From assembly GCA_016872815.1 (NCBI GenBank), contig VGYY01000003.1, positions 1 through 47,244 of the forward strand: 47,244 nucleotides of DNA, written 5' to 3'. Positions 1-47,244 of the stretch are shown one piece after another. This stretch comes from Planctomycetota bacterium. GTDB taxonomy: Bacteria; Planctomycetota; B15-G4; SIAN01. The position numbers and the translations under genes are program-made. The number at the start of each line of letters is the position of its first letter. The first letter of the stretch is position 1. The notes beneath the pieces were generated by a model. The model was not told the origin of the DNA. It saw nothing but the letters and a program-made list of their open reading frames with translations, and did no database searches.

Positions 1-81
1 CTGCGCCGCCGCTGCGCCCGCGGCAGCGGCCACCAGCGCCGCCGCCAGCGCCGCCGTCCGCCACCGTCGCCGCGCGGTCAC
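1..81 (-). CDS. 5' start of an exported protein, running off the window edge
   Basis: GTG at 81 overlaps the upstream TGA (GTGA). It translates as MTARRRWRTAALAAALVAAAAAGAAAAQ, a classic Sec-pathway signal peptide. Confidence 0.6.
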   Translation of the reverse strand, partial: MTARRRWRTAALAAALVAAAAGAAAAQ

Positions 82-1307
82 GATCCGGTCCGCGGCGCGG
101 TCTCGATCACCACCTTGCAGCGCATCCCCGGCACGAACGCCGGCGGCAGCGTGCCGTCGAGCTCGACCGTCGCGTCGTAGCTGTTCTCCGGCCCGCCCGC
201 GCTCTTCGGATCGGGGAAGCGGTCGAACCGGAGCCGGCCGACCAGCGTCTTCGCCGCGTCCGCGGCCGGCACCACCTTGACCGCGACGTTCTGCTCGAGC
301 TTCAGCAGCTGCGACTCCGGCAGGTCGAGCGCCACCGCCATCACGCCGGGTCGCGCCACCGTGAACAGCACCGCGCCGCCGCTGGCGCTGCCGCGCACCG
401 CGTGCCGTGCCGCGCCGCGCCCCGGCTCATAGTCGGCGATCGCGCCGTGCAGCGCCATGCCGTCCCGCGCCGCCCGCACCACCAGCCGCTCGCGGTCTCG
501 GCGCAGCTTCGCCACCCGCTCACGCGCGTCGCGGAACTCCGGATCGAGCTTCAGCAGCCCGTCCTCCCGCGTCCGCCGCTCCATCTCCTGCTGGCGGACC
601 AGCCGATCGCGGCCGCTCCTGGCGTCGCGCACCGCCTTCTCCTTGCCCTTCGCGTTCAACGGCTCGGTCACCTCCTCGTCGATCCGCCGGCGCGCCTGCT
701 GCAGCTCGTACGAGGTGAGCGACCGCGCCATCTGGCGGCGCGACCGCTTCAGCACGATCTCCTCGGTGGCGTCGGTCAGCTCGTCCGCCGTGTACATCTT
801 CTCGAGCTGCGCGAGCTCGTCCTTCTGGTCCTCGATGTTGTCCTTCGAGTAGCCGTCCGACAGCTCGATGCCGCGGCGCTTCAGGTCGAGCTCGACCTTC
901 CGGTAGAGATCCAGCGCCGCTTCCGCCTGCTGCAGCGCGTCATTGGCGTCGACCAGCCGCACGTCGCCGGCCTCCTGCTCCAGTCGTGCCGTCTCGCGCT
1001 GGTTCTGGTGGCGGATCTCGGTCGAGCGCAGGTCGCGCTCGGCCGCCTCGATCGCCAGGTCGACCGCCTCGAGCTTGAAGCGCGCCAGCACGTCGCCGAG
1101 CCGCACCGCGGTGCCGTGCGCCACCACCTCGGTGAACTCGAGCGGGCCGGAGTAGCTCTCGAGCTCGAGCTTGTGCTCCACCGCGTCGGCCGGCACCAGC
1201 GTGCCGGCGCGCTCGATCGGCGCGGCGGCGTCCTGCGTCGGTGCGGCGGCGAGACAGACGGCCAGCGCGGCGACCAGCGCGGCGCTCTTCCAACGGGTCA
1301 CGGACAC
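78..1307 (-). CDS. HlyD/membrane-fusion (periplasmic adaptor)-like protein
   Basis: AGGAGG at 1320-1315 precedes GTG 1307. Signal peptide, lipoyl-like halves (HGTAVRLGDVLARF / VRAARDG) flanking a long coiled coil, and a C-terminal PGMRCKV motif typical of adaptor subunits. Confidence 0.7.
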   Translation of the reverse strand: MSVTRWKSAALVAALAVCLAAAPTQDAAAPIERAGTLVPADAVEHKLELESYSGPLEFTEVVAHGTAVRLGDVLARFKLEAVDLAIEAAERDLRSTEIRHQNQRETARLEQEAGDVRLVDANDALQQAEAALDLYRKVELDLKRRGIELSDGYSKDNIEDQKDELAQLEKMYTADELTDATEEIVLKRSRRQMARSLTSYELQQARRRIDEEVTEPLNAKGKEKAVRDARSGRDRLVRQQEMERRTREDGLLKLDPEFRDARERVAKLRRDRERLVVRAARDGMALHGAIADYEPGRGAARHAVRGSASGGAVLFTVARPGVMAVALDLPESQLLKLEQNVAVKVVPAADAAKTLVGRLRFDRFPDPKSAGGPENSYDATVELDGTLPPAFVPGMRCKVVIETAPRTGS

Positions 1308-1450
1308 GGCGGTTCCTCCTGTCGTGAGGGGTTCGGTGCGACGCGTGGCGCCGCGATCGTTCCATACGAGCGACGACGGCATGCGTTGCCGCCCGGGCGC
1401 GCGAACGGCCCGGTATGGTACGCCGCCCCCTCGATCCGGGAGGAGCTGAC

Positions 1451-2428
1451 GTGCGATCCGTGATCCTCGCGCAGTGCGCCGCGTCTCTCCTCGCCGCCCT
1501 GGCGACCGGCTGCATCAGCGTCGTCGAGCCGGTCGGCGACGAGGCGCTGGCGGCGACGCCCGGCTGGGAGGCGCTCGCGGCCGACCCGACCACGGCGTCC
1601 TCTGCCGCTCCCTTCACCGGTCTCGAACTCGCGGAAGAACTCGCAGGCGGGCTCGATGCGCTCGAGTTCCTGCCGGGGCTGCGGGTCGCGGCGGTGGTGG
1701 CCGGCTCGCCGGCGGAGGGGGCGGGGATCGCCCCAGGCGATCGCGCGTTGCGCGTTGACGGCGTCGAGCTGCGCTCGCTCGAACAGTGGCACGCGCTGCT
1801 CGAGGCGGCGGCGCCGGCGGCTCGCCTCGCGCTGGAACTGGAGCGCGGTGGCGCGTTGGCGCACACCGACGTCGCCGTGGTGCGGCGTTCCTCCGCGGCG
1901 CTGCGCCCGGCCGACCGCTTCGTCGAGCGTCGTCGCCTCGATTGCATCGCGCGCACCGTGATGGCCGGCGCGGCACCGGGCGGGGTCGGCGTCAGGCTCG
2001 AGGAGATCGGCGCGCGATCGGTGCTGCGCGGGGCCGGACTGCGTGCAGGCGACGTGCTGGTCGAGCTCGACGCGCTGCCGCTCGCCGGCGTGCAGGACCT
2101 GTTTCGGCGGGTCGCCGCGGCGCCGGCCGGCGCGACGCTGCAGTTCACGCTGCTCGAGCCCGATGGCGCGCGCCGCGCCGCCGTGGTGCAGTTGCCGCGG
2201 CCGGAACGCCACCTCACCGAGATCTCGCTCTGGCCGCTCTTCTCTTGGAGCGAGACACCGGACGAGCGGAAGGGCGAAGTGGTGATCGGCGACCTGTGGC
2301 TGATCTGGTTGTTCCGCCGCGAACACGACGGCGACGCGTATCGCACCAGCATCCTGCGCTTCCTGTCGTGGGAGAGCGGCGTCGGGGCGCTGGATGAGGA
2401 AGCCGCCACCGGCGAGGGCGGGCGATGA
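1451..2428 (+). CDS. PDZ-domain lipoprotein
   Basis: GGAGGAG before GTG 1451; lipobox LATGC; two PDZ-like motifs (GSPAEGAGIAPGDRALRVDG and GAGLRAGDVLVELD). Confidence 0.7.
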   Translation: MRSVILAQCAASLLAALATGCISVVEPVGDEALAATPGWEALAADPTTASSAAPFTGLELAEELAGGLDALEFLPGLRVAAVVAGSPAEGAGIAPGDRALRVDGVELRSLEQWHALLEAAAPAARLALELERGGALAHTDVAVVRRSSAALRPADRFVERRRLDCIARTVMAGAAPGGVGVRLEEIGARSVLRGAGLRAGDVLVELDALPLAGVQDLFRRVAAAPAGATLQFTLLEPDGARRAAVVQLPRPERHLTEISLWPLFSWSETPDERKGEVVIGDLWLIWLFRREHDGDAYRTSILRFLSWESGVGALDEEAATGEGGR

Positions 2429-3987
2429 CGCTTGCCGCGGCCGTGGCCGTCGTCGCCGCCGCCGGGATGGGCGAGCTGCCGCAGTTCACCGAGTCGCGCA
2501 TCGCCGTCGGCGCCGAACCGTTCGAGTACCAGCTCTCCGACGTCGACCTCGACCTGCGCGTCGATCTGCTGGTGTCGTCGGTGGCCGGTGGCGAGCGGAC
2601 GCTGCGCCTGTGGCGCCAGCGCGCCGACGCGTCCTTCCCGCCGACGGCCGACTGGTCGCTGGCCGTGCCGCCCGACGTGATCAGCTGGTCGTTGCTCGAC
2701 CTGCGGCCCGACCCCGGACGCGAGGTCGTCCTGCTGACGCGCGGCGGCGTCCACTCGCTGACCACCACCCGCGCCGGCCTGAAGGAAAACCTTCGCCGCG
2801 AGCTCGCCGCGCCGCTCATGCCCGACCTCGCCGATCCGCGGCGCCTGCCGGCCTGGCAGCTGACGCAGGACGTCGACGGCGACGGACGCGAGGAGTTGCT
2901 GCTGGTGGTCGAGGAAGAGCTGCGGATCCTCGGCGTGGCGGCCGACGCGGCGGCGGGCAGCGCGTTGGTGGAGCTCGGTCGGTTGCCGGTCGCGCCGCGG
3001 ACGACGCGGGTGAGCGAGCGCGGCAGCTTCACCTTCGGCAGCTCCGGGATGCGCGGCCGCGGGCCGGCGGGCGGCACGTCGTTCTTCCGCCTGGCGCGCA
3101 CGTCGCAGCCGGTGCTCTTCGGCGAGAAGCTGCTCGACCGTCGGCGCACGCTCGAACTGCCGCGACTGCTCGATTTCGGCGGCGATGCCGCGCTGGAACG
3201 CGTCGAGCGCGAGAACGGCCACTGGCGGGTCACGCCGCTGCCGCTGGGCGGCGGGCCGGCGCCGATGCCGGCCAGGTTCGAGTTGCCCGAGGCGGCCCGC
3301 GACGCCACCTCCACCGAGTGGACCGACCTCGACGGCGACGGCCGGCGCGAGCTGGTGGTCTTCCGCAGCGACGACGATGACAAGGTGGCGCTGGTGTTCA
3401 CCGCGCGCGTCGACCCCGCTCAACCGTTCGGAGCGCTCATCGACGCCGCGCCCAGCGCGCGGATCAAGCTGGCCGGGATGGGCGTCCGGTACTGGCTGAC
3501 CGACGTCGATCGCGACGGCCGCCAGGACCTTACGGCGCGCGTCTTCGACGTGCCGACCGGCTTGTCGACGCTGGCGACGGTGCGGCTCGACACGGCGTTC
3601 CACGTCTTCCGCGGTCGACCCGGCGCCACCTGGTCGCGCGCGCCCGACCTGAGCTTCGAGCGCAGCTTCCGGCCCGAGCAACTGACCCGCGTGCAGGAGT
3701 CGCTGCTGATCAACGTCGGCGGCGATTTCGACGGCGATGGCTGCAACGACCTCGTGACCACGCAGCTCGACGGGCGGGTCGAGATCCGCCGCATCACGGC
3801 CGGCGAATCGCTGCAGCTCGAAGCGAAGCCGGTGGTGTCGTTCGCGCCCACGACGGAGGTCGAGCGGCTCGAGACGTGGGATCTGAGTCGCGACGGAGTC
3901 GCCGACCTGACGTTGCGCCACGAGCAGGGGCTGACGCTCTTCGTCTCGCGCGGCATGCCGCGCCCGCCACCGGAGCAGCGCCGATGA
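2425..3987 (+). CDS. FG-GAP/VCBS repeat protein
   Basis: Repeated DxDGDG motifs (DVDGDGREEL, DLDGDGRREL, DVDRDGRQDL, DFDGDGCNDL); ATGA overlap with the upstream gene. Confidence 0.85.
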   Translation: MTLAAAVAVVAAAGMGELPQFTESRIAVGAEPFEYQLSDVDLDLRVDLLVSSVAGGERTLRLWRQRADASFPPTADWSLAVPPDVISWSLLDLRPDPGREVVLLTRGGVHSLTTTRAGLKENLRRELAAPLMPDLADPRRLPAWQLTQDVDGDGREELLLVVEEELRILGVAADAAAGSALVELGRLPVAPRTTRVSERGSFTFGSSGMRGRGPAGGTSFFRLARTSQPVLFGEKLLDRRRTLELPRLLDFGGDAALERVERENGHWRVTPLPLGGGPAPMPARFELPEAARDATSTEWTDLDGDGRRELVVFRSDDDDKVALVFTARVDPAQPFGALIDAAPSARIKLAGMGVRYWLTDVDRDGRQDLTARVFDVPTGLSTLATVRLDTAFHVFRGRPGATWSRAPDLSFERSFRPEQLTRVQESLLINVGGDFDGDGCNDLVTTQLDGRVEIRRITAGESLQLEAKPVVSFAPTTEVERLETWDLSRDGVADLTLRHEQGLTLFVSRGMPRPPPEQRR

Positions 3988-5645
3988 GCGCCCTCCCCGG
4001 CTGCGCCGCTCTGGTCGCGTCGCTTGCGGCCGGCGACGTCTCGATCGCGCTGCCCGATGGGCTGACCGGCCTCGAGTTGCTCGACTGGGAGGGTGACTCG
4101 CGCCTCGAGCTGCTGCTGGTGGCGGATGCGGGGCTCACCGTCGCCGCCATCGAGGACGACGGCCGCCTCACGCCGCGCGCGCGAGTGGAGCGCGGCGCGG
4201 CGCGGACGCTCGCCTGGTGTCTCGCGCCCGTCGCCGGCACGTCGCGGCAGGAGCTGCTGGCGCTGCGCGAGGACGGCGTGCTGCAGCGCCACGCGGCGGG
4301 CGCGGCGGCGCCGGCGGAAGTGGCGCGGATCACCGGCCTGGCGCTGCCGAGCGGCGTCTTCGCCTTCCCGTTCGCGCGCGACCTCGACGGCGACGGCGAC
4401 GCCGACCTCGCATTGCCGGCCGCCGGAGGGCTCTCCCTCTGGTGGGTCGGCGCCGATGGCAAGGCGACGCGCGGGCCGCTGGTGCGCCACCGGATCGACG
4501 TCGGCCTCACCCTGCCGGCGCCCGAGGACGACGGCCCGGAGGTCGGCGTCTCGCTCTCGATCCCGAGCTTCGAGGTGGTCGACCAGAACGGCGATGGTCG
4601 CCCCGACCTGGTGTTCGAGTCGGACGACCACCTGCAGTTCTTCTGGACCGGGTCGAACGGCGCGTTGCCGGAGCAGCCGACGCTCGAAGTCGACCTGGCG
4701 GAACTGAAGGCGAAGCTCGCGCCGGCCGGCGGCAGCGTGCTCGACCCGGCCAACCTGTTCAAGGCGCTGGCCTCGCGGGTGTCGGCCGACGTGCGCGACT
4801 TCGACGGCGATCGCCGCGCCGACCTGCTGCTGCGCCAGGGCTCGAAGGTGTCGCTCTTCCCCGGCACGCCGGCCGGCATCGATCGCGCGAAGGCGGCGCA
4901 GGTGCTGAAGGTGTCGGGCAACCTGCTCGACGCCTTCGCGTTCGACGACGACCGGGACGGCAAGGACGACCTCTGCCTGCTGCAGGTGGCCGACGTCTCG
5001 TTCGGACAGCTGCTGCTCTGGGTCATCGTCGGCGGCGAGCTCGAGTTCGACCTCTTCACCTATCGCCAGGAGGCGACGCTGCGCTTCGGCAAGAGCCCGG
5101 CGAAGCGCCGCCGGCTGCGGGTCGAGCTGCCGGCGCTGCTCGGCATCGCCGACGAGTTCGAGGACAGCAAGGCGATCGAGCGGCTCGGCGACGAGTTCGC
5201 CCGCCAGCCGATCGGGCTCGATCTCGATGGCGACGGCCAGCGCGGCGACGTGGCACAGTTGCGGCGCGACGGGACGGTGGCGGTGTGGCGCGGCAAGGCG
5301 GCCCTGCCCGAGGCGCACGCAGCGGAGCTCGCCGAACTGCGCCGCGGCCTGCTGGCGCGCTTCGACGCTGCCGCCGCCGGCAAGGACGCGGTGAAGATCG
5401 GCCTGCTCGACCTGGTGGAGTGGGTCCCGACGCCGGGCGCGGCCATGCGCGCCGCCGTCGCCGGCCGCGAACCCGACACGCTCCTCGCGACCAGGGACCC
5501 GAGCGCCGACCGCAAGGATGCCGACGCTGCCGACCGCCAGACCGACCGCCTCCTGATCGCCGCCGACCTCGACGGCGACGGCAAGGACGAACTGCTGCTG
5601 CTCGATGTTCAGCCGCTGATGCTGTGGCGGCTGGCGGGCGGATAG
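3984..5645 (+). CDS. FG-GAP/VCBS repeat protein
   Basis: ATG 3984 overlaps the upstream TGA; motifs DLDGDGDADL, DQNGDGRPDL, DFDGDRRADL, DDDRDGKDDL, DLDGDGKDEL. Confidence 0.85.
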   Translation: MSALPGCAALVASLAAGDVSIALPDGLTGLELLDWEGDSRLELLLVADAGLTVAAIEDDGRLTPRARVERGAARTLAWCLAPVAGTSRQELLALREDGVLQRHAAGAAAPAEVARITGLALPSGVFAFPFARDLDGDGDADLALPAAGGLSLWWVGADGKATRGPLVRHRIDVGLTLPAPEDDGPEVGVSLSIPSFEVVDQNGDGRPDLVFESDDHLQFFWTGSNGALPEQPTLEVDLAELKAKLAPAGGSVLDPANLFKALASRVSADVRDFDGDRRADLLLRQGSKVSLFPGTPAGIDRAKAAQVLKVSGNLLDAFAFDDDRDGKDDLCLLQVADVSFGQLLLWVIVGGELEFDLFTYRQEATLRFGKSPAKRRRLRVELPALLGIADEFEDSKAIERLGDEFARQPIGLDLDGDGQRGDVAQLRRDGTVAVWRGKAALPEAHAAELAELRRGLLARFDAAAAGKDAVKIGLLDLVEWVPTPGAAMRAAVAGREPDTLLATRDPSADRKDADAADRQTDRLLIAADLDGDGKDELLLLDVQPLMLWRLAGG

Positions 5646-5655
5646 CGCAGCCGCT

Positions 5656-6345
5656 TCAGCGAACAGCGCGATCGGGCAGGTGGCGCACCGGGTCGAGCGG
5701 TTCGTGGAGCGTCGCGAGCCGCAGGAGCGCCAGCGCCTCGCCGGCGGCGCCGAGCATGAGGTCGACGCTCTCGGCGCCGGCGTTGGCCGGGTCGTGCGTC
5801 GCGCCGCGCAGCCACTTGACGCCTTCGCCGTCGGCGACCGCCGCGCGGCAGAGGAATTCGCCGGCGCGAGCCGCGAACTCGGCGTGCTCGGCGTCGCCGG
5901 TCGCGCGATGGAGGTCGCAGAAGAAGTCGAGCACGCCGGCGACGCCGCAGCAGAACGACGGCGGGAAGGCGGCGGCCGCAGCGTTCGGCGCATCGGCCGG
6001 CGCCTGCGCCATCACGAAGCGTGCGCCCGCCAGCGCGGCGTCGAGGTAGCGCGGCTCGCCGCTCTGCGCGTGGAGCAGCAGGAAGAGACGCGCCGTGCCG
6101 GGCGGTCCATGGCACCAGCCGCCGAGGCATTGGTCGGCACCGGCGATCACCGGCCAGCCGAGGCCGTCACCCTGCGGCCGCGCCTGTTCGAGCAACCGCT
6201 TCGCGGCGTCGCGGGCGGCGCTCGCGCACGCCTCGTCTCCGGTGACGGCGGCGACACGGGCGAGGGCGTAGGCGACGCCGGCCGTCCCGTGGCTGAAGTT
6301 GGTGTAGGGCTGGTTCCCCGCGAGCTGCCAGACCCAGTGAAGCGG
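5656..6345 (-). pseudogene. 5'-truncated LanC-like (lanthionine synthetase C-like) gene
   Basis: The frame is open from 6375 and carries NFSHGTAG, GWCHGPPG, FCCGVAG and LMLGAAG. There is an in-frame TGA at 6378-6376 and no start codon upstream of NFSHG; only about 225 codons remain. Confidence 0.75.
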
Positions 6346-6541
6346 CCACTCGCGGTCGCTTGCCCTATGCTCCCGTCAGCCCGCTTGACGCATGAGCCCC
6401 GTCGCAAGGCGACGGAATGTTGGCGCAGGACGAGGCGGGAGATCGCGGTGGTCCGTCGTCTGTCGGGTACAGGCAATCGATGGAGCCCGCAGCTCGCAAC
6501 GCGGTTCACGCAGGATCGGGCGGGCGCGAGGATGTGATTCG

Positions 6542-7324
6542 ATGGGGGTGATCTCGGGGACGCTGGTCGCGTGGGTCTTGCTGCTGCCGGCCGCGCCGCC
6601 GGCCGCCGCGGCGTTCAAGTGCGTGACGGGCAGCGCGCCGGTCGTCGCCGCCGATCCCGGCGAGGAACTCGCCGAGTTCGGCAGCGCGCTCGACGCGAAG
6701 GAGTGGAACCGTGCGATCGAGCGGGTCGCGGCGCCGGCGAAGCAGACGCGCGCGACGGTTGAACTGCACGCGAGCGTGCTCGCCGCCGCCGTGAAGGCCG
6801 GGGCCGAGGGCGAGAAGTTCGTGGTGCGAGCGCTCGAGTGGAAGCACATCACCGACGCGGAGCAGCCGCTCGCCGCGGCGCTTGGCGCGCTCGGGGCGCG
6901 GCCGGAGCCGAAGCGGATCGAGCTCTACGGGGAGTACCTGAACGACCTGCGCATCCCGGTCGCGCGCGCCGCGATCATCGCGATGGGGAACTTCTTCGGC
7001 GAGAAGGAGGCACTGCGCAAGAAGGTCGTCGCGCAGCTGGTGCGCGCCTACGACGGCACCGGCATGGGCGGCGAGGGCAGCGGCCGGCAGCGCAACGATC
7101 CGAAGAGCGCGCTCGGCCAGCCCGGCGATCGGATGGCCGTCCGCCACGATTTCCAGTACCAGCTGGCGCGCCTCACCGGCGGTGTGCATTTCTCCGATGC
7201 CAACGACTGGGTCGCCTGGTTCGGCGCGAACGACAAGACGAAGTGGCGCGACGGCGTCGACAAGCCCGACATCAAGCTCGACGGTTTGAAGAGTGGGCCC
7301 GCGCCGGGTTCGGGCGGTCGCTGA
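6542..7324 (+). CDS. Exported hypothetical protein, helical/HEAT-like
   Basis: Signal peptide MGVISGTLVAWVLLLPAAPPAAAA; coding-like codon pattern; C-terminal LARLTGG...DWVAWF segment. Confidence 0.65.
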   Translation: MGVISGTLVAWVLLLPAAPPAAAAFKCVTGSAPVVAADPGEELAEFGSALDAKEWNRAIERVAAPAKQTRATVELHASVLAAAVKAGAEGEKFVVRALEWKHITDAEQPLAAALGALGARPEPKRIELYGEYLNDLRIPVARAAIIAMGNFFGEKEALRKKVVAQLVRAYDGTGMGGEGSGRQRNDPKSALGQPGDRMAVRHDFQYQLARLTGGVHFSDANDWVAWFGANDKTKWRDGVDKPDIKLDGLKSGPAPGSGGR

Positions 7325-7354
7325 TCGCCGTCATCCCGCCAGGAGACTGCGCCG

Positions 7355-9304
7355 ATGATTCGCCGCTCGATCCGTCCGCTCGCCGCGATGGCGGGCTTGA
7401 TCGCCTTCGCGAGCGGCTGCGGTTCGCGTCCGCCGGACCACGGTGAACGCGACGCCTCACTGCAGGTCGCGCGCGCCGCGCGCCATCCCGGCGCGACGTG
7501 GAGCGAGCGGCTCGACCGCGCCGCGCAGAGCGACGAGTCCTGGCGCGCGCGCAGCGACGAGATCCGCACGCAGATCCTTGTCGCGTCCGGACTCTGGCCC
7601 GAGCCGGAGCGCCCGCCGGTCCATGCCCGCCTCTCCGGCCGTGTCGAGCGCGACGGCTACAGCGTCGAGCGCGTCGAGATCGAGACGCTGCCCGGCTTCA
7701 TGCTCACCGGCACGCTCTACCGGCCGCGCGACGGCGGCGGCGCGCGACACCCCGCGATCGCCACGCCGCACGGCCACTGGGCCGACGGCCGCTTCACCGA
7801 TCACGATCGCTGCTCGATCCCCGGCCGCTCGATCCAGTTCGCGAAACTCGGCATCGTGACGATCGCCTACGACATGGTCGGCTACGGCGACTTGAAGGCG
7901 CTCGGGCACGACTTCGGCGACGCGCCGTGGGGCTTCAGCCTGCAGGGGCTCCAGCTCTGGAACTCGATCCGCGTCGTCGACTTCCTCTGCTCGCTCCCCG
8001 ACGTCGATCCGGAGCGGATCGGCGCGACCGGGGCGTCGGGCGGCGGCACGCAGACCTTCCTGCTTGCGGCGGTCGACCCGCGGGTGAAGGTCGCGGCGCC
8101 GGTGAACATGGTCGCCGCCGGGTTCCAGGGCGGCTGCCTCTGCGAGAACGCTCCGTTGCTGCGCCTCGACCTCAACAACGTCGAGATCGCCGCCGCGATC
8201 GCGCCGCGGCCGCTGCTGCTGATCTCGTGCACCGGCGACTGGACCCATGGGAACCTCGAGCTCGAGGCGCCCGCGCTCGCCCGGGTCTATGCCGCGCGCG
8301 GCGCGCCGGAGCGGTTCCGTGCCGCGCAGGTCGATGCCGGCCACAACTACAACCAGGACACCCGCGAGATCGCCTACGCCTGGTTCGCGCAGTGGCTGCT
8401 CGGCGCGCCGCCGGCTGAGCGGATCGCCGAGGCGCCGTTCGTCGCCGAGCCGCGCGAGTCGATGGCGCTGCCGCTCACCGGCACGCTCGAGTCGATCGCG
8501 GCGCAGTGGCGCGACCAGGCGCGCGGACGCTTCGAGTCGGCGCAGCCGATGGACGAGGCGACGCTCGCGGAGTACCGGCGGCTCTATCGCGTCGCGTGGG
8601 AGCGGACCCTCGGCGCGCGACTGCCGGCGCCGGAGGACGTGTCGATCGAGCTCGTCTCCGCCGCCACGGCGGCGGGCGCCGGGATGGTCGGCAGCGTGCG
8701 CGCCGCCATCGTGCCGTTCGCCGGCGCGGTCGAGCTCGCGAACGACGCGAGCGGCGACCCGGCGCGGTTGGAGGTCGTGCTCGATGGCGATGATTCGCCG
8801 GCGGCGACGACGGAGCGCGACGCGGCGTCGAGTCGCGCCGGCTGGCGCCTGCTCCTCCGCGCCCATGACGCCGAGCCGGCCTGCAACGCCGGCGTCGCGC
8901 TCGACGACGACGTGCTGCCGCAGCAGCGGCGCTTCCCCGCGACCTATCACCGCAGCGAGCTCGCCCGCCGGGTGCAGGACGTGTTGAGCGCGCTCGCCGT
9001 GCTCTCCGTCCGCTCCGGCATCGGGCCGGAGCGCGTCGAGCTGGTCGCGCGCGGCGACGCCGCGGCGGTGGCGCTCCTCGCCCGCGCGCTCGCGCCTGGG
9101 CCGTGCGATCTCGACTTCCGCGGCCTCGACGAAGCCGGGCTCGCCGCGCAGCCGAACTACCTTGCTCTGGGCGGTCTCGAAGGCGCGGCGCTGCTCGTCG
9201 CTCCGGCGCGCGCCACGCTGTGCGCGCCGCCGTTCCCGACCGCGGCGATCGAGCGGGCGTGGGGGATCGGCGGGAGGGGAGGCGCGCTGCGAATCGTGCG
9301 GTGA
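7355..9304 (+). CDS. Alpha/beta-hydrolase lipoprotein (acetylxylan esterase/abhydrolase-like)
   Basis: AGGAG RBS; lipobox ASGC; PHGH, nucleophile elbow GATGASGGGTQT, GGCLCEN and GHNYN; degenerate second hydrolase-like half. Confidence 0.8.
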   Translation: MIRRSIRPLAAMAGLIAFASGCGSRPPDHGERDASLQVARAARHPGATWSERLDRAAQSDESWRARSDEIRTQILVASGLWPEPERPPVHARLSGRVERDGYSVERVEIETLPGFMLTGTLYRPRDGGGARHPAIATPHGHWADGRFTDHDRCSIPGRSIQFAKLGIVTIAYDMVGYGDLKALGHDFGDAPWGFSLQGLQLWNSIRVVDFLCSLPDVDPERIGATGASGGGTQTFLLAAVDPRVKVAAPVNMVAAGFQGGCLCENAPLLRLDLNNVEIAAAIAPRPLLLISCTGDWTHGNLELEAPALARVYAARGAPERFRAAQVDAGHNYNQDTREIAYAWFAQWLLGAPPAERIAEAPFVAEPRESMALPLTGTLESIAAQWRDQARGRFESAQPMDEATLAEYRRLYRVAWERTLGARLPAPEDVSIELVSAATAAGAGMVGSVRAAIVPFAGAVELANDASGDPARLEVVLDGDDSPAATTERDAASSRAGWRLLLRAHDAEPACNAGVALDDDVLPQQRRFPATYHRSELARRVQDVLSALAVLSVRSGIGPERVELVARGDAAAVALLARALAPGPCDLDFRGLDEAGLAAQPNYLALGGLEGAALLVAPARATLCAPPFPTAAIERAWGIGGRGGALRIVR

Positions 9305-9379
9305 TGCGGCGAAGCCCATCGAAGTCGGTCAGCACCGGACGGTCGCTTCTCGATCCTCAACTGTCCGCCGGCGACGGCG

Positions 9380-9904
9380 TTGACGCTCATCGCGAGGGGC
9401 AGGGGGATCGAAGAGCAGACGCGGCGCGACATCGACCCGGCCGCCGGCCCGCTGGTGGTGGAGGTTCGCCAGACGCTGACCGCTTCGGCGCGAGTCGTGG
9501 GCATTCTCGTGGGTCCCGATGGCAAGCCGGTGGCCAATGCGCATGTCGCGGCGGCGCGGCTCGGGGACCGCTAAGGAGGCGAGTCCTGGACCAGCGCCAA
9601 CGATGGGCGGTTCGAGGTCGGGCCGCTCGTGCCGGGATCGTGGTGGCTCACCGTCCGGTCCCGCGAGTGGCCGCGGTTCGTCGGCGTGCCGTTCGAACTC
9701 GCCGCTGAGGCGACGCGGGACGTCGGCACGATCACGCTCGCGTTGGGCGGGAGGGCGCGCATCGAGATCGGCGGCGACCGTCAGCGAGCCGCTCGCGCCC
9801 GGCGACTACGTGCTGGCCGCCTCCGCTGGGAGCGCTTCAGGAACGATCGAGTTCACCGTCGCTGCGCAGCCGGGTCGGTCGTGCGGCTCGAACTCGAGAA
9901 GTGA
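9380..9904 (+). pseudogene. Remnant of a carboxypeptidase-regulatory-like (Cna-B type) domain protein
   Basis: VVGILVGPDGKPVANAHV...*...TSANDGRFEVGPLVPGSWWLTV reads through an in-frame TAA (9572-9574). It then shifts frame near 9780 to PLAPGDYVLAAS. Confidence 0.6.
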
Positions 9905-9928
9905 CCGCTCGCGAGCGCCGACCGCGCG

Positions 9929-10927
9929 TCAGCTGCGCGGCAGCTCGCGTGCCCACGCGCGCACGAGCGGAGCGATCGCAGCGCCGTCGCGCTTCGTCGA
10001 CCCGCGCACGTAGATCCACGCGCCGGCGATCTGCGTCGGCTTGATTCCCGACTCGCGCCAGCCGGCAGCGATCTCAGGATCCTGCGTGATCGCCTTCGCC
10101 GAGTCGGTGAGGCGCCACGCCTCTCCCGTGCCGAATGGCTGCGCGGGATCGAGCACGCGCGGGTTCGCGTCGTCGACGCCGCCGTCGTCGTTCGGGTGGA
10201 GGAGCAGGTAGTGCGAGGCGACGGTGTCGTCGTACGTGCCGGTCTTGAGCAGCACGACGAACGCCGTCCGCTGCGCGGGCGCGAGGCTGCGGTAGGCGCG
10301 AACGAGTGCCGACGTGTTCGCGAAGACCTTCGGCCACCCGGTCATGCCCGGCAGGTACTCCTCCTTCAGCGCGAGCTGCACGGCGCCCTCGGTCACGTCC
10401 GAGACGAAGTCCGAGTTCAGCGTCGTCATCGAGAGTCCGCACGGCGTGTAGTAGTAGTACGCGTGCGCCAGCTCGTTCAGCGCCTTCGGCGTCCACGCCG
10501 GCGTCCGCGGCACGAGCAGCTCCAGCACCATCGCCATCGCCGTGAGCAGACACCCTTCATTCGCGATGTTGTTCCCGTCGGGGAACTCGCGCATGAGCTC
10601 CTGCGCCTGCGCGAGCGGCGCACCGTTCAGCTCGTGATCCGCGCGGATGACGAGGTTCCGATCCCACATCCGCTCCTTGCCCCACGCCGGATCGTCCTGC
10701 CGAAACGGCATCCCGGAGCCGGCCGGATCGTGGAGCGCCGCCGTCGGCTCAGGTGGAGTCGGCGACCAGGCGTTCGCGGCGGTCGCTGGGGGCGGCGTTG
10801 CGGCGGACGCCGTGGAAGCGCCGACGAAGCTTGCGCCGAGGGTCGCGCCGGTTCCAAGCGCGGTGCGAAGGAAGGCGCGCCGGGAGGTGTCGTGGTTGGC
10901 GGCGGCGTTCGAGTGCTTCGGTGTCAT
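9929..10927 (-). CDS. Tat-exported C39-like (papain-fold) peptidase domain protein
   Basis: Twin-arginine signal SRRAFLR...ASA; FRQDDPAWG, GCLLTAMAMVL, SHYLLL and VLDP match the Q/C/H/D pattern of Peptidase_C39-like domains. Confidence 0.7.
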   Translation of the reverse strand: MTPKHSNAAANHDTSRRAFLRTALGTGATLGASFVGASTASAATPPPATAANAWSPTPPEPTAALHDPAGSGMPFRQDDPAWGKERMWDRNLVIRADHELNGAPLAQAQELMREFPDGNNIANEGCLLTAMAMVLELLVPRTPAWTPKALNELAHAYYYYTPCGLSMTTLNSDFVSDVTEGAVQLALKEEYLPGMTGWPKVFANTSALVRAYRSLAPAQRTAFVVLLKTGTYDDTVASHYLLLHPNDDGGVDDANPRVLDPAQPFGTGEAWRLTDSAKAITQDPEIAAGWRESGIKPTQIAGAWIYVRGSTKRDGAAIAPLVRAWARELPRS

Positions 10928-11149
10928 CGGTGCTGTCCCAGTTCTCGGCCAAACCGTCGCTCGGCCGATGGGCCACGGTTCTGGTAGCGACGGTTGGTCG
11001 CAGGGGTGATGGCAAGGTGAGACGAGAAGGGGGCGAGGATATACGGCTCGGGTATCGACACGTGCCCGCTACGGGCAGGCCTGTTGTGTGAGCGCCGCTA
11101 CACGCGGCGTGATCACCCTCATCCCTCGCGCCGCCTCCCCTCCTCGCCA

Positions 11150-11360
11150 CCACCCTGGATCAAACGTGAACGCATGCAACGCGAGCATGCCGCAGGTGAG
11201 ATCGGCGAAATCGACCAGCACCAGCAGCGACGCGTGCATCGCGACGGCGCTGGCCCAGAGCCACTTTCGCGCGGATGGCAGCGCGGCGAGCGGCGCGAAG
11301 GCGAGTTCGAGGGCGAGCGCGCCCCATGTCGCCAGTTGTAGGGCGGGCGGCGGCAGCGCA
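11150..11360 (-). pseudogene. C-terminal fragment of an HTTM-like membrane protein
   Basis: LQLATWGALALELAFAPLA...LWASAVAMHASLLVLVDFADLTCGMLALHAFTFDPGW; no corresponding N-terminus. Confidence 0.55.
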
Positions 11361-11400
11361 CCCGGCGGCGGTCGTCGCGCGCGGCGAGGCGATGCGACTC

Positions 11401-11520
11401 GGCGAGCTGCTGGCCAATGCGGAAGCTCACGAACTCGGCGGGCTGCAGCGGCGCGACGCGGACCAGGCAGTTCAGCCGCCCGTCGTCGAGGTCGTTCGGC
11501 GTCATCATCGAGCGGTCGCA
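11401..11520 (-). pseudogene. C-terminal fragment of a contractile tail sheath protein
   Basis: CDRSMMTPNDLDDGRLNCLVRVAPLQPAEFVSFRIGQ matches the sheath C-terminal consensus CDxxTMTxxDxDNGRLxxxxGxAPxxPAEFVxFRIxQ. Confidence 0.7.
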
Positions 11521-11719
11521 CCGTCGCAGTCGCGGATCCTGAGTCATCTTTTCTCCGCGAGTCGCGCGGCGCGGTCAGTTCGAGGACGACCGCGTGTGCC
11601 GGCCTTCGGCATCGAGGTTCACCGACAGGGCGATGCTCCCGGTCCCCTCGCCGAACCGCGCGCTCGGCGAGACCGCGCTGCAGTTCGACGCGGGCGGCGA
11701 TCGATACGGGGGAGCGGTC

Positions 11720-12222
11720 GGCGTCCGTTTCGCCTGGCTCTTCCAGCCGCTTCCGGTGCGGAATGAGGAGCTGATCGCCGTCAACCTCGTCGCGGTCATG
11801 ATGAGCATCGTGTTCTGGAACGGCGTGGCGCTGACCTCCGCGCTCCGCTACCCGCTGTCCCGGCGAAGCCTGGCGTGAGTCGGGTGGCTCAAGACGCAGC
11901 TGGAGGAAGCTGCCGTGTTCATCGGCATGCTTGCCGGCTTCGCGGCACTGGGATTCGCCGCCGCATGCGGAGGCTCGAGCCGGCGGCCGAGATGCAGGAT
12001 CCATCGATCCTGGCGGCCTACGCGCTCTCGGTCAGCGTCCTCGTGGGCGGCGCGGTGCTGCTCACGAATGTGTGGGAGGAGGGCACACGCCACCTCCGCG
12101 CCGGGACCGCAGGTCTGCGGCACATCTGGATTCCGCTGCTCGCGCTCGCGCTGACCGGTCTCCTCCGGTGGTTCTGGCTGGTCAAACTGCGGAACTACTA
12201 CCGTCGCAGCGACCTCGTGTGA
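11720..12222 (+). pseudogene. Decayed polytopic membrane protein (permease-like)
   Basis: Hydrophobic segments continue across an in-frame TGA at 11876-11878 (YPLSRRSLA*VGWLKT) and a frameshift near 11970-11990. Confidence 0.5.
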
Positions 12223-12234
12223 GCGCGGCCGCGG

Positions 12235-15123
<2,889 letters not shown>

Positions 15124-15415
15124 GGATCCCGATCCGGTTCGGACTTCACGGCTGGAACACGGTGTATAGACAAGCGTTGCGCTCGCCGCGGTGGTGGCGG
15201 GTGAGAGGGGATCGGCAGGCGGGGCGAGCGCCCTCAAGCCGGGTTCGATCGGCCCCTCCCCAAGAGTCCGTCGCCAACGTTAGCCCCGCTTCGAGGCGAC
15301 CGGGCGCTGGTGAGCATGCCGCGGCAGCAGGTCGAATGCCGCAGCCGTCGAGCCGTCGGAGCAGCGTGAGGCGGTGAGCCACCACCGTGCGAACGCACGG
15401 ACGCTGCGGACTTGC

Positions 15416-16513
15416 CTACTCCGGTTGCTGCTGCGTCACGCAGTGTAACATTCCGCCGGCCCGGTAGAGGTTGCGGCAGTCGATGCCGATGACCTGGCGC
15501 TCCTCGAACAGGTCCTGCAGCAGGTCGAGCGCGACCGCGTCGTTCGCATCGGCGTAGGTGGGCACCAGCACCACGGTGTTGGCGACATAGAAGTTGACGT
15601 ACGAGCCCCGGTAGCCGAGGTCGAGCCCGTAGGTGGTGACGACGTCCTCGGCCGTCAGCGGCAGATCGAGCCGGCGGTACTCGCGGCCGTCGACGTCGTC
15701 CGCGGCCGCGATCGTCGCGATGTCGCTCTCGGACAGGCCCCAGTAGCGCAGGTCGTCGTCGCCCATGGTGACGATCGTCCGCGGATCGGCGAAGCGCAGG
15801 AACCCGTCGACGTGCATGTCGGTGATGTCGAACTTCCCGCCCGGCGCGCCGTCGAGCCAGATCACCTTGTCGATGCCGAGGTTGCGCGCGAGACGGTTGT
15901 CGAGCTCCTCCTCGCTCAGGCCGGGGTTGCGCTTGTCCTCGAGGATCGAGCTGCGGGTGGCGATGAGGACGCCGCGTCCGTCCACCTCGATGGCGCCGCC
16001 TTCGAGCACGGTGCCGCCGCGATCGAGGCGCGGCAGCCCGAGCGCCGTCGCCACTGCCTGCGGCACGGTGTCGTCGCGCGCGAATGGAGCGTCGTCGCCC
16101 CAGCCATCGAAGCCCCAGTCGAGCACGTGGAGCGCGCCCTTCGCGTCCTCCACGAAGAGCGGGCCGTTGTCGCGCACCCAGCAGTCATCGGTCCGGCGCA
16201 GCAAGAAGTCGACCTGGTCGAGCGCGATGCCGTTCGCCGTCAGCAGCGACTCGATCCGCGCCTGCTCGGTGGCGTCGAAGGCGACGATGTGGACTCTCTC
16301 GCTGCCGACCAGCGCGCGGGTCATCTCGATCCACGTCGGCTCGATCCGGTTGCGGTACGTCCTGCCGTACGTGTGGTGGTGCGGCCACTGCAGCCAGGTG
16401 CCCTCGTGCCGAGCGGACTCGTCGGGCAGTCGCCACCGCTCGCCGCCAGGTGATGGGGCGATGCAAGCGAGCGCGGCAAACGGCAGGAAGCGGGCGGGAA
16501 GGCGCATGCCCAT
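15416..16513 (-). CDS. aguA: Agmatine/peptidylarginine deiminase (PAD_porph family)
   Basis: WLQWPH, WVRDNGP, LEGGAIEVDGRG, TDMHVDG, SYVNFYVAN and catalytic GGMLHCVTQQQP. Confidence 0.9.
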   Translation of the reverse strand: MGMRLPARFLPFAALACIAPSPGGERWRLPDESARHEGTWLQWPHHHTYGRTYRNRIEPTWIEMTRALVGSERVHIVAFDATEQARIESLLTANGIALDQVDFLLRRTDDCWVRDNGPLFVEDAKGALHVLDWGFDGWGDDAPFARDDTVPQAVATALGLPRLDRGGTVLEGGAIEVDGRGVLIATRSSILEDKRNPGLSEEELDNRLARNLGIDKVIWLDGAPGGKFDITDMHVDGFLRFADPRTIVTMGDDDLRYWGLSESDIATIAAADDVDGREYRRLDLPLTAEDVVTTYGLDLGYRGSYVNFYVANTVVLVPTYADANDAVALDLLQDLFEERQVIGIDCRNLYRAGGMLHCVTQQQPE

Positions 16514-16521
16514 CCCTATAG

Positions 16522-16577
16522 CCCCGGAGCATCGCGACGGAAGTCGCCGAGCGTGGCGCGGTGGCGACGCTCCGGGG
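16522..16577 (-). repeat. 14-bp GC-rich inverted repeat in an intergenic spacer
   Basis: ccccggagcatcgc (16522-16535) pairs with gcgacgctccgggg (16564-16577); the single mismatch is a G-U pair on the minus strand. No U-tract follows. Confidence 0.5.
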
Positions 16578-16611
16578 TGCGTGTCGTCCCCGGGGTGCCG
16601 CCCTCAGTCGA

Positions 16612-17619
16612 TCACGGCAACTCGAGGTTGCCGTTGTTGGTGTTGCAGTTGTCGAAGTTGTTGTTGAAGACGTCCAGCGCGCTGTTCAGGTTGCTGAACG
16701 TGACGTCGCCGATCGAGTCGCCGTCGACGTCGAAGGGACCCGCGCCGAGCTCGCAGGCGATCGCCTGGTCGGCAAGGCCGATCAGGTCGCGCACCGTCCA
16801 GCCGATCAACTTGGAGTGGACGCCGGCGACGAAGACGAGGTCGCACAGCTTCAGGTCGATGCGGCACTTGCCGCTGTCGAAGACGCCGGCGTCATCGAAC
16901 GCGCAGTTGAGCTTCGCGGCGACGAGCTGGCCGGCGAAGACGCAAGCCGGCAGGGTGGTCGGATTGATCGCGTCATAGGTCAGCGGGCCGGGACCGCCAC
17001 CGATCGGCAGGAACGTCTGGACCGCGGCGGCGGTGTCCCAGCGCGCGGCCCAGAGACCGCTCTCGCCGTCATTGATGCCGCCCTGATCGCCGATCAGCAG
17101 GCCGTTCGGGAACAGCGTGGTGAACCAGGTGTCGAGCAGGCAACCGGGGTTGTTGCCGTTGCAGTTCGTCCCCCAGCCGCCTTGCGTGTAGGTGCAGAGA
17201 TCGCCGGCGTGGATCGCATCGATGAAGGTCGTGGCGACCTGGTTCGAGATGCCGACGTTCGGCCGACAGGTGATGAACTGCGAGTAGACGGTGATCCCGA
17301 CCAGCGTCGGGTCGCAATCGACGTCGAAGGCGTGATGCCCGGTCGCATCGAGCGTGAAGTGGACTTCCGTCAGCAGCGGGAAGTCGAGGCAGATCGTGCC
17401 GTACCTGCGGCTCTGGATCGGGCCCTGACCGGCGGAGATCATCAGCAGTCCCATCTCGTTCGCCGGTCCGACGAGGTCGACGGTGACCGTGCTGCCGATC
17501 TCCACTTCATCGGGGATGGTGAGGACCCACCCGGCCTTGCCGCCGCAGCCTTGGGCCTCTGCGAGGCCGGGCGCTGACGCCAGCAGGCCGGCCGCCATGA
17601 GGACGAGACGCAGGTTCAT
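16612..17619 (-). CDS. Exported Cys-rich hypothetical protein with a TYTQGGWG domain
   Basis: ATG 17619 after GGAG; signal peptide ending AEA; motifs TYTQGGWG, FPNGLLIG, FLPIGG and FAGQLVAAKLN. Confidence 0.75.
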   Translation of the reverse strand: MNLRLVLMAAGLLASAPGLAEAQGCGGKAGWVLTIPDEVEIGSTVTVDLVGPANEMGLLMISAGQGPIQSRRYGTICLDFPLLTEVHFTLDATGHHAFDVDCDPTLVGITVYSQFITCRPNVGISNQVATTFIDAIHAGDLCTYTQGGWGTNCNGNNPGCLLDTWFTTLFPNGLLIGDQGGINDGESGLWAARWDTAAAVQTFLPIGGGPGPLTYDAINPTTLPACVFAGQLVAAKLNCAFDDAGVFDSGKCRIDLKLCDLVFVAGVHSKLIGWTVRDLIGLADQAIACELGAGPFDVDGDSIGDVTFSNLNSALDVFNNNFDNCNTNNGNLELP

Positions 17620-17817
17620 GGATGTCGTGCTCCGTGAGAGGGGGGAGCGGCAGCGCCGCGACACGGTCGCGAACGCACCGGCAGCCCGCATGCCACGGTG
17701 GCCAGGAAGCTGCGGACGAGTGGTAACAGCAGTCGCGCGCAGCGCCCGGTGGAACCGGTCCCTGGAGAAGACGTTTTGCGATCGCGGGGCGGGAGGCTCG
17801 CTCGAGTCGCGCCTCCG

Positions 17818-18050
17818 CCGGCCCGCAGCGCGGCATCGAGATGCGTCGCGAGCGCACTGAACTCGGCTGCCGTGATCTTCATCCCCGTGTGCAGCGGCTT
17901 CATGTGCGCCACCTGCCCGTCGGAGGGCTTCCACTCCTGGAAACCGGGCACGTCCTTGCGGAAGAAGTCGACCGCGGGTGCGGGTGCGGCTTCCGCGACG
18001 AAGTCATCCACCACGCGGCGCACGTTCGCCTCGCCGCCGAGCCGACGCTT
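17818..18050 (-). pseudogene. Group I truncated haemoglobin remnant with an internal deletion
   Basis: RLGGEANVRRVVDDFV...VDFFRK...MKPLHTGMKITAAEFSALATHL. The E-helix/GGP-x-x-Y-x-G segment normally found before MxxxHxGM is missing, and there is no start codon. Confidence 0.65.
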
Positions 18051-18221
18051 GTCGGAGTGGCGACCACCCGCTTGCCGCCTGTCGCCGCACCTCTGGCACC
18101 AGCCCAGCAGCCGAGTGCCAGATTGGCGACGTCGCAGCGTTGCGCTATCACCGAGCGCCACGGCGGAAGGGCTGATCCCGTCGTCGAGGCGACGCAGACT
18201 TCGGTCGACAGGAGAAAGGCG

Positions 18222-19640
18222 ATGACCCGAGCAATCCCGGCCGGCGGAATCTGGCTCCTTCTGCTCGGCAGTTGTGCCGTGGATCCGCGCGCCTCGATCG
18301 ACGCCGATTCCTCGCCCGAGCGGCGCCCGAAGGCGCGCTTCACTCCTGCCGCTGGCGCGGCGTTCTCGGCGCTGATCGCCCAAGGGCGGCCGTCGACCGG
18401 AGGCGCCGCGACACCGCCCGGCGCGACCGCCGGCGGCGCCGCGACCTTCGACACCCAGTTGCCGTGGTCGGGCTTCACCGATTGGGAGCCCACGGTCGCC
18501 TGCAGCCGCGACGGCCGCTACGTGTATCAGGCCACCACGCGCCACGGCGACCCGAACTCATTCTCGCAGCCGCACGTCGCATTGCGTGTCTCGATCGACG
18601 GCGGCGCCACCTGGCTGCCCGACCAGTTCGTCGAGAACACGCGTCGCTGGGAGGCCGATCCGCAGATCGCGGTGTCCGACGACGGCACCGTCTTCGTCGT
18701 CTGGCTCAGCCTGTTCACGCCCGGCGTGAGCTTCAAGAAGTCGACCGATCACGGGAAGACCTGGAGCACGCCGATCGCGCTGGCGCCGCCAGGAGCGAGT
18801 TTCCCGCCGGGATGGTCCGACAAACCGTGGCTGACCGTCCACCCGAACGGTCAGGACCTCTTCGTCGGTTTCAACGCCTCCGATCCCTACGTCGTCGTCT
18901 CGCACGACGGCGGCGTCACCTGGACGAAACCGCGCCGCACCGCCAACAACGGTCGCTACTGGTACCACACCGGCGGCTGCGTCACGCCGACGGGCGAGAT
19001 CCACTTCGCCACCGCGGACTACAGGACGAACTACCTCGGGAAGACCTACCTGAACGTCACGTCCTCGACGGACAACGGCAAGAGCTGGCAGAACACGCGG
19101 GTCGACACGAGCGAGGAGATGCCCGACTGCGCCGGCGTGGCGGGCTGCTACTTCGGCTTTCTCGGCCCGCAGTCGGCCATCGCGTGCGATTCGGCCGGGA
19201 CGCTGGCGTACGTCTGGAACGCCGGCCGCAGCAAGAACGCGCCGCAGCAACTCTGGTTCGCCACGTCGACGGATGGCGTCACCTGGTCGACGCCGCAGCA
19301 GATCTCGGTGGCGAACGCCGCGGTCGGCAACGGCTTCCCGCAGATCACCGCGGGCCCGACGCCCGGCGACTTCCGCGTCACCTGGCAGGACGACCGCGAC
19401 GGCGGGCTCTGGAACACCTGGTTCAAGCGCACCCTCGACGGCGGTGCGACCTGGAGCGCCGACGTCCGTCTGTCGAACATGGCGTCGACCGGCGCCTACA
19501 AGCAGGTCGGCAGCTACGACTTCGTCTTCGGCGACTACAACGGGATGGCGGTCGATCAGTGGGGCACCAACCACGTGATCTGGGGCGAGGGCTACAGCTA
19601 CAACGGCCCCGGCAACACCTGGTACACGAAGGGCTGGTGA
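18222..19640 (+). CDS. BNR/Asp-box beta-propeller (sialidase-family) lipoprotein
   Basis: AGGAG RBS; lipobox LGSC; six Asp-box-like motifs (SIDGGATW, STDHGKTW, SHDGGVTW, STDNGKSW, STDGVTW, TLDGGATW); GDYNG near the C-terminus. Confidence 0.85.
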   Translation: MTRAIPAGGIWLLLLGSCAVDPRASIDADSSPERRPKARFTPAAGAAFSALIAQGRPSTGGAATPPGATAGGAATFDTQLPWSGFTDWEPTVACSRDGRYVYQATTRHGDPNSFSQPHVALRVSIDGGATWLPDQFVENTRRWEADPQIAVSDDGTVFVVWLSLFTPGVSFKKSTDHGKTWSTPIALAPPGASFPPGWSDKPWLTVHPNGQDLFVGFNASDPYVVVSHDGGVTWTKPRRTANNGRYWYHTGGCVTPTGEIHFATADYRTNYLGKTYLNVTSSTDNGKSWQNTRVDTSEEMPDCAGVAGCYFGFLGPQSAIACDSAGTLAYVWNAGRSKNAPQQLWFATSTDGVTWSTPQQISVANAAVGNGFPQITAGPTPGDFRVTWQDDRDGGLWNTWFKRTLDGGATWSADVRLSNMASTGAYKQVGSYDFVFGDYNGMAVDQWGTNHVIWGEGYSYNGPGNTWYTKGW

Positions 19641-19759
19641 GCCGGCCGGCGGCGGGCGGCCCGCACCCCGCTGCCGCCGCGTTCGCGCCGGTCCTGCGAC
19701 CTCACTCCGCTCCCGCGAACGTCCCCGCCAGCTCCGCGACTTCGCGCCAGGTCGAGCGC

Positions 19760-20860
19760 GATGTCCTGTGACCGAAGTTCGCAAAGCATGTTCTGTGGAG
19801 CGCCGAAGTAGCCTCATCCAGGCTGCCATGGCACGACCCAGCATCGATGATCCCGAGGTCACGAGCGCGGAGCGCACGGCGCTCGAGGGCTACTGACAGC
19901 GTCGCAAGACGGGCCAGGCGTTGGCTTTGCGCTCGCGCATCGTCCTCCACCGCGCGGTCGGGCGCGCGGACCAAGATGTTGCGGACGAGCTTGGCGTCAG
20001 CCGCCTCACGGTCGGCAAGTGGCGTCGGCGCTTCCTCGTGAAGCACCTCGACGGCCTGCTCGACGAGCCGCGCTCGGGCACGCCGCGGAAGACCAAGGAC
20101 CATCAGATCGAGCGCGTGATTACGACCACGCTCGAAAGCCTGCCGAAAGATGCGACTCATTGGAGCACTCGCGGCCTCGCCAAGCAGCTCGGTCTCAGCC
20201 ACATGACCATCGCTCGCATCTGGCGTGCGTTCGGTCTCAAACCGCATCTCGCCGAGACGTTCAAGCTCTCGATCGATCCGCTGTTCATCGAGAAGGTCCG
20301 CGACATCGTCGGCCTCTGCCTGGCGCCGCCCGATCGCGCCCGCGTGCTCTGCGTCGATGAGAAATCGAAGATCCAGGCACTCGATCGCACGCAGCCCCTG
20401 CTTCCGATGCGCCCCGGGCAGGTAGAGCGACGCACTCACGACTACGTGCGTCACGGCACCACGTCGCTCTTCGCTGCACTCGACATCGCCACGGGCACCG
20501 TGATCGGCAAGTGCCGCCGCCGCCATCGCTCCAAGGAGTTCCGCGACTTCCTGGATCTGATCGACCGAGAAGTGCCGCCGAAGCTCGACGTGCACCTCGT
20601 GATCGACAACGCCAGCACCCACAAGACGCCGCTCATCCATCGCTGGCTGCTGCGCCATCCGCGGTTCCGACTGCACTTCACCCCAACCAGCTCGTTCTGG
20701 ATCAACCAGGTCGAACGCTTCTTCGTCACGCTCACCGAAAAACAGATCCGCAGAGGTGTCCATCGCAGCACCATCGCTCTCGAACAGGCCATCGAGAGCC
20801 ATCTCGCTACCTACAACCGCGACCCTCGGCCGTTTCGATGGACCAGGACCGCCGACCTCG
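19760..20860 (+). mobile_element. Defective IS630-family element
   Basis: Transposase from ATG 19828 with a nonsense TGA at 19894-19896. HTH region ([25 protein letters not shown]) and DDE residues (VDEKS, IDNASTH, NQVERFF) are present. Similarity stops at WTRTAD. Candidate left end gatgtcctgtgaccgaagtt at 19760; no right end seen next to the gene. Confidence 0.9.
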
Positions 20861-21232
20861 GCCAGGACGTGTGGGGTGCTCGTGCGCCACGCGGATCGTG
20901 GTGAAGATCAGCGCCACGCGCTACCTCAGCTTGGCGACGTTGGCGGCGAGCACCATCCGCTTCGCCATGCGCTTCTTCGCGCCGCTCAGCGGCGCCGGGT
21001 CGATGGCGCCGGCATCCGCGGTCGCGATCCCTTTCGAGCGCTGTGCGACGCCTGCTCTGCCATCCCCTCGTCGAAGCAGCCGGGGGGGCCATGCTCCGAC
21101 GCCCGCGCCCGCCGCGACTCCTGGAGCGCGTCGGCTCAGTTCGACGACTGGCTGCGCTCCGGCGAGCCCACTGGGTGCTCCATCGTCCTCGGCTCGCAGA
21201 GACCGAAACCCGAGACCGAGCGCGGGGTTCCT

Positions 21233-21274
21233 TGATGTCCTGACTCCGAAGCAAAGTTCAGAATCAGGACATCA
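21233..21274. repeat. 42-bp palindrome resembling paired IS630 termini
   Basis: Perfect 11-bp arms tgatgtcctga / tcaggacatca with further imperfect inner pairing; shares gatgtcctg-nnn-ccgaag with the 19760 IS end. Confidence 0.6.
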
Positions 21275-21287
21275 GCCGGAGGATGCG

Positions 21288-22304
21288 ATGCCGATCCCCA
21301 TCCGACTCACCGTTGCGCTGCTGTGCGCGATGTGCGCCTGCGGCGCGCCGCTCGCGGCGCAGGAAGGCGCACCGCACTCGCGCGCCGGCGCGCGCCCGCC
21401 GGGACCGCTCCCCATCCACGAGGAACCGGCGGAGCCCGGCATCGCCTGGTTCGGCACATGGTCGGAGGCGCTCGCGGAAGCCGAGCGCACCGGGCGTCCG
21501 CTGCTGTTCATGTCAGCCGCACCCCAGTGCTCGCGCGTACCCGGCGTGTGGTGACCGGGTTACCAGCAGACCGACAGGAGTTTCCTGTCGCAACCGCAAG
21601 TGGTGGCCGCCTCACGTGCGTTCGTGTGCGTGCGCCCGCAGACCTACGAGGACGCCGAGGAGGCCAAGATCCTGAGCTACGTCTTCGCTGGCCGCAGCGG
21701 GCTCGAGAACACCTCGTTCGCGCTGCTCGACCCTGCCGGCAAGAAGCTCACGGCGGGCTCACGCTCACCGAGCATGAGCTACGGTGAGGTCGAGCGCTTC
21801 GTTGCGGCACTCGACTCGACAGCGGCCAAGTACACCGAGAAGGCCAAGCCGATCGAGGCGCTGCCGACTCTGCGCAACCTCCGCCTCGCGCTCAACGTCG
21901 CCGCAGCGGACATGCGTCCGCTCGTCATCGTTCGCGGCAAGGACGAGGCTGCTGCGCAGACACTCGCGCGCAAGGTCGCCAAGCTCGCGTGGAGCGAGGA
22001 ACAGGTCGGCGAAGCGCACTATGTCGTGCTTCAAGAACCGATCGAGTTCGAAGCGCTTGCACCGGAACTCGGCACGAGCGTGGTGCAGCCCGATCCTTAC
22101 GGTCTCGGTGGCAAGGTGCTCGTCCACGTGAAGCCCGAGGCCGACGCGAAAGAGCTTGCCAGGGCACTCGTGAGCGGCTTCAAGCAGCACAAGGTCAAGG
22201 CCCGCGAGCACGACGCGCACGTGCGCGAGGCGCGCCGCCGCGGCATCGAGTGGGAAAGTCTGCTCCCCGTGTCCGATCCACAGGTGCCCGAGCGTCGAAA
22301 CTGA
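21288..22304 (+). CDS. Exported thioredoxin-fold protein, putative selenoprotein (Sec at codon 89)
   Basis: GGAGG then ATG 21288; signal peptide; IAWFGTWSEALAEAERTGRPLLF...W-TGA(21552-21554)-PGYQQTDRSFLSQPQVVAASRAFVCVR continues in frame into the 21600..22304 ORF, giving 338 aa. Confidence 0.75.
21555..21596 (+). promoter_or_regulatory. Candidate bacterial SECIS element
   Basis: Perfect 8-bp stem cgacagga (21572-21579) / tcctgtcg (21583-21590) with a GTT apical loop that starts after a 25-nt spacer from the UGA; weak lower stem ggtt/aacc. Confidence 0.65.
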
Positions 22305-22549
22305 GCGGCGCGCGGCACATGGCCTCAGCCTGAAGCACGACCCGAGGGCCGCGCGCGGGCCGACCGAGGTCTGGCCGGGCGTCTGGACGAGCCAGTCGCG
22401 CGCCTCGACGGAAGTGCCGGCGGCCGGCGATCCGGTGCGGCTGCGACGCTCGCACCAGTACCTGCGCCTTTGCCGAAGTCCTCGGGATCCAGCGCCCACG
22501 CATTCACATCGAGCAGCCCGAGCGGCTTGCTCCGCCGCGCGCGTCAGCG

Positions 22550-22812
22550 GCGCCGGCACCGGCTCGACGCCTGGTGTCCTGGAAGCGCCGATCGAGGGGA
22601 CGGACGAAGACCCGCTTCACCGCCACCCGTCGCTCGTGACGAGCCTCCAGTCGCCCACGGCCGCGCGTGACGCCGAACTCGATCCAGTTGGCAGCGCGAT
22701 CGCTCGCGCCGTCAAGGCGCTCGCGACCGACGATGCTCTCGACCAGGAGCGGGCGCTGACCTCTTGAATCCTCCCAGTCCGCGGCGACCCGTCGCAGCAG
22801 GATCGACTGCAC
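22550..22812 (-). pseudogene. C-terminal remnant of a DUF4338-type (transposase-associated/DruA-like) domain
   Basis: RRVAADWEDSRGQRPLLVESIVGRERLDGASDRAANWIEFGVTRGRGR...VKRVFVRPL resembles DWxxxYGxxPxLxETFV...GTxYRAANW..xG.T.GRG...K.V.V.PL, with several consensus positions degraded. Confidence 0.6.
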
Positions 22813-23029
22813 CCGTCACGTGAGATTCGGGGCGCGATGCCCCATGCAGAGGCGGCTCTGCGCGATCACGTGCGAGCGATGGTGTCGCCCCGGCGATCTC
22901 CACTCGATCAGGATCTGCCGATCGGAGGGCGCCGTGTTCAGCGGGGGAGCTGTGGATCCTGCTCAGCCGCCGCCGTACGGACGTGGTCGCCGCTGCCGCT
23001 GAGTCGCCTCTGCGAACTCGCTTCGACGG

Positions 23030-23902
23030 TCAGGTCGCAGCGCGCACCAGCCAGGCCGCGAGGCACGCGACGATCGGCCCGACGCCCACGATCAGCCACC
23101 CCTTCCGGCCACCGCCGCTCCCGGCCGGGAGCACGACGCTGGCGCAGACGACGAGCAGCAGTGCCGTCGACAGGCCGCCCAGATGGCGCGCACCCCACGC
23201 GTAGGCGAGAAGGCTCACCAGCGCCATCACCACGACGGCGAAGCTCGAGCGCGCGGTCGGGGCGGAGCGGTGGGCGAGGCCGAGGAGGAGCGCGACCGAG
23301 AGGACCGCCACCAGTCCGCCGGCGCAGCGAGCGAGTCGGTCCGACTGCTCCGCGAGCAGGACGACGGAGGTGGCGGCGGCGAGCCAATGCGGCAGCAGCC
23401 AGCGCCAGGCGGGAGCCGAGGCGGCGCAGCGCTCGCCGAGCAGCAACAGCAGCAGCAGCGCGAGGCCGCCGCCGATCCAGACGATCTGCGCCTCGAGCGG
23501 GCTCCAGTCGCGGGCGCGGCCGGAAGGGCGGACCAGCCACCAGGCGATCGCGACCACCAGCGCCAGATGGAGCAGGAAGCGCAGCACCGAGGCGATGCCG
23601 TGCGCCTCCTCGAACCAGAGCAGCAACAGGGTCGCCGGCACCAGCCACGCGCACCACTGCCAGCGCTCCGCCGGCGGCAGGCCGGGCATTCCCGGCACCA
23701 CCGTCATCACGCCGGCGGTGAAGCCAAGCGCCAGCGCGATGGCGGTGGCGCCCCCGCTCTTCGCCATTCCGCCGCCGCCCAGCACGGCGACGACCTGCAG
23801 CAGGAGCGCGACGCCGGCCGCCCAGGCCAGCGTCGCAAGCCAGGCCGCGACGATCGGCTCCTCGAGCCAGGCGCGCAGCCAGTCGGGCAGCAGCTCGATC
23901 AT
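23030..23902 (-). CDS. Integral membrane hypothetical protein
   Basis: About 9-10 hydrophobic segments over 290 aa. Confidence 0.7.
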   Translation of the reverse strand: MIELLPDWLRAWLEEPIVAAWLATLAWAAGVALLLQVVAVLGGGGMAKSGGATAIALALGFTAGVMTVVPGMPGLPPAERWQWCAWLVPATLLLLWFEEAHGIASVLRFLLHLALVVAIAWWLVRPSGRARDWSPLEAQIVWIGGGLALLLLLLLGERCAASAPAWRWLLPHWLAAATSVVLLAEQSDRLARCAGGLVAVLSVALLLGLAHRSAPTARSSFAVVVMALVSLLAYAWGARHLGGLSTALLLVVCASVVLPAGSGGGRKGWLIVGVGPIVACLAAWLVRAAT

Positions 23903-23915
23903 GGGCGGTCGGACC

Positions 23916-24396
23916 TCAGCGTTTCCGTGCCTCGATCGACACCAGCACGGTGACCTCGGTCCCGAGCAACTCGACGGCGTAGGTCATGCCGAAATCGCGC
24001 CGATGGAGGACGAACTTCGCCTCGAAGCCGACCACCGTCCCGAACTGCGGACCGCTGCTGGCGCCGATGTACTCGCCGGTGGCCGTGACGCTCTTCGTCA
24101 CGCCGTGCAGGGTGAGGTCGCCGCTGATCTCGAGCTTGCCGGCCCCCAGGTCGACCACCTTGGTCGACTCGAACTCGATGGTCGGGAACTCCTCGACGTT
24201 GAAGAAGTCGGCGTTGCGCAGGTGCGTGTCGCGCGCGTCCTTCGCCCCGGCCTCCACGCCGGTCTCGTCGTTGGTGTCGATGTCGTAACGGCCGCTCGCG
24301 GGGCGCCTTCGCATCGGCGGCAGGGGCCGACTGCGGCGCGGGCGCCAGCGCCAGCGCGTCGAACGTGGCGGCGGCGAGGATCAGCTTCGACAGCAT
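23916..24396 (-). pseudogene. yceI: YceI-family lipid/polyisoprenoid-binding protein, frameshifted and internally deleted
   Basis: The signal peptide lies in one frame and RDTHLRNADFFNVEEFPTIEFES, GDLTLHGVTK and RRDFGM in another (shift near 24300). The segment between YDIDT and RDxHL is far too short. Confidence 0.75.
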
Positions 24397-24546
24397 CGGG
24401 GGCTCCCGCGATCGATGGGTGGGTCGGCCGTGAGGTCGGCGTTCCGTGGGGGCGGGGCGATGGTAGCGGCCGCCCGACTCGCTCCGCCGTCACGCGACGC
24501 AACCGTGCCATTTCCCGCGATTGCGACCACCGCTAGCTTCGCCTCC

Positions 24547-26217
24547 ATGAATCCCACGCACGTCTTCGCCGCCGCCGCGCTGCTCTTCGCACCGGCCGTG
24601 ACCCCGACCGCTCGCGCCGCGCCGCAGGACGACCGCGCCGGCCGCCGTGGCGTCTCGCCGACCGATGTCGCCACCGCGCGTCAGGCGTTGCTCGACGCCG
24701 CCACGCCGCAGGAGCGCGAGTTCGATTCGCTGATCCGCGCTGCGTTCCGCGAGGCGACCGCGCGCAAGCTCGCCTCGGTCATGGACAACCCCGAGGCGCA
24801 GTACGAACCCGAGCACCTGGCCCTGCGCGAGGAGATCTACGGCGAGTTGCGCAACCGCCCGGCGTTGCGTGAATTCCTGCGCACCACCGCGCGCCGGACG
24901 CCGAACGGCGCCTTCGACTTCGTGGCGACGACGGCCGCGCTGGTGCTGGCGGACGCGCCGGTGGCCGACGATCTGCCCGCGCTGCTCGACGGCTATCGCG
25001 CGACACCCGCCGAGTCGCGCGCCGGCATCGCCCGGCAGCTCGGGCGGGCGCTGGCCGTGCTGCGGACGGCGAACCCGCCGCCGCCGACGGTGGCCGAGGC
25101 GCTCGAACTGCTGCGCGCCGACGCCGGCGAGGGCAAGGCCGTTGCGCGCGGCGCGGCGATCGAGGGTCTCTTCCGGGCCGGCTGCGAGGACGAGGCGCTC
25201 GCCATCCTGAAGCCGCTGCTGATCGAAGGGGCGGATCCCTACCAGACCGTGACGCTGCTGTCGGCGTGCTCGCGCTTCTTCCGCCGGCCGAACCTCGATC
25301 CGTTGCTGAAGGCGCGCGCGCTGGCTGCGACCGCGGCGGTCTTCAACGACCTCCTCGACTCGAACGAGCCGACCTCGACCACCGGCGTGATCTCGGGCAA
25401 GGGGCGCTCGCTGCGGGCCGCCATCACCTTCCTCCAGGAGGTGGGGGGCGACGCCGAGTTCGAGCTGCTGCTGCGCTGCCTGACCGAGCCGAACGGCTTC
25501 CGCCTGCTCGGGATGGACGGCCTGCAGAACCTGCGCTTCGCGCTGCAGGGGAAGCGCGGCAAGGTGGCACCCGAGCTCGGGGCGCGCGTCGACGAGCATT
25601 ACCTCGGCGTGGTGCTCGAAGCCGGGCAGCGGCTGTTCGACCTCGAGGAGGCGCCGTTCGATCAGGACGAGAAGGAGCAGTTCTTCCTCGCCCGCGACCT
25701 GCGTTACAACGCGCTCTCCTACCTGGTCGACCAGTTCTTCCGCAACGCGGCGCTGAAGGAACGGATCGGTCGCGAGGGCGACCTGCCGGCGCTGCTGGTG
25801 GCGCTGGCGCAGTCGCGCGAGGACATCCGCGAGGACCCGACCGACGCGCAGTCGCCGTACGTCGTGGTGCTGGAGAAGACCGAGAACCGGACGCTGGCGC
25901 TGCAGCTGCTGGCGCTGATCGAGCGCGAGTGGAATCGCCGGCCGGGCCTCGACGTGTTCGCCGAGGCGTACGGCCTGCTGTGCCTCGAGATCCAAGCGCC
26001 GCTGCAGCCGATCGCCGAGGTCGTCGCGTTCCGCAAGGCGCGCGCGCCCGGCCTCGAGCTGACCATCCCGGTCCGTCGCACGCCCGACGATCCATGGATC
26101 CGCGGCGCCTGCTGTCAGGCGATCGCCAACCTCGGGTACATCGTCCACACCGAGCCGACGCGCATCCGCATCGAGGTCGACGCCGCGAACCCATGGCCCT
26201 GGGCCGAGCAGGGCTGA
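24547..26217 (+). CDS. Exported helical hypothetical protein
   Basis: Signal peptide MNPTHVFAAAALLFAPAVTPTARA; Leu/Ala/Glu-rich helical sequence; no motif recognised. Confidence 0.7.
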   Translation: MNPTHVFAAAALLFAPAVTPTARAAPQDDRAGRRGVSPTDVATARQALLDAATPQEREFDSLIRAAFREATARKLASVMDNPEAQYEPEHLALREEIYGELRNRPALREFLRTTARRTPNGAFDFVATTAALVLADAPVADDLPALLDGYRATPAESRAGIARQLGRALAVLRTANPPPPTVAEALELLRADAGEGKAVARGAAIEGLFRAGCEDEALAILKPLLIEGADPYQTVTLLSACSRFFRRPNLDPLLKARALAATAAVFNDLLDSNEPTSTTGVISGKGRSLRAAITFLQEVGGDAEFELLLRCLTEPNGFRLLGMDGLQNLRFALQGKRGKVAPELGARVDEHYLGVVLEAGQRLFDLEEAPFDQDEKEQFFLARDLRYNALSYLVDQFFRNAALKERIGREGDLPALLVALAQSREDIREDPTDAQSPYVVVLEKTENRTLALQLLALIEREWNRRPGLDVFAEAYGLLCLEIQAPLQPIAEVVAFRKARAPGLELTIPVRRTPDDPWIRGACCQAIANLGYIVHTEPTRIRIEVDAANPWPWAEQG

Positions 26218-26298
26218 CGCGCACGCGATGAGCAGCGTTCCGGCGGCGGGAATGGGCGCCGCCGCGGCATGATGCGCTGCGTTCGAGGGGAGCACGGC

Positions 26299-27753
26299 TT
26301 GGCCAGGGCAAGCAGCCCGTTCCTGCGCGGCGGCAACCTGAAGGACAGCCTCGGCACCACGCTGAACGGCCTGCTGCAGCAGGTCCCGCCCGAGGAGTTG
26401 CGGGAGCTCAAGCGGCGCGTGCGCGAGGAGGGGCTCGCGCGCGGCGTGGTCTACGAGGACGACGACGGTCGCCCGCAGCCGACGCCGATCCTGATGCGGC
26501 CGCGCGTGCTCGGCGGCAACCAGCGCAACTACCTCCACCAGATCTGCCGCGTGATGGAGGGAGCGTGGGCGAAGCTCTGGCGGCTGTGGCGTGAGGACGC
26601 GGCGGCCCGGCTGCTCCTGCCGATGACGCCGCGCGAGGAGAAGTGGCTGGCGGAACTCGGCGGGGCCGACGGCGGCGGCAGCGGTGCCGACGTCCTGTTC
26701 GGCCGCTGGGACGCCACCAGCGACTTCGGCAGCAAGGACTGGCTGAAGAGCACGCAGTTCTTCGAATACAACCCGCTCGGGGCCGGCGGCACCTACCTCG
26801 CGCCGACGGTCGACGAGATCATCCTGAAGACGGTGGTGCCGGCGCTGCGCAAGCATGCGCCGACGCTGCTGCTCGAGATGAACGATGATCCGCGCCGCGT
26901 GCTGCTCGAGGTGCTGGCCGACCATGCGCGCAGCCTGAAGCTGCGCCGCTTCAACGTGGCGCTCTGCCAGTACAAGGGACTCCAGGGCGGCGTCGAGGAG
27001 TTCCCGTACAACGTCCGCTTCTTCCGCGAGCTCGGCGTCAACTGCTGGCACGTCGATCCACGCGAGCTCCGGGTGCGCGACGGCGAACTCTGGTGCACCG
27101 AGGACGGCGTCGATCACCCGATCGACCTGGTCTATCGCGACCACGAGATCAACGACCTCGCCGCACAGGAGGAGGCGGGCGTCGACCTGAGCGGCATCCG
27201 GCACGCGCTCAGGACCGGGCGGGCGGTGAGCTCGCTGGCCGGCGAGTTCGACCACAAGAGCGCGTTCCAGGTCTTCACCGAGGCGCGTTTCGCCGGCGCG
27301 TTCACCGCCGAGGAGCGGCGCGTCTTCAAGGCGCATGTGCCGTGGACGCGACTGATCGCGGACGAGCGGACGGCGGGGCCGGACGGCGGCGAGATCGACC
27401 TGCTGGCATGGCTGATGGCGCATCGCGAGGGGCTGCTGCTCAAACCCAACCGCAGCTACGGCGGCGCCGGGATCCTGCTCGGGCGCGACTGCTCGGAGCG
27501 GGCGTGGTCGCAGGCGATCGAGCGCGGCGTGAAGAATCCGGGCACGTGGGTCGTGCAGGGTTTCCGGCCGCTGGCCGAGAAGGACTTCCCCGTCATCGAC
27601 GAGGAGGGCAACGTCGGGCTCGCCGAATACTTCACCGTGCTCGGCCTCTACGCCAGCGAACAGCGGCTCGGCTTGCTCGGCCGCGGCAGCCGGCGCCGCG
27701 TGGTCAACGTCGCGCAGAAGGGCGGGCTGGTGTCGGTGCTGCGGCTGCTGTAG
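26299..27753 (+). CDS. Circularly permuted ATP-grasp ligase (glutathione/glutathionylspermidine synthetase-like)
   Basis: GAGGGGAG before TTG 26299; GRWD...FFEYN metal-binding motif, IDLVYRD, HVPWTR, LLKPNRSYGGAGILLG and WVVQ. Confidence 0.8.
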   Translation: MARASSPFLRGGNLKDSLGTTLNGLLQQVPPEELRELKRRVREEGLARGVVYEDDDGRPQPTPILMRPRVLGGNQRNYLHQICRVMEGAWAKLWRLWREDAAARLLLPMTPREEKWLAELGGADGGGSGADVLFGRWDATSDFGSKDWLKSTQFFEYNPLGAGGTYLAPTVDEIILKTVVPALRKHAPTLLLEMNDDPRRVLLEVLADHARSLKLRRFNVALCQYKGLQGGVEEFPYNVRFFRELGVNCWHVDPRELRVRDGELWCTEDGVDHPIDLVYRDHEINDLAAQEEAGVDLSGIRHALRTGRAVSSLAGEFDHKSAFQVFTEARFAGAFTAEERRVFKAHVPWTRLIADERTAGPDGGEIDLLAWLMAHREGLLLKPNRSYGGAGILLGRDCSERAWSQAIERGVKNPGTWVVQGFRPLAEKDFPVIDEEGNVGLAEYFTVLGLYASEQRLGLLGRGSRRRVVNVAQKGGLVSVLRLL

Positions 27754-27760
27754 GGCGGGA

Positions 27761-27777
27761 CGGCGGAGCGTCCGCCG
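27761..27777. terminator. Small hairpin between convergent genes
   Basis: cggcgga-gcg-tccgccg, 7-bp stem; no U-tract. Confidence 0.3.
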
Positions 27778-27789
27778 CGCCGACCGCGC

Positions 27790-28164
27790 TCAGCGCTGGA
27801 ACACGGCTTCGCGCTCGACCCGGGCGACGCGAGTGGCGAACGCGTGATACCAGCGGGCGCGCCCGGCTCGCTGCGCGGCCTCGTGCTCGGCGACCGCCTT
27901 CCACGCGGCGATCGCCTCGAGGCTCGACCAGTAGGAGACGGTCACGCCGAGTCCGTCGCTGCCGCGCGCGCTCTCGAGGCCGAGGAACCCGGGCTGGCGC
28001 GAGCCGAGCTCCACCATCCGGTCGGCGGTCTGCCCGTAGCCGTCACCCGGCCGTTCGTCGCGCAGCGAGGTGAAGATCACGGCCCAATAGGGGGGCTGCG
28101 GGGTGGCGGCCAGCGCCGGCGCCGGGGCGGAATGGGGTGCGGAGTTCGGTGCAGGGGGAGGCAT
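27790..28164 (-). CDS. Antibiotic biosynthesis monooxygenase (ABM) family protein
   Basis: YWAVIFTS, QPGFLGLESAR, TVSYWSSLEAIAAWK, HxxAQxxGRxRWY. Confidence 0.9.
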   Translation of the reverse strand: MPPPAPNSAPHSAPAPALAATPQPPYWAVIFTSLRDERPGDGYGQTADRMVELGSRQPGFLGLESARGSDGLGVTVSYWSSLEAIAAWKAVAEHEAAQRAGRARWYHAFATRVARVEREAVFQR

Positions 28165-28261
28165 CGGCGACTCGCTGCGGCAGAGTGGTGGGGCGTGGCC
28201 GCAGATTCTGGCGACGGCGGTGACGAACTGGAGCGGGCGGCCAGGGGGGCGGCTGGTGGCG

Positions 28262-29344
28262 ATGATCGATCCAGCACCGTGGTTCCGGCCGCCGCGCTGG
28301 GCGAGCGGGCCGCATGGGCAGACGCTCGCCGGTCACCTGCTGCGCCGGAGCGGCGGGCTCGCGGTGCGGCGCGAACGGTTCGAGCTGCCGGACGGCGACT
28401 TCGTCGACCTCGACTGGTTCGCGGCGATGCCCATGCCTGCGGGAGTGGCGGGGACGAGCGCGGAAAGCGACGGGCGGTGCGGCGCGCCGCTCGTGCTGCT
28501 GCTGCATGGGCTCGAGGGGTCGGCGCGGTCCGGTTACATCCGGTCGGTGGCGCGAGCGGTGCTGGCGGCGGGCGGCGCGGCGGTGGCGCTCAACTTCCGC
28601 GGGTGCAGCGGCGAGCCGAACCGGTTGCCGCGCGCCTATCACGCCGGCGAGATCGGCGATCTCGACCAGGTCGTGGCGGAACTTCGGCGGCGCGAGAGTG
28701 CGCGAGTTGCGGCGAATCGCGCGGGGGACGCGCTGCCGCGACTGTCGGTCGTCGGCTTCTCGCTCGGCGGCAACGTGTTGCTGCGATGGCTTGGAGAGCA
28801 CTGCGCCGCGGCGCGGGAGCAGATCGCCGCGGCGGCGGCGGTGTCGGTGCCGTTCGACCTCGCGGCGGGGGCCGACTGGACGGCCGTCGGTCCGGGGCGG
28901 CTCTACGCCGTGCGCCTGCTGCGCGAGTTGCGGCGCAAGGTGGGGCGGAAAGCGGGGCAACTCGCGGCGGCGGCGGCGCGGGACGAGCGTGCGGCCCGGG
29001 TCGACCTGGCGCGCGCGCTGCGGGCGCGGACGTTTCGCGAGTTCGACGAGGCGTACACCGCGCCGGTGCACGGCTTCCGCGATGCCGACGACTACTACGC
29101 CCGGTCGAGCAGTGCGGGGGTGCTGGCGCGGATCGCCGTGCCCACGCTGGTGGTGCACGCGCTCGACGATCCATTCCTGCCGGCGCCGGCCGTTCCGTTC
29201 GCGGCGCTCGCGGCAAACCCGAGCCTGCAGGCGTGGGTCGCCCCGACCGGTGGCCACGTCGGCTTCGTCACGGGCCGGCCCTGGGCGCCGCGATTCGCCG
29301 CCGACCAGGCTGTCGCCGAGTACGTGGTTCCGCGCGGCCGCTGA
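28262..29344 (+). CDS. YheT-type alpha/beta hydrolase
   Basis: HGQTL, LPDGDFVDLDW, LHGLEGS, NFRGCSGEPN, GFSLGGN, FDEAYTAPVHGF, ALDDPF, GGHVGF. Confidence 0.9.
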   Translation: MIDPAPWFRPPRWASGPHGQTLAGHLLRRSGGLAVRRERFELPDGDFVDLDWFAAMPMPAGVAGTSAESDGRCGAPLVLLLHGLEGSARSGYIRSVARAVLAAGGAAVALNFRGCSGEPNRLPRAYHAGEIGDLDQVVAELRRRESARVAANRAGDALPRLSVVGFSLGGNVLLRWLGEHCAAAREQIAAAAAVSVPFDLAAGADWTAVGPGRLYAVRLLRELRRKVGRKAGQLAAAAARDERAARVDLARALRARTFREFDEAYTAPVHGFRDADDYYARSSSAGVLARIAVPTLVVHALDDPFLPAPAVPFAALAANPSLQAWVAPTGGHVGFVTGRPWAPRFAADQAVAEYVVPRGR

Positions 29345-29354
29345 CCCCGTCCCG

Positions 29355-31916
29355 TCAGGAGGTCGGCGGCGGCGTGGTGGCGTCGGTGGCGGGGCGCTTC
29401 GGCTTCCTCGCGGCGACGAGATAGAGGATCGCCGCCAGCGCCAGGAAGCAGCCGAGCCCCCACCAGTTGTGGTCGTTCAGGAACGACCGGGCGTTCATCG
29501 CCAGCGAGCTCTCGTCGTAGAGCGTCGTCACGACCTTCGACTCGAGGTCGATGCCCGTCGATTGCAGCAACTGTCCGACCGTCTCGTCCGGTCCGGCGAG
29601 CCGGTTGGCGAGGTTGAGGTCGATGCGCTCGCCGCCGAACAGCCGCAGGTCCTCGCCCCAGGTGGTGTCGACCGGCACCTTCTGCAGCAGCGGCTGACCC
29701 GCCGCGTCCTTCATCTCGACGCCCGCCGCATCCTTCACCGGCTTGTCCAGCAGCACCGTCTTCGGCGTCAGCAGTGCGCAGGTCAGGATCGCGATCAGGG
29801 CGCCGCCCGCGATCATCCCGGAGCTGAACAGCACGCCCGGCGAGCTCTCCTGCTCGGCCTCGGTCAGCTGGGTCCGCTTGTCGGCCCACTTGCGCACGAG
29901 GCCGCCGAGGAAGATCGACGAGCTGGTCGAGATCGGCAGGTAGACGCCGACCGCGAACGCCAGCGCCGGCACGCCGCACAGCTCCATCATGATCGCGATG
30001 AAGACGCCGATCAGGACCAGTTCCCACGGCAGCGTCCCTTCGAGCACGCCGTCGATGATCATCTGGAACAGGCGCGCCTTGGGCGCGTCGAGCTTCGAGC
30101 CGAACTCCCGTTCGGGCGTGATGCCGTCCTCGGCGTACTGCACCTTCTCGGTGCCGCAGACGCCCGGATCCTCGCGGTAGGCGATCGCGCCGTCGGCCAC
30201 CAGGTAGCGCCCCACCGGCACCGCGACGCGGGCCGGATCGGCCGGGTCCATCTGCGCCCGCCGCACGAACAGCACGTCCCACTGCTTGCCGCGGAACTCG
30301 CGGTGCGCCTTCTCGATCTTGAGTTCGTCCTTGCGCCCGCCCGCTTCGTACTGCGCGACCGTCGCTTCGCTGGCAGCGAAGCCGCGGGAGTCGAACTTGT
30401 GGTAGCTCGTGTAGTTGTCGTTCAGGAACATCAGGGTGAAGCCGATCACGGCGGCGCTGGTGATGACGCCCCACGTGATGGCGAGCTGCTGCTTGCGCGG
30501 CGTGCCGCCGAGCAGGTGGCCGGTCTTCAGCGCCTGCGACGTGGTGCCACCGTTGCTGGCGGCGACGCAGACCAGCGCGGCGGTGCAGAGCGCCATCTCC
30601 TTGTAGGAGATGCCGGTCCACTTGACCGCCACGAACAGCAGGCAGGTGATCAGCAGCGTCGCCACCGTCATGCCGGAGATCGGGTTGCTCGAGCTGCCGA
30701 TCTCGCCGGTGATTCGGCTCGACACCGTGGTGAAGAAGAAGCCGAAGACGACGATCAGGATCGCCGACAGCCAGTTGATGCCGAGGATGTCGCGCTCGAT
30801 CAGCCCGCGGGTGAAGGCGAAGTTCGGCGCCCAGATGGCCAGCACCAGCGCGACGCAGCCGACCAGCACGAGGCCCATCGGCAGGTCGCGTTCGGTCCGG
30901 CGCGCGACGGCGCCGCGCGCGCCGCCGAGGCCGCCGAGTCCGCGGAAGAAGGCGCCGAGGATCGTCGGCATCGCCTTGGCCAGCGAGATCAGCCCGCCGG
31001 CCGCCACCGCGCCCGCGCCGATGTAGAGGATGAAGGCGTTGCGGATCTGCCCGGGCGACATGTCGCCGGCCCTGATCAGCTCGCCCTTCGCGTCGGTGAC
31101 GAGCGGCGACGTCATCTGGCCGCCGAAGAACTGCACGGCCGGGATCAGCACCAGGAACGACAGCACGCCGCCGGCCAGCATCACGAACGAGGTGCGCCAG
31201 CCGATGATGAAGCCGGTGCCGAGCAGCACCGGGTTGGTCTCGAAGCTGATCGAGCCGCCCTTGAACAGGGCGACCATCTTCCCCTTCCACGGGACCTGCG
31301 AGAGGATCCACTCCGGAGCCTCGGCGAAGAGCTTCCCGATCCGGCCGAGGTAGGCCCAGAGCACGCCGAAGAAGAGGCCGCCGAACAGCGCGCGCGCGCT
31401 CGACCCGCCCTTCTCGCCGACGATCAGCACCTGGGCGCAGGCCGTGCCCTCGGGGTAGAGCAGCTTGCCGTGCTCGCGCACGATCAGGCTCTGGCGCAGC
31501 GGGATCATCATCAGCGTGCCGAGGATGCCGCCGAGCAGCGCGATCATGGTGATGCGCAGCGCGTCCATCTCGAAGCCCATCAGGAGCAGCGAGGGGAGCG
31601 TGAAGGCGACGCCGGCGGCCAGCGACTCGCCGGCCGAGCCGGTGGTCTGGACGATGTTGTTCTTCAGGATCGTCGACTTGCCGAACGCCTTCAGGATCGT
31701 GATCGACAGCACGCCGATCGGGATCGAGGCGGAGGTCGTGAGGCCGACCTTGAGGCCGGCGTAGACCGAGGCGGCGGCGAAGACGATCCCGAGGATCGAG
31801 CCGAGGACGATCGCCCCGATCGTCGACTCGGTCATCTCCGTCTCATCGGAGACGTAGGGCTTGAACGTGGACGACGCGCCCGCCGCGTCGCCCGGAGTAC
31901 CCGGATTCGAGTTCAT
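29355..31916 (-). CDS. OPT-family oligopeptide transporter
   Basis: YAGLKVGLT, NNIVQTTGSAGES, LLYPEGTACA, IGSSSNPISGMT, LKTGHLLGGTP, FAVGVYLP, SGMIAGG. Confidence 0.95.
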   Translation of the reverse strand: MNSNPGTPGDAAGASSTFKPYVSDETEMTESTIGAIVLGSILGIVFAAASVYAGLKVGLTTSASIPIGVLSITILKAFGKSTILKNNIVQTTGSAGESLAAGVAFTLPSLLLMGFEMDALRITMIALLGGILGTLMMIPLRQSLIVREHGKLLYPEGTACAQVLIVGEKGGSSARALFGGLFFGVLWAYLGRIGKLFAEAPEWILSQVPWKGKMVALFKGGSISFETNPVLLGTGFIIGWRTSFVMLAGGVLSFLVLIPAVQFFGGQMTSPLVTDAKGELIRAGDMSPGQIRNAFILYIGAGAVAAGGLISLAKAMPTILGAFFRGLGGLGGARGAVARRTERDLPMGLVLVGCVALVLAIWAPNFAFTRGLIERDILGINWLSAILIVVFGFFFTTVSSRITGEIGSSSNPISGMTVATLLITCLLFVAVKWTGISYKEMALCTAALVCVAASNGGTTSQALKTGHLLGGTPRKQQLAITWGVITSAAVIGFTLMFLNDNYTSYHKFDSRGFAASEATVAQYEAGGRKDELKIEKAHREFRGKQWDVLFVRRAQMDPADPARVAVPVGRYLVADGAIAYREDPGVCGTEKVQYAEDGITPEREFGSKLDAPKARLFQMIIDGVLEGTLPWELVLIGVFIAIMMELCGVPALAFAVGVYLPISTSSSIFLGGLVRKWADKRTQLTEAEQESSPGVLFSSGMIAGGALIAILTCALLTPKTVLLDKPVKDAAGVEMKDAAGQPLLQKVPVDTTWGEDLRLFGGERIDLNLANRLAGPDETVGQLLQSTGIDLESKVVTTLYDESSLAMNARSFLNDHNWWGLGCFLALAAILYLVAARKPKRPATDATTPPPTS

Positions 31917-31982
31917 GGGGGCGGCATCATGCCGGCGGTTCCCCGGGAAGAACATCGCGCGCCCGCGGCGCCGCGGGCGCCG

Positions 31983-33644
31983 TCACTCGCGCTGCAGCAC
32001 CAGCACCCAATCCTGCGGCGACGGAACCGGCGGCGTGACGAAGCGCTCGACTCCGGTGACCGTGCCGAGCGGGAACCGGCGGCCCGCCGCCGGGTCGAAC
32101 CAGAACGCCGTGTGGCGGACGGTCGGCTGCAGGCCGCGCAGCTCGAACCCGCTCCAGTCGTAGATCCGGCGCTTCGGCAGATAGGCGACCACCAGTTCGC
32201 CGCGAATGCCGGCGGCGAAGAGGCCGGCATCGACCCACTCCGGGTGCGGTTCCATCCGCTGCCACGGGAGCTCGAGGAGCAGTCGCTTGCCGAGTCCGAG
32301 CTGAGTCGCCCCCGGAAACGCCATCCCCTCGCGCCAGGGGGTCCAGTCGTAGACCGGCGTGATCCCCGGATCGCCGGCGACGCTGGCGTGCCAGATCCCG
32401 GCGGCGCCGTAGGTGTGGCCGGCCGCCCCCGACAGGACGAGCGTCCAGAACAGGTGGCGCTGGAGGTCCTCGAAATTCGACTGCATGTGGCGCTCGTAGC
32501 ACGCCTCGCCGCACAGCGCGGGACGAGTCGGCGACTGCGATCGCGTTCGACGCAGCAGCTCGAGCGTCGCCTGCGCAGTGCCGAAGCCGTCGTGGCCGAT
32601 CGCGATCAGGTCGAAGTCGAAGCGGTCGTTGCCGGCGGCGATGGCGGTGCGCGGATCGGCGGGCGCGTGGTAGGTGAGCGGGCGGTCGAACGGGTCGAGG
32701 GCGCGCACTTCCTCGGCGAGCGCGGCCCACGGACCGTTGCCGTCGCTCGCCTCGCCGCCGAGGATCCAGACCACCGGCCACGAGCCGAACCGCGCGATGA
32801 GATGGCGCCAGTGCCGCCGGTAGCCGTCGAGCCCGACCTGGTCGATCGTCGAGCGGCCGCCCTCCTGCGGCCGGCCCCAGCCGCCAACGATCGCCGGCAC
32901 GATCCCGTGGTCGAGCAGTTGCGCGAGTCGTCGCTCGGCGGCGTCGAAGTAGGCCGGGTTCACCGCGCGGAAGTCGGCCGCCGCGTAGGGCAGTCCCGCT
33001 TCGTTCGCCGAGCGCGGATCGAGCAGCTCCTCGTCGGGATAGGGACCGCAGACGATCTGCACCACGTTGAACCCCTTCGCCGCGCGGTCGGCGCAGAGTT
33101 CCCGGAAGCCGTCGGCATCGAGCCGCTTGCACAGTCCCTTCCACCAGGTGTCGCCGAGCCAGAAGAACGGTGTTCCATCGGCGTGCTCGAAACGGCGCCG
33201 GTCGGCGGCGATCCGCAGCGGGCCGTGGCGCCAGAGCGGATTCGCGCCGGTCGCCGGCGTCACCTCGAACGACCCGACTCGTCCATGCAGGCCGGCGTCA
33301 TCTGGGACGCTGCACTCGCTGCGCCAGCGATGGACGCCGACCTGCGGCGAGGCGTAGCGCGCCTTCCACGTCACCCCGCCGGCGAAGAAGGCGGGCACAC
33401 GCAGCCGCGAGCCGTCGGGCGCTTCGACGACGATCTCGAGCTCGACGGCCGCGAACGGCTCGGGGTGCTCCCTCTCGGCGACGAACGCGAGCTCGATCGG
33501 CCGATGGGAAGCGATCCGCGGCACGTCGCCATGGCCGGCGATCGCGGCGCTGGCGGACCCCGCGACGCCGAGCGAATAGAGAGTGACGATGCGCGCCGCA
33601 CCCGCGCCCAACCGGAACAACTGTTCCTGGAGCAATTGTTCCAC
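31983..33644 (-). CDS. DUF5060/DUF4038 apiosidase-like glycoside hydrolase
   Basis: N-terminal PAFFAGGVTWKARY domain; DGTPFFWLGDTWW, KGFNVVQ, WILGGE, GEACYE, GHTYGAAGIW; C-terminal WFDP...DWVLVL. Confidence 0.85.
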   Translation of the reverse strand: MEQLLQEQLFRLGAGAARIVTLYSLGVAGSASAAIAGHGDVPRIASHRPIELAFVAEREHPEPFAAVELEIVVEAPDGSRLRVPAFFAGGVTWKARYASPQVGVHRWRSECSVPDDAGLHGRVGSFEVTPATGANPLWRHGPLRIAADRRRFEHADGTPFFWLGDTWWKGLCKRLDADGFRELCADRAAKGFNVVQIVCGPYPDEELLDPRSANEAGLPYAAADFRAVNPAYFDAAERRLAQLLDHGIVPAIVGGWGRPQEGGRSTIDQVGLDGYRRHWRHLIARFGSWPVVWILGGEASDGNGPWAALAEEVRALDPFDRPLTYHAPADPRTAIAAGNDRFDFDLIAIGHDGFGTAQATLELLRRTRSQSPTRPALCGEACYERHMQSNFEDLQRHLFWTLVLSGAAGHTYGAAGIWHASVAGDPGITPVYDWTPWREGMAFPGATQLGLGKRLLLELPWQRMEPHPEWVDAGLFAAGIRGELVVAYLPKRRIYDWSGFELRGLQPTVRHTAFWFDPAAGRRFPLGTVTGVERFVTPPVPSPQDWVLVLQRE

Positions 33645-33659
33645 TTCGTCGCCGGGGGG

Positions 33660-34643
33660 CTACTGCTCGGCCTTCGGCTTCTCGCCCTTGGTCGGCGGCG
33701 GCAGATAACGGCGGCCGTTGTTGGGGTTGTCGCGGTCGAAGGCGAAGGCGTCGCGGTTGTCGAGGAAGTGCTGCACGTAGTTGATCGGGATGGCGAAGTT
33801 GAGCCCCTCGCTGAAGAGGAGCTTCCACGCCACCACGCCGACCACCTCGCCGTTCTTGTTGAAGAGCGGGCCGCCGCTGTTGCCCGGGTTCACCTGCGCG
33901 GTGGTCTGGATGTAGACGAGGCCCTCGCGCTCGCGATTCGTCGTCGAGACAATCCCCTCCGACACGCTGCGCTCGAGCCCCTCCGGCGCGCCGACGGCGA
34001 AGACCGCCTGCCCCTGGCGCACGGAGTCGATGTCGCCGAGGTAGACCTTGGTCAGCTTGGTGTCGCCGAGCTCCTCCGGCTCGATCTTGAGCAGCGCGAG
34101 GTCGACCTGCGGGTTGATCGCCATGATCTTCACCCGCTCGTAGACCTTCCGCTCGATCTGCGCGCCGGCCTTCTTGTAGACCGTGACCGTGACCTCGGTC
34201 TCGCCCTGCACGACGTGGGCGTTGGTCACGATCCAGCCGTCCTCGCTGACGATGAAGCCCGAGCCGAGCGAACTCGGGTTCTTGATCAGCACGACGCCCT
34301 CGCCGAAGGTGTCGACCGCCTCGCGCACCGAGATCTCGGGCAGCGCCTTCTTCGCGTAGATGCCGCGCCGCGTCTCGGCGCCCGCCGCCGCACCCGCCGC
34401 GTCCGCGTCGTCGGTGCGCCGATCGAGGATCTGCGCGCGCGGCACCGTCAGCACCGTGAAGCCGAGATCGACGTGCAGCGCGTCGGCCGTCTCCTTCAGG
34501 ATCGGCCCCTTCACGATCGCGCCGCCCGACAGCACCAGCTCGTCGCCCCGCGCCGGGACGGCGAGCGTCAGCGCGAGCAGCGCCGGCAGCGCGCCGCGGC
34601 GGAGCCGCGATCCGACCGGTGCGAGGAACGGGATTCGTGACAT
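33660..34643 (-). CDS. Exported trypsin-like serine protease (S1C-like, no PDZ)
   Basis: Signal peptide; triad motifs TNAHVV, DLALLK and NPGNSGGPL. Confidence 0.9.
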   Translation of the reverse strand: MSRIPFLAPVGSRLRRGALPALLALTLAVPARGDELVLSGGAIVKGPILKETADALHVDLGFTVLTVPRAQILDRRTDDADAAGAAAGAETRRGIYAKKALPEISVREAVDTFGEGVVLIKNPSSLGSGFIVSEDGWIVTNAHVVQGETEVTVTVYKKAGAQIERKVYERVKIMAINPQVDLALLKIEPEELGDTKLTKVYLGDIDSVRQGQAVFAVGAPEGLERSVSEGIVSTTNREREGLVYIQTTAQVNPGNSGGPLFNKNGEVVGVVAWKLLFSEGLNFAIPINYVQHFLDNRDAFAFDRDNPNNGRRYLPPPTKGEKPKAEQ

Positions 34644-34761
34644 GGGGCCTCTCCGGCCCGCGTCCGTGCGACGCGGGTCGGCGGCAAGGGTACAGTGCCG
34701 CCCCCCTTCCGATCCGCGTGCACCGTTCGCTGCGGTCGCCGCTGCCCGCCGGAGTCCGCTG

Positions 34762-37113
34762 ATGCCCGCCTTCCCGCGCCGACCGTTCGCGCTGGCCCTC
34801 GCGCCGCTGCTGCTGCCCGCCGCTGCACCGGCGCCCGCGGTCCGCGGCGTCCCGCGCGCCGAGGAGTACGGCTGGACCGGGCTGATCAACTCGCGGCTCA
34901 ACGACGGCTGCTTCCGGCTGCTGGCGGCCGACGTCGATTCCGATGGCGACACCGACCTCGCGCTCATCAACAACCCGAAGGCGCGGCTCGACTTCCTGCT
35001 GCAGCGACAGCCCGGCGAGGCGCTGCGCGCGTCGCAGGCGACCGAGGCGGGCGACGGCGCCAACGACTTCCCCGACGAGGTCCACTTCGAGCGCGAGTCG
35101 TTCCCGACCGACCAGAAGGTCAGCTCGCTGGCGATCGGCGACCTGAACGGCGACGGCCGCAACGACCTCGCCTTCGTCGGCGACTCGCAGAAGCTGACGG
35201 TCGCCTTCCGCGGCGCGAAGGGCGGCTTCGGCGAGCGCGTCCGCTTCGATCTCGACGAGCTGTCGAACGTGCCGCAGTCCCTGCGGCTCGGCGACCTCGA
35301 CGGCGACGGCCGCGCCGACGTGCTGGTGCTGGGCAAGAAGAAGACGCAGCTCTTCCTCCAGGGCGCCGACGGCCGGCTGGCCGAGGCGGCCGAGCTGCTG
35401 AACGCCACCGCCTCGCCGGACGGCTTCGCCATCTGCGATCTCGACGGCGACCGCAGGAATGACCTGCTCTACGTCAAGGCCGAGGCGGACGCGCCGCTGC
35501 GCTTCCGCCTCAATCGCGGCGGCGGCGAGCTGGGCCCCGAGCGGCTCTTTCCCTTCACCGAGATCCGCCAGTACGCCGTGACCGACCTCGACGCCGACGG
35601 CCGCGTCGACATCGCGGCGGTGCGACGGCGCAGCGGGCGCGTCGCGCTGCTCGAACTGGCGGCGGCCGGCGCGGCGCCGAAGGCGGGCGAGATCGCGCTG
35701 TCGTCGCCCCGGCTGGTCGCCTACGCGACGCAGAAGGACGAGAAGGCGCGCGACGAGCTGCTGGCCGACCTCGACGGCGACGGCCGGCCGGAGCTGCTGG
35801 TCTGCGAGCCCTCGGCGGCGCGTCTCGTGCTGCATCGCGGCGATCCGGACGGGCTCGCGAGCCGCGGCGAGGCGTGCGCGAACCTGGTCGGCGCGCGCCA
35901 GCCGCGGCTGGTCGATCTCGACGGTGACGGTCGTCCCGAGCTGGTGGTGGCCGCGCCGGAGGAGGGATCGTTCGGAGTGGCGGTGCTCGACGCGACCGGC
36001 CGGCCGGGCTTCCCGGAGACGCGGGGTTACAAGGGGGAGACGTTGCTGGCGCTGGATGCCGCCGACCTCGACGGCGGTGGCCGGAGCAGCCTGGTGGGGC
36101 TGGTGGCGACCGGAAAGGCGGCGGCGAAGAAGTGGTCGGTGCAGCTGCTCGCGGGCGGTTCGGCGCAGGTGCTGCCGGCGCAGGTCGAGCTGCCGAGGCT
36201 CCCGACCGACCCGAACGATCTCTGGCTGATCGACCTGAACCGCGACGGCCTGCGCGACGCCTTCGTCTCGATCCCGACCGAGCTGCCGAAGGTGCTGCTT
36301 GGCGCGCGGTCCGCCGAGGGCGCGTTCAGCTTCGTCGCCGCCGAGACCGGCGACGCGGCCGGGCTCGGGGTGGTGAAGGGGGTCGCGCGCTCGGCGATGT
36401 GGCATGGCGATGCCGACGGCGATGGGGCCGTCGAGCTGCTGGTGCCCGGCCCCAACTTCGCGCGGGCGCTGACGTTCGACGACAAGGGGGCGCCGAAGGT
36501 CGTGGCGCAGTGGAACCTCGAGGAACCGAGCGCGAAGGTCGGTGCGGTGGCGGCGGGCGACCTCGACGGCGACGGCAAGCCCGAGGTGATCGTCCACGAC
36601 CGGTCGACCCGCTCGCTGCGCGTGCTGCGGCAGGTCGACGGCACGGCGAAGACGGTCGCGCGGGTGGAACTCGGTGACGTCGAGCCCCGGGCGCTGCGCG
36701 TGGCCGACCTCGACGGCAACGGCCGCCAGGACATCGTGCTGCTCTGCGCCGACCGGTTCGCCGTGGTGCAGGCGGGCGTCGCCGACGCCTCGTTCGTCGA
36801 GACCGACGATTTCGAGAGCCCGCTGAAGAACGCCTTCCTCGACCAGCTGGCGTTCGGGGACGTGAACGGCGACGGGATCACCGACGCCGTGATGACCGAT
36901 TCGAACAAGCACCTGATCACCGTCGCCGCCCATGTCGACGGCGAGCTCGCGCACGTGCTGCAGTTCCCCGTCTACGAGGAGAGCATCTTCGAGCGGGACG
37001 GCGGCGGCGGGCGCGAGCCGAGAGAGGTGGTGATCGCCGACGTGACCGGCGATCGGAAGCCGGACCTCGCGATCCTGGTGCATGACCGCGTGATCGTCTA
37101 CCCGCAGGAGTGA
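34762..37113 (+). CDS. Large FG-GAP/VCBS repeat protein
   Basis: GGAG RBS, signal peptide, and about 14 DxxGDG-type repeats, consistent with two propellers. Confidence 0.85.
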   Translation: MPAFPRRPFALALAPLLLPAAAPAPAVRGVPRAEEYGWTGLINSRLNDGCFRLLAADVDSDGDTDLALINNPKARLDFLLQRQPGEALRASQATEAGDGANDFPDEVHFERESFPTDQKVSSLAIGDLNGDGRNDLAFVGDSQKLTVAFRGAKGGFGERVRFDLDELSNVPQSLRLGDLDGDGRADVLVLGKKKTQLFLQGADGRLAEAAELLNATASPDGFAICDLDGDRRNDLLYVKAEADAPLRFRLNRGGGELGPERLFPFTEIRQYAVTDLDADGRVDIAAVRRRSGRVALLELAAAGAAPKAGEIALSSPRLVAYATQKDEKARDELLADLDGDGRPELLVCEPSAARLVLHRGDPDGLASRGEACANLVGARQPRLVDLDGDGRPELVVAAPEEGSFGVAVLDATGRPGFPETRGYKGETLLALDAADLDGGGRSSLVGLVATGKAAAKKWSVQLLAGGSAQVLPAQVELPRLPTDPNDLWLIDLNRDGLRDAFVSIPTELPKVLLGARSAEGAFSFVAAETGDAAGLGVVKGVARSAMWHGDADGDGAVELLVPGPNFARALTFDDKGAPKVVAQWNLEEPSAKVGAVAAGDLDGDGKPEVIVHDRSTRSLRVLRQVDGTAKTVARVELGDVEPRALRVADLDGNGRQDIVLLCADRFAVVQAGVADASFVETDDFESPLKNAFLDQLAFGDVNGDGITDAVMTDSNKHLITVAAHVDGELAHVLQFPVYEESIFERDGGGGREPREVVIADVTGDRKPDLAILVHDRVIVYPQE

Positions 37114-37118
37114 TGTCG

Positions 37119-39023
37119 ATGGCGTCGCGAAACCGGTTGGCGTTGCTGCCGTGGCTCTGCGTGGCGGTGGCGCCGGCGCCGGCGCAGGAGAGCGGAGCCG
37201 CGGACGCGCAGGACGCGGCGGCGCCGGCGGCAGCCGCGCCCGCGGTGGCTGGCTACGAGCACTCGGTGCCGGGCAACGTGCTGCTGTACGCCGGCGTCGA
37301 CTCGTTCGACCAGTTGCTGGCCGACTTGGCAGCCTCGGCGTACGGGCGGCTGCTGCAGGACGAGGCGGCGAAGCCGGTGCGTGACGCGTTCGCGCGGTTC
37401 CTCGAATCGCTGGCGGCCGCCTCGAAGGAGGAGAGCGGATTCGACTTCGTCGACGCCACCAGGAGGATCGACGGGCGGATCGGCTGGTCGCTGAGCGGCG
37501 ACCTCGACCGGGTGCAAGACACCGAGATGGTGGTGGCGCTCGAGTCGAGCGAGCACGCCGCCGAGCTCCATGCCCTGGCGATGGCGGCGGTCAACACGCA
37601 TGTCGAGCGCGGCGACGCGATCTTCAAGAGCGAGGCGATCGGCACGCGCGAGGTGGTGCAGCTCACGCCGATGGACAGCGCGGACAAGGGGCGCTTCCGG
37701 ATGGGCGTGGTCGGATCGACGATGGCGCTCGGCATCGCGACCGGCGCTGCCGTCGACGGCGATCAGTACATGCGCTTCGTCCAGGCCCTCGACGGCGAGG
37801 GCGGCGAGTCGCTCGCGATGCGTCACGACTTCGCGCAGTCGCTGGCGGCGCGGGCCGGCGGCGTGAAGTTCTGGCTCGACACCGGCCGGGCGGTGCGTGA
37901 GCAGATGACGCCGCCGGCGGCCGATGGCGCGGAGTCGCCCGACACGCGGCTGACGCGGGCGCTCGGGCTCGACCAGCTCGGCGCGCTGTCGGCGCGATTG
38001 CAGCTCGATGCGTCGGAGATGCGGCTCGACGCACAGCAGACGTGGACGCCGGTCGGTCTGGCCAAGGTGCTGACGGCATTCCTGTCGGGGGGCGAGCACG
38101 CGCTGCTGACGCTGGTGCCGGCGGAGGCCGCGACCGCGATCTCGCTGCGGCTCGACCTGCCGGCGGGGCTCGACGCGGCGGAGGCGCTGGCGAAGGAGGC
38201 GGGGCTCGGGTCGCTGTTCGGCGAGCCGGCGGCGGAGGGGGCGGCGCCGGGCGCCGAGGCCGAGGAGTTCCATCCGCGGCGCGACCTGCTCGATCACCTC
38301 GACGGGCGCCTCGCGCTGAGCGTGGTCGAGGTTCCGGAGGACGAGTCGCTGATGGGCATCGGGATGCAGGGCGGGCCGTCGGTGAACACCGCCTTCATCC
38401 TCGGCGTGCGCGACGCGACCGCGCTGGCGGCCTCGCTCGACCGGATGTTGCGCAAGCAGGGCATGCACGCGGCGCGGCGCAAGAGCGAGTTCGAGGGGTA
38501 CGTCGTCTACTCGCTGCCGCTCGGCATCCTGACCGTCAACTACGCGATCGTGGACGACTTCATGGTGGTGTCGCCGTCGCCGACGCTGCTGCAGGACGTT
38601 CTGCGCCGGAAGAGCAACCGTGAGCTGCCGAGCCTCAGGACGTCACCGGCGTTCATGGCGAGCTTCGACGCGCTCGCGGCGGCGCCGGCCCTCGCCGTGT
38701 GGAGCAGCACGACCAGCGACGTCATGGAGGGGTTGCGCGGGGCGATGCTCGGTGAGGGGATCGACCCGGCCTACGTCGAGGGCGACGAGGAGGGCGGGGC
38801 GTTCGGCGGCGAGCCGGGCGGCGATGAGGCCGACCCCGTCGGCGCGCTCGAGCCGGACGAGCGCGGCTCGTCGGGCGGCAACCTCGAGTCGCACGCCATG
38901 GCGATGATCGACGCCTTCAGCGCCCTCGATCCGAAGCTGCTGCTCAAGTACCTCCCGGCCGGCCAGCTGCTCGCGCTCCGCTGCGACCAGGCCGGCGCCC
39001 ACTTCGAGATCGTCGCGCGCTGA
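37119..39023 (+). CDS. Exported hypothetical protein (DUF3352-like)
   Basis: AGGAG RBS overlapping the upstream stop; signal peptide; two related halves (VPGNVLLY / LVPAEAATA). The family call is tentative. Confidence 0.6.
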   Translation: MASRNRLALLPWLCVAVAPAPAQESGAADAQDAAAPAAAAPAVAGYEHSVPGNVLLYAGVDSFDQLLADLAASAYGRLLQDEAAKPVRDAFARFLESLAAASKEESGFDFVDATRRIDGRIGWSLSGDLDRVQDTEMVVALESSEHAAELHALAMAAVNTHVERGDAIFKSEAIGTREVVQLTPMDSADKGRFRMGVVGSTMALGIATGAAVDGDQYMRFVQALDGEGGESLAMRHDFAQSLAARAGGVKFWLDTGRAVREQMTPPAADGAESPDTRLTRALGLDQLGALSARLQLDASEMRLDAQQTWTPVGLAKVLTAFLSGGEHALLTLVPAEAATAISLRLDLPAGLDAAEALAKEAGLGSLFGEPAAEGAAPGAEAEEFHPRRDLLDHLDGRLALSVVEVPEDESLMGIGMQGGPSVNTAFILGVRDATALAASLDRMLRKQGMHAARRKSEFEGYVVYSLPLGILTVNYAIVDDFMVVSPSPTLLQDVLRRKSNRELPSLRTSPAFMASFDALAAAPALAVWSSTTSDVMEGLRGAMLGEGIDPAYVEGDEEGGAFGGEPGGDEADPVGALEPDERGSSGGNLESHAMAMIDAFSALDPKLLLKYLPAGQLLALRCDQAGAHFEIVAR

Positions 39024-39027
39024 ACGG

Positions 39028-40431
39028 TCACGCCACCCGCGGGCCGGTCGCGACGGCCGGCCGCCGCGACTCCGCGCCGAAGGTGACGCCGGCGGCGCGC
39101 AGCAGCTCGAACGGCGGCGTGCCGCCGGCGAAGACGAGCACGTGGTCGTTCGGCAGCGACAGCGGGCGCTCGCCGCCGTCGATGGCGACTCGCAGCTCGA
39201 CGCGGTCCGGCTCGATCGCGACGACTTCGCTGCCGAACAGCACCCGCACGCCACCGGATCGCTCCGCCGCGACGATGCGCTGCTCGTTGCGCGGCTTGAG
39301 CCGGAAGAACGCCTCCTTCCGGTAGGAGAGGGTCACGCGGTTCCCCGGTTGCGCCGCCAGCGCCAGCGCCGCTTCCACCGCGCTGTCGCCGCCGCCGACC
39401 ACCAGCAGATCCTCGCCGCGGTGGAGCGCCGCATCGACCAGGCGGTACGCGACCTTCGGCAGCTCCTCGCCCGGCACGCCGAGCTTGCGCGGAGTGCCGC
39501 GCCGCCCCAGCGCCAGCACCACTGCCCGCGCCCGCAACTCGCCGCTCCCCCCCGCATCGCGCCAGCGCACCGCGAAGTCGCCGCCCGCCTCGGCGCGTGA
39601 CACGGTCTCGACGCGGGTCCGCGTCTTCAGCCGAAGGGGGAATCGCCGCGCCGCCTCGTGGAACAGCTCGACCAACTCCTCTTTCCGGTACTCGCTCCTC
39701 GTCAATCGGCCGAGCAGCGGCAGCTCGACCGGCTGCGTCATCACCAGCTTGGCGCGCGGGTAGTGGAGGATGGTCCCGCCGAGCTCTTCCTGTTCGATCA
39801 GCACGTGCGATCGCTTGCGCTCGATGCAACGCAACGCCGCCGCCAGCCCCGCCGGTCCGGCGCCGACGATCGCGACGTCGACGCTGCCGTCGTCAAGGCG
39901 TGCTGCGCCCGGCCTGACCGGCGCCGCGCCGCGGCCGCCGTCCCGTGCCGCGATCGCGTCGATCGCGGTCGTCGCCTGCGCCACCGCATGACGGATCAGC
40001 GCGATCCCCGACAGCTCGCCGGCCAGGTAGAGCCCCGGCACGACCGACTCCTGGGTCGGCGACAGCACCGGCACGTCGTCGCGCTCCGCGAGGGAGCCGA
40101 GCCCGACGGCGATCGCGCCGACGGGGCATGCCGTCTCGCAGCGACCGTGGCCGACGCAGCGCGAGCCATGCACGACGCGCGCGATGCCTTCCAGCACCGC
40201 CAGCACCCCTTCCTCCGGGCAGGCCTTCACGCACAATCCGCAGCCGACGCACTGCAGCGGATCGATCTGCGGATGCTGCGCCAGCGGGCGATGCGAGCCG
40301 CGCGTGCGCGCCTCCTCGAGGTCCGCGACCGCCGCCAGCTCGAGCCGCCGCGCCGCGCGCCGCTCGAGCCATGCGATCAGCGCCAGCAGCGGCACCAGCA
40401 CCGCGATGAACCCGAGGATCGTCGTGCCCAC
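39028..40431 (-). CDS. Membrane-anchored 2x[4Fe-4S] ferredoxin fused to an FAD/NAD(P)-dependent (TrxR/YpdA-like) oxidoreductase
   Basis: N-terminal TM; CVGCGLCVKACP and CVGHGRCETACP; VAIVGAGPAG; VVGGGDSAVEAA; SYRK. Confidence 0.9.
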   Translation of the reverse strand: MGTTILGFIAVLVPLLALIAWLERRAARRLELAAVADLEEARTRGSHRPLAQHPQIDPLQCVGCGLCVKACPEEGVLAVLEGIARVVHGSRCVGHGRCETACPVGAIAVGLGSLAERDDVPVLSPTQESVVPGLYLAGELSGIALIRHAVAQATTAIDAIAARDGGRGAAPVRPGAARLDDGSVDVAIVGAGPAGLAAALRCIERKRSHVLIEQEELGGTILHYPRAKLVMTQPVELPLLGRLTRSEYRKEELVELFHEAARRFPLRLKTRTRVETVSRAEAGGDFAVRWRDAGGSGELRARAVVLALGRRGTPRKLGVPGEELPKVAYRLVDAALHRGEDLLVVGGGDSAVEAALALAAQPGNRVTLSYRKEAFFRLKPRNEQRIVAAERSGGVRVLFGSEVVAIEPDRVELRVAIDGGERPLSLPNDHVLVFAGGTPPFELLRAAGVTFGAESRRPAVATGPRVA

Positions 40432-40443
40432 TGCGGATCGCCC

Positions 40444-42228
40444 TCAGAAGCGCCAGGTGAGTCCGAGGTCGAGACCGGTGGTGTCCTGCCGGTCGCCGAA
40501 ACCCTTCGCCGCGCGCGCCCACGCCGTCGTGCGGACGCCGGCCTGCCACGTCGCGAACAGCGACAGCGTGTTCGAGAGGAAGGATTCGCCGCCGTCGATC
40601 TCGAGCGAGGTCGTGTCCCAGCCGAAGCGCAGCAGCCACGCCGCCGCCGGCATCCAGGTGACCCCGGCGCTGGCGCCGAGCCCGTCCTGGTCGACGCCGA
40701 CCAGGTTGAACAGCGCCAGGTCGCCGCCGAACGCGGCGCTCGAGAGCAGCGTCGCATCGCGCCCGCGCAGGGTGACTTGCAACTCGCCGGGCGTGCCGTC
40801 GCCGGTCAGCCACGCCGCCTCCTGCTCGAGCGCCGCGCCGCCGCCGAACGACTCCACGGCGGCCAGTGCCGCGCGCGTCCGCCCGCGTCCGTAGCTCGCG
40901 TCGTTCGGCGCGACCGCGCGCAGCGACTCCGTGTCGGGGTTCTGCCAATGCGACCACGACGGCCGCAACGCCAGGAGCTCGCTCGCGCGCCACCAGCCGG
41001 TGACGTGGAGCCGCGTCACGCCCACTCCGCTGCGCCCCGCGTCGCCATCCCCGTCGGCGTCGAGCTGCGTCGAGGCGCGCAGCCAGTGGCCGCCGCTGAA
41101 GTTCGCCCCCAGGTCCGCCAGCAGGGCGTGCTGATCGGCGTCGCCCTCGTACCAGCTGGCCAGCGCTCCGAGCGCGCCATTCCAGCGCGTCCCGCCGCCG
41201 GTCCGTCCGTCGAACGCGGTCCACCCCGCCGCCACCCACTCGTCGGCGCGTGGGCCGAGGTCGTCGCGATCGGGCCGCAGGCCGAGCGCGCCGCCGACGC
41301 GGACCCCGTCGCCGAGCACCCGCTCGCCGTAGCCGCCGTCGAGTCGGCCGATGCCCGGAAGCGCATGCGGCAGGAAGCGGCCGACGCCGAGCACGCTCCC
41401 GTCCTCGAAGTGGCGGCGCACCAGCAGCGTGTCGGCGCGCAACCGCCAGCGGTCCTGCTGCGAATCGTCGGCGTAGCCGTCGCCGCTGCGCCGGTTCAGG
41501 TCGAAGCGCCACTGCAGCGACCACGGGCCGTCGCCGAGCCGTTCGACTTCGCCGCTGGTGAACAGGCGCAGATTCACGTAGTCGCGGCCATTCTCGTCGT
41601 CGGCGAGCCAGCTGGTGGCGAGCCCGGCGCTGCCGTGCAGGTAGTTGCCGCGCGACTCGGCTGGCGCCGCCACGGCGGGCGCGAGCAGCGGCGTGAACGG
41701 CCGCTCGACGTCGCCCGCCGCCGCGCGGTCCGGCGTCGCCGGCGCCCGGGGCGCCGGGCGCGCTGGCGGCACGATGCCACGGAAGAGGACGCGGTCCCCG
41801 GCGGCTGGAGCGGCGTCCGCCTCGAGTCGGGTGACCACCGCGAAGCACGACGTCGCCGTCGCGTGGCGGACCTCGACCTCGCCGAGCACCCGACCGTCGC
41901 GCTCGATCGTCCCGCGCGCGCCGGGCTGCACGCCGGCATCGGTGCCGGTCGCGAGGTAGAGGCCGTCGGCGGCGACCTGCGCCACCGGAGCAGCGAGGTC
42001 GCGCGCGAAGTCCACGCCTTGCGGTGCCGAAGGTGCGGGGGACTCCTGCAGCGGCGGCGCGAGCGCACTGGCTGCCGCCGCCGGCGCCGCGGCGCACAGG
42101 TGGAGCGCGACGGGTGCGGCTGCGCCCGCAGCGAGCCCGCGCCATCGGAGAGACCGTGCGCACCGCGCTGCGCGCCCGGCGCGCGCCGCATGGCGCGTCG
42201 GTGCAGTCGCCCGTCGTCGCTCGCTCAT
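40444..42228 (-). CDS. Putative outer-membrane beta-barrel protein
   Basis: ATG 42228 overlaps the upstream TGA; long signal-like N-terminus; amphipathic alternating strands rich in G/W/R/D; C-terminus GLDLGLTWRF with terminal Phe. Confidence 0.65.
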   Translation of the reverse strand: MSERRRATAPTRHAARAGRAARCARSLRWRGLAAGAAAPVALHLCAAAPAAAASALAPPLQESPAPSAPQGVDFARDLAAPVAQVAADGLYLATGTDAGVQPGARGTIERDGRVLGEVEVRHATATSCFAVVTRLEADAAPAAGDRVLFRGIVPPARPAPRAPATPDRAAAGDVERPFTPLLAPAVAAPAESRGNYLHGSAGLATSWLADDENGRDYVNLRLFTSGEVERLGDGPWSLQWRFDLNRRSGDGYADDSQQDRWRLRADTLLVRRHFEDGSVLGVGRFLPHALPGIGRLDGGYGERVLGDGVRVGGALGLRPDRDDLGPRADEWVAAGWTAFDGRTGGGTRWNGALGALASWYEGDADQHALLADLGANFSGGHWLRASTQLDADGDGDAGRSGVGVTRLHVTGWWRASELLALRPSWSHWQNPDTESLRAVAPNDASYGRGRTRAALAAVESFGGGAALEQEAAWLTGDGTPGELQVTLRGRDATLLSSAAFGGDLALFNLVGVDQDGLGASAGVTWMPAAAWLLRFGWDTTSLEIDGGESFLSNTLSLFATWQAGVRTTAWARAAKGFGDRQDTTGLDLGLTWRF

Positions 42229-43340
42229 TCCTTTCCCCGCGGATGGCAGGCGTAGCACTGCGGGCTGCTCCAGCTGTAGCCGCCGACGTCGTCGTGCTCG
42301 TCGTCCATCTCGGGCTTCGAATGGGCGTGACAGTGGGTGCAGGAGAAGGTCGGGTAGGTGCCGGTGGTGTGGCAGTCGCTGCAGTTCAGCGCGTGCGGGC
42401 CGGTCAGCGGGAAGGCGCTGCCGTGGTCGAAGCCGCCGCGGCCCCAGCCGATCGGCGTGTGGCAGTCCTCGCAGGTGGTGCCGAAACCGGCGGCGGCATG
42501 GTCGGGGTCGCTGGTCGCGGCGTAGTCGGCGGCGTGGCAGCTGAAGCAGTCGCGCGGCGTGCCGGAGTAGATGCCGCCCGCGTGGCAATCCGCGCAGGCG
42601 GCGGCTCGATGCCGGCCCTGGAGCGGCCACGAAGGATGGGAGTAGTGCGCGGCGCTCCACGCCGTCGGCGAATGGCACCGCTGGCACGAGCGGACGTCGC
42701 CGAGCGCCGCGTGATCGGGATCGCTCGCGGCGGCGAGGTCGTCCTGGTGGCAATCGACGCACTCGATCGAGGCGCCGACGAAGCGGCCGACGCGCGCCTG
42801 CTCGTGGCAGCGGTCGCAGGCCGCGGCGGCGTGGGCGCCGGAGAGCGGAAACCGGGTGCGTGCATGCTCGGCGATCCGTCCGGTCGGCTGCCAAGTGGTG
42901 GTGTCGTGGCATTGCGTGCAGTCGGCGCCGAGCGTCGCCTCGTGCGGATCGACGTGGCAGCCGCCGCAGCCGCGCACCGCGAACTCGCGCACCGGTCCGC
43001 GATCGTTGTGGCAGCGCAGGCAGGCGGCGGTCGCATGGGCGCCCTCGAGCGCGACGCCGGTCTGCGCGAGGTGGTCGAAGGCGAAGCCGGGCTTGAGCAC
43101 GTCCCAGCGCTCCGGGACATGGCACAGCGAGCAATCGCTCGGAAAGGTGTGGTGCGGCACCAGCGGCCCGAATCGCCGTTCATTCCATGCCTGCCGTGGC
43201 ACCGTTCCGATCGAGTGGCAGGCGACCAGCAGCGCGATCGCCAGCGCGACGAGCCCGCCGCGAGCGCGGATGCGAGGCCGCAGCGGATGCGGATCCGCGG
43301 GATCGGGCGATCGCGACCCGCAGGGCTCACCGTCCGGCAT
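42225..43340 (-). CDS. Multihaem cytochrome c lipoprotein, 13 CxxCH
   Basis: Lipobox LVAC; 13 CxxCH counted; repeated FPLxGxH distal-His motifs. The start codon is uncertain. Confidence 0.9.
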   Translation of the reverse strand: MPDGEPCGSRSPDPADPHPLRPRIRARGGLVALAIALLVACHSIGTVPRQAWNERRFGPLVPHHTFPSDCSLCHVPERWDVLKPGFAFDHLAQTGVALEGAHATAACLRCHNDRGPVREFAVRGCGGCHVDPHEATLGADCTQCHDTTTWQPTGRIAEHARTRFPLSGAHAAAACDRCHEQARVGRFVGASIECVDCHQDDLAAASDPDHAALGDVRSCQRCHSPTAWSAAHYSHPSWPLQGRHRAAACADCHAGGIYSGTPRDCFSCHAADYAATSDPDHAAAGFGTTCEDCHTPIGWGRGGFDHGSAFPLTGPHALNCSDCHTTGTYPTFSCTHCHAHSKPEMDDEHDDVGGYSWSSPQCYACHPRGKE

Positions 43341-45171
43341 GGCAATCACGGCATTCGACTCCGAGCGGGACGTAGTGGATCCGTTCACGGCCGTCCGGCA
43401 GTCGCGTCCGCGGGTGGCAGGCCGCACAGGCGAGGCGGGCGTGGACGCCGTCGAGCGCGAAGCGCGCGTCGCGCGCATGGTCGAAGGTCACGGGCAGCCA
43501 GCGCTCGGCCGAGCGGTGGCACGTGTTGCAGTCGTTGCCGTGCCGGGTGAGCTGGCCGTCGTGGGGATCGGCGTGGCACGACTTGCAGGTCTGCGGGGTC
43601 GCGGCGAATCGCCGCACTCCGTTCGCATCGGGCAGGTGGCAGCGGTTGCAGGCCACGGCGAGGTGCGCGCCCTCGAGCGGAGGCCGGTGGCGCATCGCGG
43701 TGAGCCGCGACGGGGCGAAGCGCTCCTCCGTGTGGCAGGCGGCGCAGCCTTCCGGCCTGGGAGCGAACTGCCCCGCATGCGGATCGGCGTGGCAGCCGGC
43801 GCAGTCGCTGGGCGTGCCGACCCACCGCACCGGCGCTCCGGCGCCCGGTGCACGGTGGCAGTCGCTGCACCGCGCGCGCGCGTGGGCGCCGGCGAGCGGC
43901 GGATGCCGCGCCGCGAAGTCGTAGCGCGATGGCCGGAAGCAACCGGTGTCGTGGCAGGAGCTGCAGGACGGGTCGGTGGCGCGGAACTGCCCGCCGTGCG
44001 GATCGCCGTGGCAGTCGGCGCAGGCGGTGGGCGTGCCGACGAAACGGACGGCGGTCGCCGCGCCGGCCACGGCGCCGCCCGCCGCATCCGCGCGGCGATG
44101 GCAACCGCTGCAGGCGACGGCGACGTGCGCGCCGGTCAGCGGCGGGACGTGGTTCGCCGGGTCGATGCGCGAGGCGGAGAAGCTCGCGTCGTGGCAGGCG
44201 GCGCAATCGGCTTCGCGCGCCCCGAACTGGCCGCCGTGCGGCGAGCGATGGCAGGCGCTGCAGTCGCCGGCGGCGCGACCGGGAAAGCGGGCGTCGAAGG
44301 CGGCGGGCCGATCGGTGCCGGCGTGACAGCTCGCGCAGGCGAGGTCGGCATGCGGTGCGGTCAGCGGAAAGCCGGTCGCGGCGTGCGCGGCGGCGCCGAA
44401 ACGCGGCGCGGCGGCGTTCCAGTCGGCATCGATCGCGAAGTGGCAGTCGTCGCAGCGACCCGGCAGCGATGCTCGGTGCGGCGAAGCGTGGCAGTCGGCG
44501 CAGCGAGTCCCCCGCACCGAGGCGAAGTCGAGCTCGGCGCCGCGCGGGTGGCAGTCGCTGCAACCGGCTTCCGCGTGCGGCCCGAGCAGCGGGAAGCGGC
44601 GCGAGTGCTCGAAGCGGGCGGCCGGGATGAAGGCCTCCTGCGCGTGGCACGCGGCGCAGTCGTCGCTCATGGCGCTGCCGTGCGGGTCGGCATGGCAGGT
44701 GGCGCACTCCTGTGCCAGCCCGAGGAAGGAGGTCGCCGCGCGTTGCTCGTGGCAATCCGCGCAATCGAGGGCGGCGTGTGCGCCGGCCAGGGCGAAGGCG
44801 ACGTGCCGGTGGGCGGAGGCGAAGTCGGGCGGTGTCCCGCCCCAGGAGAGGACGTTCACCAGCGGGAAGTCGGCGCCCCAATGCTCGCCGTGGCAGCGGT
44901 CGCAGTCGCGCACGCCTTCGGCGAGGCGCGCGCCGTGCCAGCCGGTCGCGCTCCTGAGCTGCGCCGCGATCTCGACGTGGCAACCGCCGCAGCCGTCCGC
45001 GAGGCCGGTGGCGGTGTGGCAGCGTTCGCAGCCGGCGAGGCCTTCGAGCTCCGGCAGTCGCGCATGCGCCGCGGCCAGCGGTCCGGGGCTCGGCGATTCG
45101 CGGGCCAGCTCGACCGAGAGGCCGAGCACGGCCAATGCCAGCAGCGCAGCCACCGCGGTGTGAGGCCTCAA
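43327..45171 (-). CDS. Multihaem cytochrome c, 23 CxxCH
   Basis: TTG 45171 overlaps the upstream TGA; N-terminal signal/anchor followed by SPGPLAAAH; 23 CxxCH counted in tri-haem repeats. Confidence 0.9.
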   Translation of the reverse strand: MRPHTAVAALLALAVLGLSVELARESPSPGPLAAAHARLPELEGLAGCERCHTATGLADGCGGCHVEIAAQLRSATGWHGARLAEGVRDCDRCHGEHWGADFPLVNVLSWGGTPPDFASAHRHVAFALAGAHAALDCADCHEQRAATSFLGLAQECATCHADPHGSAMSDDCAACHAQEAFIPAARFEHSRRFPLLGPHAEAGCSDCHPRGAELDFASVRGTRCADCHASPHRASLPGRCDDCHFAIDADWNAAAPRFGAAAHAATGFPLTAPHADLACASCHAGTDRPAAFDARFPGRAAGDCSACHRSPHGGQFGAREADCAACHDASFSASRIDPANHVPPLTGAHVAVACSGCHRRADAAGGAVAGAATAVRFVGTPTACADCHGDPHGGQFRATDPSCSSCHDTGCFRPSRYDFAARHPPLAGAHARARCSDCHRAPGAGAPVRWVGTPSDCAGCHADPHAGQFAPRPEGCAACHTEERFAPSRLTAMRHRPPLEGAHLAVACNRCHLPDANGVRRFAATPQTCKSCHADPHDGQLTRHGNDCNTCHRSAERWLPVTFDHARDARFALDGVHARLACAACHPRTRLPDGRERIHYVPLGVECRDCHAGR

Positions 45172-46064
45172 GGCAGCAACTCGCGCAGCGACCATTCGCG
45201 GAAGCGCAGCTCACCCCAGCGGATCGCCAGCGCGACATGGCAGAGCGCGGTGCCGACCATCACCAGCGCCAGCCAGCGATGGAGGAAACGCCAGGAGGCC
45301 ATCAGCGCGGTCAGGTCGTTGAGGCGCTCGAGGCGGTCGGCCTCGCGCAGGATCGCGGCGAGCTGCGGCAGGACGCGCGAGCGCGTGGCGGCGTCGGGCT
45401 CGGCCTGCTCGAAGCGCGCGCGCCAGGCGCGGGCGGTCGCGCGCGATGCGGCGTCGCCCAGCAGGACGCCGCGAAGCGCCCGCAGCTTCGAGCCGGTCGT
45501 GACCGGGGTTGCGGCCGGCCGTTCGAGCGGCGGGAGGCCGAGCTCGGCGAGGCGCGCGCGCAGGGTCTCGAAGCGTGCGTGCGCCTCGTCCAGCGACAGC
45601 GCGTGCCCCTCGCGCGTCCGCGGGATCTGGGCGAGGACGTAGCGGCCGATCAAGCCGGTCACGAGGACGATGCCGAGGGCGGCGCTGGCCATGGTGGCCG
45701 ACGCGCTGCGGAAATCGCCCGCGGAATGGAGCGCGACGCAGCCGCCGGCGAGAAGACCCGAGACGACGTGGAGGTCGAGCCAGCTGCGGATCGAGCCGGC
45801 CCAGCTGGCGGCGAGGAGCCGACGGCGAACGAGGTAGAGCAGGTTCAGGAGGATCAGCGCGACGGCGATGACCCCCAGCGCAAGCCCGAGGGGGCCGCTG
45901 GAGCGCAGTCGTTCATGGCGCGAATCGAGCGCCTGGACCGCGAGCGGGGCCTGGTAGTAGCTGCACTCCCGCCATGCAAGGAGTGCCAGCGCGAGCAAAC
46001 CTGACGTGAGCAGGATCGACGCCACGAGCGGCGTGCGGCGCGGTCGTTCGGGCGATGGCGGCAT
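45168..46064 (-). CDS. Cytochrome b-like/ferric-reductase-like membrane protein
   Basis: Several TM helices with four His in paired helix positions: WLDLHVVSG / ALHSAG and WRFLHRWL / LCHVAL. Confidence 0.7.
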   Translation of the reverse strand: MPPSPERPRRTPLVASILLTSGLLALALLAWRECSYYQAPLAVQALDSRHERLRSSGPLGLALGVIAVALILLNLLYLVRRRLLAASWAGSIRSWLDLHVVSGLLAGGCVALHSAGDFRSASATMASAALGIVLVTGLIGRYVLAQIPRTREGHALSLDEAHARFETLRARLAELGLPPLERPAATPVTTGSKLRALRGVLLGDAASRATARAWRARFEQAEPDAATRSRVLPQLAAILREADRLERLNDLTALMASWRFLHRWLALVMVGTALCHVALAIRWGELRFREWSLRELLP

Positions 46065-46277
46065 GCCGTTCACGGGCGGAGAAGCCCTCGGGCCCAAGAT
46101 ACGGACACGACGGTCCGGGGGAAGCGGACGCATCGCTCCCTGGTCGCGCCCGCTGGTCACGAAGCGCGCGGCGAGCCTCTTCGCAGCCCGCGTACCAAGT
46201 CGTTCCCGTGAGCGGGCGCTCTTTCCCGCAGCTGGTCCGTGCCGGTTCGCGCCGCCCGAATCAGCGGCGCGGCAGGA

Positions 46278-47244
46278 TCATCGTGGTCGCAGGCGGGCGT
46301 GGCGGATCTGGACCGAGCCGGGCGCGTCGGCGGGGAGCTCGAAGCCGATGCCGCCGGCTGCCGGGCCGTCGCGGTCCTCGTTGTCGACGGTGATCGAGCC
46401 GTTGAGGCGCACGGTGATCCGGTCGCCGCGTGCCTCGATCAGGAAGTGGTTCCAGCCGGTGCGCTCGGGCAGCGGCCACCAGATCTCCTGGCGCGGCTGG
46501 ACGATCACGCCGCGGCCGCCGAGGTCGCGCAGCCGACCCCACGCGCTGCGGCCGCCGTCGACGGCATAGCCGCGCGTCCCCTGCCCCTGCGCACCCGCAT
46601 CGCTCCGGAACCAGCAGGAGTAGAGCTGCTCCTTGTCGCCGAGGCGCGCCTCGAACTCGAAGGCGAAGTCGGCCGGAGCGCTGATCACGGCGGCGCCGCC
46701 CGCGGTCGCCGGGAGCGCCTGCCACGCCGCCGCCTTCGCCGGCTCGACGATCTTCGGCGCCAAGAGCCAAGCGGTGAGGTCGGCGATCTGCTCGTAGCTC
46801 AGCGCGTCGAGCAGCCCCTCCGGCATCACCGACTTGGTGGCCGGCCGGCGCCGCTCGATCTGCTCCGCCTTGAGGTCGACCTGCTCGCCGCGCAGGTCGA
46901 CGAGCAGCACGTGGCGCTCGTCCGCGACCAGCGGCATGCCGGAGACGATGTCGCCGTTCTTCAGGATCACGTTCAGGCCGCGGTACTGGTCGGAGATCGT
47001 GCGCGACGGCGCGAGGATCGACTCGAGCAGGTCGCGCGGCCCGAAGCGCGCGCCGATCGTGGTGAGGTCGGGTCCGACCGCCTTGCCCCACGACCCGCGC
47101 AGGTGGCACTTCGAGCAGAGCTCCTGGAACAGGAGTCCGCCGTCGGGCAGCGAGCGGTGCGGCGCGTCCAGCGTCCGCTCGACGAAGGTCAGCACCCGGT
47201 CGAACTCGCGCGGCTCTGCCGCCGCCGCCGGCGCCGCGGCCGCC
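46278..47244 (-). CDS. C-terminal part of a PVC-type haem-binding (CxxCH) protein with a DUF1080-like domain; partial
   Basis: The frame is open to the window edge; CSKCH, GPDLTTIG, LLESILAPS and SVMPEGLL, then WNHFLIEARGDRITVRLNG and GGIGFEL. Confidence 0.85.
   Translation of the reverse strand, partial: AAAAPAAAAEPREFDRVLTFVERTLDAPHRSLPDGGLLFQELCSKCHLRGSWGKAVGPDLTTIGARFGPRDLLESILAPSRTISDQYRGLNVILKNGDIVSGMPLVADERHVLLVDLRGEQVDLKAEQIERRRPATKSVMPEGLLDALSYEQIADLTAWLLAPKIVEPAKAAAWQALPATAGGAAVISAPADFAFEFEARLGDKEQLYSCWFRSDAGAQGQGTRGYAVDGGRSAWGRLRDLGGRGVIVQPRQEIWWPLPERTGWNHFLIEARGDRITVRLNGSITVDNEDRDGPAAGGIGFELPADAPGSVQIRHARLRPR

Follow-up and report, generated by a model that had tools for sequence, protein, structure and literature searches.

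A five-gene locus from Planctomycetota that pairs a predicted PCC3-like porin-cytochrome conduit with a putative NAD(P)H-type flavoenzyme

MtrCAB of Shewanella, MtoAB/PioAB, and the OmaB-OmbB-OmcB and Ext systems of Geobacter follow a common logic, shared by the locus described here, of a barrel combined with a periplasmic multihaem cytochrome and an outer lipoprotein cytochrome. These MtrCAB, MtoAB, PioAB and Geobacter conduits are fed by quinol dehydrogenases (partners CymA, ImcH and CbcL), whereas our locus carries a dedicated NAD(P)H-type flavoenzyme. A further porin-cytochrome c cluster, PCC3, was predicted from genomes (He et al. 2017, Front Microbiol 8:1584, PMC5566968) and has since been treated in work on Gallionellaceae (PMC10734462) and Sideroxydans (10.1101/2025.02.27.639646). 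What stands out in the locus studied here is a putative haem wire, leading from the cytoplasm to the cell surface, whose inner end would join an NAD(P)H-type flavoenzyme and not the usual quinone-linked proteins.

The five genes lie within the window, the whole 47,244-nucleotide stretch of DNA that was analysed (Table 1). A sequence-only reading of this DNA had described a tightly coupled five-gene operon with 36 c-haem sites, made up of a 4-His membrane protein, two multihaem cytochromes (one a 13-CxxCH lipoprotein), a beta-barrel candidate ending in WRF, and a TM-anchored Fe-S/FAD/NAD(P) reductase, and each of these elements was recovered. The ORF coordinates revealed overlaps of 28 nt between the genes for IMP and cyt23, 14 nt between those for cyt23 and cyt13, and 4 nt (ATGA) between those for cyt13 and the barrel, with a 12-nt gap between the barrel and reductase genes. 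A motif recount over all five proteins gave 36 CxxCH in the two cytochromes (23 + 13), none in IMP, the barrel or the reductase, and no CX3CH or CX4CH motifs in any of the five.

Table 1. Coordinates and main features of the five-gene locus in the window.
Feature	Coordinates	Strand	Description
Whole locus	39028-46064	minus	five co-directional ORFs, all present at these coordinates
IMP (inner-membrane protein)	45168..46064	minus	298 aa; five predicted TM helices; two WX3HX13H motifs
cyt23, 23-haem c-type cytochrome	43327..45195	minus	622 aa; 23 CxxCH
cyt13, 13-haem lipoprotein c-type cytochrome	42225..43340	minus	371 aa from ATG 43340; 13 CxxCH; lipobox LVAC
Outer-membrane beta-barrel	40444..42228	minus	594 aa from ATG 42228; predicted 22 strands; TWRF end
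Membrane-anchored 2x[Fe-S]/FAD/NAD(P) reductase	39028..40431	minus	467 aa; N-terminal TM helix; Pyr_redox_3

Comparison with PCC3 as outlined by He et al., which is a match of described architecture and motifs and not a sequence comparison with the proteobacterial proteins, revealed a porin, a long periplasmic multihaem cytochrome, a second cytochrome and an inner-membrane protein of about 300 aa in both systems. The long cytochrome is given 21, 24 or 27 haems in PCC3, a 3n rule, and follows 3n+2 here, with 23 in the window and 20, 23 or 26 CxxCH in 6, 13 and 7 of the 26 complete relatives' loci. The second cytochrome, predicted to be extracellular, has 10-35 haems in PCC3 and 13 here; in both inner-membrane proteins, TM3 and TM5 of the five TM helices carry the two WX3HX13H motifs, and TM4 bears an SGXXG-like motif in PCC3 and TGxxG in IMP. 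The hosts differ, being Alpha-, Beta- and Gammaproteobacteria for PCC3 and Planctomycetota here, and PCC3 is outlined as four genes with a proposed quinone link, whereas a fifth gene, the reductase, is present in all of our loci and sometimes fused to IMP; the passages of He et al. (PMC5566968) that describe PCC3 name no reductase. Because four of the five parts fit the predicted PCC3, the conduit itself is not new in kind, and what stands of the earlier claim of a distinct system is the NAD(P)H-type input module.

The barrel protein begins with a signal-like segment and a small beta domain, joined by a conserved PFxPLLAP linker to the barrel proper, whose C-terminal TWRF was invariant in 5/5 close homologues, with the terminal aromatic residue conserved; homologue lengths were 547-563 aa, against 594 aa for the form read here from ATG 42228. 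An AlphaFold2 model (562-aa form, 57-sequence alignment; mean pLDDT 88.2, pTM 0.72) predicted 22 long strands between residues 164 and 561 plus the small N-terminal domain. A Foldseek search of the PDB with this model returned 292 matches at E<=0.001 to outer-membrane barrels, headed by FimD/PapC ushers, Campylobacter MOMP, OprD/Occ porins and AlgE, which argues that the product is indeed a barrel. It matched no Pfam or NCBIfam family, its profile retrieved 635 proteins at E<=0.001 (82 at E<=1e-30) from 1.84 billion representatives, and it forms its own family rather than part of a general porin family. The MtrB barrel has 26 strands, against the 22 predicted here. Pfam and NCBIfam searches of the five proteins gave no MtrB_PioB match, and membership of the DmsE/MtrA decahaem family was rejected (36.6 bits against a cut-off of 192.2), in keeping with the earlier impression of proteins unlike MtrA and MtrB. 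No experimentally characterised complex was found to fit the set.

Some seven c7-like trihaem units and two further haems make up cyt23 (Pfam Cytochrome_C7, 79.3 bits; Cytochrom_c3_2, 71.1 bits). After the hydrophobic segment at its N-terminus comes a PGx[LIFV]xxxH motif, which is conserved and was seen in 27/27 N-termini compared. We propose that cyt23 acts as a wire that spans the periplasm and may be anchored in the inner membrane. Cyt13 (Cytochrome_C7, 52.1 bits) has a lipobox followed by GP[LVM]VPHxxFP, both of which recur in relatives, where its counterparts hold 10 to 38 haems, and is proposed to be an outer-membrane or cell-surface lipoprotein cytochrome. Neither cytochrome had a sequence match in the PDB.

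For IMP we propose a dihaem b-type cytochrome that carries electrons over the cytoplasmic membrane. Its four motif histidines and two tryptophans (W95, H99, H113, W258, H262 and H276) were invariant across 22 IMP sequences, and the spacing of the bis-His pairs matches that of ferric-reductase-domain proteins. An AlphaFold2 model (pLDDT 81.9) placed helices at residues 10-32, 58-82, 92-113, 121-146 and 248-283; the charge pattern is N-in, and the helical loop of about 110 aa that joins TM4 to TM5 is predicted to lie in the cytoplasm. Pfam matches among the 22 members were weak and confined to dihaem-b families, namely Ferric_reduct (19/22), DUF4405 (PF14358; 15/22, best 1.8e-7) and Ni_hydr_CYTB (5/22), with the window's own IMP scoring 20.4 bits against Ferric_reduct, under the Pfam cut-off of 28. 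Foldseek found no significant solved structural neighbour of the model (best E 0.74), SpNOX ranking 39th at a non-significant E of 5.2. Huang et al. (2024, mSystems 9:e00375-24) describe DUF4405, PepSY-like and MsrQ-like cytochromes as small, haem b-binding proteins with four central His, and propose that they carry electrons out of the cytoplasmic membrane, much as we propose for IMP; purified DUF4405 is reported to bind haem b (PMC11334425). In their account the DUF4405-type cytochromes cluster with ApbE and flavinylated extracytosolic proteins, whereas IMP is accompanied by a barrel, multihaem c cytochromes and a predicted cytoplasmic flavo-Fe-S reductase.

The reductase possesses an N-terminal TM helix, a ferredoxin-like domain (CxxCxxCxxxCP and CxxHxxCxxxCP) and a thioredoxin-reductase-fold FAD/NAD(P)H domain, with Pfam matches to Pyr_redox_3 (137.8 bits), Pyr_redox_2 (96.6 bits) and Fer4 families. 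One Fe-S motif has a His in the usual second-Cys position; H95 was present in 16/17 sequences, and GxGxxG, GGGDSA and the Fe-S ligands were invariant or nearly so across the 17. The alignment revealed no redox CxxC in the flavin domain and no conserved redox Cys outside the Fe-S motifs. Nearest among solved sequences were YpdA/Bdr 7a7b (8.7e-41), 3ab1 and other TrxR-type ferredoxin-NADP reductases (FNRs), and thioredoxin reductases; these closest relatives (YpdA/Bdr, TrxR and TrxR-type FNR) are all NAD(P)H users. The two-Rossmann FAD/NAD(P)H fold is common to the reductase, the bacillithiol-disulfide reductase YpdA/Bdr and TrxR-type FNRs, but the reductase differs in being anchored to the membrane at its N-terminus and in having a ferredoxin domain fused to it. 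An assignment as YpdA equivalog was rejected (TIGR04018, 145.3 bits against a cut-off of 339.9). In 16/17 homologues no K/R precedes the N-terminal helix, 2-6 K/R follow within 15 residues, the N-terminus has no Tat or Sec-type n-region, and in fused forms the reductase leads directly into the N-in first helix of IMP; the charge bias, N-terminus and fusion layout together predict an N-out anchor and a reductase domain that faces the cytoplasm and not the periplasm.

All five genes occurred together in 27/27 distinct loci from relatives, chosen via barrel or IMP matches and not via the reductase (one contig, L016, ends before the IMP gene, and the barrels of L032 and L036 were detected by profile search only), and because this co-occurrence is kept throughout, the five-gene set is not a product of chance. 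Three gene orders were seen, each with all five genes and the second placing the reductase next to IMP. Neighbouring genes outside the set are kept within genus only. In a phylum sample of 300 genomes, 42 genomes contained 60 strong IMP matches in all. For 51 of these a barrel match lay no more than 9 kb away on that contig; the other nine had none nearby and came mostly from fragmented assemblies of one family. The reductase and IMP form one open frame of 725-768 aa in 9/27 loci (9/10 of L027-L036), and these frames match Fer4, Pyr_redox_3 and, weakly, Ferric_reduct/DUF4405. Such natural fusions lend direct genomic support to the proposed step from NAD(P)H via FAD and Fe-S to haem b, and we found neither the reductase nor its fusion to IMP described in print.

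Our preferred reading is that the five genes would form a single trans-envelope electron-export machine, in which the outer four parts may constitute a PCC3-type porin-cytochrome conduit and the inner end a NOX-like module made from different parts. We place at roughly 0.55 the probability of a putative route that starts from cytoplasmic NAD(P)H, reaches the cell surface by way of FAD, two Fe-S centres, two b haems and 36 c haems, and runs outward without energy conservation. With the predicted sites occupied by their cofactors, the reductase FAD would take electrons from cytoplasmic NAD(P)H and pass them to its two Fe-S clusters, and from there they would reach the cytoplasmic-side b haem of IMP (H99/H262), traverse the membrane to the outer one (H113/H276) and enter cyt23, whose length would suffice to span the periplasm. 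Exit would be by way of the 22-strand barrel, which may house a cytochrome, and the 13-haem lipoprotein; candidate extracellular acceptors are Fe(III), Mn(IV) and humic quinones, and possibly O2. This path from cytoplasmic NAD(P)H along a haem wire had been put forward by the sequence-only reading, and the fusions, topology and co-occurrence support it. Outward flow is favoured because electron movement from the negative inside to the positive outside is aided by the membrane potential, whereas bringing electrons in and onto NAD(P)+ (-320 mV) would mean working against both the electrical and the redox gradient. Since the route pumps no protons, it would serve as an electron sink regenerating NAD(P)+, or as a reductive metal mobiliser, and not as an energy-conserving respiratory chain. 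NOX, FRE, SpNOX and MsrQ + Fre similarly move electrons from NAD(P)H via a flavin and two stacked b haems to the other membrane side, the haem ligands being His pairs on two helices with a spacing of 13 residues. The dehydrogenase of that group, however, is FNR-fold and lies on the C-terminal side of a six-helix core, whereas here a thioredoxin-reductase fold with a 2x[Fe-S] ferredoxin domain is separate or fused on the N-terminal side, and the helices number five plus one anchor.

The architecture and motifs shared with PCC3, whose hypothesised link is to quinones (PMC5566968), also suit an ordinary conduit of that type in which IMP exchanges electrons with the menaquinone pool and the reductase is an accessory, either a second, optional input or a maintenance enzyme keeping b haems or Fe-S centres reduced. 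Weak matches of IMP homologues to Ni_hydr_CYTB, a quinone-reactive cytochrome b family, point the same way, and the proteobacterial cluster, outlined as four genes with no reductase, implies that a conduit can evidently exist without one. A reductase found in every locus and fused to IMP in nine is hard to square with a dispensable accessory, no quinone-site motif was noted, and we consider this explanation unlikely. The contact with the quinone pool that He et al. proposed for the equivalent PCC3 protein does run counter to a quinone-free path, and IMP may itself have a quinone site.

Electrons from NAD(P)H might also reach the periplasm without crossing the outer membrane. The barrel would then be a plain porin that admits a soluble substrate, and the two cytochromes would reduce this substrate, for instance chelated Fe(III) to be assimilated as iron, or some other oxidant. 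Eukaryotic FRE ferric reductases rely on this NAD(P)H to bis-haem scheme when taking up iron, the Foldseek neighbours of the barrel include the substrate porins OprD/Occ and AlgE, and a further fused reductase::IMP-type copy of 771 aa (L048), with no cytochrome c or barrel nearby, suggests that the inner module can serve other periplasmic acceptors. Yet 36 haems and a lipoprotein cytochrome would be a heavy cost for a periplasmic reductase, and the barrel, which is in its own family and not a general porin family, is specifically and tightly linked to the cytochromes (51/60 places), so that we judge this version quite improbable.

Least probable is inward flow, in which the conduit would draw electrons from a cathode-like mineral, reduced humics or extracellular Fe(II) or Mn(II), and the reductase would use them to make NAD(P)H. 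In its favour, Gallionellaceae that oxidise Fe(II) commonly carry PCC3 clusters (PMC10734462), one PCC3 inner-membrane gene is up in iron-oxidising Sideroxydans CL21 cells (10.1101/2025.02.27.639646), multihaem wires are in principle reversible and oxidases are encoded in the genome, but on bioenergetic grounds inward transfer over two b haems would oppose the membrane potential, with Fe(II) or humics as donor the reduction of NAD(P)+ (about -320 mV) would be strongly uphill, the module encodes no proton-coupled device, and aerobic iron oxidation should feed an oxidase and not a cytoplasmic flavoenzyme. Most known PCC3 clusters come from Fe(II)-oxidisers, in which electrons are assumed to flow inward, and this sits uneasily with an outward direction.

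The nearest relatives of the stretch are Planctomycetota MAGs, as the earlier suggestion of a planctomycete host anticipated; all hosts of the five-gene set are uncultured MAGs, and the system is predicted from their genomes. Two haem-copper oxidase matches in the genome and the occurrence of the stretch in lake-water metagenomes indicate that the organism is probably aerobic, and for the preferred reading as an outward electron sink, the need of such a host for an anaerobic-style sink is not obvious. In favour of that reading, the genome also has a ResB-type cytochrome c maturation match.

The five open reading frames of the module share the minus strand (39028-46064). Three of their four junctions are overlaps (28, 14 and 4 nt) and the last is a 12-nt gap. 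The description of a tightly coupled operon in the sequence-only reading was right in all particulars checked. The G+C content of the window is 67-76%. Conservation of the window's flanking genes is limited to the three same-genus genomes, and the upstream gene, kept beside the operon only in these, is probably not part of the module.

Coordinates of the five genes, their neighbours and other placed features (window positions unless a locus or contig is named; G000 is the window's own genome)
Feature	Position	Strand	Description
Upstream gene	46278-47243	minus	Runs off the window end; one CxxCH (CSKCH) near the N-terminus
IMP (inner-membrane protein)	45168-46064	minus	298-aa membrane protein; first in transcription order
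cyt23 (23-haem cytochrome)	43327-45195	minus	622 aa, 23 CxxCH motifs; second
cyt13 (13-haem lipoprotein cytochrome)	42225-43340	minus	371 aa, 13 CxxCH motifs, LVAC lipobox; third
Barrel	40444-42228	minus	594 aa, without a Pfam or NCBIfam family; fourth
Reductase	39028-40431	minus	467 aa: N-terminal hydrophobic helix, 4Fe-4S ferredoxin domains, Pyr_redox_3 FAD/NAD(P) domain; fifth
Second Fe-S motif of reductase	40150-40156 region		Residues 92-103
Downstream gene	end at 39023	plus	Convergent with the reductase
Lone reductase::cytochrome-b frame	L048:8014-10329	plus	771 aa, from G284:C2, beside gcpE (GcpE/IspG)
COX1, first match	G000:C136:3581-5170		490.9 bits
COX1, second match	G000:C297:1205-2452		227.3 bits

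Comparison across relatives revealed that the reductase is a constant companion of the conduit genes, being present in 27 of 27 distinct loci that had been selected by barrel or IMP matches, without regard to the reductase. When the barrel profile was run against 61 relatives' genomes, seven besides the window's own had full-length matches, and the first eight neighbourhoods held all five genes with the exception of L016, whose contig ends inside the long cytochrome. Across 300 genomes of the phylum, the IMP profile matched 64 genomes at E<=1e-8, with strong matches at 60 places in 42 of the 300, and the barrel profile matched 59 genomes at E<=1e-6. Paired by coordinates, 51 of the 60 strong IMP places were accompanied on their contig by a barrel match no more than 9 kb away. 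Most of the nine unpaired places fell on short contigs or in a single family, f26, where the barrel matches the profile in its N-terminal domain alone. Eighteen further neighbourhoods and two from named MAG records each carried all five genes (two of these loci, L025 and L040, are the same place, which leaves the total at 27), with the barrels of L032 and L036 missed by tblastn and recovered by the profile. The self-contained five-gene set proposed from the sequence alone is thus found whole elsewhere, save where the contig end cuts L016.

Gene orders among the distinct loci (double colon, fused)
Order	Arrangement	Loci
A (window's)	IMP-cyt23-cyt13-barrel-reductase	L013-L017, L026
B	reductase-IMP-cyt23-cyt13-barrel	L018-L020, L037-L039, L041-L044; L025/L040, with the reductase divergent from the IMP
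C	reductase::IMP-cyt23-barrel-cyt13	L027-L036

Three gene orders were seen, and in the third the reductase and IMP form one uninterrupted frame in nine of ten loci, with L035 shifting frame inside the reductase part. These fused proteins run from 725 to 768 aa, the 768-aa frame being L029:9352-11658, and match Fer4 and Pyr_redox_3 and, weakly, Ferric_reduct/DUF4405. As predicted from sequence, the fusion is topologically coherent, with the anchor helix leading from outside to a cytoplasmic catalytic body and then to an N-in first IMP helix. The fusion, taken with rearrangements that leave the set whole, is the strongest non-experimental evidence that reductase and IMP cooperate directly. A further fused frame, at L048, carries Fer4, Pyr_redox_3 and weak Ni_hydr_CYTB/Ferric_reduct matches and has no CxxCH-rich ORF and no barrel within about 9 kb, which argues that the inner-membrane module also exists outside the conduit.

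Some loci depart from these arrangements. In the f26 variant (L045-L047, from G303:C20, G275:C283 and G246:C190), the reductase lies 2.1-2.8 kb from an IMP whose frame seems to bear a long N-terminal extension, the cytochromes have 26 and 10 haems, and the barrel again matches only in its N-terminal domain; two correctly framed ORFs between reductase and IMP in L047 had no Pfam match. The same-genus genome G001 holds two copies, L013, arranged as in the window, and L027 (G001:C28), of the fused type C, and barrel- and IMP-profile searches found a single copy in the window's own genome.

The reductase itself reads, from its domains and motifs, as a TrxR-type ferredoxin:NAD(P)+ oxidoreductase that carries its own fused ferredoxin. 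The solved proteins closest to it in sequence are YpdA/Bdr (7a7b, 8.7e-41), thioredoxin reductases and TrxR-type ferredoxin-NADP+ reductases, and a score of 145.3 bits against the YpdA equivalog TIGR04018 (cut-off 339.9) leaves the fold family alone common to both. Among 17 homologues, the GxGxxG (FAD) and GGGDSAxEAA (NAD(P)H) motifs are invariant, and no conserved redox-active CxxC occurs outside the Fe-S motifs. An S-Y-R-[KR] stretch after GGGDSAxEAA resembles the HRRxxxR 2'-phosphate site of NADPH-specific thioredoxin reductases, which is a hint only. The first Fe-S motif is C61xxC64xxC67xxxC71P and the second C92xxH95xxC98xxxC102P, with His in place of the usual second Cys in 16 of the 17, which suggests that one end of the chain carries either a [4Fe-4S] cluster with a His ligand or a [3Fe-4S] cluster. 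No Lys or Arg precedes the N-terminal helix in 16 of 17 homologues and two to six follow within the next 15 residues, a distribution that points to an N-out anchor with a cytoplasmic body and not to a Sec or Tat signal; the cytoplasmic placement on which the sequence-only reading depended is thereby the predicted one. A complex prediction for IMP and reductase with two haems and two 4Fe-4S clusters (score 0.01, mark 0.32) speaks neither for nor against binding.

Its presumed partner, the IMP, carries two WX3HX13H motifs (W95, H99, H113 and W258, H262, H276) that are invariant across 22 homologues, as are G137 and G140 on the helix between them. The AlphaFold2 model (pLDDT 81.9) places five transmembrane helices at 10-32, 58-82, 92-113, 121-146 and 248-283, the last preceded by a helical insertion of about 110 residues. 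Mean Lys/Arg counts of 2.4 for the N-terminus, 4.4 for the TM2-TM3 loop (Asp/Glu 0.0) and 20.4 for the large loop point to an N-in topology with the large loop cytoplasmic, which would set H99 and H262 near the inner face and H113 and H276 near the outer one. The weak Pfam matches of the 22 homologues fall only in dihaem-b families: Ferric_reduct (PF01794) in 19 (best E 1.2e-4), DUF4405 (PF14358) in 15 at E<=0.01 (best 1.8e-7) and Ni_hydr_CYTB in five. The window's IMP reaches 20.4 bits against Ferric_reduct, under the cut-off of 28, and has no DUF4405 match. Haem b binding by purified DUF4405 is described in PMC11334425. A Foldseek search of the IMP model against the PDB gave no significant match, with a best E of 0.74 and SpNOX in 39th place at E 5.2, so the cytochrome-b assignment comes from motifs and family hints and not from fold, and a NOX-like fold for the modelled IMP is without structural support in that search.

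Both cytochromes match Cytochrome_C7 and Cytochrom_c3_2, and phmmer against PDB sequences returned no hit for either at E<=0.01. The CxxCH positions of cyt23, which is probably periplasmic, fall into about seven triplets and one pair, and the long cytochromes of 26 complete relatives' loci follow the same rule of 3n+2, with 20 motifs in six loci, 23 in 13 and 26 in seven. A PGx[LIFV]xxxH motif follows the N-terminal hydrophobic segment in 27 of 27 printed sequences, and its conservation suggests that the N-terminal helix is kept as an anchor beside the IMP. The second cytochrome is more variable in relatives, with 10 to 38 motifs; a lipobox is usual, and GP[LVM]VPHxxFP is conserved. Nine loci (L019, L020, L027, L028, L031, L036-L039) also encode an extra 11-CxxCH protein of about 920-1060 aa, usually with a lipobox and with a conserved motif ending in AES before the first haem; the second cytochrome in these loci often has just 10 haems, and the extra gene is absent from the window's cluster.

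The barrel candidate, which has no Pfam or NCBIfam match and only five relatives by word-indexed search, is, judged by its model and structural matches, a beta-barrel forming its own family, as the sequence-only reading had supposed for its class. The AlphaFold2 model, built from a 57-sequence alignment (mean pLDDT 88.2, pTM 0.72), consists in the 562-aa form of a small beta domain at residues 44-120, a low-confidence linker with a conserved PFxPLLAP and 22 long strands at residues 164-561. Foldseek against the PDB gave 292 matches at E<=0.001, the top ones all outer-membrane barrels (FimD/PapC ushers, Campylobacter MOMP, OprD/Occ porins, AlgE), with MtrB absent from the first 50. The C-terminal TWRF is invariant in the five closest sequences. 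A profile search of 1.84 billion representatives found 635 matches at E<=0.001, 82 of them reaching E<=1e-30 and most being 520-600 aa long, and a locus search with a 13-sequence alignment found six loci, all in MAGs. The small N-terminal domain matches alone (profile positions about 5-130) in many other Planctomycetota genomes and appears, from these matches, to be separable and present in other proteins; its nearest named ESM Atlas cluster is AMIN (score 0.88), a lead only.

By architecture and motif description, and not by comparison with proteobacterial sequences, the conduit would be of the already predicted PCC3 kind, a porin-cytochrome c cluster predicted from genomes by He et al. 2017 (PMC5566968). 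The passages that define PCC3 give it a porin, two multihaem cytochromes, of which the extracellular one has a median of 34 haems and the periplasmic one a median of 21, and an inner-membrane protein of ~300 aa. That protein has five helices, bears WX3HX13H on TM3 and TM5 and SGXXG on TM4, and is likened there to the ferric-reductase domain, with quinone exchange proposed. In line with this, the window has a modelled 22-strand barrel, a putatively periplasmic cytochrome with 23 CxxCH motifs (20, 23 or 26 in relatives), and a 298-aa, five-TM protein with both WX3HX13H motifs and, on TM4 (T136-G137-x-x-G140), Thr for the Ser of SGXXG. Its 13-motif lipoprotein, a putative surface protein, may correspond to the predicted extracellular cytochrome of 10-35 haems. 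In the passages concerned, Gallionellaceae PCC3 clusters have 21/24/27 and 10-35 haems (PMC10734462), and those of Sideroxydans CL21 are four genes with 24+14 and 24+12 haems, their function unverified (10.1101/2025.02.27.639646). None of the PCC3 passages in these three sources mentions a flavoenzyme, and the terms 'FAD' and 'pyridine nucleotide' are absent from the main text of He et al. (PMC5566968), whose supplements might show neighbouring redox genes. No earlier description of a constant or fused TM-ferredoxin-TrxR-fold reductase was found in the literature searched, supplements aside. What is already known is therefore the conduit kind, and what is new against the searchable literature is the constant, sometimes fused reductase.

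Other known systems fit less well. The view that these proteins are not MtrA/MtrB-like was borne out, in that cyt23 scores 36.6 bits against TIGR03508 (DmsE/MtrA decahaem; cut-off 192.2), cyt13 does not match it and the barrel has no Pfam family; by these profiles the system appears to lie outside the Mtr/Mto and DmsE families. NOX carries a C-terminal FNR-fold FAD/NADPH domain fused to its haem domain, whereas the dehydrogenase here has a TrxR fold (Pyr_redox_3) and is a separate gene in the window and N-terminal in fused relatives; by domain composition the system is not a NOX, and by analogy we propose that it may work like one. As described in the passages available, the Verrucomicrobia porin-MHC cluster (PMC5615132) has eight haems in its periplasmic cytochrome, PCC4 (PMC5566968; its other redox genes are shown in Supplementary Figure 4) lacks an extracellular cytochrome and has three in the periplasm, with 4, 5 and 10 haems, the peat EET1-4 clusters (10.64898/2026.05.27.727921) come with no mention of an inner-membrane or NAD(P)H component, and PMC13013709 uses 'PCC3' in another sense; all four were rejected.

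In the mechanism that we propose, the TrxR-fold flavoenzyme with its two Fe-S clusters would feed the dihaem b protein and then 36 c haems, such that cytoplasmic NAD(P)H supplies the conduit outward to the cell surface, a reading to which we give a probability of roughly 0.55. Outward flow is favoured from first principles because the crossing of electrons from the negative to the positive side would be driven by the membrane potential, and because NAD(P)H has strong reducing power when set against bis-His c haems or against Fe(III), Mn(IV) and quinone acceptors. Inward flow is disfavoured, as it would run uphill in both potential and redox terms and the module encodes no coupling device. Such an outward route would dissipate charge rather than build it, and its likely uses would be to regenerate NAD(P)+, to mobilise metals by reduction, or to reduce humics or O2 outside the cell. 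The window's genome has two matches to haem-copper oxidase subunit I (COX1) and a ResB-type cytochrome c maturation match, and the stretch is present in lake-water metagenomes (nine runs with at least half of the sampled words, three of which may be the source), with no RNA run among those listed. Together these DNA data point to a probable freshwater host of aerobic or facultative lifestyle, for which a purely anaerobic role in respiration is less likely.

To our knowledge, every well-studied Gram-negative electron conduit is supplied from the quinone pool by a quinol dehydrogenase such as CymA, ImcH or CbcL. With the constant reductase, the bioenergetics predicted here are tied to NAD(P)H in place of quinones, and a conduit so fed would be a different bioenergetic design, an electron sink that spends membrane potential to regenerate NAD(P)+. 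We hold it at a little short of an even chance that this is the first diderm porin-cytochrome conduit hard-wired to cytoplasmic pyridine nucleotides and not to the quinone pool, a two-membrane 'bacterial NOX' with one His-ligated Fe-S cluster whose fused reductase::cytochrome b is a portable electron-export module also found alone. If so, it could in oxic lake water be a source of a so far unexplained activity of heterotrophs, the reduction of Fe(III), Mn(IV), humics or O2 (to superoxide) outside the cell. The fused 725-771-aa reductase::cytochrome b is a single polypeptide, which puts the hypothesis within easy reach of bench assays.

The system is not rare among the sampled Planctomycetota genomes, and related barrels or IMPs occur in Acidobacteriota, Kiritimatiellales, Myxococcota and Gemmatimonadota records, so it may be of importance to the redox cycling of iron, manganese and humics in lakes and soils. 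Searches of the IMP and barrel by tblastn against 72,556 plasmids gave no match. Named homologues come from Planctomycetota, Kiritimatiellales, Acidobacteriota and Gemmatimonadales MAGs, and ESM Atlas clusters for related proteins, taken as leads only, include Planctomycetota, Acidobacteriota, Myxococcota and Gemmatimonadota.
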